Positions 1 through 64,000 of a stretch of DNA of 64,000 nt are shown one piece after another. The DNA lies in contig OX597831.1 in the NCBI GenBank assembly GCA_951406725.2, positions 36,208,001 to 36,272,000 of the forward strand, read 5' to 3'. The notes beneath the pieces were generated by a model. It did not search any database and had not been told where the DNA came from. It worked only from the letters and a program-made list of their open reading frames with translations. Source of the stretch: Octopus vulgaris (taxonomy: Eukaryota). Position numbers and translations under genes: made by a program. Each line of letters opens with the position of its first letter. The stretch's first letter is position 1.

Positions 1-61
1 ATTTTATTTTACCGACGGACGGAAGGCTATGGTGAATTTGGCGGCATTCAAAACGTGTCTT

Positions 62-315
62 TTGAGGCGCGTCGTGTCTTTTGAGCAAAACACTTTAATT
101 CACGTTGCTCCCAGTCCACTCAGCTGGCAAAAATGAGCTATACCTGTAATTCAAAAGGGGGCAATCTTGTCACATTTTGTGTCACGCTGAATCCCCCTGA
201 GAACTACATTAAGAGTACGCGTATCTGTGGAGTGTTCAGCCACTTGCACGTTAATTTCACGATCAGGCTGTTCCGCTGATCGAATCACCAGGAACATTCG
301 TCGTTGAAACCGACC
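62..315 (+). mobile_element. tRNA-derived SINE, family D, 5'-truncated
   Basis: Body ttgagcaaaacactt...ccactcagctggcaaaaatgag...gccacttgcacgttaatttcacga matches the full copy at 22285-22596. Confidence 0.8.
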
Positions 316-1084
316 ATGCATGTATGAATGAATGAATATAAATGAATATATGTACGAATGAATGAATGTGATTTTCAACTAAAGGTAAGCAATAATTTTC
401 TATATTTTTAATGGATTTTCAACATTAAAATTATATCTTTCGCAAGCAGGCATACGTAGTATGCGATTAATATCTTATCTTTGCGTTTCAGTGACCCAAA
501 GTCAAAACAATTGAGAGCCCCTACTTTACTTGCCAGATTTAGCAGTTAAATATCCCTTATCTTACATATAGAGTTCAAGGGTACTTTAGATAATATACTT
601 ACTACATAATCTCTAAAAAGATGGGATCGTCATGTCCAAAATGCTTTTGATCTTATATATGCCCAATGAAGGTTAACCCAGGGTTAAACACTAACAATAA
701 CAACAAAAACAACAACAACGACATGAAACACCTTCAACAGTTAAAAATCTATTAACCCCGGTTTGGTTATTCCGTATCGTTCGTATTTGTTCAACCATTC
801 AATATAAAAATATATATATCTTCTATCTTTAGACTAGAAGCAATAATTTTCAAGCTGTGTTATTTTTGTTATCGCTATAGTTCTGCTTGAATTGAGGACG
901 GACGCTGCAATGAATGCCATATTATATTCAGGAAGTTGTTTCATAAAACACATGAATGCCACGGTGTTCAAAGGTTTAATACTTATCCCTAATGAAACTA
1001 GGAAGTCGGTTAAGACCAAAGAGAAAATGAAGAATAAATAAACGGTATTCATAAACTACAGTTTAAAATTAATAGCCATGCCGA

Positions 1085-1830
<746 letters not shown>

Positions 1831-2764
1831 ATCGTGTGACTGTGTGTGTAACAACAAAAACATATATTTGACTGACTGAATCTGATTTGTATAGGAAAAT
1901 GTTTTGGCTGTGTTTCAACCACGGCACCGTGACATATAATGTATGTAGAACTAAACACCTAACGAAAAGAAACTAAACCCAATATATAATTTGAAAACTA
2001 TTGGAATAAATAGTGATTTTGCGACCGTAGATTAGCCTACGTTTGAAATATGACAGTACTGGAGTCAATCCAGTCACTACATTGTAATAGCTACACATTC
2101 AGTATACGTCAGATACAATTATAAACTACACTACTTCAGACTCCCCCTAGACTTTCAGATCAATGAGAAAGGCTCTATATGGTCAGTAAGCCTGCTAGAA
2201 AGAACAAGCATATATCTCTGTAATCGCACCCAACCGTCTTGTGGAAGGAAAAAGGCACATAAGGTAGTCTTTCGTAATTGTATTAGTGTGGGATAATCAC
2301 ATCAGGATTGCCCTTAGTTAAAGGTCTGCTGAGTCCACGTTGGCTTGGAGTTAAACATTAAGAATAACAATAAAAAATATAGCAATAACTACATCATCAA
2401 CAACAGCCCTATACGCCACGAGTCAAGGCGAAAACTATTGCGTAGGCGCTTGGTCAACTACAAACAGCAATGACAATTTCTCTCACTGTAAAAAAATACA
2501 AAAAAAAACATTAAAATGAAAAATAAAAAAATAAAACAAACTAACACAGAATGGTCACGGCTGAAACATCCTTCGTCATTGATCTACCAAAACATGACTA
2601 AATTGCCATTAAACAACGATAGCAATACCACAACACTAAAAAAATTGGTTTGAATCATTGAGATTCTCTTCTCTGACTAATCTCCATTTGTGAACTTTAC
2701 AAAATAAGTTTCGCATACACTGACAACCAACTACTTACCTCAGATTCTCTTTTCCATTTATCTG

Positions 2765-3130
2765 TTATCTTTCTCTTTACTTGTTTCAGTCATTAGACTG
2801 CGGTCATGCTGGGGCACTACCTTGAAGAATGTTTAGTCAAATGTATCAACCCAAGTGCTTAGTTTTCAAAACCTGGTACTTATTCGATCGGTCACGTACA
2901 CACACAAGCACCGGTTGTCAAGAGGTGATGGGAGGATAAACAAAGATACACACACACACACACACACACATACATGTACGAAGGGCTTCTTTCAGTTTCC
3001 GTCTACCAAATCCACTCATAAAGCTTTGGTCGGCCCGAGGCTATGGTAGACACTTGCCTAAGGTTCCACGCAGTGGGACTGAACTTGAAACCATGTGGCT
3101 GGGAAGCAGGATTCTTACCACACAGCCATA
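2765..3130 (-). mobile_element. SINE family B
   Basis: Reverse complement of ggctgtgtggtaag...cccactgcgtgg...gatttggtagacggaaactgaaagaagccc...gactgaaacaagtaaa. Confidence 0.85.
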
Positions 3131-3619
3131 TCATAACTCTTTACATTTTGAGTTAAAATCTTATTACAATAATCTTTGTCTCTCTTAGATCCTTCGGTGG
3201 TCGAAGAAACAGAGCATCAGTCTCAGGTAGAGGCATTAGAACGTTGGACAACAATGTTATCTATTTCTACCGGCTCTTTACGATTTTGTGTTTTTGAAAG
3301 TCTGACAGACTTAACTGTGAATAGGCGACAAGATGGTGTCTTATAAAAATAATTGTAGAAAGCAACGGGAAACTATCTTTGCATTCGCCCAAGAACATAG
3401 CCTTTGTCAAGGAAGTCATCAGGTCATTCCGAGAACTGATGATGCAGGGAAAATGTAATGTGTATCTGCAGAAACAGACTACCTGAAGACGCCTTATGCT
3501 TACAAAAAATTGAAACATAGTGCGGATGAAAAAAAAACAGAATAAAGATAAGGTCATTATAAAACAGTCCACTGTATTTGACTTATATCCTTTCTTTCGA
3601 TAATAATAATGGTTTAACT

Positions 3620-3820
3620 TTGGTATAAGGTCTGACATTTTGAAGGAGGGGATAGTTGATTACATCGACCCCAGTACTCAACTGGTACTTATATTATCAA
3701 CCCCGAAAGGATGAAAGGTAAAGTTGACCTCGGTGGAATTTGAACTCAGAACGTAAAGACGGGTGAAATGCCGCTCAGCATTTTGTACGGGGCGATAACA
3801 ATTCTGCCAGCTCGTCACAA
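3620..3820 (-). mobile_element. SINE family A
   Basis: Reverse complement of gagctggcagaa...ttctgagttcaaattccaccgaggtc...tcatcctttcgggg...ctggggtcgatgtaatc. Confidence 0.85.
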
Positions 3821-4301
3821 AGCTGTCTCACCTCAATAACACTTCCATCGTTACTCTATAAAACTGACAGAAGTGTTAATAACAAAACATTAACACCTAC
3901 AAAACATTCGTGTAAAGATAAATATTGATCTCTAAAAGGAAAATATACGCTACATATTAGATTTATACACAAATACGTAACGCTCGCAAAGAACACACAT
4001 CCGTACAAATCTAAACGTATAAACAAAAACATTAAAAAACGGTTTGCGGCTGGGTAACGAGAACGTTTCCTACGAGGAGTTCGATACTAATGTCGACATT
4101 CTAGAAATCTTGTTGTTAGTCGATTGCATTATTAATCACAACTGATGTATTCAAATTATCCACGCATGACCTCCTACAAAGATAGGAACATGCTAAAAAG
4201 TTGTATTTACGAAATAATGAATTTAGGTCAGAGATCGAAGCTCCAAGGAATATTTGCGTAAACTTTAATATCTGGAATTCCAATAGGATACAATAGACAT
4301 G

Positions 4302-4502
4302 TCTTTTACTCTTTTACTTGTTTCAGTCATTTGACTGCGGCCATACTGGAGCACCGCATTTAGTCAAGCGAATCGACCCCACGATTTATTCTTTGAAAGC
4401 GTAGTACTTATTCTATCGGTCTCTTTTGCCGAATCGCTAAGTTACGAGGACGTAAACACACCAGCATCGGTTGTCACGCGATCTTGGGGGGACAAACACA
4501 GG

Positions 4503-4560
<58 letters not shown>

Positions 4561-4726
4561 TATGATGGGCTTCTTTCAGTTTCCGTCTACCAAATCCACT
4601 CACAAGGCTTTGGTTGGCCCGAGGCTATAATAGAAGACAGTTGCTCAAGGTGCCACGCAGTGGGACTGAACCACGAACCATGTGGTTGGTAAGCAAGCTA
4701 CTTACCACACAGCCACTCCTACGCCT
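4302..4726 (-). mobile_element. SINE family B, near full length, with internal (CA)n/(TA)n
   Basis: Head and tail both match the copy at 16352-16847. Confidence 0.9.
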
Positions 4727-5044
4727 AGGTATGGATATTTCTTGAGGATATTGGACCAAATGTTGGCATACAAATATCGGACTAAAGGAATAAAGGATAC
4801 TGTTAGATGCCAACTAACTTTTTCTCAAACAAATCAGTAATCGTCGCCGTAACAAATTTTTCGTTTTAAGATCCGGAGTTTTGTGACTGTCTTCCAAAAT
4901 GTTTACAAAATATTCAGTAAAAATTTCTCATGAGCCTCCTGAAAGCACACGTGCACACACAAACACACACACTCACACACACACTCACACACACAAACAC
5001 ACACTCACACTCATACAAACACACACACTGACATACGTAGAAAT

Positions 5045-5200
5045 GTTGGTGCAGACATAGGGAGGTTTTCTTCTCAACTACATGATCCTGAGTTCAGTCC
5101 CACTGCGTGGCACCTTGGGCAAGTGTCTTCTATTATAGCCTCAGGCTGATAAAAGCCTTGCGAGTAGATTTGGTAGACGGAAATTGAGAGAAGCCCATCG
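5045..5200 (+). mobile_element. SINE family B, 5' half
   Basis: gttcagtcccactgcgtggcaccttgggcaagtgtcttc...gatttggtagacggaaa. Confidence 0.8.
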
Positions 5201-5866
5201 TATCACTCTCTGTCTCTCTCTCTCTCTATATATTTTTTTATGACATTGCGGAATACTACCAGAACACTATCAACAAATAGGGGAGAAATCAAGACGTCGA
5301 GCTCACAAATTATTATAACTCATAAACAATTCTATCTGGCAAGTGAAACTGTTTTGACAGAAGCAAGAGAACAGCCGAAGAGTAAAAGAAGATGACCGTA
5401 TTGGCATATCGAAAGCAAAGAAAGAATCATGTAATTCTTTGCCAAATGCTCGCTCTACCAGTGGCACAGTATATGTGAAAACCGTAGAAAATATTGCCTA
5501 AATGTCGTATAACTTAACAATTTTTATCTCATAAAATTGTATGTATATGCCTTATTTAATTAAAACTAAAAGTCGTATATTTTAACTTGACATTTCTATA
5601 CATTAATATAGATGTATATTCACTCCTTATTTAATTAAACGTACTTAAACGTACTCAAATTTCCATATTCTTCATTTGTAATCCGTTACAATTACACTTC
5701 TAGTTGATGTACGGATAAATTTGATTAGTTCAGTATTGAAAAAAGGTAAAACATTTCCACTGCAAACTTTAAAATGTGCTTCTCGCGTAAGTGGCATTTT
5801 TTGTAGTTACGACTATTTCAATTATAAACTACGTTTTACCTGTCTACATGCAAACACAGTGAGTGA

Positions 5867-5910
<44 letters not shown>

Positions 5911-5940
5911 ATTTACATATGTACACATGTACGTACCTAC

Positions 5941-6011
<71 letters not shown>

Positions 6012-6997
6012 CGCGAGTATGTGTGTGCGGGTATTTACATAAGTCTGCATGATGCATCTCATGCATGTATATACGTATACAGACACACACACATGCAAAT
6101 ATATATGTATATATGAACAAGCCTACATGCGAATGTATATTTATTGGTATATATGCTCCAAAGTGTGATACAGTTTTACACCCAGGTGATGCAGTTTTGC
6201 ACATAGGTGATGCAGTTTTGCAACAATTTTACGTATGAACACAGTTTGCAAAAAGTTTATTGGTTTTCCTGATACTTGCATCTGCTATCCACACCCCGCA
6301 AAATATCCGGACATATATTTTCTAATTAAATATCTTAATTCTATTTATGGAAAAAGTGTACGTTTGTGAATGCTAAAAAAAAAAAATAAATAAACAAGAC
6401 AATTTATTACATCAATTTGTTCAAACTTTTGAAATAAAACGTTTTCTCACAAAATGAAAAATAAATTCCTTATAAGTTATATATTTGTTTATTTTAATTT
6501 AAGTTCATTATTTTTGTTTTGTTGAATTTTCATGAAGTTCAAATTGAGCCATATTTTTTACCTGCTTGGGTGAACAATTCTGAGTGAATCAAAATTTTCC
6601 GCACAAACTGAATTTTGTCAGTATCCTTTTTAAAAGCAATTTATCTAAAATATGGTAAATTCATATGGCCATATATAACCCGAGCCGGCCGTATACTGCC
6701 TTTAGTACACACACACTCACACACACACACAAACCTACATATATCCATATATTTACATGCACACACAGTTTTATAATTTGATTGATAGTAACATCTAAAT
6801 TTTACTAGTCGTGCTATATTTTACTTGATAGCTTAAACATGACACAACTAGAGAGACTTCGAAGCATTGTCAACAAAAATATCATGAACACTATACTCTA
6901 TACATGTATTGAGTTCTTTGTGCTTTAAATTCAAATCTCATCAGGTCATCTGTGCCTTTTATCCTTTCTGGGCCAATAAATAAACGTACCAACAATC

Positions 6998-7235
6998 TAT
7001 TCTTCTCCTTCTTCTCCTTCTTCTTCCCCATTTTCTTCTTCTTCTTCTTCTTCTTCTTCTTCTTCTCCTTTTTCTTCTCCTTCTTCTCCTTTTTCTTCTT
7101 CTCCTTCTTCTTCTTCTTCTTCTTCTTCTCCTTCTTCTATTTCTTTTCTCCTTCTTCTCCTTCTCCTTCTCCTTCTTCTTCTCCTCCTCCTCCTTCTCCT
7201 TCTCCTGCTTCTTCTACTCTCCCCTTCCCTCTCTT
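6998..7235. repeat. (TTC)n/(CTC)n polypyrimidine tract
   Basis: Directly visible. Explains the poly-F and poly-E/R ORFs. Confidence 0.95.
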
Positions 7236-8398
7236 TCTCCCAGTAGAATAGTTCAGTCTGATGAAAAACGGACGCCGCCAACTTTAAAATCCCCAAGATA
7301 CGTCGTTTACCACGATGATGAGTCAACGATTCCATCTGTAGAATTCAAGGCAAGGCATATGTATATTACAACAAACATTAATGTTTTTGAGCACTCTCAT
7401 GGACTCCTTTTTCGGAATGTATCTTTCAACACATTTCAGAAAAAAGCTACAAATATCAATATATATACTTATACCCATCAAAAAATCAAATGTGAAAGTT
7501 ATTAAAATTAAAAATACATTAGTGGAAAATGAATTACATTTTGAAGTAGTATATTAAAACTAAGTACAGTAGTAATACATTTTACTGTTCTACACCATTT
7601 AGTTACTTCAAAATGTCTGCATCACATTTATAAATATTTCTGTCGATTTTCGAAGTCCTTCATAAATATTTATTTATATTTTTACGAAGTTTGGTTAATG
7701 CAATGAGTGAGTGTTCTTGTCAGAGCAAAGTAAAGTTAGTTACTACAAATCCTCTTATAGCGTTTAGCAGGAACGAATCGTTTATTTGGCTAAATTTGTT
7801 TATGGATTTTCCATAGGTTAGTATTTAAAATTACGCTAGCATATATAATTCGTCTCATTTAAAAAAAACAAAAAAAAAACAAATAACTTGTATATAAATA
7901 AATAAGAAAACCAAGATTTCATCTTCTAAAAACTTGTGGCACCAAATCATTCGCTGCAAAGTATCAATCAACTTTGGTGCCCAATCTTTTATGCCAACAA
8001 ACTAAAATCAAGAAACAAAGATATTTCAAAAATATTCAATGCTTTCTTGTAGCTGAAAAAGAACACTGAGGCAATATTATATCAATAATCTATAAAATAC
8101 ACTTATAGCAACAAAAATATGGCGCCTCTATAAATCTTCATTTGAATTTGGAGAGCGCAGTGACCATCAAGGTTCGTCTTCACTCATGTTGTTTTTCTAC
8201 GCAATGCCTTTTATGAAGAAAACGGTCTCTCTTTATAGATTTGCAACAAGACAGTCTCTTGCCCACGGCATTTATGAATGAATGCCAAGAAGTTTATGTT
8301 CCCCTTGGATAGAATAAAAACCACCAGTTTATTTTGCTTGACAACCCCCAACTTTAAGTAATATGATACATACGCGCATAAAGACAGGTATATACCCA

Positions 8399-8622
8399 CA
8401 TGACGGGTGCTGAAATGTTTCTGGCTTTCATTAAAAGAAAATACAAGAGGATCAGTTCAATATGATTTTATTCAACATATTTCACTCTTAGATTCACACA
8501 CTTATTGCAGCGATTCTTTAGTGTTTCTAAGCCCTGTAAAAGAACTCAGAAGGTAAGGCATCCAGCCAGCCAAGCCTTTCTCTATACCCTTAAAGCCAGG
8601 AACTTTTCAACATCTCCTCATA
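8399..8622. mobile_element. Mariner-derived MITE
   Basis: Terminal inverted repeats tgacgggtgctgaaatgtttctggcttt / aaagccaggaacttttcaacatctcctcata, resembling tacgagggg-type mariner ends. Confidence 0.7.
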
Positions 8623-9094
8623 TTACCGATTCCCCATCATTTAGATGTTGAATAAAAAGAAAACGAACTTCAACAAGAAAATTAGTTCATTCACTTTTGT
8701 TGTTGCTCAGTCTCATAAATAGAAATATGGCCAAAAGCGTTCCAACCATATCCGCCTGCCTTATTAGTAATTATACATGACTACGTTACTGTGTCCTTTT
8801 TTCTTCTTTTTTTTTGAACGTCAGGGTGTAAATTGAGTGAAATTTGTCTGCCATATCTTGCAGTTCTGTTGATTCTGTAGAGCTTCCTTTGTTGACTCCA
8901 GAACGTACATCGTTACTGATAATAGTTTCAATGTAATACAGAGGCAATGATTACATTAGTTTCAGTAGCAGTCTCAGCAGAAACCCTTTCCACCTGTACT
9001 GGGCGGTGTCCGTCTTTCTAGTGTGGATCATCATTTCTAGATCGCAAGATAATGAAGAAGCTATTGGCTGCTATCACTGACCAAACAGAAATTT

Positions 9095-9330
9095 TGCCGG
9101 CGAGTTGGCAGAAACGTTAGCACGCCGGGCGAAATGCTTTGTGGTATTACGTCCACCGCTGCATTCTGAGTTCAAATTCCTAGCGGCATTTCGCCCGTAT
9201 TTAGCCAGGGTCGACTTTGCCTTTCATCCTTTCGGCATCGATAAAAGCATCAGCTGAACAGTGGGATCGATGTAATCGACCTAACACCTCCCCGAAATTG
9301 CTGGCCTTGTGCCAAAACTTGAAATCAATA
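9095..9330 (+). mobile_element. SINE family A with the ...ggccttgtgccaaaa tail variant
   Basis: ggcgagttggcagaaacgttagcacgccgggcgaaatgc head and the shared body. Confidence 0.85.
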
Positions 9331-9959
9331 TTAAGTGAGTCAGCTTTAAAAGGTGTATATGGGACTTAAAATTTATCATTTCAGAACAGATTTTTGACAA
9401 ACGGCAAAAGAATTTTCTACAGCTACAGTTTATGATGACCTTCAGATTTAACTTTTGACACGACAGTATTCTGTGGAGTAGTTAATGAATGAGGTTGACC
9501 AAGAAAAGCCTTTCTCGCCAATAAGACACGCTACAGCTTTCGTTGATGAACCAACAACGAGGGAATTTTTTACGCGGCAGAACGATCAACAAGAAACACC
9601 AACCTAAGTCTTCCTCAAATCACAGGATACTATCTAAAAAAAAAGTAGAAACATTGGATAATGCAGTCCACTTATAAATCTATATAATGTCTAAATAATA
9701 TTAGTAATGCTGGATATGTCACGTTTAGATCGATTCTGATCATAGGTCTCATTCGATCAACAGTAACTGCTGTCGTCAGTAGCTGATATTCAAACTGACA
9801 TACCGAAAAGTAAAGATATTTTGCTATTAATGTAATGGAAATTAGAGGGACCCACTGCATAATTTACAATATCTAAAGTTCAGTGCACCAGTATTCGAAT
9901 CGATTTTGCCCTTCATCTTTCAAAAGACACGCAAACACACTCACACACCCGCGAATATA

Positions 9960-10279
9960 AACACATACTCACAGACACAGCCGCATAGTAGGACAGATAA
10001 AGAGATACACACTTACTGATTTTATGCTTTTATACTTTATATCTCTAAAGAGTATGTTAGCAAAGCAAAAGAAATTTTTCTCAGTAAATAGTCAAAGGTA
10101 AACTTACATCGTTTATTTTGTTTGTATAGAATGTAGAAAAGCAGAGTAGGAAAACAAACACACACACGCATACACACACACAGAGGCTCGCACACATATA
10201 TATACATACATTAATGTGTGCGTGTATAAATGAATGTATACACACGGATAAATGCATATAGATATGTGTGTATATGTAT

Positions 10280-10337
<58 letters not shown>

Positions 10338-10341
10338 TATG

Positions 10342-10373
<32 letters not shown>

Positions 10374-10516
10374 TATATACATACATACACATATATATGC
10401 ATATATAAATATATATATATTTATATATATGCGTGTATATATATATAAATGTATATATGAATATATCTGAGTATATACATATATGTATATCTATGTATAT
10501 ATGTATATATTTATGA

Positions 10517-10558
<42 letters not shown>

Positions 10559-10636
10559 ATGTATACATGTGCATATATATAAATGGACTAAGAACGAGAC
10601 AGAGAGAAAGTGTGAGAGAGAGTGGGGGAGATAGAT

Positions 10637-10675
<39 letters not shown>

Positions 10676-10995
10676 TATACATACTGAGTCATTGAATCTT
10701 TTATTCTCTTACTTATTCCAATCGTCGGATTGCATCTTATGTCGGTGGGTCCTGCTATGAGGGTCTAGTGGTTGAAAAGTACCCCAGTACATATCAGAAG
10801 GATGGCACGATTCTCATCAACCCGACTTGCAGAGCTTGTAAGTTATAGGATCGTACACAGGCTAATACCGGTTGTTATGTGGGGAGAGACAAAAACAAGG
10901 ATGTACACGTACACACACGCATTATACACATCACTGAATGATTTTAACAGCACCTGATCAACTTATTTTCTTTAGACTATAAAACTGAAAATGCT

Positions 10996-11044
<49 letters not shown>

Positions 11045-11055
11045 GATATATCTAT

Positions 11056-11114
<59 letters not shown>

Positions 11115-11262
11115 CTCTCTCTCTATATATATATACATATGTGTGTACATATATATATGTAGATATATATATCTATATATATATCTATATATATATATAT
11201 CTATCTATCTATCTATCTATATATATATATATATATACATATGTCTGTGTAGATATATGTAG

Positions 11263-11320
<58 letters not shown>

Positions 11321-11500
11321 GGCCCAGTGGTTACTTGCGGTCGGAGGATCGCGGTTTCGATTCCCAGACCGGGCGTTGTGTGTTTATTATAAATATATAT
11401 ATATATATATATATATACAAAAAAAAAAAAAAAAAAAAATATATATATATGAGAGCGAGAGAGAGACAGGGGGAGAGAAGGAGGAGGAGGAAGAGAAGAG
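9960..11500. repeat. Microsatellite field, (TA)n/(GA)n/(ATCT)n, containing a SINE C head fragment at about 11318-11390
   Basis: Visible repeats. tggcccagtggtta...ggtttcgattcccagaccgggcg matches the family C head. Confidence 0.85.
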
Positions 11501-12142
11501 ATGAGATTAGTGATATTATTTTGTAGCATTTCCCGTGAAACTGTCAACTTCAGTTCCCTTATCACGTGTTAGTATGCCGGAATGCTTTCTGAAAGAAAGG
11601 CGTAAAACTAAGGAAGATCGCTTCACTTCGTAAAAATGCAAAAATGAAAAAGAAAAATACAAACCGTAAAATATATAAATCAGAAAAAAAATATAGAAAA
11701 CGAAAAATCACATATCTCTGATCTATATGTATATGAGAGTTGCTTGATTAAATCTATCTATTACCTTTCTTGCCTTTCTGTTTTTATCTTTCGTCTTATA
11801 TAGAATGTTATAAACTACGATCTGCAATGTAACGGGCAAACGTAAAGAAACTGAAGAACGGCCTTTTCAATGCAGTCATATCAACACACACACACTCAAT
11901 ATAATACAGGCACACACACACACATATATATATATAAAGCAAATACACAAACACACACACACGTTACTAATAATGGGGGAGAAAAACTAAGGATACGATG
12001 TTGGTACTAGGACGAAAAGAATTCTCAACTCATTTTGCAAACAACCCTCTTTGATTTTCATAAAAATATATACGTATATATATATATATATACATACATA
12101 CATTATATTAATATATACGTATATATATATATACATACATAC

Positions 12143-12202
<60 letters not shown>

Positions 12203-12376
12203 CTAGCAGAAAGTCAGCCCTTCAAGCAGTTTTCTGTTTTTCAAATATGGAGTATGTGTGTGTTTATATTAGAGAGACTGTGTATGTGTGTGTGTAAGAG
12301 AGAGAACATTGGAAACAGTGGATATCGTTTGGATAATAGTCGTATTGTTTTAACACTTTGTAGAATATTCCTATTA

Positions 12377-12740
12377 TTCGAGCTTTGGTGTTGGAGAAGA
12401 CTTTTACGGATTCCATGGACAGCGAGGCTCACCAATGGAGAAGTTCTTAAGCAGATAAGGCCGAAAATGCCGCTAGAAGCTAGGATCACCGAGCATAGAT
12501 TGGCATATTTCGGTCATATTATGCGGAGAAAATCCCTGGAGAAGGACATCATGCTCGGAATGGTCAGTGGCAAGAGAGGAAGAGGCCGACCAAGAACTCG
12601 CTGGCATGACACCATCAAGAGTGATACCGGAATGGACATAGCCAATCTGAAAGAAGCGGCCCAGGATAGAACTGACTGGAGGACACTGATCCAACGAGTG
12701 ACCGAGAGTCGACTTCGACTGAGCGGATAGAGATAGGTGA
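12377..12740 (+). mobile_element. RTE-clade (BovB-like) LINE 3' fragment, ORF C-terminus
   Basis: FELWCWRRLLRIPWTARLTN...LAYFGHIMRR..SLEKDIMLG.V.GKR.RGRPRTRW.D.I...DRTDWR is the characteristic RTE/BovB-type C-terminus. Open to the stop at 12730. Confidence 0.9.
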
Positions 12741-13377
12741 ATGACGAAATGAGCTAAAGTGAAATCGATCTCAGAACATACAGGCATATAACTAGCTGCC
12801 AGACAGTATTTAATTTCTCCCAACACTCCGACGATTCTGCTATTCAACCACCGTAATATCTTAATTTAAGCGGAAATTTGCTAAAAATAAAAGCTAACTT
12901 GGAATGACCAGTGGTTCTATTTGAACAACATAGATAGAAACAGATATATCTTCTAATACCTCACAACATAAATTCATGATTTATTAAAGCTATCTATGCT
13001 TCTAGAGGATGTACCGTAGTTACAAAGCAACAATAAAGACCTGATCTACTTGAGAAAGGGAGATAATCTCAAGATTCTAGGATTCTCAGAAGTTAACAGG
13101 CCATTAAAAAAAAAAGAGCGGACAGATTTTTCTTTTTTGTCAGACGATAAGAAAATAGATGCACATAAGTATTTCGTTCCGAAGGAACTAACAATATGCG
13201 CGAACTGGCATCAACTTGGGATTGAAACCGGATGTCTGATGCATTACCAACCTCATGCGATGCTACAACGATTTAAGACAATCACAAGATTATTAATGGC
13301 ATATTCGTTATCAATATCGTTTTCGAGAATAAAATAAAAATGACAATTTTCATTTCAACAACAATAAAGATAAAAAC

Positions 13378-13389
13378 ATAATAATAATG

Positions 13390-13470
<81 letters not shown>

Positions 13471-13493
13471 TATTAATAATAATGATGATGATG

Positions 13494-13553
<60 letters not shown>
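13378..13553. repeat. (AAT)n microsatellite
   Basis: Directly visible. Confidence 0.95.
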
Positions 13554-14156
13554 GAATCTAATATTTATATAACGTAAAATAGATATATAAATTAAAAAAT
13601 GGAATGGTAAAAGAAAAATTGCATTTCATCTGCAGAATTTTTATTCACTCCGTTTTACTGTCATATTGAAATCTATAATCACAATTTCTTTTGTATTTTC
13701 CATTCTTAGATACGATTATGGTATAGCTTATATCAACTTATGATGAAAAGTACAATGCCAAAGTTTAATCAATAATCGGAATTTTCTGGAATTTTTATCT
13801 TCTATATGATAGAAACTAAAGCAGCGAAGGTAAACTTAAATGAATATAATAACCAGCAGAGAAAAAAAAGGAAATTTTCTGTTGAAGACTTATTGCAAAT
13901 AATCATTTAATCTGTGAAAAGATGAACTGCAATGGTACGCAGAGACATATTTCTGTGAATACCCGATCAATTGATCGTACATATTTGGTCTTATCTAACG
14001 TAGCTAATATAGAAAGTTAAAGACGTGATGTTATTGTATAAGCTAGCAATTTTGTTACGGTTTAAGTTATGTACACAGTACGAGATTTTGCTTCATCTGT
14101 TGTATCAATATCAACTTAAATTCAAATGGTTTATTCGAAAGAACTAAACAACAAAT

Positions 14157-14465
14157 GGAGGAGGCACATGGCCTAGTGGTTAGAGCAGCGGACTCGCGGT
14201 CGAGGGATCACGGATTCGAATCTCAGACCGGGTGATGTGTGTGTTTATGAGCGAAACACCTAAGCTCCACGCGGCTACGGCAGAAGGTAATGGCGAACCT
14301 TTGCTGACTCTTTCGCCACAACTTTCTCTCACTCTTTCCTCCTGCATCTTGCAGCTCACCTGCGACGGACCGGCGTCCCGTCCAGGTGGGGAACCTATAT
14401 GCCAAGGAAACCGGGAAACCGGCCCTAGGAGACAGGGGTGGCTCGAGAAGGAGCAAACAACAAAT
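14157..14465 (+). mobile_element. tRNA-derived SINE family C, full length
   Basis: A-box-like tggcctagtggttaga, B-box-like gattcgaatc, central ctgcgacggaccggcgtcccgtccagg, and an aacaa tail. Confidence 0.88.
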
Positions 14466-15191
14466 AAATCAAGGAATCATATACGTAATAAAATGGTAAA
14501 ACTTTGCTATACGTGTATTTAGTATGCAGAATGCTCCCCTGAGCTATTTTCAATGATGGCTATCAGGACGTGTAATAGACCCTATCTAGCATTTCTAATA
14601 AGCGTATAACATCATACGATTATCATATACCTAACATCAAGTTTCAGTTTATAAATGAAGATTTGTATATGTGTGCGTGTGCGTGTGTATGTGTGTGTGT
14701 GTGTGCGTGTATGTGTGTGTGTATGTTCATGATTCAGGTGAATCGGGTACTTAAATGGTAAAGCTGCGGGGCGAATGAGATAAAATTAATCGTGTATATT
14801 ACGAAAGCATAGGAACAAATGCCTACATACCGACATATAGACAGGGAATCATGAAGTGGTACAAACTGGTGACATTTGAAATGTTTTAAATGTGTAATTC
14901 TTGTTTATTCACCTGATGAAAACGGGTTTTTTTAATCACATGATGTAATATCTCTGTTCATCAACATATTTTGTATCAAAATATATATGTGAAAGTGTGT
15001 GTATTTGTAGGTGAAATGATTCTTATTGTAGATCTGGAAATTCGTTCTATAAGCTGATAAAAGGAGAACTGAAACGTCAACGCTTTTTGTGTAAAGACTT
15101 GGTGTTAAGAGCTTTAAGGGAATATCGGATAAAGGAAATACTCAACACAGACGTACTAATCTTAGTTCAACACCGCCTTCTACACTATGTT

Positions 15192-15425
15192 AGCGGTGAG
15201 CTGGCAGAAACGTTAGCGCGCCGGACGAAATGCTGAGCGGTATTTCGTCTGCCGCTACGTTCTGAGTTCAAATTCCGCCGAGGTCGACTTTGCCTTTCAT
15301 CCTTTCGGGGTCGATAGATTAAGTACCAGTTACGCACTGGGGTCGATGTAATCGACTTAATACCTATGTCTGTCCTTGTTTGTCCCCTCTATGTTTAGCC
15401 CCTTGTAAGTAATAAAGAAATAGGT
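15192..15425 (+). mobile_element. SINE family A, full length
   Basis: Complete head, body and tail (...gtttagccccttgt...aataaagaaata). Confidence 0.9.
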
Positions 15426-16224
15426 ATATCTTAGAATTCTGACGAAGTCAACTTGGATTTTTCATTCTTTCGTGGGGTCGATAAAATAAGCACAGTTGAG
15501 CATTGAGGTCGATGTCCTCGACTTACTCAATTCTGAATTCGTTCTTTTTATTGCTGTTTTCATTGTCATAGTTATTAAAAGACTAGACAAAATATATTGC
15601 AAATATTTTGTATGAAGTTGGGCAAAGAATTATGATATAATCTATTTTAATGTGATAAATAGGTAGCGGTAAACTATGAACGAATCAAACTTGTAACTTA
15701 TTCAATGCAAACTGGGGTTGTCAATTAAGGCAAATCAAATATCGTATGTGACAACCAAAATACACACACACACACAACCCTGAGGAAAGTCAATCTATTT
15801 GCACGAAATCGTTGGAAGTATGTAGGTGACGCATGAAAGCAAATGACAACGTAATTAATATGGCTTCTTCAAAAGCGGCAACGGCTTCAGCGAAAGCTTG
15901 TTAATTAAAGAAGTATAAACAAGGAGACGAATATAGCATGAACAACATACAGCATGAACAACAAACCAATGGAGGCATAAGAATGGGTTCACCTATCGTA
16001 TGACCTCTGCATTTGGCATATACACACATATACGTAATTATATATATAAAAACGCATGCATGTATAAAGAATGGTGTATGTATGTGTGCGCGCATTACAT
16101 ACGCACATATATATGCGTATAAATACGCGTATAAATATACGTATAAATACATACATTTATTCACATACATACATGCCTATGTGCATCAATATATTTCTCT
16201 CTTTACCTCACCCTTCCTCCGATA

Positions 16225-16351
<127 letters not shown>

Positions 16352-16497
16352 AGGCGCAGGTGTGGCTGTGTGATAAGTAGCTTGCTTCCCAACCACATGG
16401 TTCTGGGTTTGGTCCCACTGCGTTGTATCTTGGGAAAATGTCTTCTGCCAAAACCATGTGAGTGGATTTGGTAGACGGAAACGGAATCTCATCGCAT

Positions 16498-16577
<80 letters not shown>

Positions 16578-16847
16578 ATATATATATATGTGTATGTGTG
16601 TGTGTGTGTATGATAGAGAGAGAGAGAGAGAGAGAGAGAGTGTGTGTGTGTGTCTGTATTTGTCCCCGTATCGCTTGACAACCGATGTTGGTGTGTTTAC
16701 GTCCCCGTAACTTAGCGGTTCGGCAAAAGAAATCCATAGAATAAGTACTAGGCTTACAAAGTCCTGGCGGTCGATTTGTTCAACTAAAGGCGATGCTCCA
16801 GCACGGCCTCAGTCAAATGACTGAAACAAATAAAAGAATAAAAGAAT
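16352..16847 (+). mobile_element. SINE family B, full length, with expanded internal microsatellite
   Basis: ggcgcaggtgtggctgtgtg head through the gactgaaacaaataaaagaataaaagaat tail. Confidence 0.9.
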
Positions 16848-17119
16848 ATATATATAAATGTTCTTAAAAGTTATTAACTATTATAATGGAAGGTGTTTTT
16901 AGAAACGGTTTTGTTTATTTCTCTTCCAATTGAATTCTTATAAAATATTCTTTTTCCTTTTGTATTTGATCCTTTTCGTCTTTTACTCTGTAAAAAGGGG
17001 AATATTTGAAATTTTCTATTTGCACAAATGCTTAAATGTTTACTACATCGAATACATGGAATATATTTATGAAATGAATTTTCGACTACGAGAATTCTTC
17101 CAAAAGAAGCACAACAAAG

Positions 17120-18310
17120 ATCGTCGCTTGTGAAAAATGAAAACAGGATTTAAGCTTCCAATGAGCAGAATTCATCACTTGAGTGAATACATAATGTCTG
17201 AAAATATCTCCAAACTCAAATATTTCAACAGACAAAGCAAACATTATGAAGGAAGAACAGAAAGCTTTGGAATGTCTATATAAAGATTTCTCTATAGTCA
17301 TTAAAGAAGCCGACAAAGGTGGAGCCGTTGTCACAGGGAAATATTCCTAGAACAACTAAATAATCTGCAGTTCTACAGAAAAATTAGAAATCGAGTCATA
17401 TAAACAAACAACGAGTAAAATTGTTAAATTAACGAGCAAATTAAAAAATGACAACGAAATTGGAGTTGGATTACTTCAGCAATTTTGAGGTAAAAACGAG
17501 TAACTTTTATGAACTTTCAAAACCTCTAAATCTTAAGTCAAATACAGCTTAAAGGACTTCCATACATCATATGTTAAAATTCTCTAACCATATAATCTAA
17601 AATTACGCCCAACTGTTGTAAGGTCAGCATCGAGTTCCCAACGGTTAAGCCATTTGCATAATAATCTTGAAATTCTTGTGCAAATTGGTTCCTATTTTCA
17701 TCAGTGATGACATGGACTTCCTAATCCAGGTTCCAAAAACAGTAGACCAAAGACAATCCTGAAGAGTTTCGACGTAACAGTCTAAAAGAAATATTAGAAG
17801 CGGTAGAACTTCTTAAAAGAGTTTATACTTGAAGAGATTCCTAAAAGAGTTTATACTTGAAGGATTACGAATGGTACGAGAAAACTACGTCTTCTTTGAT
17901 AATCAGTATTACCTACATATGCAAGGTACAGCAATGGTGACGCAAGTCACACCGATGTTGGCGACAGAAGTGATTGAATTCCTGAAGAAAAGAATCTATC
18001 CCCTGTCAATATTTTCAATCTTATTTGATTTGGCAGTAGAAAAAGATTCTTGGATTATTGCTACATATTTTGGAACAAAAGTAAGGAGGATCTCACATGA
18101 TTCCTTAAATTAATAGAAAGCATTAATGAATCGATCCAGTCCACAACGGAAATTAAGGAAGGGGAACGTCTTTATCCAAACATGCTGATAATTAAAGAAA
18201 ATGAAACAGTTATAACCGATCTCTACCACAGCCAAAAACACAGACATACACCTATATTTGGATTTCAGCTCTTGTCACTCTTCCCGCACAAAAGAACATA
18301 CTATTCAACA
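17120..18310 (+). pseudogene. Decayed Penelope-like element reverse transcriptase
   Basis: PLE RT motifs in the expected order across frameshifts: IVIKEADKGGAVV (about 17293), NFYEL.K, KLRPTV, SFDVT, NYVFFDNQYY..QGTAM, RFLDYC (YIDD equivalent), ITDLY, SCHSS (SCHP equivalent). Confidence 0.85.
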
Positions 18311-18994
18311 TCTTGACATTTGCGTAAATAGAAAATTGAAAATATTAACTTTTCTTAAATTTCGAGGTTCTTTGCCTCTTTCAGTTGGTATATGTTTCTC
18401 TTTCCATAGACATTATATCAAGTGATTTGAATTTATCACAGTGTATAATTAAATTTCATGGATGCGAGTTCATATAACACTCATGTAGAAGCGCATAAGG
18501 TAATGTTATCTTACATACGTTGATTTCTTATTAACAATTCAATACGGGTTGTTTATATGAAGGGAAAGTTTTCGATCATAACTAAGCTCCGGCTAACCTA
18601 TGACTAAACAGTAATAAACAGCAAAACGTGGTGTTTGTTTGAGCAACCTCGAATACACGAAAAGCAAGCCATAGCGGATAATACAATCCTAGATGCATTA
18701 TGACAGTAAATGACTTGGTGTGGTCATGTCTGAAATGTATTTATTCATTGGTCAACTCTTTTAAAATTGCTCTGGAACTAAACAACAAGAATACCACAAA
18801 CAAGAACAGCATTTGTTGCAGATTGATTCACCAGAGTAGTAAACTGAGCGTGGAAGAGTCAAGAGGTCTTATACAGTCGTAACACTAACATTTTCCCTTA
18901 AAGACGCATGCTTCTCCTCCTTTATATACAGCAGGTTTGGTAAGAAGAACACACCTCTGTATATAAATATATGCCGCATACAAAAAAATAAACT

Positions 18995-19230
18995 AACACC
19001 TATTTCTTTACTACCCACAAGGCACTAAATACAGAGGGGACAAACAAGGACAGACAAACGGATTAAGTCGATTACATCGACCCAAGTGCGTAACTGGTGC
19101 TTAATTTATCGACCCCGAAAATATGAAAGGCAAAGTCGACCTCAGTGGAATTTGAACTCAGAACGTAACGGCAGACGAAATGCAGCTGTGCATTTCGCCC
19201 GGCTTGCTAACGTTTCTGCCAGCTCGCCAC
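18995..19230 (-). mobile_element. SINE family A
   Basis: Reverse complement match to 15192-15425. Confidence 0.9.
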
Positions 19231-19401
19231 CAAAATAAACTAACACCATCCTAGAAGTGGGAAGTTGAAATCCATGTGAGTAATTCTTCAAAAGCATGAA
19301 CAACATCTTGTTACGCTCATACTGCTTGCCCAACAATTATACAAACTCACGACAGGTGAATCGTATGACCTAACTCCATTTCAGAACCATCAGAACAAGC
19401 C

Positions 19402-19680
19402 AGCTAACAAGGAAGGCCCCGATATAGTCTATTTTGCTGTAATAGCTTTATAGCTAAAAAGGAAGGCCCCTATATAGTCTCTTCTGTTGTAATAGCTTTA
19501 TAGCTAACAAGGAAGGCCCCTATATAGTCTCTTTTGCTGTAATAGCTTTATAGCTAAAAAGGAAGGCCCCTATATAGTCTCTTCTGTTGTAATAGCTTTA
19601 TAGCTAACAAGGAAGGCCCCTATATAGTCTCTTCTGCTGTAATAGCTTTATAGCTAACAAGGAAGGCCCCTATATAGTCG
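19402..19680. repeat. 50-bp minisatellite, about 5.5 copies
   Basis: Unit agctaacaaggaaggcccctatatagtctcttctgctgtaatagctttat starts at 19402, 19452, 19502, 19552, 19602 and 19652. Confidence 0.95.
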
Positions 19681-20586
19681 CTCAGCGTGCAAGAAACAGC
19701 AGTCATATATCTTTCATATAACAATTTAAAGAAAATTAATGTGTGTCAGTGAACTGGTTAGAATGTCTCTTCTTCTGTAATAGCTTTAGATTCAACACGC
19801 TGTGTTTGATTATCTAATATGCTAGACAAGTACAGCTCTGAAATAAAACATATGCATGTATACATATATTTAGATAAAATTATCAATACATAAATTAATA
19901 CAAAACATGATTTCAAACAGTTGTATACATACACACCTGCATATATTCGTTAATATCCAGAAGTGTGCGTGTTACCTTTCGCAGTACAAACCCCGTTACT
20001 AGTAGCCATATTTCTTTACTACATAAATACACACGCATTTATTAAAGTTTATACACACCAAGGTACATTCAAACATATAGGTATACACAAACACACACAC
20101 ACAACTCATTCATAACATATAAACCTAGAAAGAAAAAAATGTAGTTGCCAAAGCAGTAGTAGCAGTAATATTATATATAGCAGTATTGTGTATTATGTTA
20201 TATTTGTAGATCAGATCCCAACCAATTTGTTTGCTGTAGTTTGTTAACAAGAGAAAACAGCTAGACGAAAACTGTATCACTGTTTAATTTTAGTTCTATT
20301 ATATTGAACAATAATATAACCTGTTACAATTCACTGTTTCCCCATTCATTTGAGATATTGTTGGCACACTCGCAGAGATAAGGCTGTTTCCAATACTGTA
20401 AATATCGGCAAATCAATTCAGTCTCTGTTCTGTATTGAAGCAAATATTTCATATTAATTACAAATATCACCAACCCGTTTTTTACCCATTCCGCATTTCC
20501 AACTGATTGCTTTTCCTTACAATAATATCGCATTTAATTTTTTTGTAATAGACTGACTTCGCTCTGAACTGCAAATGGCACACATT

Positions 20587-20650
<64 letters not shown>

Positions 20651-20684
20651 AAGAGAGAGAGAAAGAGACAGAGACAGAGACAGA

Positions 20685-20799
20685 GACAGAGAGTTTGTGC
20701 GGTGGGAGAAGTAGAAAAAGAGATAGGGGTGTAAAAACAAAGGAGGGAGAGAGAGAGGCCTAGAGAATCAATGAAATAGTGGGGAACATAGAGTAGAGA

Positions 20800-20832
<33 letters not shown>

Positions 20833-20960
20833 GAGACAGAGAGTGTGTGTGGTAGGAGAAGTAGAAAAAGAGATAGGGATGTAAAAACAAAGGAGGGAGA
20901 GAGAGACCTAGAGAATCAATGAAATAGTGGGGAACATAGAGTAGAGAAGAGAGAGAGAGA
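20685..20960. repeat. Tandem duplication of about 150 bp between (GA)n tracts
   Basis: ggagaagtagaaaaagagataggg...ctagagaatcaatgaaatagtggggaacatagagtagagaag occurs twice. Confidence 0.9.
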
Positions 20961-21356
20961 GTGTGTGTGTGTGTGTGTGAGTGTGTGAGAGGGGGAGAGA
21001 ATCAAAAGAACCAAAGAGCGAGTAGAAGAGTGTGAAGGAGGTGTCCAATGATAAGTAAAAGAGAAAATAAGAGATACGTCTCTCTCTCCCTCTCCCTCTC
21101 TCCCTCTTCCTCTCTCCCTCTTCCTCTCTCCCTCTCTCTCTATATATATATGAGTGAGAGCGAGAAGGGGAGGGAAAGGAAGAGAGGGAGAGAGTGAAAT
21201 AATTAGAAAATCAAAGAAACAAAGGAGAGAGTAAAGAAGAGAATGAGAATGAAGGGTTCAAAGGCTTTGATAAAGAGAAAATAAAAGAGAGAAAAAGAAA
21301 CAGAAAGATGTGAGGGCATACACGTATATCTATCCATCCATCTATCTATTTCGTAT

Positions 21357-21395
<39 letters not shown>

Positions 21396-21520
21396 TATAT
21401 GTGTGTGTGTATGTATATATTTTTTATATACATACATACATTTATACATGTATATATATACATTTTATACATTTATACATATATCTATATATACATATAT
21501 ATATACATACACACATACAC

Positions 21521-21552
<32 letters not shown>

Positions 21553-21559
21553 GCATTTT

Positions 21560-21757
21560 CAAAATGTAACCACGTGAATCGCTGGCGATTTTCTTCCTCC
21601 GTCTTCCTTTGTATTGGACTTTCTTCTGTTTTTGAAGAAGAGCGTTGCTCGAAACGTTAAACCATCTTTCTTTACTTCCTGAACGTCTTCTAATACTTTA
21701 CATGTACCATGTGCTCCCCTTGTTGTCTCTTGTGTTTGTTATTTTGGGGGGATTTAC

Positions 21758-21760
<3 letters not shown>
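21560..21760 (+). mobile_element. Short PLE-terminus-like repeat with a minimal, degenerate hammerhead (21628-21662)
   Basis: gttt-TTGAAGA-a-gagc(gtt)gctc-GAAA-cg-TT-aaac. Related copies lie on the minus strand at about 24280-24375 and 46905-47072. Confidence 0.65.
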
Positions 21761-21806
<46 letters not shown>

Positions 21807-21853
21807 TCGGTGTCTGCTTGAAATATATATATATTGATATTCCCTCAAATAAT

Positions 21854-21919
<66 letters not shown>

Positions 21920-21971
21920 AGATGTACTCGCATAGCAAGTGATTTGATCTGAGATCGTGTGCTGAAACGAA

Positions 21972-22596
<625 letters not shown>

Positions 22597-22597
22597 T

Positions 22598-22645
<48 letters not shown>

Positions 22646-23474
22646 GTGTGTGTACACACACACATATGTAAACAAGGGAAGACAAAGAATGATGTGCGAA
22701 GACACAGGAAGAAAGAAAAACACTCAGAAAAAGAGTGTCTGATAAAGAAAGGAAGAATAGAAAGAGAATTAATCATATTATTATGACCTTCTATTTCGAA
22801 GACGGTAATGTGTGACATGAGGGAAGTTTGTTTACTATTTCTAACGTTCTGACACATCCCCATTTCCTCAATCAAATGCTTGGTCTATGCATTCAACACA
22901 ATAAGTCCTTAGTCTAATCGAAACCAATGCCTTGAGTTTAAGTTGTGAACCAATCGAATTAACAAGATATCTATATTTATCTCAGATGAAATTTAAGGCA
23001 ATGGTACTTGTTTTTTTGTTTGTTTTGTTTTAGACCCCAGGGAAATGGATGCGCGTCAAAACGTATTATTTTCCATATCTGGTAAAATCTGAAACTCGGT
23101 GTCTGCGTGAAATACAATACCATCTGTGTCTAATGTGTTAAACACGCTGACAAAATCAAATGAATCTCTTTTTCTATTTCTATTTTTTTCCATTAATATG
23201 ACACAATATTGCAAAAAAAAAAAAAAAATAGAGAAATGATGACGCTACTTAAGCAATGAAATAAAAATAAATAGCTTGGAAAAGAATAAGCTGTTTATGT
23301 CAGGTGACACTATTAATCGGAGGTGTTCAATGTGTCTGTCTATCAGACACGTTGTTAGACTATGAGTAGATAGTTCCGTCCATAGAATAATTGGAAAAAT
23401 TATCGTCCAAGCTGACACGATGTCCACGTGCAAATCTCCCACATATCTATCTATGTATCTATCTATCAATTAAT

Positions 23475-23546
<72 letters not shown>

Positions 23547-24015
23547 ATATATATATATCTATCTATCTATCTATCTATCAATTTATCTATCATATACAGA
23601 CACACGCACACAAACACACACACACGCACACAAACACCCCCACCCACCCCACACACATATATATATATGCATGTAATTATGGGTGTTATGGTTAATCTGC
23701 AAAAGTAGCGATGAATAATTTTGAGTAGGCATAAAAATATAAAGAAGTAAAATACATACGAATAGCTCGAGTAAAATAAGTAACAAAGAGAAGAAAAAAT
23801 ACTACACATAGTAAGAGAAATCAAAGCACATGCATGAAAACGTAGAAATATAAAGCAAAAATCCAACAAGCAAAGGAGTGCATAATGAAGCTTAAAGCAT
23901 CAAAGGAAGAATCTGGAGAATCAGAGAACAAGTGCAAAAATCTGATAGCAAGAAACATTTTTTGACATGGCAGGTTTCATTGTAACGTCCTTTGTTTGTT
24001 AATCTCTAGCTTAGA

Positions 24016-24121
24016 TTAGAAAAGTTCAAAAGGTTGAAACGTCGTGGTGTATTGGAGCGATTTCTCATCAACGTAAGAGTCCAGTGTAATCCAAGGGTGA
24101 GTAGGAGAGGTGCAGCCGAAA
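24016..24121. repeat. About 105-bp dispersed repeat, second copy at about 25807-25913
   Basis: attagaa.agttcaaaaggtt.aaacgtcgtggtgtattggagcgatttctcatcaacg.aagagtccagtgtaatccaaggg...gcagccgaaa at both sites. Confidence 0.9.
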
Positions 24122-24279
24122 TGTAAGAGTCCGAGTATGGGAAAGTAGAAAGTCCAGGTAGAAAGTCGTAGAAAATTTCGAAGTGTTATGAGGTAGAAAC
24201 AGGATGAAACTGGTGCGACCACGTGAGCGTGTAATATATAGTGAGAATTTGCAATAAAAAAAAAAGACGAAAAAGGGCC

Positions 24280-24375
24280 TGAAAACAATAAAGAGATGTA
24301 TTAGTTTAACGCTCGGCAAGTGAGAAAGTCTTTTACGTTTTCGAGCCTACGCTCTTCCACAGAAAGGAACACAAG
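24280..24375 (-). mobile_element. PLE-terminus-like repeat with a variant hammerhead (24330-24366)
   Basis: Minus strand: cttt-CTGTGGA-a-gagc(gtag)gctc-GAAA-acg-TA-aaag. Same family as 21560-21760. Confidence 0.6.
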
Positions 24376-24380
24376 ATCGT

Positions 24381-24577
24381 GTGTAAGGCCAAAACAATGC
24401 GACGTAAATGCAAGGTAAATCACAGTGAATTAATGTAGACTTACCTTGTATTCAATATTTTTTGAGGACGGGGTCATAAGTCTGAAATACTTAATACAAG
24501 GTAAGTCTACATTAATTCAGATATTTGTTTTATTGTGATTTACCTTGCATTTACTTCGCATTGTTTTGGCCTTACAC
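24381..24577. repeat. Fold-back element with a degenerate hammerhead-like centre
   Basis: Outer arms gtgtaaggccaaaacaatgcga...aaatcaca / tgtgattt...tcgcattgttttggccttacac. Inner arms gaattaatgtagacttaccttgtatt / aatacaaggtaagtctacattaattc. Centre TTGAGGA...GAAA. Confidence 0.85.
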
Positions 24578-24659
24578 TGTCCTTTATACAATATATTCAG
24601 AGTAATTATTGCATTATATACATATATACGCGTGTGTGTTCATGCATGCATGCTTGTGG

Positions 24660-24890
24660 ATGTGCATTTTTGTGTCTGTGTTTCTCCCTTACTACCGCTT
24701 GACTACCGGTGCTGGTCTGTTTACGTCTCCGTAACTTAGCAGTTCGGCCAAAGGTACGACAGATTAAGCACCGGGCTTTAAGAAATATATACTGGGGTCG
24801 ATTCAGTCAACTAAAAAAAATTTTTTTTTTAAATTCTGCTAGGCGGCGCTCCAACATGGCCACCATTTAATGACTGAAGCAAGTAAAAAA
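24660..24890 (+). mobile_element. SINE family B, 3' half
   Basis: ccgcttgactaccggtgctgg...cgtaacttagc...ctccaacatggcc...gactgaagcaagtaaaa. Confidence 0.75.
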
Positions 24891-25000
24891 CGAAAGATAA
24901 TAGCACCCTTGCGTACACACGCTTATTTATATTCGAAGTTTTAGAAAAATTCTCTTTTGAAGAGAAGAATATTTCAGCATTATGCCTTAGATACATACAT

Positions 25001-25044
<44 letters not shown>

Positions 25045-25046
25045 GC

Positions 25047-25082
<36 letters not shown>

Positions 25083-25151
25083 CATATAATAAATGCATGA
25101 GTGTGCGTGTGTATGTATGTATGTATGTATGTATGTATGTATGTATGTGTG

Positions 25152-25207
<56 letters not shown>

Positions 25208-25601
25208 TGTGTGCGTGTGTGTGCGTGTGTGCGTGTGTACGAACACATCTATTATGTATATATTGTAAAAAAGATGAAAGGAAACATATTTTCTCTGAAA
25301 AAAGAAAGAATAATTAGAAAAAAAAAACGAAAAGCAGAATCATTTTCAAACTTCACAAATATATTTTTTAAATATTGTTACATTGAGCATCTGTCGCTGT
25401 CAGCATTTGTATTCTTTCAGTATAAAGTCATAGATACCGAAACAAGAGACATTGATATAAAATTTATTTTTATAGTTTTAACCGAACTACATGTGGAGTA
25501 TAGAATAGAATACCAGGATTTATCATTCTCGTTTTTGTATAAAAAAAATGTTCGAGACGAGTTTGTGAATACATCATTCAATATTCAACATTTTTTACAA
25601 A

Positions 25602-25733
25602 AGGCAGCGAGGTGGCAGAAACGTTGTCACGTCGGGCGAAATGCTTAGTAGTATTTCGTCAGTCTGTATGTTCTGAGCTCAAATTCCGCCGAGGTCGACT
25701 TTGCCTTTCATCCTTTCGGGGTCGATTAAATAA
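25602..25733 (+). mobile_element. SINE family A, 3'-truncated
   Basis: Head and body match family A. Confidence 0.85.
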
Positions 25734-25734
25734 G

Positions 25735-26760
25735 ATTCCTCCTGAAATCGATGCGGCTTGGATGGTGGCAGCTCTCTTTATTGAAAGAGAAAAAGAGGTG
25801 AAGGTAATTAGAATAGTTCAAAAGGTTCAAACGTCGTGGTGTATTGGAGCGATTTCTCATCAACGGAAGAGTCCAGTGTAATCCAAGGGTAAGTAGGAGA
25901 GGTGCAGCCGAAAGCGGATGTGATGGAAGGAGCAACATGGAAGGGACAAATCATCGAAATTACCGTACAAGCTGAGGTGGAGGTCCTCGAAGTGCTTCCC
26001 GAAAACCTGTGGATTGGGGATTTGATCCATCCTGAAAGTGTGGGTGTAGGGCAGGATTCCTCGCTGCTTTAAATGTGGCCAGAAAGGCCACATAAGAGTG
26101 AACTGCCCTCCACCACCCAAAATGGTAGAAGAGCGACAACCACCACCACCACAGGAGAGGATGCAAGAAGTAGAAAGAGAAACTCCAGTATTAGAAGATA
26201 GGAAATCGGAATTAGCCGGGAAATGAAAAAAAAAGGAAAAAAAAAGAAAGTACTTGTGAGCCCCAACCCACCCAGTGCCCTTCCTCTCATTTTTCACCAA
26301 AACCTCCCCTTGCAAACACCAAACCTACCCGTTCCCCTCCAACAACAAAACAGAAAAGAAATGCAAACACACATGATGCAGATATGGCTCTCTCTTTCCC
26401 TGTTTTTTTGCTTGCGTTTTGTATGCGGACGCGGAGGATGATGTTCTAAACCGGGTGAGCGAGTGGAAGGATGTGGTGGAAGTGGAATTCTTCGATGTAG
26501 ATGGTGATCCTATTATATGCCAATTGTTAAATAAGGCACAAATGGAGATAGTAAAAAAAGTATGATAAGGGTATTGAGTTGTGGAAGGTGATCGGGGAAA
26601 GAGAGCAATTGCCAAAACAGACCTGTTATACCGAACTAAAAAATGACTACGGTATTGAACGGTAAAACGGTTTCAATGTAACCACTCGACTTCGGGGTTC
26701 GAGTGGGCATTCCGCCTCATTATATCATCTTTTTCATGATTCATTCGTTTCTTTTAATTT
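25735..26760 (+). pseudogene. Degenerate retroelement ORF1/gag-like relic with a CCHC zinc knuckle
   Basis: GRIPRCFKCGQKGHIRVNCPPP at about 26050-26115 (C-X2-C-X4-H-X4-C), preceded by IPPEIDAAW...ITVQAEVEVLEVLPENLWIG with frameshifts. Confidence 0.7.
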
Positions 26761-26789
26761 TGCTTCTTTCTTTATGCCTTCTTTTTATA

Positions 26790-27160
26790 ATTTTAATCCG
26801 TCTGTCTGTTCTTGTTTGTCCCTTCTGTGTTTAGCCCCTTGTGGGTAGTAAAGAAATAGGTATTTCGTCTGCCGTTACGTTCTGAGTTCAAATTCCGCCG
26901 AGGTCGACTTTGCCTTTCATCCTTTTGGGGGTCGATAAATTAAGTACCAGTTACGCACTGGGGTCGATGTAATTGTCTTAAGCCTTTTGTCTGTCCTTGT
27001 TTGTCCCCTCTGTCTTTAGCCCCTTGTGGGCAATAAAGAAATAAGAATCTTTAGCACTCCGGCGAAAATGCTTAGCGGCATTTCATCTGTCTTTACGTTA
27101 TTATGAGTTCAAATTCCGCCGCAGTCGACTTTGCCTTTCATCCTTCCAGCGTCGATAAAA
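26790..27160 (+). mobile_element. Tandem SINE family A fragments
   Basis: A tail, a headless unit and a further partial unit, directly adjacent. Confidence 0.85.
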
Positions 27161-28479
27161 TTATTATCATTGCTTTTGCTCACATAAAGCGTTTGAAGAG
27201 AAACTAAACAAGCAGAAACTGTCAGGTGAATGGTATCAGTACTGTAAAGATCCAGCATTCTCTCACCGTTTTAAGCTGATTGTTCTTGAGAATTATGTTA
27301 AATGTACGTGTATCTGTGGAATGTTGAGCAACTTACACGCAAATTCAGGGAGCAGGTAACTCAGTTTGATAGAAGAACTCAAAAGTTTGCGTCGAGACCG
27401 ACGACGATCCATCATATTTACATGCATAAACATATACACAAATATGTGCGCAAAAAGATCAGTCAGCTTTCAATAACGCGCACACATATAAACAGACACA
27501 CACTGCACTCATTTGATGATCACGTTAAAAGCACGCTTTGGCATAGGTGGTAAATTGGAAAATAAAAGAGATAACAAAAAAATATTATTAGCCATAATAC
27601 TTCATTGAAAACATAAAACCGCGAGATGAAAAGCGACAAGATAGCATATTGTGTATGTAATTAAATATTGTCGTCCCAGAGAGAAAAGGCGAGAGCGAGA
27701 GAACAAATGAGCATGATAGATAGATAAATATATAGATAAATAGATAGATATATAGATAAATAGTTAGATAGAAAGATAGATAGATAAATACATAAATAGA
27801 TAGATAGAGAGCGAGGAAAGAATATACAGAAGAAAGGTGCATAATGAAACAGAAAAAATATTAATGTTAGCTTTCCGGTATAAAATTGAGAGGGCTTTTT
27901 GATTTTCTCTCCCACAAAAACTATTAATCGTCTCCCTTACCAAAAGAAGTTTGGTTCAGAACGGTACATAAGAGATTTTTCATGAAGGGTTTTAAAATAA
28001 GAGTATTTGAAGTCCTTTACTCGTGGGATGAAGCTTCGCTAGTAACCAGTTTAATGATATTTTGGCTATTTTTACTTTCCATATATCACAGTAATAACAC
28101 TGCAGGAATATATGGCTTTCTGAATGTCTAAACTCATTTTTTACTGCATTTTTATCTGACCTTATGTTCATTCACCCTCCACCTCGTTCTCTTTCTCTCT
28201 CGAACCGGCATCAAAGAAAAGTATATAAATTTCTCCTTAAAAAGGACACAAAATGTACATCATCACTGTGATGTAAATTCTCCCTGTCCATTTATTTACT
28301 TCAATTACAAATGAGGATAAATTTAGTTTAACATTAACCCCGGCGGCAAAACTTTTTCTTTTTTAAATATTTATTGTTCGCGAGTAATTTATTTTCACAC
28401 TTGTGTATGGCAACTTGGTATCAAAGGGGAGACAATTATTTCAGGCAAATATTTAATATAATAATATTAAACATCAGAG

Positions 28480-28940
28480 AGATGGGTGGTGGTGAGACAG
28501 GTGGATGTGAGGAGAGAGAGAGGTGGGTGAGGAGAGAGTGATGAGGTGGAGTGAGGAGAGTGAGACAGGTGGGTGAGGAGAGAGAGATGATGTGAGGGGA
28601 GAGAGAGGTGGGGTGAGAAAAGAGAGAGGTGGGTGAGAAGAGAGAGGTGGGTGAGGAGAGAAAGGTGAGGTGAGGAGAGTGAGAGAGGTGGGTGAGGAAA
28701 GAGAGATGAGGTGAGGGGAGAGAGAGGTGGGGTGAGGAGAGAGAAGTGGGCTGAGGAGAGAGAAGTGGGGTGAGGAGAGAGAAGTGGGGTGAGGAGAGAG
28801 AGGTGTGGTGAGATGAGAGAGGTGGGGGTGAGGAGAGAGAGAAGTGGGAGAGAGAAAGGTGAGGGAGAGAGAGAAACAGAAAGAGGGAGAGAAAGAAACA
28901 GAGTGAGGGAGAGAGGTAAAGAGAGACAGAGAGAGAGAGC
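28480..28940. repeat. Purine-rich degenerate minisatellite (GGTGAGGAGAGAGA-type)
   Basis: Many copies of gtggg(g)tgaggagagaga. Confidence 0.9.
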
Positions 28941-29240
28941 ATTGCATTTGATCTTTTTCTCTTTAACATACATATTTTCTGTGAAAGACGGAAGGAATGT
29001 TCATGTATGAAATAAATAAAACCTTTCGGGGGGAAAAAATCTGACAAAGAAGGAATCCAAATAAAGGAGTTAAAATCCAGTCACTCTAAACAGCTCCCTT
29101 CGATGTGTCCAGAAAGAAATTGGAAGAACGTCATCAAATCGTATACCAATAATTGATTATGGCGAAATATTTGCGATTTTGAGAAACAAGGCAACCCAAT
29201 AAACAGATTTTCATTTTGGAAACAACATTTCTGGCGATAA

Positions 29241-29672
29241 CAGAGACGTGCAACCAAACGCATACCCTCCATCAGACACCTACCATTTTCTGAGCGCCTT
29301 GTTTCCCTGGGCATGGATTCACTGAAGCTCCGGCGTCTGGTGACGGACTTGGTAAACACCCACAAAGTTATAAACCACCTCACCAACAACAACACTGAAC
29401 ACCTTTTTGATCTCCATGTGTCTAACACACGTGGACATGCCTACAAAGTCAGAAAACAACACAGCTCCTATGACTTTCGGAAACATTTTTTCACGCTCAG
29501 AGTTGCTGAAGTATGGAATAAACTGCCTGCGTCAGTTGTTGACTGCCATGACACTGCATCCTTTAAGGCCCTCATGCTTTCCGAAATCCGCCGAAACTAC
29601 ACCTGATTATATATACACTTTAGATGAGTTGTAGTGCACCTGAGCACTGTACACAATTATTATTATTATTAT
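29241..29672 (+). mobile_element. CR1-group LINE 3' fragment (ORF2 end, 3' UTR, (ATT)n tail)
   Basis: QRRATKRIP...ERL..L...SL..RRL..DL...TRGH.YK...RKHFF.LRV...WNKLP..VV...FK is the CR1-type C-terminus. Stop at 29606. Confidence 0.9.
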
Positions 29673-30358
29673 TAATTGCTTTTATAGCTTAGTAGGAAGA
29701 ATAAGGCGACCGAAAAAATTCTTTGTTACGTACTATCGCTTTTTATTAGTTTAGTGGTTTCAGTCTTTGGATTGCAGCTTTCTTGGTCTCTGTCTTCGTG
29801 GGTTTTGTCGATCGTTCTTTTAATCTGTATATATTCTATAGATCTGTAGACCGGCATCTTCTTGAAAGAACAAATTACATTTTTTTCACTCGAGACCGAT
29901 ATTACATCGGTAAACGTAAACACTGAAACACGCGCAGGCGCACACAACACACACATACACACACATTCACACACATTATATATATAGGCGCACATGAATA
30001 AAATGTTCTTGCACGACTTACTATAATATAACAACTTTATTATAGTTATTGGAATCTTCAATTATCCTCTCAGACAAACAGACACACATACACGCACATA
30101 TACATATGTATAGATCCTCGTATATACACAGTCGACTTACCGTTACTCAATTTCCATTTACTAAATTCCACTCAAAAGGCTCAATCCAAGAGTATAGAGG
30201 AGATTACTTGCCTAAGATTCTGCTCTTATATATACATTATATTAGTTGTATTCTTTAGTTCTTAATTCGAGAAACTGTCACCATTTAAATCTTACTTCGA
30301 ACTCAGAGACTTAAACCCGCTACCTTCGTTTAATATAAATTATTGTACAATTATGTTC

Positions 30359-30430
30359 CAGGGGTCGGCGAACCAGGGTAAATTACCTCAAGTGGGGTAA
30401 AAATGAAATTCTTGGGCGTAATGAGAACTT
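30359..30430 (+). mobile_element. Possible hAT-type transposon 5' end
   Basis: caggggtcggcgaacc resembles CAGGGGTCGGCAAAC-type TIRs. No matching right end found. Confidence 0.35.
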
Positions 30431-31016
30431 ATTTGGCATATGTAAATTTACATAAAAAAACGTGTTCCTTGTTACAACAGAAATTTTGCTTCTAGTAACA
30501 CTGCATCTGTCCTATGTAATGGACGTGTTTAGGAGACGTAACGCCAAATAAATTCAATAGAACTTTTGAATTAAAACAAATCTATGATTTTCTTCCTTTC
30601 AAATGAATGGGTAACGTCGGTGCAAATAAACATATTTTGGGGTAATTAGTTAAAAAATTCCCAGACCTCTCTGATATACAAATGCATGTTATACTTTTTA
30701 AAAGTTTATCAGATAAATACTTTCTACATTCGCTTGGTAATTTATTCAATACGCATAATGGAAGATACATAAAATTATTTGGAATTTCATAATCAGAGAG
30801 AAGTGACAAATGATGATTGTTATTATGTCTGAATTTGAGAGAACTGAGCATGTGTGTACCATGCAATCTTACCTTTTAAAATTACTTTGGTAATTTGGAA
30901 GAATCAAAATTATTTACAACTGTGCAAAGCAATTAAATGTTCGTATTAACATTCTGTTTTATACTGATATCCTTACACTTCCTCAATGGTTGGTATTTTT
31001 TTTTATTGTATGCAAG

Positions 31017-31230
31017 GGGGCGAGCTGGCAGAATTGTTAACATACCGGGCAAAATACTTGACATTTCGTCCGTCTTTATGCTCTGAGTTCAATTTTCATC
31101 GAAGTTGACTTCGCCATTTATCCTTTCGGTTTCGATAAAATAAGTGCCAGCTGAGCACTGGGGTCAATGTAATCGACTTACTCCCTCCCCCGACATTACT
31201 GGCCTTGTGCTAAACTTTGAAACCAATATT
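31017..31230 (+). mobile_element. SINE family A with the ggccttgtgc tail variant
   Basis: Shared head and body. Confidence 0.82.
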
Positions 31231-32376
31231 TTCATTGTACGCTAATTTGTTCTGTTACATTGTATTCTAAAGCTATTTTTTGCAATGTTGAAGTGTGTTA
31301 TGCCTTTAAAAAATATTTAGTAATGTTCATAAAATTCAATTAGTGCTATCATACATTCTTAGTAATCACCAGATTTCGAAATGCATTGACTGACTGTTGG
31401 ATTCAGTGCTTGACAACTGTAATAAAATGACGGACATTTTATAACTTTTAGAAGGCTCCAGCAGAAAACAAATACACGGAAGCACGCTTTTCCTTCTTTT
31501 CAGCCATCCCCCAAAATTGACGAACAAGGAAGAAGCACTGCAAAGCAAAGACGTACTATGTGCCATTACGACCTCAGTGGAAGACGTCGGTCGGCAGACT
31601 GATGCTTAAGGATTGCGTCAAATGACTCCTAGTGACCAAAGTCTGTACTACAACGAGATTGTCTAACAGAGAACATTTCCGGTTACTTTTGTCGACCTCT
31701 TCGTGTATATGTATGTATGCATGTATATACATATATATTTTACTAAATATATATGTATATGTATGTGTGTATGTATATATACATATGTGTATATATATGT
31801 GTGCGTATGTGTGTGTGTGCGTGCATGTATATATATATATATATGTATATATATGTATATATGTGTGTGTGTGCATGTATAGTAATAATAATCCATGGAT
31901 GAAATTTATAAATAGTTTAAGGCATCGCTACGCGCGTTTCCAGAAATTATATGCGTCTTATGATCATAGGCCTTATTCCTGTGATAATAACACTACAGTC
32001 CGTAGTATTCATGGACGTCGGGTCGGTCATGTTCATGCATTCATTTCTTCGGTGTGACTCCAAAAATTTGGTATTGCCGCTTGGCATCATTAGGCTGTAG
32101 CCGACATTATGAAATAGGATCTTTTATACGTATATTAAAACCGTTTCCCTTAAACTAACTTAAAGTATATATAAGTATATATATATAATGTATGTGTGTA
32201 TGCACACATATATATGTGTATATATATATGTGTGTGTGTATATATTTATATGTATATGTATTTACATGTATATGTGTGTATGTATATATGTATATGTATT
32301 TACATGCATATGTGTGTGTATATATATATATATATGTATACATATTTGTTTGTATAGGATTTTATATATGTATATA

Positions 32377-33191
32377 TGGGGACATCTCATAAATAATGCG
32401 GGTTCTTACACTTTTGCGTTTAAAAGTTCAAAGTGGGCTAAACCTTTTGTATCCCACCAAACAGACAACAGCTTACGTGGATGAAGACCTTCTTTAACCT
32501 GGGGTACCGGTGTTTCTACTTTCACTATCCACTGTCTTTGGCGTTTGACATTTTTATTTCTCGTCACTAGTCACTATTCGGTCCAAAAAAGGTTCATTCA
32601 TGAGACGTGGCAGCGAAGAAGAGCGCACCTTTACTCTTTGCGCGCGATTAGACTTGCAAAGTTTGTGAGGAACCCAATAACCCAATTTGCTGACTTTTCC
32701 GATGGCACGCAGGTGCCGATGAATGGTTGAATGACCAAATCCAAGCTTCTCTGCTAGTTCTTCAACAGTTACGATCGGATTTTGTTCCACTAGGATTTGC
32801 AAGACGTCCTCGAGTAGCTCTACAAATCTTCCTGGACGAGTCTCGTCTTCTAGGCTGTAGCTTCCGACTCGGAATTTCTGGAATCACCGTTGACACTGGC
32901 TTACACTTATTGACCGATCCTCGTATACTACATTAATATTCCTCGCACTTACTGTTGCGTTGTTGTCTTTTTTGAACTCAAAATAAAATATACCGAATAT
33001 GTTCCTTTGTCACTTCCATTATAACTTTTAAGATTGAACTGCACTCTTCATAACTTGCACTAAGAATAAGGACAAGGTAAAATTACTACCTGTTTTTATA
33101 ACAAGTTGATGTGGGTAGTTTATCCCGTACCCTCCAGCTTTTAGTTCATGCAACTGGAAAAAAAAAACGTATTATCTATGGGATGACCCAA
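32377..33191 (-). mobile_element. Internally deleted mariner transposon with both TIRs and TA flanks
   Basis: Minus-strand peptide ...ELAEKLG...STIHRHL..IGKVSKLGYWVPHKL...FLDRIVTSDEK. TIRs tggggacatctcataaataatgcg / cgtattatctatgggatgacccaa. Confidence 0.92.
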
Positions 33192-33812
33192 TATATACAT
33201 ACATACATACATATATATACTCTGTTAAGTCAAGACTAAGAAAGAAGTTTAATACAAAAATTAAACGCTATTTCTGTAATGTCTCTTCATGAGGAAATCA
33301 TTGAAACATATATCATAGACGGTAGCAAAACCAAACAAAGTTAACCTGGAACGAAACAAAGGCAGAGTCAAAAACTAAGGGTGTTCCAAGGGGCGCCTGA
33401 TCTATTGAAATACCAACTAAATTACATTAAATTACATCGTACAACCACTGAAAAGTGACGTAGCCATTGGATAGTAAATTTGTTGTTGCAATATGTTTGA
33501 GAAAGAAAGACAAGATAGACAGGGATATAATATCTTTGATCACAGATATATTCGATCGAGGCCAAGCAGCAATCTCTTTCAATAGGCTCCGTGCTATAAA
33601 TACGTTCGATCAGAGCTGAGCTGGAAATGTTATCAACAAAAGCAAAAACACAACCACCACCAACAACAACACCGCCATCACAACAACAATACCAACAAAA
33701 ATCTATGCTTGACTAGAACAATATCGAAACTGACACTACCACCGACACCCCTACCGCAACAGTACATATATGTTCGATCAGAACAGATCCCAAGGTGGCA
33801 GCAGCAGCAGTA

Positions 33813-34000
33813 GTGGAGGCACAATGGCCCAGTGGTTAAGGCAGCGGACTCGCGGCCGTAAGAACGCGGTTTCGATTCCCAGACCGGGCATTGTGAGTGT
33901 TTATTGAGCAAAAACACCTATGCTCCACGAGGCTCCAGCGGGGGTGGGGGTGGTGAACCACAACTTTCACTACAACTTTCTCCCACTTTTTCTTCCTACT
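33813..34000 (+). mobile_element. SINE family C, 5' part
   Basis: ggaggcacaatggcccagtggttaaggcagcggactcgcgg...ttcgattcccagaccggg. Confidence 0.85.
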
Positions 34001-34286
34001 TCTTCCATAAAGCAGAGGGACCATGGTGTATCCCACTATAGTGTGGTAAATTCTCAGATCCTAGTCTAGATTGCGAATGCTCTGTACCCCAAGATGGTTC
34101 AGCTCTCCACCCGTTAAAAGCCACTGTTTATAAAATGAGAATAACAACGTAGCTCTTGTGCCCGTGCAACCGCCAGTCTATCGCGTTTGGTGGGTGGATC
34201 TTCAAGTTGCAACACGCATTCTTAGTAGCTTAGAGTAGGCTCGAATTAGAGATTATTCTTTGAGGCTAAAGGCGTGAGTCCTGATT

Positions 34287-34412
34287 GGAAGAAGAAGAAG
34301 AAGAAGAAGAAGAAGAAGAAGAAGAAGAAGAAGAAGAAGAAGAAGAAGGCGAGGAAGAAGTAGAGGAAGAAGAAGAAGAAGGAGGAGGAGGAAGAGGAGG
34401 AGGAGCAGCAGC
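34287..34412. repeat. (GAA)n/(GGA)n microsatellite
   Basis: Directly visible. Confidence 0.95.
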
Positions 34413-34605
34413 ACTACCAACTCAAGAACAACAACAATGATATCTCAACGTCGCCGCCACCGCTCTCACATTAACGACAACAAGAAATACTTTTTTTTTT
34501 GTTTCAGATCCGGAGATACTTTGAGGTAGAAATAAAAATGTTAACTTAGACCAAATTTTAGTGAAGAAGCAAAAAGAGAAAAAGTGGTAACTACTGCACT
34601 GTATG

Positions 34606-34848
34606 TGGAGGCGCGTGGCTTAGCGGTTAGGGCATCAGCATCATGATCGTAAGATTGTGATTTCGATTCCTGGACCGGGCGACGCGTTGTGTTCTTGAGC
34701 AAAACTCTTCATTTCACGTTGCTCCAGTCCGCTCAGCTGGCAATAATGTGTAACACTGCGATGGACTGCCGTCCCGTCCAGCTAGAAAACACATACGCCA
34801 TTGAAACCGGGCCCATGAGCCTGGCTAGGCTTTAAAAGGGCGCATTTA
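34606..34848 (+). mobile_element. Chimeric SINE: family D head with family C 3' module
   Basis: Head as at 22285. ctgcgatggactg...gaaaccggg...ctggctaggctt..aaagggcgcat tail as at 40383-40690. Confidence 0.8.
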
Positions 34849-36194
34849 TTATTTTTTTTTACTGCATTATATATTATGTGAGAGAATTTGTTACGTAAAC
34901 AACTGTCAATAACCTATGTTTTGCATGCAAGATGTCTGTGTATACATATGTTTGTGTTACGTATACGTTATAAATATGCTGTGTGTTGAGTATTGTGTGT
35001 GCGGACAGGTCGCCATTTTGAATATTCTTTCATTTTTTTTTTTCAATATACGCTTGTGTCCTTCTTTATTGCAAATGCGTGATCTCGATAAAATTGTCAT
35101 GGGGAATGTGTTTATGCGTTGGAAATATACGCATACGTGTTGCATGCGATGAGGAGGTTTACAGTGTTTATAACTGTTGCGTGTGTATTCCAGTTTTTGT
35201 ATTTACATGTTATTTACGTGCACGCGCTTTTTCTGGGTTGTAGATAAGAAATTTGTGATTTGTAAACGTTGTGTGATTGAATTCATGTTATTTTTTTGTC
35301 GGTATAGGTGTGTGTATCGTGCATGCGTAATATGTATGTGTGGCATGTATTTCTATGTATGTGTGCGCCTGTGTGTGACGTATATGCATTGCGCATGTGC
35401 GCTTTTTTGTGCACTCGTTAAATCTATGGGTATATTCAAAGGTTTCTGTAGAAGGAAAAATGTTTACATCGTATTGTTTGAGCAAGCGAAGGTTAAGATG
35501 TAAAGGGAGGTTGAAGGGAAGACTGTTTATTTCTTTTAAAGTAATTTAGAAATGAACAATATAAATTCAAAGAGTGAAAGTTTTTCCCTGTGTTGACTCA
35601 TAATTTAATGAAACGAATCCAATCTTAATGGCGACCATATTAAGTGAATAGCTTAGGTTTCCGTTCTCCATCACGACCTTCATCAACAATTGAATATTAT
35701 TCAAAGTCTAAGATAAGCACATTAACCTCAATATTCATCTACATCAAAACACACACTCACGCACACTCACACACACAAAAACGTACGCATACGAATGTAC
35801 GCGCGAGCGCACATACACATACATATGCAAAGGTACGAACACAAATACACACACAGAATATGAAAAATACAGAAATAAAATAACAAAGACGAATATAAGA
35901 ATTATTTCTGATTTCTGAAGAGGAAATTAGGAAAATAAAAAGTCAAAAGATTTCAAGAATTAAAAATCAAATAAACCTAAATTCATTATTATTGAATTCC
36001 AGACTAATGAGATCTGCCAAAGACGGAAGCAAGGGAAAAAAAAAGTTTTAAAAATCGAACAAGTAAATTTGATGGGGTTTTTTTTCTAATAGTTAAGGAG
36101 CAGTTTCAAATTTTTCAATCATTTGTTTCTAATCTCATAAAAATATTTACATTAGAATTAATAACAACAACGACAAGAACACCATCACCACTAC

Positions 36195-36208
36195 CGATAA
36201 TAATAATA

Positions 36209-36296
<88 letters not shown>

Positions 36297-36301
36297 TGAT
36301 G

Positions 36302-36363
<62 letters not shown>

Positions 36364-36364
36364 C

Positions 36365-36402
<38 letters not shown>
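36195..36402. repeat. (AAT)n microsatellite
   Basis: Directly visible. Confidence 0.95.
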
Positions 36403-36404
<2 letters not shown>

Positions 36405-36519
36405 TATCGTTTCTTTATTCGAGAAAACCTGACAATAAGGGTACATACCAAGGACAAATAAATAATACTCGCAGTGACGGCAGATTGTTCAGAATCGATT
36501 ATGAAAAAAGAAAGAAAAT

Positions 36520-36685
36520 AATAATCCTTTCTACTCTAGACACAAGGTCTAACATTTTTGAGGAGAGGGACTATAAATTAGATCGAGCCCAGTATACAAC
36601 TGGTACTTAATTTATCGACCGCCGAAATGATGAAAAGCAAAATCGACTTTGGCAGAACTTGAACTCAGAACGCAAAGACGGACGA
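36520..36685 (-). mobile_element. SINE family A fragment
   Basis: Reverse complement of the body plus the ccttgtg.ctagagtagaaa tail. Confidence 0.75.
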
Positions 36686-37641
36686 GAAAGAAAATAATAA
36701 GGAGAAACAACTGTATATCAGTGGGTGCATTGTGATTGGTCAATAAGAGGACAGACATCGACAAGCCAAAAAAGAAAGGATGCAATATGATTGGCCATTA
36801 GGACAGTCATCAACAACCAATGAAGAAATCTCACATATCAAAGAGAGTAAAGACGATAAAGAGCAAGTGTGCGCCACCAGGTGTGTTCTCCGGTTGAAGG
36901 TCATGATGTGTGCAGCATCCATATCAACTACATCATACCAAGCCCTCCGTGCAATAGGTCCTGGAGGCGAATGAACATTCTGAGTAGTGTAATATGTTCA
37001 TTTCATAAAGAATCGAAAAAACAAGATAATTCTGTGGGTAACCTAAAAATCTGAGGTAAGTTATGACTGTCAGGCGGTAATGAATAATAAATAATGAATA
37101 ATGATTTCAAATTTTGGGCACAAGGCCAGCTAATTCAGTGGAAGGTTTAAGTCAATTACATCGACCCCAGTGCTAAACTGGTACTACAGGTTCAGGGCCC
37201 CTGCATCTTAGCTAGTTTTCTTCCCCAACCGCTTCACGATGCATTGGATAATATGGAGGTTGTCATGGACAAATCTGTCGGCAATCACACACATCTGCGC
37301 ATTTCTGACCAATCAACAGACTGCAAGCACCAACCTCTTGGCAGGCAGCTAATTCAAAATCGTAAATTCTCCTTTCAAGCTTGTTATCTTCTTTCTCAGC
37401 AGCACCACTATGAGGCTCACCTAAATAGGAATGTTCCCAATCAGGTGTCATTTTGCTAGACAGGTGAGAGACGGGCAAGTATATCTAGAACGCATTAATA
37501 AAGCTTACAGGGCAACCCTTATTGAAACCAACCTATTTTTCTTGCACATTGGAAGTCTTTATCGGGTTTTGAAAATGTCTCCACCCTTTAGCTAAGAGCT
37601 GGGGCAAGTCATCGAGTCAGGCGCTAAGGTCTACTGACAGA

Positions 37642-37902
37642 CATGGGCCCAGGAACAGGGGGTGCAGGTGGTGCAAGTGCACCCCCTAGAGTTTTTGTGG
37701 AATGCAGAACCAAAATTTGCAACCCTACTTATTTTCCTCGGGTTTAGAAAACAGTAAATAAAAAGTGATGCGTAAAAAGTAGCTTGAAGTTAGGTCCCTT
37801 CTCAAATAACAAAACACAAATAACAAAAAAAAAGACCTTGTTTGTAAATATTTTTGGACCTGGGTTTGCACCCACTAAGCAAATTTCATTCCCGAGCCAG
37901 TG
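37642..37902. mobile_element. Putative MITE (hAT-like, GC-rich ends)
   Basis: catgggcccaggaacagggggtgcaggtggtgca...tttgcaccc...ttcccgagccagtg, with similar flanks ctgacaga / ctgactgt. Confidence 0.5.
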
Positions 37903-38516
37903 CTGACTGTGGTCCATCATTATCTATAAATAATGTGTTAAGTGCTATTGGAAAAACCACAGTTTCCTGTCTATCAAAGATCTAATTGTGGGGTTGTTTG
38001 TACATCCTTCCACAGTCACACAGGTCCATGAAACGGGTTTTGAGTCATTAATTTAAAAGCGTTATCTTAGCTCTGACGAATCATCTTTTAGGATTCGATT
38101 CGAAGAAGTGATTGAGTGACGCTTTCGCCTTTGCGAGTCAGATGCGGCGATGCATTTTTAGTTGCCTCATTTAAACTGATGACCAGATCCTTAACTAATA
38201 TTTTGTTCTCTGCCATCGCTTTTGCTATACTTCATCATCTCTACTCTAAAAAAAATCCTATCGGAAACCAACCACCAGTTATTGACGATGCCATCTCAGC
38301 TCAACATTAATTTAACTAATTCAGTGACCAGCGCCACACGTCACTTGTCATTTTAGGAGCAAGACTGAGCTAGATTAAAGCAGCGGCAACAGCAAAAGAC
38401 AAAATGAAATTTCATAGTCAAAAGTAGAATGTTCAGAAAGAAAAAGGAAAGAAACATTTCCAAATTCTGCATTACATCAAGCTGCGATTAACCGTCTTTT
38501 GATTATAATAATGAGA

Positions 38517-38935
38517 AGGCGGCGAGCTGGCAGAAACGTTAGCACGCCGGGCGAAATGCGTAGCCGTATTTCGTCTGCCGTTACGTTCTGAGTTCAAATT
38601 CCGCCGAGGTCGACTTTGCGTTTCATCCTTTCCAGGTCGATAAATTAAGGACCAGTTACGCACTGGAGTCGATATAATCGACTTAATCCGTTTGTCTATC
38701 CTTGTTTGTTCCCTCTATGTTTAGCCCCTTGTGTGCAATAAGGAAATAAGAAGCAGAGCGGAAATGCTTAGTGGTATTTAGTCTGTCTTTATGTTCTGAG
38801 TTCAAATTCCACCGAGGTCGACTTTGCGTTTCATCCTTTCGGGGTTGATGAATTAAGTACCAGTTGCGTACTATGGTCGAATTGACAGCCCCCTCCTCTC
38901 CCAAAATGTCGGACCTTGTGCCTAGAGTAGAAAAG
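38517..38935 (+). mobile_element. Two tandem SINE family A copies with different tails
   Basis: Full copy 38517-38750, then a 5'-truncated copy ending ccttgtgcctagagtagaaaagaat. Confidence 0.88.
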
Positions 38936-39881
38936 AATAATTATAATAAGACAAAGAACGACATACCACCCACGACAGTAGGAAATGAGGCGAATGAGTT
39001 AGAGTAATTATAGGATTATTTTTCAGAGACACAGCAATTGGAAGTAAACTTAGGAAATTATTTAATGGTCACTTCTTTATTTTCAACACGGAACTGGTAG
39101 TCTTTAGCGCATCAGCTAGAATACCTTGCAATATTCATTCAGGGTCTCTTTGAATTAATTTCGAATTTTGACGAGGATAACCTTGTCTTTCATAATTTTG
39201 AAGTTGATAAATATAGTACCATCATTGCAATACCGGGTCGATCCTTTTATTTTTTTTTCTTTCTGCCTGGAAGAAATCTATTTGCAAACCTGAAGAAGAG
39301 AATCCACCAGCTTTTTAAATGCTCAAGACTCACCGTGAGTCACAACGCGGTCCCTGTGGATCTGTTAGAATTTGAAATACCAGAGAAAGTTCCCAAAGAA
39401 CTTAGAAAACGGGACCTCATTGTTACAATTAGAAAAGATTGTTATGGTTAGCATGTATAGGTTTAATATACATTAAACGGTGAGAGTACGTGCTCAGAAT
39501 ATACTGTGAAATATAATATTCTGATTGAGAAATATTCTGGCACAGATTACAAGATCTTAAGCATTAATAAATAATTAATAATGATGAGTACGTTGAGGGT
39601 TTTTAAAGGAAGTTCGTGAGAATATTAAAATGAAACACTTCCTTTTGTTTTGCACGAAATAATTATGGTTTGACGAGGTAAATATTAATTAGCGATTAAA
39701 ATGATATGCAATAATTAATACAAGTCTAATTACAAGTAAATCATGGCAATGCCATTGGTATCGTAACCATAATGAATAATTTAAATATTAATTTGAGATA
39801 CAAAATGATTAGAAACAATAACCACAGGCAAGTTGATAATATATATATTTACTGATACATACCTATCTACCTGTATTACTG

Positions 39882-39942
<61 letters not shown>

Positions 39943-40382
39943 AAATACGCACACACGCACTACTATATACAAACGTATGTATGTGACTGCAAACACACAC
40001 ACGCAGCGCATGTCACCAAGTAAGAAAACGATCGCAATAAATTGTGATTGGATTGTTCTAAAGTAAAATACGCATAAAGTGATGGTATGTTGCCAACTTC
40101 ATGTGGCAGTCCCATGAAAGGGAAGAATGCTACTGCTATTTAGCCCTAGGAAACAGCGTTTCCAGTTAGCCATAACACATTTTCTGTGTCCTTATGTTTT
40201 CAAAGGGGAGATAAGCACCTCCATCCAGAGACTAGTTTCAGAGTCATTGCTCATCATCAGTCTGGATTTTAGGAATTTGAACTGTCTAAATGCGGTAACA
40301 ATCTACTCTTGCATACGCATCCTTATATCCATTGTGTGTGTGAGAGTGTATACATACATACACACATACATTTTTTTTATTT

Positions 40383-40690
40383 ATGCGCCCTTTTCAAGCC
40401 TAGCCAGTTTCATGGACCCGGTTTCCCGGTTTCTGTGGCGTATGTGTTCCCCCCCAGCAGGACGGGATGCCAGTCCATCGCAGCGTTACTCAAGAAACAT
40501 GAAGAGAGAGTGACAGAAAGTTGGGGCGAAAGTGTACAACAAGGGTCGTCACCCACCCCCCTGCCGAAGCCTCGTGGAGCTTTTAAGTGTTTTCGCTCAA
40601 TAAATACACACAACACCCGGTCAGGGAATCAAAACCCGATCTTCCGACCGCGAGTCCGCTGCCCTAACCATTGGGCCATTGCGCCTCCAC
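40383..40690 (-). mobile_element. SINE family C, full length
   Basis: Reverse complement ggaggcgcaatggcccaatggttagggcagcggactcgcgg...gcgatggactggcatcccgtcc...aagggcgcat. Confidence 0.88.
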
Positions 40691-40838
40691 ACATACATAC
40701 AAACATACATACATAAATACATACATACATACATATATATATATATATACATACATACATGCATACATACATACATACATACATATATATATATACATAC
40801 ACACACAAGTATACAATTTACTTACATTATATATATAA

Positions 40839-40880
<42 letters not shown>

Positions 40881-40900
40881 GCGAGAAAGAAGCAACAAGA

Positions 40901-41857
40901 ATGGATAAGTTTTTAGTACAATCGTTTCATATAAAGACGGGCTTTATTAAAAGTTGCAAAAATTGCAGCAATTATAATAATACTACCAACAATAAAAACA
41001 GCAATAGTAACTATCAAAACATGGGTGAAATTAGTAACCACAGAATGACTAATAACATTAACATTAATAGTAATAATAACAATACCGATATTAATAGAAG
41101 TAATAATGTTAATAATAGAAATAATAGAAGTAAGGCTAATGGAGAAAATACGGAGAATGAAAATATCAGTGATATCTATAACAACAATATGCAGTCGGAT
41201 AAAAAGACTAACAATAATAGTAACATTACCAATAATATAAAAAATCATGGTAGGACTTTAGACCTAAAAGATGAAACAGAAGGATCAATAAATAATAGCA
41301 ATACTTTAGATATCAGCACCAACTATAAAAATATTAATAACAATAAGGACAATTATACTCATGATAATCAAAATAATAGGAACATAAGACATCTACCCAA
41401 GAATAATCCAACACCTGAAGTTGTTCCTCCTGTGTGTAAGTGTAGAATAAAATCAAAATGCCCGGCACCTGGTCTATGCGGGGAAAATAACGTAATCTAT
41501 AAATGTACCATATCCACGGAGAATAACAAATATTTTTACATTGGATGTACAATTAATTTTCTAGCCAGAGTTAGAAACCACATCTCGTCTTTTAAATTAC
41601 GTCATATAGCTGGTACCACCACACTTTCAAACAAAATCTGGGAACTCAAAAATAATAACAATAATTATAACCTTAATTGGGAAATAGTTAGGAGAGCAAT
41701 TCCGTATAAAAATAGCAGGGTTGGTTGCCAACTATGCTCCATGGAGACGTATGAAATTCTAAAGCATAGAAAACATAGAAACTTATTGAATAACCATATC
41801 GAACTAGGTCAAGTTTGTGTCCACGCTAAATTGAAGACTTTAAAATATTTTAAATGA
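40901..41857 (+). CDS. Asn-rich region plus PLE-type GIY-YIG endonuclease, 318 aa, no RT
   Basis: CKCRIKSKCPAPGLC...NVIYKC...YIGCT..F..R..NH..SF...T.LS..IW.LK...W.I...CQLC..E..EI...LLN...E...CVH, domain about 41435-41857. Uninterrupted frame. The ORF-track start at 40679 lies in microsatellite. Expression unknown. Confidence 0.8.
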   Translation: MDKFLVQSFHIKTGFIKSCKNCSNYNNTTNNKNSNSNYQNMGEISNHRMTNNININSNNNNTDINRSNNVNNRNNRSKANGENTENENISDIYNNNMQSDKKTNNNSNITNNIKNHGRTLDLKDETEGSINNSNTLDISTNYKNINNNKDNYTHDNQNNRNIRHLPKNNPTPEVVPPVCKCRIKSKCPAPGLCGENNVIYKCTISTENNKYFYIGCTINFLARVRNHISSFKLRHIAGTTTLSNKIWELKNNNNNYNLNWEIVRRAIPYKNSRVGCQLCSMETYEILKHRKHRNLLNNHIELGQVCVHAKLKTLKYFK

Positions 41858-42902
41858 TTAGAATATTCGTAACTAGATAGATAGATAGATATAACTTGAT
41901 TTTTACTAGTATAGCACTGCTTTAAGTAGATAACTAAGAGTTCTCACACTACAGTTATTTTTTTCCTATATCTGCACCAGTTTTTTGAGAACAGGGAAAT
42001 AAATAGTACTTGTACGCTGCTTAAATGAAGCTTTATTTAATTTCAAATTCATAATTTTAAATCTTAATTTTAAATCTTAATTTTAATTTTTAATTTTTAA
42101 TTCTTAACTTAATCTAATTTAAGTAACATAACTTTAATAAAATAAAATAAGTTACTAAAGCCTCATAATTCTATTTCAAAATTAAATAAATAACGCTACT
42201 CCCTCGATGATAGTATGAATATCTTCATTATGATAGACAATTCCCTAACACCTTGTAAATGATCTTCTAAGATTTGACCTGTAGTCCGTCAATGTATAAA
42301 TAATAACGGCAACTCCTTAAGACAGTAAAACGAATAAATTAAATAAATAAATTTTAATGACTTTTTGATAAGATTATACTTAGATTTTCCTAATGTATTT
42401 TCTTTTGATTTTAGCCTTTGACCCCTATACCCCTGACCTTGTTATCTCTTTAGATTCTCTTTAAATTCATAGCTGCTTTCAACGGCGTCACGTTAGCAAT
42501 AAATTAGCTGTTTTACTGGTCAAGGAATAATATTCTCCTCTAGTTCCTAGATGCCTGCAAATTAAAACCAGACTTGCCGTCTACTAATTCTTCTGTATAA
42601 CTAGAACCCTCTTTTTCTTTTTCTTTTCTCCCTTCTTTCCCTCTTTCTTTTTTCTTTCTCTTTTCTCTTTTTCTTTTTCTTCTTCTTATTCTCTTTTTCT
42701 TTTTTCTTTTTCTTTTCTCTTTTCTTTTAGTCTCCCCCCCCCCTTTTTGCTCCCTCCTCCTTTATTTTCTCTCTTTTCCTCTCTTTCCTTCCCTTTCTGT
42801 TCTTTGCCTCTCTAGAAAGCCCTTCAGCCTTTAAAAGTCAAATAGCTACAGTCTCTTGAAAATAGCAGTAATGTGATTAATGTGGCAAATACCTAATCAT
42901 AT

Positions 42903-43196
42903 AGCAAGAATTGATACCTTCCTCATTGTGTTCAACCATTGATAAATTTATCGTCTGTGAATATGAAATTCCTCTTCATTTCTCTGGAAATTTACATCTA
43001 CACCATTGGAAATTGTGCACCTATACAAAGGATTAATTCACCCTCTCTGTAATGCTAATAAGCAGGAATTGATACCCACCTCGTTGTGATTAGCCATGGA
43101 TAAATTTGTCGTCTGTGAGTATGTAATCCCTCCTCATATCTCTGGAAATTCATATGTACACTATGGATTAAGTCACCTTCTCTGTGATGGTATTAA
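42903..43196 (+). repeat. Diverged tandem repeat, two units of about 140-158 bp, in the PLE 3' region
   Basis: agca.gaattgatacc...gataaattt.tcgtctgtga.tatg...tctctggaaatt...ggattaa.tcacc.tctctgt at 42903 and 43060. Confidence 0.85.
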
Positions 43197-43342
43197 AACT
43201 TTTTAAAAAATCTGTGATAAGACTGTGCATCATCTTTAAAGAACTTTAATGAACTTTGGAAATCTGTTTATGTTACTTAATTATCTACATTACTTCATGA
43301 GTATAGCCTCAACCACTAAGATGTCTAGAGAACTCACATGTA

Positions 43343-43433
43343 TTTTAGCTGATGAGTACGGGACACGTTTATATGCTGCAATTTTTGCAACTTTTAATAA
43401 AGCCTGTCTTTGTATGAAACGATTGTACTAAAA
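43343..43433 (+). ncRNA. Type I hammerhead ribozyme with extended stem II
   Basis: ttttag-CTGATGA-[60-nt hairpin gtacgggacac...tgtctttgtat]-GAAA-cgattg-TA-ctaaaa. Stem I is 6 bp. Predicted cleavage after GUA at 43427. Confidence 0.85.
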
Positions 43434-43576
43434 ACTTATCCATTCTTGTTGCTTCTTTCTCGCTTATAATCACCCCACATTACTGTATGGTTAAAACCGT
43501 ATAGTTTTTTGGTGCATCTAAGTTAGGTACCATATTCAAGTAAATTCATTAAAATTGACTTGAATCTTTATTGCTT

Positions 43577-43641
<65 letters not shown>

Positions 43642-43842
43642 ACATAGATTGTTATTCCGGATGCTCTTCATTAAAAACAATGAAGCCCAGCCTCAATAAA
43701 TTACTCAATATACGCTAAGATGCACCGGGAGTGTCTGTATATGCGTGTGTATGTGTGTGTGTGTGTGTTTGTGCGTGTTTGTGCGTGAGTTTGTCTATGT
43801 TTGTGTATGTGTGTGTTTATGTTTGTGTGTGTGTGTGTGTGC

Positions 43843-43907
<65 letters not shown>

Positions 43908-43940
43908 GGGGATTTACTATATACACATATATATATATAC

Positions 43941-44024
<84 letters not shown>

Positions 44025-44094
44025 ACATATATTACTTGAATACTAATACTGCGCCTGATATCAACAGTTTTGTTCTAATCAAGTCTACTTCAGA

Positions 44095-44495
44095 TTCTTA
44101 GAGAGCATATTCAAATATGTAAGAAAGAAAAAAAAAGGGGGAAAAAATTACCAAAAAAAAAAAAAGAAAAAAATTAATAAAACCATCAATAAAAAAAAGA
44201 AAACATCAGTCGAAGAAACATCAATCGGAAGAGAAAAAAACATTGAATAAAGCAATGAAAGTTATAATATTTATGATCATTATAACTGTTATGGCTTTCT
44301 TCGATGTTTTTCCTCTTCTCCAACGACTGATGTTTTTTTCCGTCTGTATTTTTTTTATTAATGTCATTTCAATCTTTGATTGTTTGTTCGACAGTTTTTT
44401 ATTCATTTATTTTTTTATTCTTTTATTTTTTTTTTTATTCTTAAAAAAATTTTTTTTTTTATTTATTATCCATTTGAATGTGTTATATAAGGAGC
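44095..44495 (+). repeat. Long imperfect inverted repeat, putative RNA hairpin
   Basis: gcatattcaaat / atttgaatgtgt, A-rich / T-rich arms, aaaacatcagtcg / cgactgatgtttt, gttataat / attataac. Confidence 0.75.
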
Positions 44496-44602
44496 TCGAT
44501 AACGGAGGTTGCAACTCATAACGTTCCGGATGGAAATCTGGTCATGTCGAAACGAGTGATCCCAACCGTACAACGATTACTTAAATATAAATAAATGCTT
44601 AG

Positions 44603-44633
<31 letters not shown>

Positions 44634-44661
44634 CATATATATATATATATATATATATTGT

Positions 44662-44702
<41 letters not shown>

Positions 44703-44706
44703 ATAC

Positions 44707-44754
<48 letters not shown>

Positions 44755-44774
44755 ACATATATATACATACAAAC

Positions 44775-44870
<96 letters not shown>

Positions 44871-44899
44871 ATGTGTATATGCTTGCATAATATTTATTT

Positions 44900-45052
44900 T
44901 GGCGTGGCTGTGTGGTAAAAAACTTGCTTTCCGACCACATCGCTCCGGGTTCAGTCCCACTGCGGGGCACCTTGGACGAGTGTCTTCTATAGTCTCGAGT
45001 CAACCAATGCCTTGTGAGTGCATTTGGTAGACGGAACTCGAAGGGGCTCATC

Positions 45053-45100
<48 letters not shown>

Positions 45101-45343
45101 TTGTGTGTGTGTATGTATATATGAATATATCTACGTGTGTGTCATTTTGCCTGTGTTTTCCGCACTATTATCACCGCTTGACAATCGGTGTTGGTATGTT
45201 TACGCCCCTAGCAAAAAGACGGATAAAATAAGTACGAGTCTTAAAAATAATAACCACTAAGTACCGAAATCCATTTATTCTACTAAAAAGTTTTCAGGTT
45301 GTGATCCTGCATGGCCGCAGTCTAATGACTGAAAAAAGTAAAA

Positions 45344-45345
<2 letters not shown>
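44900..45345 (+). mobile_element. SINE family B
   Basis: Head and tail match family B. Confidence 0.85.
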
Positions 45346-45387
<42 letters not shown>

Positions 45388-46040
45388 AAGGCAGAAAGAG
45401 AGAAAGGCATACGTGTCTGCCAGTATTACCCTTGTTCATTTAAGCCAGATATTTGAATCTCCGGGGGTGCTAAACATCTTAGCTAGCATTCGGTACTATA
45501 ACTTAATATCTACGTCAGTCAAATAATTCTGAGGGACAGAGCTAAGCTATCCGACAGAAACTAAACACGATATTTACCACGCTGCTACTTCGTTGTTATC
45601 CGTCTCTGTGACTATTCACTACTTCTCTTGCCGTTTGCACTAAATGCAGTTACTCGTTTGTTCATTCAGTATTTCACAGTTGTTGCAATTCGTCAATTTG
45701 CGACCAAAAAGAAATAATTTGGGAAGACTCTATTTATTACAGGGAAGTAGCAACTGTGTAAGAAAGGTAGCTCTAGTTATCACTCTCCTTCTGTCTGCCT
45801 GCCTCTCTGTCCCTCTGTCACTGGTCATCTTGATCATCGCAATAAATTTTACTCTATTTTTAGTAAAGAGTTACACCACCAGTAAATGGTCAGTTGTTAT
45901 TCTTAAAACTGTTTTGAAATATCAATATTTTGACATTTATATACGACGCACACGGACACACAAACGTACATGTATGCGTATAGATATACAAATACGTGAG
46001 TGCATGTGTGTGTGTAGATACATACATACATACATACATG

Positions 46041-46089
<49 letters not shown>

Positions 46090-46093
<4 letters not shown>

Positions 46094-46558
46094 GATGGCC
46101 GTCCACTTGTGACCGAGGAAGACCATTGCCGACCTTCAGGAACATTGTGCGCTCTAGGACTAACTTATATTTTACATTTGCGGCTCCGTTGGTGGCTAAT
46201 GAGCCCTGCTCTTGACAAGCATACACGACTGCAAACATTGCAGACCAAGCTTTCTCCATTCACTATACGAGCCGTGCGCTTTCGCGCAGCTCGCTTAAGT
46301 TCTTCATGCTGGATACGTGCTCTCTCAAAAGTGTCGATCCCCTCCTTAACCTGCTTCTTCCATCTGTGGCGATGACAGGCATTGTCCTCCCAGTCAGTGT
46401 CCTGCATATCACCGGCCTTTAATGAGGACTTGACACAGTCCTTAAATTGCAGCCTTGGTTTCTGCAGGAGTCTCCTTCCATTCACAAGTTCTTCATGGAG
46501 CATCTGCTTAGGAATCCTGCTATCCTTCATTCTAATAAGGTGTCCAGTCCAACGTAAC
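46090..46558 (-). mobile_element. RTE-clade LINE 3' fragment with a C-terminal zinc-finger-like motif
   Basis: LRWTGHLIRMKDSRIPKQML..EL..GRR...PRL.FKD..K..LK...W...CNVCSRVC.SRAGLISH.R, then a short 3' UTR. Confidence 0.9.
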
Positions 46559-46662
46559 ATTCTCAATGTTGGCTGGACCTAAAAAATTCCAGAAACGCAG
46601 ATCCTGAGGTCAACTGATATCTTGAGTATTGAGGCGATGGTGCACAAGCACCGGTTACGTTG
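46559..46662 (+). mobile_element. Inverted 5' segment of the same RTE insertion
   Basis: The plus strand reads ILNVGWT*KIPETQILRSTDILSIEAMVHKHRLR, the stretch expected just upstream of LRWTGH. Confidence 0.85.
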
Positions 46663-46663
46663 A

Positions 46664-46719
<56 letters not shown>

Positions 46720-46904
46720 AATAAGCAACAAGGATATACAGAGGTAGATTATAAAGACCCTATTTTGAATTATATGGATAATACCATACTAAATTCTGGT
46801 GCCTTTAACTTTAGTACGATATTCATCTGAATCTATATTTTACTAAACTTATATATATATATATATATGTATATGTAGTCAATTCAAATAAATGAAAATA
46901 TAAT

Positions 46905-47072
46905 TAACAACAACAAACAACAAGAGGATGTGCACAAGGAATGTAATAGCTTGACGCTCAGTAAAAGGGAGGAGATTTTGATGCTTCGAGCATAGCCTTT
47001 CGTCGGAAAGGAGAAAGAGAAAAATCCAGTGAAAGAAAAAAAATATGGCCAGCAACACGTGTGTAGTTACAT
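46905..47072 (-). mobile_element. PLE-terminus-like repeat with a decayed hammerhead (46977-47009)
   Basis: Minus strand aatgtaac...gctggc...ttt-CCGACGA-a-aggc(tat)gctc-GAAG-ca-TC-aaa...ctgagcgtc, colinear with 21560-21760. Confidence 0.55.
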
Positions 47073-47117
47073 TACTGAAGCGTTATACATACATACATAC
47101 ATACATACATACATACA

Positions 47118-47190
<73 letters not shown>

Positions 47191-47604
47191 CAGGCAGAAA
47201 TATATATGAGACGAAAATACATAGGAAGTACTGAATAATTCAGTGCGCATGTTGAAGTAGTTTATCGAACTACAAAGCCTGTACATTTCGTATTTATTTT
47301 CTATTCATTTTCTTCCTCGCCACGAATAATGAAGTGTTCACATCTATTATGGATGAGACTTACATAAAGGTGGCTGCCATTTTTCCCTATTCCTTTCTTA
47401 TGTCAAGAGAACAATACTAACTTTATTGTTTCCATGAAGCAGAGATTTAAGTAGCTTTTTTTAAAGCAGAGGAACGTCATCTATTTCACACAATAAATAC
47501 TTTTTGATATACAGAGAAGCCAACGAGAGAGCTTCTTGGTAGCTGTTCGTCACGTTAGACATTGCAAGCAAACCTTAAAATCACACCCCGCCTATTTATA
47601 ATAT

Positions 47605-47770
47605 AGGCGCAGGCGTGGCTGTGTGGCTAGAAGCTATCTCCCCAACGACATGGTTCCGGTTCAGTCCAACTGCGTGGCACCTTGGGCAAGTATATTCTAC
47701 TATAGTCTCGGACCGACTAAAACCTGGTGCGTGGATTTGGTAAACGGAAACTGAAAGAAGGCCGCCGTAT
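47605..47770 (+). mobile_element. SINE family B, 5' half
   Basis: ggcgcaggcgtggctgtgtgg...gcgtggcaccttgggcaag...ggaaactgaaagaag. Confidence 0.85.
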
Positions 47771-47837
47771 ACACATACATATATACATACATACATACAT
47801 ACATACATACATACATACACACACACACATATATAAG

Positions 47838-47868
<31 letters not shown>

Positions 47869-47881
47869 TATATATAAGTAT

Positions 47882-47941
<60 letters not shown>

Positions 47942-48050
47942 ATATATATTTATATGTATATACGCCAAAAGGATTCGATGGTGGATGTGTCGAAACAATT
48001 GTTGTGATTAATAATATATTTTCGTATACTCCATCTTCCGTTTTTATTTG

Positions 48051-48293
48051 TAAGCCAACTTCCCGTTTTTCTGCTAGAGGACAGCGGTACCATTTCTCTA
48101 AAGAAATAAGTTCTTTGGATCTGATTGGAGCCCTTTGTTTATAGCGATTTTGTTTTCACTAGTTTCTGCAAATTTCTCCATGGCTATAATGGAATGAAGT
48201 ATGACAACAGGGGAATCGGAGTGCTTCATATTTGAAATTAAATAGTCTAAATCAGGTGGTGCTATTAAGTTAGACATGGCTTGGACCAATCAT
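48051..48293 (-). pseudogene. RSPRY1: Frameshifted fragment of RING finger and SPRY domain-containing protein 1
   Basis: With two frameshifts: IGP/AMSNLIAPPDLDYLISNMKHSDSPVVILHSIIAMEKFAETSENKIAI.../LEKWYRCPLAEKREVG. This parallels the RSPRY1 segment as I recall it (LAGP...LEYL...ALIALEKFAQTSENKLTI...LESW...KRQVGF). Confidence 0.8.
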
Positions 48294-48329
48294 TGGTCGA
48301 AACATATCTAAGTTTATGTATATATATAT

Positions 48330-48648
48330 ATATAATAAAATATTAGGGAATAAATCCAAACTTACAGGGAAAAATCAGATTTAGGATTGAATCCAATTTT
48401 ATAGTAAAATATTATATTATATTAAATTAGAGATAAAACCACTATTAGGCAAATCATACAATGAAAAACTTAAGCCAATACATAAGATTAATTATTTATA
48501 TTATTTTAAATATATATCAAAATTATTAAAAAAAGATAATTAGTATAACACTACGATCGTTTCATGGCTGTCCAATTCTTAAAATTTCGAGTTACAGTCA
48601 TTCTTCAGGTGATTTAAATATTTAACTTTGCGAGGTTTAATCAAATTG
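48330..48648 (-). mobile_element. AT-rich PLE-type terminus carrying a hammerhead
   Basis: Lies between (TA)n and (TATG)n and contains the HHR at 48549-48611. Confidence 0.7.
48549..48611 (-). ncRNA. Type I minimal hammerhead ribozyme
   Basis: Minus strand: cac-CTGAAGA-atgactgt(22 nt)acagccat-GAAA-cgatcg-TA-gtg. Palindromic stem III, GUA cleavage triplet. Confidence 0.85.
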
Positions 48649-49344
48649 TATGTATGTATGTATGTATGTATGTATGTATGTATGTATGTATGTATGTATG
48701 TATGTATGTATGCATGCATGTATGTATGTATGTATATGTTTCTCAAATCCTACCTTAACGTTTTCTAATAAGAACAGGAAACCTTTGATTGCGAGTCTGC
48801 TCGAACAGGCTTGGTCTAGACTAGAGTCTTCACGGCAGCAGCATTAACGACGAGACATACAACAGCGAAACAAGTCAAAATCTAATTGCTTCTGATTTTC
48901 GCTAACAAAATCATTTTCAATTGATACTGTTGAAAATAAACAGAATTCAATCCATACTCATGCGAAGTTCTATAACGAATTTAATCTTTTTTTTTATTTC
49001 ACTTCATTAAATTAATCCCAACATAACGAAGCTATGCGCATGCGTATCGAGTTCTGTTCTACTGAGATTTGTATTTCGTATGGTAAACTGACACTAATGA
49101 AGGAATAATTTTGAAATGTATATCCTGTGGTTATTATAATTTATAGTAGTAGAAATAAACTGTCACTATATTGATTTCATATGCAATTAATAATATAAAA
49201 CAAAAACAAAACCATGCAAGATTAAGCTAAATATTTAGTTCTGTTTATTCTTTTTATAAACTAAACTCTCTATGTATATATAATCATCCACCCATCCATC
49301 CATCCATCCATCCATCCATCCATCCATCCATCCATCCATCCAAA

Positions 49345-49385
<41 letters not shown>

Positions 49386-49486
49386 ATCCAAGTATCTATT
49401 CTAATTTCTTTCTATATCTGATCGTCTTCCAACAACCATTTCTATTCATCGAATTCATCGATTATCTTACAATCTTACAACCCCTA

Positions 49487-49576
<90 letters not shown>

Positions 49577-49974
49577 CCCGGTCGAATTCGGATCTTCTTT
49601 TACATTTTGAGTTCAAATCCAACCCATGTGACTGCGGCTCGCAGCCTTCAAGGGTCAATAAATTAATTAGAAGTCAAAAGACTACGACCGATATAACTCC
49701 CTGTCTACTCGTATATTTGAGCACTGTTCCAAGCAGGGTCGCAGTCCAATGACTGCAACCAGTATTGTGTCACATAATCATATTTACTAATCTGCACTCC
49801 ATCACCATCATTTAAACAATACACTGCCACGCAATCAACATCCATGGTTATGAATTTTGATTGAAGAGATGGGATGCTCAAAATAAAATGTTGCAGGGGG
49901 CCTCTAAAAGTCATGCGACGGCCTTTCTCCCATATTATATATTTTCTGACCTTATTTTCTACATATACCTAACA

Positions 49975-50173
49975 TTCCGTTGTAAGGTTATATGTGTGGT
50001 AGCAGAATTCGGTTCCTTGCCATACAACCATAAAGAGTGTCAGAAGCGGTTGTCGGAGAATTTCTACGACTTCACCAACACCAGTTACTGACTTCCTAAT
50101 CTTCCAACGTATTGTAATCCCATGGATGACTATTTGTGTAGCATGGTTGAGAAAGACATCAACCACTCTTCTT
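49975..50173 (+). mobile_element. Tc1/mariner-superfamily transposase relic, part 1
   Basis: QQNSVPCHT.../QKRLSENFYDF...LPN...CNPMDDYLCSMVEK corresponds to QQDxAPxH...WPPNSPDxNPMDY. Confidence 0.75.
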
Positions 50174-50617
50174 TATTCCACCAGATTTGCCGTAAAGGCA
50201 TTACAAAGATAGAAGCAAGTGCGGGCTGGACAATAAGACAAATGAGATGAAATGATGAACGAAATAATGATATTAATAAGAGAAGCATAACGACGCCCGC
50301 CGATCGAAGCCCCTCGAGAACACTGTTCCTTTTTACTTTTCTCCCTTTTTTAGAAAAAAAAAACACAAATGAGGTAATGAAACTCTTACATTAACATAAA
50401 TTGAGGCGCTAAGCCTCTTATCAATCATCCCCGATCAAATCTCTTGCCGCCTGCAGGCAATCCCGCAGCAGCAAGTCGGGGACCCAGAAGAGGTAATTAT
50501 ACTCCTCCTTAGAATTATCTTATAAAAATCACTATCTTCCATTACTCCCGCAGCCATCTGCGGAGGCCAATATGGACTATCAATGCAGGTCGGGACAGTC
50601 AGTTCCTGACCTTCAAA

Positions 50618-51445
50618 ACTATTTATTTCTTTATTGCCCACAAGGGGCTAAAGATAGAGGGAACAAACAAGGACAAAGGGATTAAGTCGATTACATCGAC
50701 CCCAGTCCGTAACTGGTACTTAATTTATCGACCTCGAAAGGATGAAAGGCAGGGTCGACCTCATCTGAATTTGAACTCAGAACGTAACGGCAGACGGAAT
50801 ACCTATTTCTTTACTACCCACACAGGGCTAAACACAGAGGGGACAAACAAGGACAGACAAACGGATTAAGTCGATTACAGAGCGTAACTGGTACTTAATG
50901 TATCGACCCCGAAAGGATGAAATGCAAAGTCGACCTCGGCGGAATTTGAACTCAAAACGTAACGGTAGACGAAATACCGCTAAGCATCTCGCCCGGCGTG
51001 CTAACGATCCTGCCAGCTCACCGCATTCTTATTTCTTTACTGCCCACAAAGGGGCTACATACAGAGGGGACAAACAAGGACAAAAAAATGGATTAAGTTG
51101 ATTATATCGACCCCAGTGCGTAACTGGTACTTATTTAATCGACCCCGAAAGGATGAAAGGCAGAGTCGACCTCGGTGGAATTTGAATTGAAAACGTAACG
51201 GTAGACGAAATACCCATTTCTTTACTACCCACAAAGGGCTAAACACAGAGGTTACAAACAGGGACAGACAAACGGATTAAATCGATTTTATCGTCCCTAG
51301 TGCGTAATTGGTACTTATTTAATCGAACCTGAAAGGATGAAAGGCAGAGTCGACCTCGGTGGAATTTGAACTCAGAACGTACCGGTAGACGAAATACCGC
51401 TAAGCATTTCGTCCGACGTGCTAACGTTTCCGCCAGCTCGCCGCC
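50618..51445 (-). mobile_element. Head-to-tail array of four SINE family A units
   Basis: Repeated tatttcttta.t.cccaca...gacaaacaagga...gtcgacctc...gaactcagaacgta units starting near 50620, 50800, 51028 and 51213. Confidence 0.9.
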
Positions 51446-51455
51446 TTTTTCTTGC

Positions 51456-51741
51456 CAACTACTCTTCTTGCAACATCATGGTCGAGCTAGGGGCCAAGGT
51501 CAAGGAAATATTTGAAGAACTTCCCCGGGACACGGTGAGAGACGCATGCGCTAGGTATCGGAATCGTCTTGAGGCCGCGCTGGAAAGTGAGCGCAACTAC
51601 TTTGAGTAAACCGCAGTCTTCCATCGATATAATCTTGTCGATATCTTTTGATCTTTAAAAAAATACTTCAGTTTTAGTATTGGATATTGTATTTCCTTTT
51701 CCTTTTACGCAAACTGTCAAATTTAGCCCGAACACCCCATA
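51456..51741 (+). mobile_element. Tc1/mariner-superfamily relic, part 2 (C-terminus and right end)
   Basis: SSCN..EL.AKVKE.FEELPRDTVRDACARYRNRLEA.LE....YFE*, followed by a TIR-like ...atttagcccgaacaccccata. Confidence 0.75.
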
Positions 51742-52412
51742 CACCGTCACTTGAAAAGCTAATATAACTAATACCCTGACATCTAAGAAATAACACATAT
51801 CTAATACTCAGTCACTAAACAACCATCATAATATATCTAACACTCTGTGAGCTACGAACACTATTATATATTTAATATTCTAATATACAACAAATATCCT
51901 CTTTCTCATTCTCGAGTTTCATAATCATTCTTCTTGCTCTTACATAATTTACACTTTCTACACAACGTTTGCTAATTGGATTTTCTTTCTTCTACAAATC
52001 TGACTGTCCAAATGTGTATGCATCAATGTATGTATGCGTATGTATGACAGTGTGAGTTTAAGCATGTGTGTGTGTATGTGTGTGTGTCTGTTTGTGTGTA
52101 TATGTGTGTGTGTGTGTGTGATTTCTTTATAGTTAATGCTTCAACAGTTTTCTAATACTCTACTTATTCAAGTGTTCTTTATATATTGCCAATAGTTTTA
52201 TTCTCTTTCACCAATATACACACACACGCAGGCATGTGTGTGTGTGTGTGTGCGTGTGTGTGTGTGTGCGTGTGTGTGTGTGTGCGTGTGTGTGTGTGTG
52301 TTCTTATTTAGTGTCTTCCTCATATAGCATCTCACTTTCCATATTCGACTGTCGTCCATTTTTTACTGTTTCTATTTCTTTCTAGCTTCTCTACCTCTAT
52401 CTCTCTCTAGTA

Positions 52413-52504
<92 letters not shown>

Positions 52505-52527
52505 TATATATAGTGAGAGAAAGAGAC

Positions 52528-52583
<56 letters not shown>

Positions 52584-52618
52584 GGCTCTTGGTCACTTCC
52601 TGAAATAATATATTTCTG

Positions 52619-52653
<35 letters not shown>

Positions 52654-53337
52654 TTCACTCTTGATCTGCCAATCAATCTTTAAAATTCTCTCTTGTTTAT
52701 CGTGTCTGCTTGCCTGCTCTGTTCCCCCCCCTCTCTCTGTCTGTCTCTTTGTATCTCTTTCTCTCTGCGCCTGAATTTTTTCGTACTACCCCATCGTCCC
52801 TCTCACAACCATCGCTATTCGCTAGAGCATCAACAACAACAACAACAACGACAATTGTTTGTAGTTGTTATCAATATTGAAGCAAGGAATCAGTTCCAGC
52901 CGGCTGAGATAAGCAATAGAAATAGCATAGTGGACTTCCCAGGAAACAAAGGAAACACAAGCTCCAAACATAATGTGTTTATCTATCTATCTATCTATCG
53001 ATCAGTCGAACTGGGGGAGCATACAAGACACATACACACACCTACGCACACACACACACACGCATGCATGCACACATATTTATGTATGCCATGGGTTGAA
53101 ACAATGAATCGTAGTCATATGCAAACAAATATAACAAACAATTAAGAGATGATAATACGAAATAAATTAAAATGGAAAGCATAAGTTGATGTACTGCAGT
53201 TCGGTAAACACATTCACAGAATGAGAGATCGACGAACAGACAGACGTAAACGATAAAAGAAAGAAGGCAAGAAAAAGAAATGAAGACAGGAGGATAAAAT
53301 AAATGTAAGCAAATAATAAAAAAGACATAGAAAAACA

Positions 53338-53580
53338 TACAGGATGTTCAAAAAGTCTCTCGGCAGAAAAGTATTTAATGGTTTTCGCGCGATTCTTGTA
53401 TATTGATCCCTTACTTGCTACCCAAAAATAAAAAGCCTGGCGGCGTTAAATCAGGTGATCTTGGTGGCCAAAGTCCCTTCGAAATAATCCGTTCACCGAA
53501 AAAAACTCTTCAAGTAGCGCCATGTTGTTGTACAAGATGAAGAAAAATTCACTGCGGAGAGACTTTTTGAACACCCTGTT
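53338..53580. mobile_element. Tc1/mariner-derived MITE
   Basis: TIRs acaggatgttcaaaaagtctctc / gagagactttttgaacaccctgt. Internal minus-strand relic WPPRSPDLTPP. Confidence 0.85.
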
Positions 53581-53644
53581 TATAAAAACGGTTGGTGAAG
53601 AAGAAAATAAAAGCGGGGAGGGGTGCTAGAAAAGAATAATGAAA

Positions 53645-53675
<31 letters not shown>

Positions 53676-53678
<3 letters not shown>

Positions 53679-53792
53679 TGTGATCACGTGACCGACCATA
53701 CCATCAGATGTTGTTACACATCGCTGGTCACAATGCGTTCGCATTGTTTTAGCCTTCGAAGACTCCACCCCGCTGGCTAAGCGAGCAGGCCA

Positions 53793-53795
<3 letters not shown>
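53676..53795 (-). mobile_element. Probable retroelement 3'-end fragment within (TA)n
   Basis: Short GC-richer segment ending ...ggtcggtcacgtgatcacatga on the minus strand, inside a microsatellite. Family not determined. Confidence 0.4.
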
Positions 53796-53830
<35 letters not shown>

Positions 53831-53968
53831 ATGTAACCTTCTAAGTATGACAATCCTGATGAAGACGTGAGATATAAACAATAGAATTGAAATGTAGACA
53901 CTAAATTCTTCCCACTTGCATTTATTTACTAATTAGTTTTCGCTTTCTTTATTTCTTTATACTTATTT

Positions 53969-54218
53969 TTCATTTCATTATTTTTTTCTAGCATCCCTCC
54001 CCGCTTTTATTTTTTTCTTCACCTACCGTTTTTATAAACAGGGTGTTCAAAAAGTCTCTCCGCAGTGAATTTTTCTTCATCTTGTGCAACAACATAGCGC
54101 TACTTGAAGAGTTTTTCGGTGAACGGATTATTTCGAAGGGACTTTGGCCACCAATATCACCTGATATAACGCCGCCAGACTTTTTATTCTGGGGAGCAAG
54201 TAAGGGATCAATATACAA

Positions 54219-54221
<3 letters not shown>
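53969..54221. repeat. Inverted duplicate of 53393-53647 (MITE part plus its unique flank)
   Basis: tcatttcattatt...ctagcatccctccccgcttttatt...tttataaacagggtgttcaaaaagtctctcc...atcaatatacaagaat is the reverse complement of the upstream block. Confidence 0.9.
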
Positions 54222-54266
<45 letters not shown>

Positions 54267-54349
54267 CAGAGCACAGTTTGGTACATGCAGTTGGAGATAC
54301 GATGAAGATAAGAGTAAACCAAGTGAAACCAAGCAGCGTAGATTTAAAT

Positions 54350-54490
54350 ATCGAAGAAAGAGACCGATAGAATAAGTACTAGGCTTACAAAGAATAAGCT
54401 CTGGGGTCGATTTGCTCGACTAAATGCGGTGCTCTAGCATGGCCGCAGTCAACTAACTGAAACAAGTAAAAGAGTAAAGAGTAAAGAGTA
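54350..54490 (+). mobile_element. SINE family B, 3' fragment
   Basis: gagaccgatagaataagtactaggcttacaaag...gaaacaagtaaaagagtaaagag. Confidence 0.85.
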
Positions 54491-54601
54491 TTTCATATTT
54501 AGAACAGAGACGTGAAAATGTTTGGTATTCATCTTTTCCAAACTGTTTATTGGCAATTTTCGTTAAAATGACATATGTATAAAATGTCCGATAATTTAGA
54601 C

Positions 54602-54955
54602 CAGTGATTCTCAAGCAGGGCCCACATGGCCCCTGAGGGTTCATAAAAGATTTTGGGGGACCATGCAGTAAAATAATAAATTGGGGATCCACTAAAGTAT
54701 TGTAAGGGCCCCCGAAAAAAATTTGTTTTAGATGTATGTATTGGTGTGTTTTGCAAGAAACAGCTAAGGCTCTTTGTTTAACGTTTTGCATAATTCAACC
54801 AACACAAGTTAACGTGTGGAAAACAAAATAGGAATTTTGAAAGAAATTTCTGTAAAGCTATGTTTTGCAAAATCGAATGTCTATGGGGGTCCACCAGAAT
54901 AAAATAGCAATCAAAGAGGTCTAAAGATTTTTTAAAAAATGGTTCAGAACCCCCG
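54602..54955. mobile_element. Non-autonomous hAT element with 8-bp target-site duplication
   Basis: Ends cagtgattctcaa / ttcagaacccccg. Identical atttagac at 54594-54601 and 54956-54963. Confidence 0.88.
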
Positions 54956-55949
54956 ATTTAGACGAACAAGACAAGTGACGCAGGATGATTTGTCGTAAAT
55001 TTTAGCCCAAGAGGAAGTGTACTTGGGTGTCTTTTCTTTGTGTCTACTCTGCTGCAAAACATTACAACCAGGACTCTTGTCTGAGAATAATTCGTTCTGT
55101 CCATTTTTACTACCAGTCACAGAGGCCCTGAATTTTGTATGGATGATGTATTTCATCTTTCTCTGACTAAGAAAATGAATGAAAAGCCTCCGTAATCTTT
55201 CTGAATTTTCGTTGTTGAGGGAGAAAAATAGTTGGGTTGCGGGTGTAATATTTGGTTTGGATTTCTGGAAATTAGTTGCTCAACAACAAACATATGAGGC
55301 AGCGGAGTTCCGAACATATTAGTAGCTGCTTATTATAGTCGTAGATAAAATTATCCAGTGTAAAACATCATAAAAATCATGGGTACCAAATGATCTCAGA
55401 ATACTGATATATTTGCTTAATGCTATCAAACAAATATTATTAGTTACATGGCACCGTTCCAAGGTGATTGCAATATGCGGCTTTGACTGCAGTCTGAGTT
55501 GTATGGAAGAAAGAGTGCACAAGGAGCACATTACGGAATCTATGATATAGAAAAACTTATTTACTCGCCCCGGAGCAAACCTGTTATCAAAAGCGAACTG
55601 ACCGTGATTAACTGGCATTTTCTGAGAATCATGGACGTCAGTATCTAACGTATCCTTTCATTAATCTAAATTATTAAAAAAATTGGGTGTGATTTTAGTG
55701 AATTTTACTGTTATATTTGTCACGTAAAATGATGCCGTAAAGAGTCATTCGCTGGCTCATGAAATACCATTCAGTTAATGGGAGGATCAAAGAGAAGTAG
55801 GAAGAGAGGGTTTACGTAGAAACCGTATGTTTAGTAATTAAGACAAATCGTAAGAGGAGTGGTCAGTTAGGGACCGTTCGTATGTCAGGTGGACGGCCTT
55901 CATTGATATGCAAATATATGGGAAACTACCACCTGTCATCTCTTGTGAA

Positions 55950-56195
55950 AGGTAAGAGAGTCTAGTTTGCTTGACATTGTTGTAGAGCTGAAAAAGAGGT
56001 AATTTCTACTCTTCTCCTCTGGAAGCCATCTACCCGCAATACCAGAGGGTGCACACTCTCCTACCCTGATGCAATCTCCAGGGATACAGGCATCCAGCAA
56101 CAGGACCTCCGTAATGCCATGATGGACCGTGAAGTCTGGCGTAGCATGGTAAATTCCATTGTCTCGACCACGGTCGTACAATGATGATGATGATT
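55950..56195 (+). mobile_element. RTE-group LINE 3' fragment with (TGA)n tail
   Basis: HCCRAEKEVISTLLLWKPS.RN.RG...YPD.ISRDTG...DLRNAMMDREVWR, then tgatgatgatga. Confidence 0.8.
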
Positions 56196-56207
56196 GATAA
56201 GCTGTTG

Positions 56208-56245
<38 letters not shown>

Positions 56246-56262
56246 TACATTTCCTCTTATAC

Positions 56263-56793
56263 GTGAAGACACTTGGCTTGGCGGTTAGAGGTATTCGTCT
56301 CACGATCGTAGGGCCGTGATTTCGATTCCTGACGGTTCGGTGTGTCCTTGAGCAAGACACTTTATTTCATATTGCTGCATTTCAAAGCGTCATCCTTATT
56401 ACCTGCTGTGTCACGCTGAATCTCCCTGAAAACTATGTTATGGGTAAAGGCGGGTTTAGCTGGCAGAGACGTTAGCTCGTCGGAGGAGATGCTTAGCTGT
56501 ATTTCGTTTGTCTTTACGTTCTGAGTTCAAATTCCGTCGAGGTCGACTTTGCCTTTCATCCTTTCGGCATCGATAAACTAAGTACCAGCTACACACTGGG
56601 GTCGATATAATCTACTTAATCCGTTTGTCTGTCCTTGTTTGTCCCTTCTGTGTTTAGCCCCTTGTGGGTAGTAAAGAAATAGGTATGTGTGTTTATAGAA
56701 GGTTCAGCCACTTGCACGCTAATTTCATTTGCAGGAGTCTGTTCTGTTAATCGGATGAACTGTGACCCCTGTCGTTGCAACCGGTGGAGTGCT
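56263..56793 (+). mobile_element. SINE family D interrupted by a SINE family A copy (about 56448-56684)
   Basis: The family D body breaks at gttatgggta and resumes at ggtatgtgtg...gccacttgcacg after a complete family A unit. Confidence 0.85.
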
Positions 56794-57476
56794 AGTTTCT
56801 CTCATCTTTTAATCTGGTCCTCAAGGGAACAGCGAACTCCATAAACACATACCGAAATAGTTTCTTAACTTGACACGTTCATAATTTTAGCAAGCATTCT
56901 CAAGCACAGTCTGGTGTTAACGAGAATTTCTTAGATTCCTCGAGACATATATAGTTGTGAAATAACTACAAAAACAGAATACATTTACTAAGTGATGAAT
57001 ACTTTAAATTAATGTACTTAGCTTTTTCAAGCAAGTGTCTGGCTTGAATACACACAAACGTACACACATGCGTACGTACGCACATACGTACGTATGTGCG
57101 TCTGTGTATTGTAGAAATAGTGTCTCGCGAAATAATTTGCTTATATCGGTAAAGTGCATAGGATTTTGTGTCAATGTGAGAAATATTTGTATCGATGTTA
57201 ATATATAAATTGAGAGGGAAGGAAAGGGAAGTGAGAAACAGGATGATTGTAAGAGAGATAACAGATAAAAAGGAATACATAGGCGGCGAGCGTAAAATTT
57301 ATAAATGCCTACAGCGAGAAAAATGGCGGAAGTTTAAAAGTTTGTTTGAAACAGAAAATTCAACTAAATTCATTGACATGAATCATTAAAAGTACACGTT
57401 TTCAATTTAACAATATTAATTAATTTATAAATTCGAAGAATCAATAACATATTTCTGTCAATATTTATCATATTTA

Positions 57477-57762
57477 AGGCGGCGAGATGGCAGAAACGTT
57501 ATCACGCCGGGTGAAATGCTTAGCGGAATTTCGTCTGCCGCTACGTTCTGAGTTCCATTTTTCGCCGAGGTCGACTTTGCTTTTCATCCTTTCGAGATCG
57601 ATTAGATAAGTACCAGTTACACACTGGGGTCGTTGTAATCGATTTAATCCCTTTGTCTGTCTTTGTTTGTCCCCTCTATGCTTAGCCACCTGTGGACAAT
57701 AAAGAAATAAATATTATAACATATTTTAGGCGGTGAGCTGGCAGAAACGTTATCACGCCGGC
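57477..57762 (+). mobile_element. SINE family A plus a second head fragment
   Basis: Full unit to about 57710, then ggcggtgagctggcagaaacg. Confidence 0.88.
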
Positions 57763-57771
57763 GCATCATCA

Positions 57772-58927
57772 ATCAGGTCGTACAAGTTAGTTTTTCGTTG
57801 ATAGTGCCATTCCGAAAGTCCCGTGTTTCTCATAACTGTTTTGTACCATAGTCGTTATATTCATATCGATTTTACCCTTCTAAAATTGGCTTAGATCAAA
57901 CACTAAATGCTGGATGAATTCAGAAAAGGTTTGTCAGTAATGGAAGCGTGAAGAAATATTCGTACCGCCTATGGAAATGGAGCTTTAGGTATCTGGACAG
58001 GTTGGTACGGAAATATTTCTCTCGCAGATTTCTTGCAACTTCAGCATGCAAGTTCTGTGAATTTTGAGCTTCTGAAAACCATAATTGAGAAAGATTCAAA
58101 GCAAAGTGCACGAAAATCAGAGAAGCAGTTCAATTCAAGTTATACTTCGATCGTAAAACACCTTCATAAACTAGGCAGAGTGTCTAAACTTCGTCAGTGT
58201 GTCCCTAATCATCTGTTTTCTTTTCAGCTCAATCAAAGAGTGGCCCACTTTTCGTCATTGAAGAATAGACTTACCGCCGAACATTTTCTCTGAATAATCA
58301 CCCCAAATGAAGCAAAGTGGATTCTCTATAATCAATATGAAACGAAAACAACAATGCTTAGCACCCAAACCAGGACTATTCACGAAAAAAAAAGGTATTT
58401 CTTGTACTTGGTGGAATATGAAGGGTATCGTGGATCACAAAGTATTATGCCAAAACGAAACGCTCAATGCGTCGACAGTTGGGAGCATGACACAAAAATT
58501 ACCTGAAAAAGCGTCTATCATCGATCAATCATAAAGGAGCATTGCTCTTACCTGATAATGCAAGATTGCATATTGCCCAAATCACACGGGTAAAGATTGT
58601 ACCACTAAATACAGAGGTTTTGCCGCATCCTCGTTATTCTTCTGATCTTGTTCTATCTAATTGTCATAATTTCAGACCATAGAAACATTATTTAGAAGGA
58701 AACAGTTCATTGATTCTAAAGAGTTTCAAAAATGATGTTAAATGATCTTTGCTTGAAAATGTGAAGAATTTTACGTTCGAAGGATCGACGGTTTACCAAA
58801 CAAATGAGATAATGTTATCAATAATTAGTAGAAATGTTATTTTGATTAAATATGCCAATTATGTAAACGAACCATTTGTTTCTCCTCCATCTTGAAATGC
58901 GACAGGTTTTTCTTTCACGCCCTAATA
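57772..58927 (+). mobile_element. Decayed mariner transposon
   Basis: HLHKLGRVSKLRQCVPNHL (WVPHEL equivalent), IIT.NE.KW.LY, WWNMKGIV, DNARLH, HPRYSSDL.LS (HPPYSPDLAPS equivalent), with stops and frameshifts. Ends approximate. Confidence 0.85.
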
Positions 58928-58953
58928 CATAAATGCACGTATGTATGCACACA

Positions 58954-59025
<72 letters not shown>

Positions 59026-59044
59026 CACGCATACACACACAAAT

Positions 59045-59270
59045 ATATATTCTTTTATTCATTTACTTGCTTCAGACAGTCTCGACAGCAGCCATGATGA
59101 AGCACCGCCTTTATTCAAAGAAATCGGACTTATTCTTTGTAAGCCTAGTACTTATTTTATTGGTTTCTTTTTTGCTGAACCTCTAAGTTACGGGCGACAT
59201 AAATACACCAACATCGGTTGTCAAACAATGGTAGGGCGACAAGCCCGTGCACACACACACACACACACAC
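59045..59270 (-). mobile_element. SINE family B, 3' half
   Basis: ctttgtaagcctagtactta...ctaagttacggg...caacatcggttgtcaa. Confidence 0.78.
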
Positions 59271-59791
59271 ACATGTACTTTCGTTTAAACTTCCCTTACA
59301 TTATCTATTAACGAGCATCACAAAGATAAATTCTCTAATCCAAACACGCCCCCTGTTCCGTAGAACTAAAATGTGTTAAGAAGTCATTGTACTTGCTAGT
59401 AGCAGTACATTTAGTCCATGTTACTATTTAGTTTGTACAAAATAAAGTTATTAAGTGCAATATGCACAACATTAGAATCACGAAACATAAGTGCATCGTA
59501 AAGTTCGAGAAATTTCATCTTAAACTCAAAGTATGTACCACTACATCATTCTTTATGTTTTTCCCAAAACCATAACATGTCTCCCTTTCCTTTTCTGACG
59601 CAAGGAAGTCATGTAATCTTTTGTTTCTACCTCTATCTATATCTTAAAATTTTCTAGCGCTTTCTTCTTTTAATTTTTTCAATTTCCTTCGTTCTTTTAC
59701 CAATTTCTGATCCCACTTTTATACTTTATGCCAAATTTTTACTTCATTTTATTTTTCATTCACGCATTTTCTTTCTATATGTGTCTTTGTA

Positions 59792-59869
<78 letters not shown>

Positions 59870-60342
59870 CATACATACATGCATACATACACAGACGCAT
59901 ATGTATTTTTACTTCAGAGAATACATATGTATTTATTCAGTCTTTGATAATTTGATATATTTCCATATTGTTATGCCTTTTCTAACACTTGCAATGCATA
60001 CACACACACACACACACACGATGGCCAATTCCTGGTAGAAAGAGATATGAGCGTCTAGTTCTTTGATCACGTATACAACCGACCAAATGACTGAATTAGT
60101 TTGCGATATGGCAGCGTATTCCATAAACACGAGTACTGTCCAACCAACCATATTTTATGTAGATTTAAAACAGATACAGTGTGATAAGGCAAGTCGTTTA
60201 AATTACAGCCGTAGTCCATCCGATAGCTTCTACACATTTTTCGTCTACCCAATTTTGATCAGAGAATATTTTATCAAACATAGATGCAGTGAGATCAAAC
60301 AAGACAACAGTTTCATGAAGTGAATCTTTTAAACACGCATGT

Positions 60343-60445
<103 letters not shown>

Positions 60446-60478
60446 TTAAAACAATTCAAAAGCTACCAAAGAGTTAAG

Positions 60479-60536
60479 AGTCGCTGACGAGGATTAAGAC
60501 GATCTATATCAGAATCCGAAATCGTTCGATCCGGCT
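60479..60536 (+). ncRNA. Type I hammerhead ribozyme
   Basis: agtcg-CTGACGA-ggatt(17 nt)aatcc-GAAA-tcgttcga-TC-cggct. All three stems can form. AUC cleavage triplet. Confidence 0.85.
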
Positions 60537-60668
60537 ATATACGCTAAGGACTTATCTCCCTTTGTCAATCATTGATAGTAGCAGCACATTTAGTCCATGT
60601 TACTATTTAGTTTGTACATACATACATACATGCATACATATATATATAAATATATAAATATATATATA

Positions 60669-62220
60669 TCTCTTATTATAAAAGGCAGATTTTATCTGCC
60701 TCCCTTTGGGAGTTATACAAATCTACAATATAGGATTTCTTTAATTACAATTTACCTTGCATTTTTAAGAGTACAATGCATTGCGTCATGCCAGGTCCAG
60801 TTTTTAAAATTTAAACTCCAATTAAGCAAAATTTACAGAAAACTCACATTCTTGTGTGTGTGTCAAATGCTTTTCTTAGTCTGGTTTACACCACACGCAA
60901 ACGCACACACACAGTGGGCAACGAATAAAATGAAAGTAAATAGCGACAGAGTGATTTGAGGAAGCCTAAACTGAAAGTAATTAAACCACTACTCAAAAAA
61001 TAAAAAAACACAGCAAACAGAAACAAATAAATACATAACCATTTAGTCCTCACACAATTTCTTCAATTAGAATTTACCTAAGATTTTTCAAAGTACTCCA
61101 TTCGCTCATGCCATAATATATTTCTTTCAATTTCACCCCCAATTAAGACAAAATTCGAGAAAACTCAATATTTTAACATATCACTCCGAAAGCATTGATG
61201 TACATGTGTGCTTGCGAGAGTGTGTGTGTGTCATTCCTCACACACACGCATACACATACATATACAACTACATACAACTACATACACATACAACTACATA
61301 CAAACACGTGTGTGTTTGTTATTAGTAAAAAAGGCGCAAAAACACAACTCACTTATCATTCCAACACATTTGCAAAGACACACGGAGGACAGAAAAGGTA
61401 AATTGGTTTTTATTTTACTCTGTATATATTTTATTATATAATATTATATATAGATATATGTATACATAATTGCAGTATGAAACAGTGTTTATGTATAAAC
61501 AGACGACACTTATATATAGTTACCAAGCCGCCCGAATTTACCTATTCATATTTAAATGAGAATATCAGAGCAAATCTCTTTAGTACATTCGTGAAAACAC
61601 GTATTATACTTCGTAAACACTTCAACTACAGTTTTGTACAAAAATCGAAGTGTAATTTTAATTCCGTGAATTATGGGAGATTTTTTTCCGAAATTTGTTC
61701 CTATTGTGTTTTCAAAATTTGTAATTCTGACAAAAAATGGATACGAATTTCATTATATCAAGCAGCGAGTCAGAATTCGAAGGATTTTCTACTGAAGACC
61801 TTCATAAATCTAACTCTATGACTGAAAAAAAAAAAGCATCTTTATATAAGAGTGAAGTTGTGTGTCTGTCTCCTACGATTTCGATTCCTAACTGCTCCCA
61901 CATTTTGCGGTGCAGTTTAACCAAAAGCGGGTATCTTATAGTCGTGATTCATATCGAGCCCTTCTGGGTATTAGCGTGCGTCTACGATGAGTCTACGATT
62001 TAAAAAAAATTTACCATCATATTTTTCCATTTTAATGCATTTTTTTCGCTTTTATATAAGGAAGTAACTCTCTAAAAATATCTACGATGTGTCAACGATT
62101 TAAAAAATATTTACCTTAATTTTTTTTCAATTTTTAATGCATTTTTTGGCTATAACTCTCTAAAAATGCTTATATAGTTATTTCCCTTACAATCCGAGCA
62201 ACGCCGGGCGATACTGCTAG
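60669..62220 (+). mobile_element. Non-autonomous Helitron-like element(s) in (TA)n
   Basis: 5' TC start (a|tctcttattataaaagg), 3' hairpin ccgagcaacgccggg followed by ctag|t, and a second 5'-like start at 61839 (tctttatataagagtgaagttgtgtgtctgtc). Confidence 0.72.
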
Positions 62221-62452
62221 TATATATATATATGTTCGTATAGAGCTGGTCACAATTGCCATTTGGTGTGATACCACCTTCTCTAGACATGAAGATAACA
62301 TTTAGTAAGTCAAGGTATTTATGATTTATGTTGTACAGTATTTAATCTACCTGAAATTTTCTCTCGCTCCCCCCTCTCTCTCTGTATATATACACACATA
62401 TATATACAAACATATATATAAATATATATATATACATATATATATATACATA

Positions 62453-62499
<47 letters not shown>

Positions 62500-62501
<2 letters not shown>

Positions 62502-62662
62502 GACAGGCTTCTTTCTGTTTCCGTCTACAAAATCCACTCACAAGGCATTGGTCGGCCCGAGGCTATAGCAGAAGACACTTGCCCAAGATGCCACGCAGTG
62601 GGACTGAACCCGGAACCATGTAGTTGGTAAGCAAGCTACTTACCACCACAGCCACTCCTGCG

Positions 62663-62665
<3 letters not shown>
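62500..62665 (-). mobile_element. SINE family B, 5' half
   Basis: Reverse complement ggcgcaggagtggctgt...ccgggttcagtcccactgcgtggc. Confidence 0.88.
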
Positions 62666-62717
<52 letters not shown>

Positions 62718-62722
62718 GTACA

Positions 62723-62759
<37 letters not shown>

Positions 62760-63344
62760 GTGTACGTATGTATATATGCGCGTATATATGTATATATATG
62801 TTTGTATATATGTTCGTATGTATATATACATACATATATATACATATATATATATATACATATATGCGTGTTTATGCGTGTACTTGTGTGTGTGTATGTA
62901 CGTATGTATATGCATGTCTACAAACACGTTCAAACACAATCATAATGAAGAAAGGAGCAATTAAAAGACATGTATAGAGTCAAAGCTACAGCTACCTTCC
63001 TGTCTCAGTCTGGAATGAATAGAAAACTTTTAATAATTCCAGTTTGAATATTATTTCATAGAAATATAACTATTGTCTATTCCGAAGGCTTAAATATGGC
63101 GGTGATTCTTTTACAGCCAAATCAGAAAATGGCTGTTTTTCATTGCAATGTCTATTTCCTGTTCCCATCTTTTGTTTTTTCTTTTCCTTTTCATCACATA
63201 TCTCAATTTTCATATTATATTTGCTGAAATATTTTTCTGTTGTATTTGTTTTTGTACGATTTTATTGTTGTTCTTATTTGTGCTGTTGGTTATTAAGGAA
63301 ATGTGTGGGTTTTTAGAGATAGGTTAAATAATGTTCATTGCTTT

Positions 63345-63553
63345 ATTTACATTATTTACACTATTTACATTTGATGGTTATTTGTCCACATCTTGTTTGT
63401 TGTTAACACAACGTTTCGGCTGATATACGTTTCGGCCTCATGAAGGCTGGAGGGTCTATCAGCCGAAACGCTGTATTAACAACAAACAAGATGACAAATA
63501 TCCATCAAATGTAAATAATGTACATAATTCCACATCTCTTAAATATAGAACTG
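63345..63553. mobile_element. Fold-back PLE-type terminus pair with a mutated hammerhead (63437-63470)
   Basis: tatttacatttgatgg...ttgtttgttgttaacacaacgtttcggctgata is mirrored by tatcagccgaaacgctgtattaacaacaaacaag...ccatcaaatgtaaata. Core CTCATGA-a-ggctg(10 nt)cagcc-GAAAC. Confidence 0.8.
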
Positions 63554-63679
63554 AATATTCATCGCTGTTGTTCAAATTGGAACGTATGTTTAGAAGTAGC
63601 TACGGCTGTGGTTTCTAGCAGATCGAACGACTGCATTGAAACTTCTCCATCAGGAAAATTACTCTTTACTCTCTCTCTC

Positions 63680-63890
63680 GCTTTACTCTTTTACTTGCTT
63701 CAGTCATTTTACTGTGGCCATGCTGGAGCACCGCCTTGAGTCGAGCACATCAACCTCAGGACTTATTCTTTGTAAGCCTAGTACTTATTCTATAGGTCTC
63801 TTTTGCTAAACCGCTAAGTTACAGGGGCGTAAATACACTAGCATCTGTTGTCAAGCGATGTTGGGACGACAAGCACAGACACGCAAACAC
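63680..63890 (-). mobile_element. SINE family B, 3' half
   Basis: tttacttgcttcagtcattt...ggccatgctggagcaccgcc...ccgctaagttac. Confidence 0.85.
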
Positions 63891-63919
63891 ACACACATAT
63901 ACATACATGCATACATACA

Positions 63920-64000
<81 letters not shown>

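What the first reader, a model, noticed from the sequence alone, without database searches (positions are those of the whole stretch)
40881..43580. RT-less Penelope element whose inverted terminus supplies an in-frame ATG to an intact GIY-YIG ORF
Seen: the first 90 bp are an inverted copy of the 3' terminus (2 mismatches, so young). Read antisense, this copy gives ATG 40901 (MDKFLVQSF...), which runs without a stop through about 150 Asn-rich residues into a complete GIY-YIG domain with CxC-x5-C-x4-C, CxxC and terminal CxH motifs. No RT is present. Established: 5'-truncated PLEs often carry an inverted partial terminal repeat. Inference: the cysteine pattern suggests the Naiad group, and the rearrangement created a potential stand-alone endonuclease gene. 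The long Asn-rich stretch where an RT-EN linker is expected is unusual.
Basis: partly seen in the sequence, partly recalled or inferred. Interest (0 to 1): 0.72.

Follow-up and report, generated by a model that had tools for sequence, protein, structure and literature searches.

The report
Truncated Hydra-clade Penelope, mirrored start codon
This is one shortened, likely dead copy of a common Penelope-type jumping gene of the known Hydra group; the start codon in its flipped end mirrors the element's own start, because the element's RNA is predicted to fold a stem over that start codon around the two sites where copying likely begins.

Summary
The sequence features are real; the reading is mostly not. 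The element is a 5'-truncated copy of an autonomous family (4.64-kb unit, 957-aa RT plus C-terminal GIY-YIG ORF) with the Hydra motif marks; it is not a Naiad. The junction is unique in the genome. The Asn-rich stretch is the parent's own linker. 22 of 28 RT-less siblings also hold a Met-led intact endonuclease frame, and nothing shows selection on this copy. So a stand-alone nuclease gene is unlikely (about 3%).

One by-product is of more interest. The arm's ATG context equals the parent's start context over 13 nt and recurs in 66 of 68 arms. The leader RNA is predicted to pair that segment with the AUG (z -6.2). The same long-range helix, in unrelated sequence, is predicted in four other Hydra families of this genome. 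It encloses two fixed end sites, used one at each end in 70 of 70 classifiable inverted insertions. I found no paper describing this helix; it rests on folding alone. The scan has met truncated Hydra copies and double priming on other DNA before.

The parts
40693..40880 (.). Left target flank, (TACA)/(TA)n microsatellite
   Evidence: family ends abut (TA)n in nearly all loci
40881..40970 (-). Inverted arm, 90 bp, copy of 43374-43463, beginning at end site A; mismatches at 40932 and 40939
40893..40905 (+). Mirror of the anti-AUG arm; identical over 13 nt to the parent's start context in L037; holds ATG 40901
   Evidence: mirrored ATG in 66 of 68 arms
40967..40970 (+). 4-nt microhomology (AGCA) at the arm/body junction, 2 nt before the stop that closes the mirrored frame in other arms; junction unique in the genome
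40901..41857 (+). 318-aa chimeric frame: 23 antisense codons, the parent's Asn-rich linker, the endonuclease
40971..41434 (+). Second Asn-rich linker of the parent ORF (between RT thumb region and endonuclease); pN/pS about 1.2 on shared changes
41435..41857 (+). Hydra-type GIY-YIG endonuclease: CxCx5Cx5C, VIY...YIG, R/H, CxxC, E, N, CxH; no CCHH
   Evidence: motif definitions PMC8557442
41858..43342 (+). Long 3' non-coding region shared by siblings, with a pyrimidine tract (about 42590-42810) and a 104-bp imperfect direct repeat (42903, 43061)
43343..43433 (+). Type I hammerhead motif: stem I TTTTAG/CTAAAA, CTGATGA 43349-43355, long stem II, GAAA 43416-43419, minimal stem III, predicted cut after 43427
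   Evidence: sequence; kept in 6 of 6 copies checked; only stem II recovered by folding; no Rfam hit
43439..43451 (+). Anti-AUG arm, predicted to pair with the start codon in tandem pLTR-ORF RNA
43464..43577 (+). Tail between end site A (43463) and end site B (43577); present at one end only
43578..43637 (.). Right target flank, GTGTG(TA)n

Best explanation
This is a 5'-truncated, 5'-inverted and likely dead-on-arrival insertion of an autonomous Penelope-like retrotransposon with Hydra-clade motifs, and its in-frame ATG is the mirror image of a segment predicted to pair with the parent's own start codon. Shown: parent with RT, unique junction, two fixed end sites used one per end, 13-nt identity of the two ATG contexts. 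Inferred: the GIY-YIG nicked both strands of a (TA)n target and RT started cDNA at both sites of the leader RNA. The B-primed copy ran 2.6 kb and stopped in the Asn linker; the A-primed copy ran 90 nt; the two joined through 4 nt of microhomology. Nearly every arm therefore carries a start-like ATG pointing inward. Here the junction fell by chance just before the antisense stop and in frame. Predicted only: the leader helix closes a domain that presents both start sites and holds the AUG shut.
For: Siblings at 93-98% continue upstream into RT. 5 of the 99 parsed loci hold a full 952-957-aa ORF. The junction pattern has 1 match, against 1892 matches of the end motif and 195 of the endonuclease end. 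Of 74 inverted insertions, 50 are A/B, 20 B/A, none A/A or B/B, 4 unclassifiable. Two RT start sites on both nicked strands define the tail in vitro for PAc (PMC11167929). The mirrored ATG is in 66 of 68 arms and fused to the endonuclease in 1, this copy. Leader fold z -6.18, 0 of 200 shuffles as good. The 13-pair helix is unbroken in 13 of 13 leaders. The AUG pairs with the 35 nt before site A in 5 of 5 families; shuffles do so in 7/150, 15/150, 6/150, 0/50 and 7/150. All 4 private ORF changes of this copy are nonsynonymous.
Against: 4 of 4 nonsynonymous has p 0.44 under neutrality and only one change lies in the endonuclease, so the selection test has little power. The anti-AUG helix shows no double-sided compensatory change within the close families (3 one-sided changes). 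In the 58% and 48% families the duplex alone is matched by 39-74 of 1000 shuffles, and the 48% leader folds at only z -0.9 to -1.5. In the 52% family the arm lies about 180 nt after the hammerhead cut, not next to it. The 35-nt window was chosen after seeing the folds. 10 of 70 junctions are palindromic within 8 nt, which fold-back synthesis also explains. One locus of the 80% family shows A on both strands (L163).
Confidence: 0.85

Rival explanations
1. The rearrangement created an expressed, selected stand-alone GIY-YIG gene.
For: Intact 318-aa frame; strong start context (A at -3, G at +4) and all listed endonuclease motifs kept.
Against: Intactness is expected at 98.2% identity to siblings; 22 of 28 RT-less copies are equally intact. 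Single junction. 0 synonymous and 4 nonsynonymous private changes. No protein with this N-terminus among the 3 hits of 174-557 aa. The pLTR piece at the 5' end is antisense and 90 bp long.
Confidence: 0.03
2. A non-autonomous RT-less subfamily that spreads with this junction and supplies endonuclease in trans.
For: The copy keeps the cis elements (hammerhead motif, sites A and B); non-autonomous PLE derivatives exist (PMC8557442).
Against: One junction match in 2.8 Gb at up to 2 mismatches. The many hits starting at query base 87 are longer copies, not copies of this junction.
Confidence: 0.02
3. Same dead copy, but the arm arose by fold-back self-priming of one cDNA or an antisense template, with site A as a stop or cut site, not a second start.
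For: 10 of 70 junctions are palindromic within 8 nt; self-priming proposed in PMC3846280 (passages).
Against: Most junctions are asymmetric, this one strongly (90 nt against 2.6 kb). Either site can sit at either end (50 vs 20). Both sites act as RT starts in vitro in PAc.
Confidence: 0.2
4. The element is a Naiad.
For: (TA)n targeting and an upstream cysteine cluster are shared with Naiads.
Against: The endonuclease is C-terminal to RT, the motif is DKT not DKA, CCHH is absent and a hammerhead motif is present.
Confidence: 0.01

Closest known systems
Hydra clade of C-terminal EN+ PLEs (Craig et al. 2021, PMC8557442), incl. Hydra-1_Obim of Octopus bimaculoides
   Same: Single ORF, RT then GIY-YIG; RWK, DKT, CxCx5C, CxxC and CxH, no CCHH; hammerhead near the 3' end; (TA)n target; inverted 5'-truncated pieces.
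   Different: Unit 4.64 kb and 957 aa, against 2.1-2.7 kb for families listed as complete. Two Asn-rich linkers, 1.5-kb 3' region, tail of 114-118 bp instead of the 30-40 bp given for PLEs. By eye a different family from Hydra-1_Obim; no alignment or tree was run with published sequences.
PAc, Poseidon of Anolis carolinensis (Frangieh et al. 2024, PMC11167929)
   Same: Two internal RT start sites that define an optional tail; both target strands nicked and extended; hammerhead close by.
   Different: In PAc the sites lie inside the ORF (111-118 nt after the start) and the hammerhead overlaps the start codon. Here both sites lie in the 5' leader before the AUG, 118 nt apart, inside a predicted helix closed on the AUG.
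Asn-rich Penelope families of Adineta vaga (PMC3846280)
   Same: In-frame Asn-rich inserts between RT and endonuclease or around the thumb; inverted pLTRs; microhomology junctions.
   Different: Different host; inserts there are 460-554 aa at 25-30% Asn, here about 175 aa at 35-37%, varying between families (778-1072 aa ORFs).
Stand-alone GIY-YIG ORFs of Terminons (as described in PMC8557442)
   Same: PLE-type endonuclease without RT in the same frame.
   Different: Those carry CCHH and large inserts and belong to their element; this one is a single truncation product.

Membership tests
Hydra-clade PLE | Single ORF with RT and C-terminal GIY-YIG | tested here: met
   L037 957 aa, YRDD then endonuclease; 5 full ORFs. 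The window copy lacks RT by truncation.
Hydra-clade PLE | RWK motif near the N-terminus; DKG changed to DKT | tested here: met
   RRIRWKT and PADKTGN in L037
Hydra-clade PLE | CxCx5C linker; no CCHH; CxxC and CxH around E and N | tested here: met
   definition
Hydra-clade PLE | Canonical hammerhead near the 3' end | tested here: met
   Motif level only: core and three stems at 43343-43433. Folding recovers stem II only and Rfam misses it; cleavage untested.
Hydra-clade PLE | Insertion into (TA)n | tested here: met
   flanks listed
Hydra-clade PLE | Generally short (<3 kb) | tested here: not met
   unit 4636 bp; a described tendency rather than a diagnostic
Hydra-clade PLE | RT phylogeny groups with published Hydra RTs | not tested
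   Published proteins were seen only as cut text and compared by eye
Naiad | N-terminal endonuclease | tested here: not met
Naiad | CCHH in the endonuclease, DKA, no canonical hammerhead | tested here: not met
Neptune/Nematis | CX2-5CxxC linker and CCHH | tested here: not met
Domesticated stand-alone endonuclease gene | Purifying selection on this locus | tested here: inconclusive
   4 N, 0 S private changes; p 0.44 under neutrality
Domesticated stand-alone endonuclease gene | Locus-specific transcript; fixed orthologous insertion | not testable with these tools
   Only contigs of other samples were available, RNA status guessed; no relative genomes held

The most novel reading that the evidence does not exclude
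Hydra-clade PLEs share an undescribed leader RNA domain: a long-range helix clamps the ORF start codon to a segment after the hammerhead and encloses both RT start sites. It would act as the cis element for paired priming at two nicks and as a switch between translation and copying. A side effect is that almost every inverted insertion plants a native-context ATG pointing into its truncated body.
Probability: 0.5. Interest if true: 0.65.

Novelty: new member of a known kind. Interest (0 to 1): 0.36.

Why it matters
The locus itself is ordinary transposon debris. The family data bear on an open question, how PLEs make tails and inverted ends. Strict one-A-one-B ends give a genomic counterpart to the two in vitro start sites of PAc. 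The predicted AUG-closing helix names a short RNA (about 210-260 nt in four of five families) that can be probed and mutated, and intact full-length ORFs exist for an in vitro assay of a clade that, in the papers I read, had not been assayed.

Tried and rejected
Expression: no listed holder was on record as RNA. Four runs guessed to be RNA gave contigs over the ORF. The listed pieces broke at 40967/40970 with parental loose ends and showed sibling letters at 41130, 41384, 41412 and 41607 wherever covered (101 pieces not shown). Four large runs gave no attributable junction contig. These are contigs of other samples, so they are no evidence for or against expression or fixation.

Pfam, PDB sequence search, Rfam and ARAGORN found nothing relevant. 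A structure prediction of the endonuclease had not finished, so no fold comparison was made. Free folding of the hammerhead was not significant (z -0.40). The RT-less count used a wrong RT position and is replaced. One search translated the wrong strand. No hammerhead was found for L176. 11 of 110 loci fell below the 88% cut and were dropped.

Literature searches listed no paper on an AUG-pairing leader in PLEs or on a domesticated PLE endonuclease; subscription papers and bioRxiv supplements were not visible. Look-ups of earlier notes by sequence, by place and by 'leader start codon helix' returned nothing.

Full report
Observation. Bases 40881-40970 match the reverse complement of 43374-43463 at 88 of 90 positions. 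ATG 40901 reads 318 aa to TGA 41857. The first 23 codons come from the arm, then an Asn-rich stretch (55 of 150), then CxC-x5-C-x5-C, VIY...YIG, R/H, CxxC, E, N and CxH. Pfam and PDB searches were blank; the Atlas returned GIY-YIG clusters among the nearest. The arm starts 114 bp inside the 3' end. Both ends abut (TA)n.

The parent. A genome search scored 40 of 2736 candidates and found copies at 93-98%. Most begin at query base 87 only because they continue upstream with the parental sequence. L037 holds a 957-aa ORF with RT and a C-terminal endonuclease; 5 of 99 parsed loci hold full 952-957-aa ORFs. The repeating unit is 4636 bp. RWK, DKT, CxCx5C, absence of CCHH, CxxC/CxH, a hammerhead motif and (TA)n targeting are the Hydra marks of Craig et al. 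(PMC8557442; main text parts 1-6 of 10 and supplement parts 2, 52, 53 read). Naiads have an N-terminal endonuclease, DKA, CCHH and no canonical hammerhead. No tree with published sequences was run. The family is larger than listed Hydra elements (2.1-2.7 kb when complete). The host is likely an octopus: the only protein hits are named for Octopus vulgaris and O. sinensis.

The Asn-rich stretch belongs to the parent ORF and varies between families (ORFs of 778 to about 1070 aa). On changes shared by 3 or more of 52 copies, pN/pS is 0.19 in the endonuclease (9 N, 12 S) and 1.18 in the linker (28 N, 5 S). On private changes it is 0.61 and 0.65; Fisher p 0.051 for endonuclease private against shared. 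Such inserts are described in Adineta (PMC3846280, 12 of 14 passages seen).

Is it a new gene? The junction pattern matches once in 2.8 Gb, against 1892 matches for the end motif and 195 for the endonuclease end. Of 64 copies holding the whole endonuclease, 28 start downstream of the RT active site, and 22 of these have a Met-led intact frame. The first Met lies in an inverted arm in 3 of 64 and in flanking DNA in 4. The nearest siblings are 98.2% identical. This copy has 23 private substitutions against 51 siblings, 4 in the ORF, all nonsynonymous (N77S, L162I, K171T, K236I). That fits neutral decay but has little power (p 0.44). RNA data were uninformative (see Tried and rejected). I put co-option at about 3%.

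How it inserted. Copies end at two fixed sites, A and B, 118 bp apart in the reference unit. Of 110 loci, 99 parsed; 74 have an inverted 5' piece (20 loci were chosen as inverted pairs, so this is no frequency). Of these, 50 are A/B, 20 B/A, none A/A or B/B, and 4 could not be classed. In four other families 15 rows (14 distinct loci) are A/B, one is unclassed and one (L163) is A/A. Frangieh et al. (PMC11167929, parts 1-2 of 4 read, supplements not seen) showed that PAc nicks and extends both strands and starts RT at two sites that bound the tail. I infer paired priming here: B-primed cDNA of 2.6 kb and A-primed cDNA of 90 nt, joined at AGCA. Fold-back synthesis (PMC3846280) remains a rival, since 10 of 70 junctions are palindromic within 8 nt; two cDNAs ending at one RNA 5' end would give the same.

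Why an ATG sits there. The arm's CAACAAGAATGGA equals the start context of L037. In tandem copies the leader from the predicted hammerhead cut to the AUG folds at -52.4 kcal/mol, z -6.18, with a 13-bp helix between nt 12-24 and the AUG region. In 13 leaders of this and close families the helix is never broken; 3 pairs vary on one side and none on both. A neighbouring 11-bp helix has one compensatory pair. In families at 80, 58, 52 and 48% amino-acid identity over the RT N-terminal part, the predicted AUG also pairs with a segment just before site A (probability 1.0, 1.0, 1.0 and 0.75), and both end sites fall inside the enclosed domain. Shuffled leaders reach this in 7/150, 15/150, 6/150, 0/50 and 7/150; the first two families are not independent and the window was chosen after the fact. 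Against: the duplex alone is weak in the 58% and 48% families, the 48% leader is barely more stable than shuffles, and in the 52% family the arm is about 180 nt from the cut. By eye, the published Hydra-1_Ajap has 7 contiguous complementary bases and Hydra-1_Obim about 10 with a bulge between the post-hammerhead segment and the start region; Hydra-1_Crog is unclear (not computed). Because the arm lies upstream of both end sites, 66 of 68 inverted arms carry the mirrored ATG. The frame normally stops after 24 codons; only this copy's junction fell before that stop and in frame.

Verdict. The locus is an ordinary truncated Hydra-clade insertion, a new family of a known kind. The paired ends extend a known PLE feature, and earlier notes of this scan already suggested double priming (e1-10328293, e1-8662707). 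The AUG-closing leader helix was not found in six paper searches or in the scan's notes; it is a prediction, not a measured structure. The retrozyme preprint (10.64898/2026.07.22.740005, parts 1-2 of 5 read; supplements closed) added only background. Interest 0.36 overall; 0.65 if the leader domain proves functional.

Noticed in passing
P0001 and P0003: Two NCBI Octopus vulgaris gene models (named adhesion GPCR G6-like and MIB2-like, with ankyrin repeats) begin with this family's or a relative's Asn-rich linker and then switch to host sequence: exonisation of the linker or chimeric annotation.
   Followed up: no
window 40385-40690: SINE-like repeats just upstream; weak tRNA match at 40622-40678 on the minus strand (19.7 bits, below cut-off), pointing away from the element.
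   Followed up: no
L162-L181: At least four more Hydra-like families in this genome, with long open frames of 778, 842, 955-962 and 1090 aa stop to stop; the 778-aa family lacks the CxCx5C cysteines and some copies have a CCGAAGA hammerhead core.
   Followed up: partly
L163:12-2197 and 5148-7333: Inverted arms that both run past site A through a (TA)n into about 330 bp of shared sequence; the one A/A case, possibly a read-through transduction.
   Followed up: no
family ends: Most ends have an extra G between the element and (TA)n that is not in the internal template at site A; either an untemplated base or a preference for G(TA)n targets.
   Followed up: no
window 12011-12730: Frame ending in a LINE (RTE-like by recall) C-terminal remnant.
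   Followed up: no
window 42903-43006 and 43061-43164: 104-bp direct repeat at 83% identity inside the element's 3' region.
   Followed up: no

What the first reader, a model, noticed from the sequence alone, without database searches (positions are those of the whole stretch)
47963..48648. Host-gene (RSPRY1-like) fragment sandwiched between PLE-type termini
Seen: about 240 bp of minus-strand coding-like sequence with two frameshifts and no GT donor at its 3' end. On the right is an HHR-bearing terminus on the same strand. On the left is a plus-strand piece with an HHR 3'-half motif (gtc-GAAA-caattg-TT-gtg). A perfect small palindrome gaccaat-c-attggtc followed by gaaac marks the 5' junction. 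From recall, EKFA.TSENK...LE.W...KR.VG is RSPRY1. Inference: an mRNA fragment was captured by template switching or PLE-mediated retrocopying, which would show these elements moving host sequence.
Basis: partly seen in the sequence, partly recalled or inferred. Interest (0 to 1): 0.72.

Follow-up and report, generated by a model that had tools for sequence, protein, structure and literature searches.

The report
Backwards mRNA scrap on LINE tail
A dead 200-base copy of a spliced host messenger RNA (RSPRY1) sits backwards against the last 70 bases of a LINE jumping gene, likely because both ends of one DNA break were extended on two different RNAs, a known accident in mammals; the Penelope-type ends on either side are likely bystanders.

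Summary
The retrocopy is real; the proposed carrier is probably wrong. Window 48052-48251 (minus) is a 200-bp piece of RSPRY1 mRNA. It joins three parent exons on another chromosome exactly, with introns of 1260 and 1275 nt gone, and has 4 substitutions and one 4-nt deletion. The mRNA piece is therefore antisense to the LINE tail. That fits twin priming in trans, described for mammalian L1, and not template switching. The left end is a GIY-YIG Penelope-like 3' terminus. The right is a hammerhead-motif repeat with no ORF found. All three families end in (TA)n, which explains the sandwich. Runs from two other studies carry the spliced copy. Which enzyme copied the mRNA is not shown: the cDNA starts exactly at the Penelope end with no microhomology. 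The scan noted a similar antisense mRNA/SINE chimera in another genome (e1-7812720). It is a single dead copy.

The parts
47966..48051 (+). Piece A: 5'-truncated 3' terminus (pLTR end) of a GIY-YIG Penelope-like family; holds only the 3' half of a hammerhead motif; its usual (TA)n tail is missing here
   Evidence: 1152 candidates, 40 scored, best 93%; endonuclease-like frame upstream in longer copies; 14 of 20 endonuclease loci carry this terminus downstream on the same strand; 26 of 29 copies are followed by TA
48052..48159 (-). First 112 nt of RSPRY1 exon Z (108 nt here, 4-nt deletion; substitutions at 48145, 48132, 48110, 48076)
   Evidence: parent G000:C1:108084012-108084123
48160..48223 (-). 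Whole RSPRY1 exon Y (64 nt), identical to parent
   Evidence: parent G000:C1:108085399-108085462
48224..48251 (-). Last 28 nt of RSPRY1 exon X; base 48251 fits both the mRNA and the LINE (1-nt microhomology)
   Evidence: parent G000:C1:108086723-108086750
48251..48318 (+). Piece B: 3' end of an APE+RT LINE (probably CR1 group) with stem-loops (palindrome 48284-48298) and a short tail repeat
   Evidence: 6223 exact matches to a 22-mer; 66 of 66 nt identical to two other copies; fold z -3.67
48319..48334 (.). (TA)8, likely remnant of the target microsatellite
   Evidence: Sequence
48335..48644 (-). Piece C: 310-bp hammerhead-motif repeat of PLE type (motif 48611-48549), fixed 5' start, often head to head with an inverted partial copy; no ORF found
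   Evidence: 2036 candidates, 40 scored; 34 of 48 loci with an inverted partial copy, some loci duplicated

Best explanation
The 200-bp piece is a spliced RSPRY1 mRNA fragment joined antisense to the 3' end of a LINE, likely formed in one insertion by twin priming in trans at the TA tail of an older Penelope-like copy. Shown: the spliced origin, the order and orientation of the four pieces, the families of the neighbours, and decay of the copy. Inferred steps: (1) a break formed in the (TA)n after piece A. (2) The right-hand end primed on the LINE RNA 3' end and copied about 70 nt. (3) The left-hand end, at A's last base, primed inside RSPRY1 mRNA and copied 204 nt. (4) The two cDNAs joined head to head through 1 nt of microhomology. 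A and C sit there because all three families end in (TA)n. The copy likely has no function.
For: Both exon junctions are exact and the parent introns are GT-AG. Of 40 scored matches (146 candidates), only the window and the parent exons match the host part. The mRNA is opposite in sense to the LINE and occupies the place of a 5' inversion. It has no poly(A), and both ends are mid-exon. No TA is left at either junction, whereas 26 of 29 A copies are followed by TA and 37 of 69 truncated LINE copies have TA at their 5' end. The LINE group does twin-prime: 1 of 90 sampled copies has a 390-nt self inversion with TA on both sides (L117, a sister subfamily). Another is fused head to head to a Penelope ORF (L113). 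Short tails are common: 17 of 90 are 100 nt or less. 65 of 90 LINE copies end in TA-type runs, and L196 and L124 show this LINE beside A-like and C-like ends elsewhere. The LINE-(TA)n-C junction occurs once in the genome and A-(TA)n-C not at all (exact patterns). The ages of the LINE and mRNA pieces are compatible (0/66 vs 4/200, p 0.57); A looks older (6/86 vs 4/200, p 0.07). Precedent: PMC4476161, PMC13174262, PMC11702581 (passages).
Against: There is no microhomology at the priming junction, whereas 71% of L1 inversions have 2 bp or more (PMC11702581). No TSD is seen, so a single event is not proven; the family shows none in 22 of 22 non-TA copies either. No empty site or intermediate allele was seen. 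No second host-mRNA capture turned up in 90 + 7 LINE copies, but only one 5' neighbour was searched against the genome. The cDNA begins exactly at the PLE end, and a PLE protein nicks AT-rich DNA at its own pLTR and primes without homology in vitro (PMC11167929). The age difference of A is not significant, and only 40 of 1152 candidates were scored.
Confidence: 0.6

Rival explanations
1. Two events. A tailless RSPRY1 retrocopy inserted first at A's end; the LINE later primed in the TA beside it and joined its 5' end into the copy, deleting the TA between (or the reverse order).
For: The family leaves no TSDs, so one and two events look alike. The site is a hotspot with three repeat families in 700 bp. 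LINE 5' ends join neighbours by short homology elsewhere (L123).
Against: It needs both TA remnants to vanish. The mRNA lies in the orientation and place expected for a 5' inversion. Run X3 has contigs running across both outer junctions (30 and 26-27 letters on the short sides, under the tool's 31-letter rule).
Confidence: 0.15
2. Mixed machinery. A Penelope protein cut at A's own end and copied RSPRY1 mRNA there without homology, while the LINE protein extended the other end.
For: The junction is exactly at A's last element base with no homology. The anole PLE protein cuts both strands in AT-rich DNA by its pLTR and starts reverse transcription internally without homology (PMC11167929, passages). 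L113 is a head-to-head PLE/LINE fusion. C copies often show two-ended priming from TA.
Against: The A family looks decayed (63-89% protein identity among 149 other matches, many with stops). In the passages read, the PLE protein needs a motif in its own RNA. No PLE RNA sequence lies within the new insert.
Confidence: 0.12
3. Break-repair patch: loose cDNAs of the LINE and of RSPRY1 were ligated into a break that no element enzyme made (recalled class of templated insertions; no paper read).
For: No TSD, blunt left junction, short pieces.
Against: The LINE piece keeps its exact 3' end and tail against (TA)n like ordinary insertions (65 of 90), as target priming predicts.
Confidence: 0.1
4. One reading: PLE template switching or transduction carried the host piece between PLE termini; or PLE exon trapping as in note e1-8670049.
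For: PLE-type ends lie on both sides. C and the mRNA share a strand. PLEs can move host genes (PMC3846280, passages).
Against: A LINE tail and TA lie between C and the mRNA. A is antisense to the mRNA. A and C are different families, tail to tail. No source locus was found. Neither end is at a splice site. The described PLE captures keep introns and have matching pLTRs and a TSD.
Confidence: 0.03

Closest known systems
Opposite-orientation RNA/L1 chimeras attributed to twin priming (PMC4476161: U5, U1, U2 with L1; PMC13174262: 2 of 17 mRNA/lncRNA-L1 chimeras antisense; PMC11702581: de novo two-template insertions; passages seen)
   Same: A foreign RNA piece, cut at its 3' side and internally primed, lies inverted at the 5' end of a truncated LINE 3' end; no first exon, no splice site at the junction.
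   Different: The LINE is probably CR1 group, in an octopus-like genome; no poly(A), no TSD, TA target, no microhomology at the priming junction.
Twin-primed 5' inversion of L1 (Ostertag and Kazazian 2001, as cited in the papers above; original not read)
   Same: Head-to-head geometry; this LINE group makes such self inversions (L117).
   Different: The inverted part comes from another RNA.
Host-gene mobilisation by Penelope in Adineta vaga (PMC3846280, passages)
   Same: Host coding sequence lies near pLTR-type ends.
   Different: There the gene keeps its introns and is framed by pLTRs of one family with a TSD; here it is spliced, and the ends are of two families with a LINE tail between.
Neptune-like endonuclease-positive PLEs and pLTR-derived hammerhead repeats (PMC8557442, 10.64898/2026.07.22.740005; passages)
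   Same: A follows a Cys-rich motif plus a GIY-YIG-type frame; C has a hammerhead motif and inverted head-to-head copies; TA ends.
   Different: C has no ORF found; clades were not tested by a tree.

Membership tests
Processed retrocopy of RSPRY1 | Exact loss of parent introns | tested here: met
   two junctions, introns 1260 and 1275 nt
Processed retrocopy of RSPRY1 | Intact parent at another locus | tested here: met
   eight exon matches on C1 without stops in the 79 kb fetched; window on C18; last exons not fetched
Processed retrocopy of RSPRY1 | Poly(A) tail and TSD | tested here: not met
   Ends mid-exon against piece A; so a tailless fragment, not a classical processed pseudogene
Twin-primed RNA/LINE chimera | Foreign RNA opposite in sense at the 5' end of a LINE 3' end | tested here: met
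Twin-primed RNA/LINE chimera | One TSD around both parts | tested here: inconclusive
   TA target; no clear TSD in 22 of 22 non-TA copies of the family
Twin-primed RNA/LINE chimera | Microhomology at the second priming site | tested here: not met
   None at 48051/48052; common but not universal in L1 (71%)
Twin-primed RNA/LINE chimera | Empty site lacks both parts together | tested here: inconclusive
   No joint across the insert; repeats on both sides break the contigs
Template-switch or ligation chimera (U6/L1 type) | Same orientation as the element | tested here: not met
   Antisense to both direct neighbours
APE+RT LINE, CR1 group (piece B) | APE endonuclease and RT in ORF2 | tested here: met
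   PF14529 and PF00078 above cutoff
APE+RT LINE, CR1 group (piece B) | Placement in the CR1 clade by RT tree | not tested
   Named relatives include bird and turtle RTs; likeness of motifs to CR1 is recalled; no tree built
Endonuclease-positive PLE (piece A) | pLTR end downstream of a GIY-YIG frame | tested here: met
   14 of 20 loci. GIY-YIG read from motifs; Pfam gave no GIY-YIG hit; RT not seen
Endonuclease-positive PLE (piece C) | Linked RT and GIY-YIG ORF | tested here: inconclusive
   None linked in 51 loci (one endonuclease-like hit about 700 nt away in L065, not followed) or
PLE-mediated host capture (Adineta type) | Host gene framed by pLTRs of one family, introns kept, TSD | tested here: not met
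   Two families, spliced, LINE tail between
Hammerhead ribozyme (A, C) | Self-cleavage | not testable with these tools
   Motif only; no Rfam hit; A lacks the 5' half here, and 2 of 26 A copies have the canonical core upstream

The most novel reading that the evidence does not exclude
Penelope and LINE machines share TA-array breaks in this genome: a Penelope protein cut at its own terminus and reverse-transcribed a spliced host mRNA without homology, while a CR1-type LINE extended the other end. PLEs would then make intronless host retrocopies, and two classes of retroelement would complete one insertion, as the head-to-head PLE/LINE fusion L113 also hints.
Probability: 0.12. Interest if true: 0.65.

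Novelty: new member of a known kind. Interest (0 to 1): 0.33.

Why it matters
The locus itself is a dead fragment. Its value is as a fossil of mechanism. It suggests that twin priming on a foreign mRNA, described for mammalian L1, also happens with a tail-specific, non-poly(A) LINE in a mollusc. I did not find such a case in six full-text searches (listings only for most papers; subscription journals are missing and supplements were not read). It also warns that in TA-rich genomes unrelated elements pile up at one microsatellite and can mimic capture between termini.

Tried and rejected
Rfam found no hammerhead, and folding gave no hammerhead for C. The idea that the copy is a true exon with assembly errors was rejected: the parent exons are intact, and the deletion allele is in contigs of X1 (possibly the assembly's own sample) and X2. 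DNA-level duplication was rejected because there is no intron sequence. A source locus for C read-through was sought: 1 match, the window itself. A-(TA)n-C: 0 matches. An autonomous partner for C was not found. Runs X4 and X5 (other organisms) show exon Z only in unbroken parent-type contigs, and X6 shows only exon Y; lack of cover proves nothing. A second capture was sought among 7 LINE tails with foreign 5' neighbours; the one searched (L242) is single-copy flank. I first counted L123 as an antisense PLE/LINE fusion and dropped it: its partner's hammerhead motif is on the LINE's strand. The exon limits were off by 2 nt and were corrected. An RNA-editing origin for the A>G change at 48145 was considered; X3's copy has the parent base, so it is likely a later mutation. 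The window-wide repeat search was swamped by microsatellites. No tRNA was found. Expression of the copy was not tested.

Full report
Setting. The window is G000:C18:36208001-36272000 of a 2.8-Gb genome, rich in microsatellites. It is likely an octopus: the one named protein hit is from Octopus bimaculoides.

The host piece. Searching the genome with 48040-48285 gave 40 scored matches of 146 candidates: the window, two hits 1.3 kb apart on C1, and 37 hits to only the rightmost 35-58 nt of the query. Alignment to 79 kb of C1 showed a third exon. With corrected limits the exons are 62, 64 and 141 nt, the introns 1260 and 1275 nt, all GT-AG, and both junction words occur exactly in the window. The copy takes the last 28 nt of the first exon, all of the second and the first 112 nt of the third. 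It differs by 4 substitutions and a 4-nt deletion. Three substitutions change residues that the parent shares with the O. bimaculoides protein, which fits decay in the copy. The protein is RSPRY1, and the parent exons seen are intact.

The missed element. 48251-48318 is a repeat. In longer copies it is the end of an ORF2 with APE and RT domains, behind an ORF1 with a weak CCCH match. Named relatives include bird and turtle RTs. I call it probably CR1 group, from that and from recalled motifs; no tree was built. PMC13282606 (passages) lists recently active CR1 and Penelope families in O. vulgaris. A 22-mer has 6223 exact matches, spread over three tail subfamilies (39, 34, 15 and 2 unassigned of 90). 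The palindrome is one of its stem-loops. The LINE is on the plus strand, the mRNA on the minus.

The flanks. A (47966-48051) is the 3' end of a family whose longer copies carry a Cys-rich motif and a GIY-YIG-type frame upstream (14 of 20 loci). The GIY-YIG call is by motif; Pfam did not confirm it. 26 of 29 copies run into TA; the window copy does not. C (48335-48644, minus) has a hammerhead motif, a fixed 5' start, two usual 3' ends each followed by TA, and an inverted partial copy in 34 of 48 loci (some duplicated). This is PLE-like by PMC8557442 (passages), but no ORF was found. So the order is A(+), mRNA(-), LINE tail(+), (TA)8, C(-).

How the LINE behaves. I examined 90 of the first 100 listed matches, all on C1. 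65 of 90 end in TA-type runs. 69 have their 5' end within 1.5 kb, and 37 of those have TA within 15 nt of it. 17 of 90 are 100 nt or shorter. One has a self inversion with TA on both sides (L117). One is fused with no TA, head to head, to an 825-nt Penelope ORF end that runs to its own TA (L113). None of 22 non-TA copies shows a clear TSD. Of 13 copies with TA at the 3' end but not at the 5' end, I looked closely at 8; none looked like host mRNA, and they were not searched against the genome.

Junctions. The left junction has no shared base between A's end and the mRNA continuation. The right has one shared base. Neither is a splice site.

Other samples. All data are assembled contigs. X2 (another study) has a contig bridging one spliced junction with the 4-nt deletion and no differences; it then runs into the parent intron, as an assembly graph would through the identical exon. 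X3 (a third study, library type unknown, with parent intron sequence) has a contig bridging the same junction without the deletion. By its listed differences it shares two copy-specific bases and has private ones. X3 also has contigs crossing the A junction and the LINE junction, with 30 and 26-27 letters on the short sides, just under the tool's 31-letter rule. The insert is thus likely a shared germline allele with some history, not an assembly error. X3's A part differs from the window's by 8 letters and 1 gap in 113 nt, more than the mRNA part does; I cannot explain this.

Mechanism. Template switching and RNA ligation give the same orientation; twin priming gives the opposite (PMC13174262; PMC11702581; PMC4476161; passages only). 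The geometry fits a LINE insertion whose second DNA end primed inside RSPRY1 mRNA (0.6). The main points against my reading are the lack of microhomology at the priming site, the absence of a TSD or empty site, and the start exactly at the PLE end, which recalls the in vitro behaviour of a PLE protein (PMC11167929, passages).

Novelty. This is a known kind in mammals. PLE host capture is also in print, with introns kept (PMC3846280). Six searches showed no report for a CR1-type LINE or a cephalopod; supplements were not read and may list such chimeras. Earlier scan notes describe related chimeras in this genome and a like case in another; they are unchecked leads. Verdict: a real, single, dead retrocopy; interest 0.33.

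Noticed in passing
L113:about 1550-2480 (G000:C1:4.64 Mb): An 825-nt 3' part of a Penelope ORF (endonuclease region to terminus) is fused head to head, with no TA, to a 107-nt LINE tail; TA lies on both outer sides. Possibly a two-element co-insertion.
   Followed up: partly
L117 (G000:C1:5.51 Mb): A young LINE copy with a 390-nt 5' inversion (99.7% to other copies) that overlaps its own 3' part, with TA on both sides.
   Followed up: partly
window 48335-48644 family (L040-L068, L201-L219, L240): The repeat has one fixed 5' start and two 3' ends (positions 236 and 310), each primed from TA, and is often palindromic head to head.
   Followed up: partly
window 40886-41854 (+): An open Penelope-type endonuclease frame with a long asparagine-rich stretch, 36% identical to the A-family frame.
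   Followed up: no
window 17759, 43349, 53856, 60484 (+), 40260 (-): Further hammerhead-like motifs from a loose scan; the one at 53856 lies between 167-nt inverted arms, 53501-53667 and 53950-54116.
   Followed up: no
window 12356-12727 (+): C-terminal fragment of a LINE-like protein, RTE-like by recall.
   Followed up: no
L008:1280-1570: A different upstream body shares the LINE's 3' tail; possibly a SINE of this LINE.
   Followed up: no
L079:2003-2160, L104, L123, L187: A short TA-flanked repeat of 150-220 bp; L079 has a minimal hammerhead motif.
   Followed up: partly
L196 and L124: LINE copies sit in the TA tails of an A-like end and a C-like end, showing nesting at TA arrays elsewhere.
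   Followed up: no
window 47970-48051 vs run X3: X3's version of piece A differs more from the window than the adjacent mRNA piece does; unexplained.
   Followed up: no
L012, L108, L243, L246: Short LINE tails carry small duplicated pieces of their own 5' end at the junction.
   Followed up: no
G000:C1:108086723-108086784: The O. bimaculoides predicted protein P0003 lacks this 62-nt exon and reads into the upstream intron, probably a prediction error; the retrocopy shows the exon is spliced in.
   Followed up: partly
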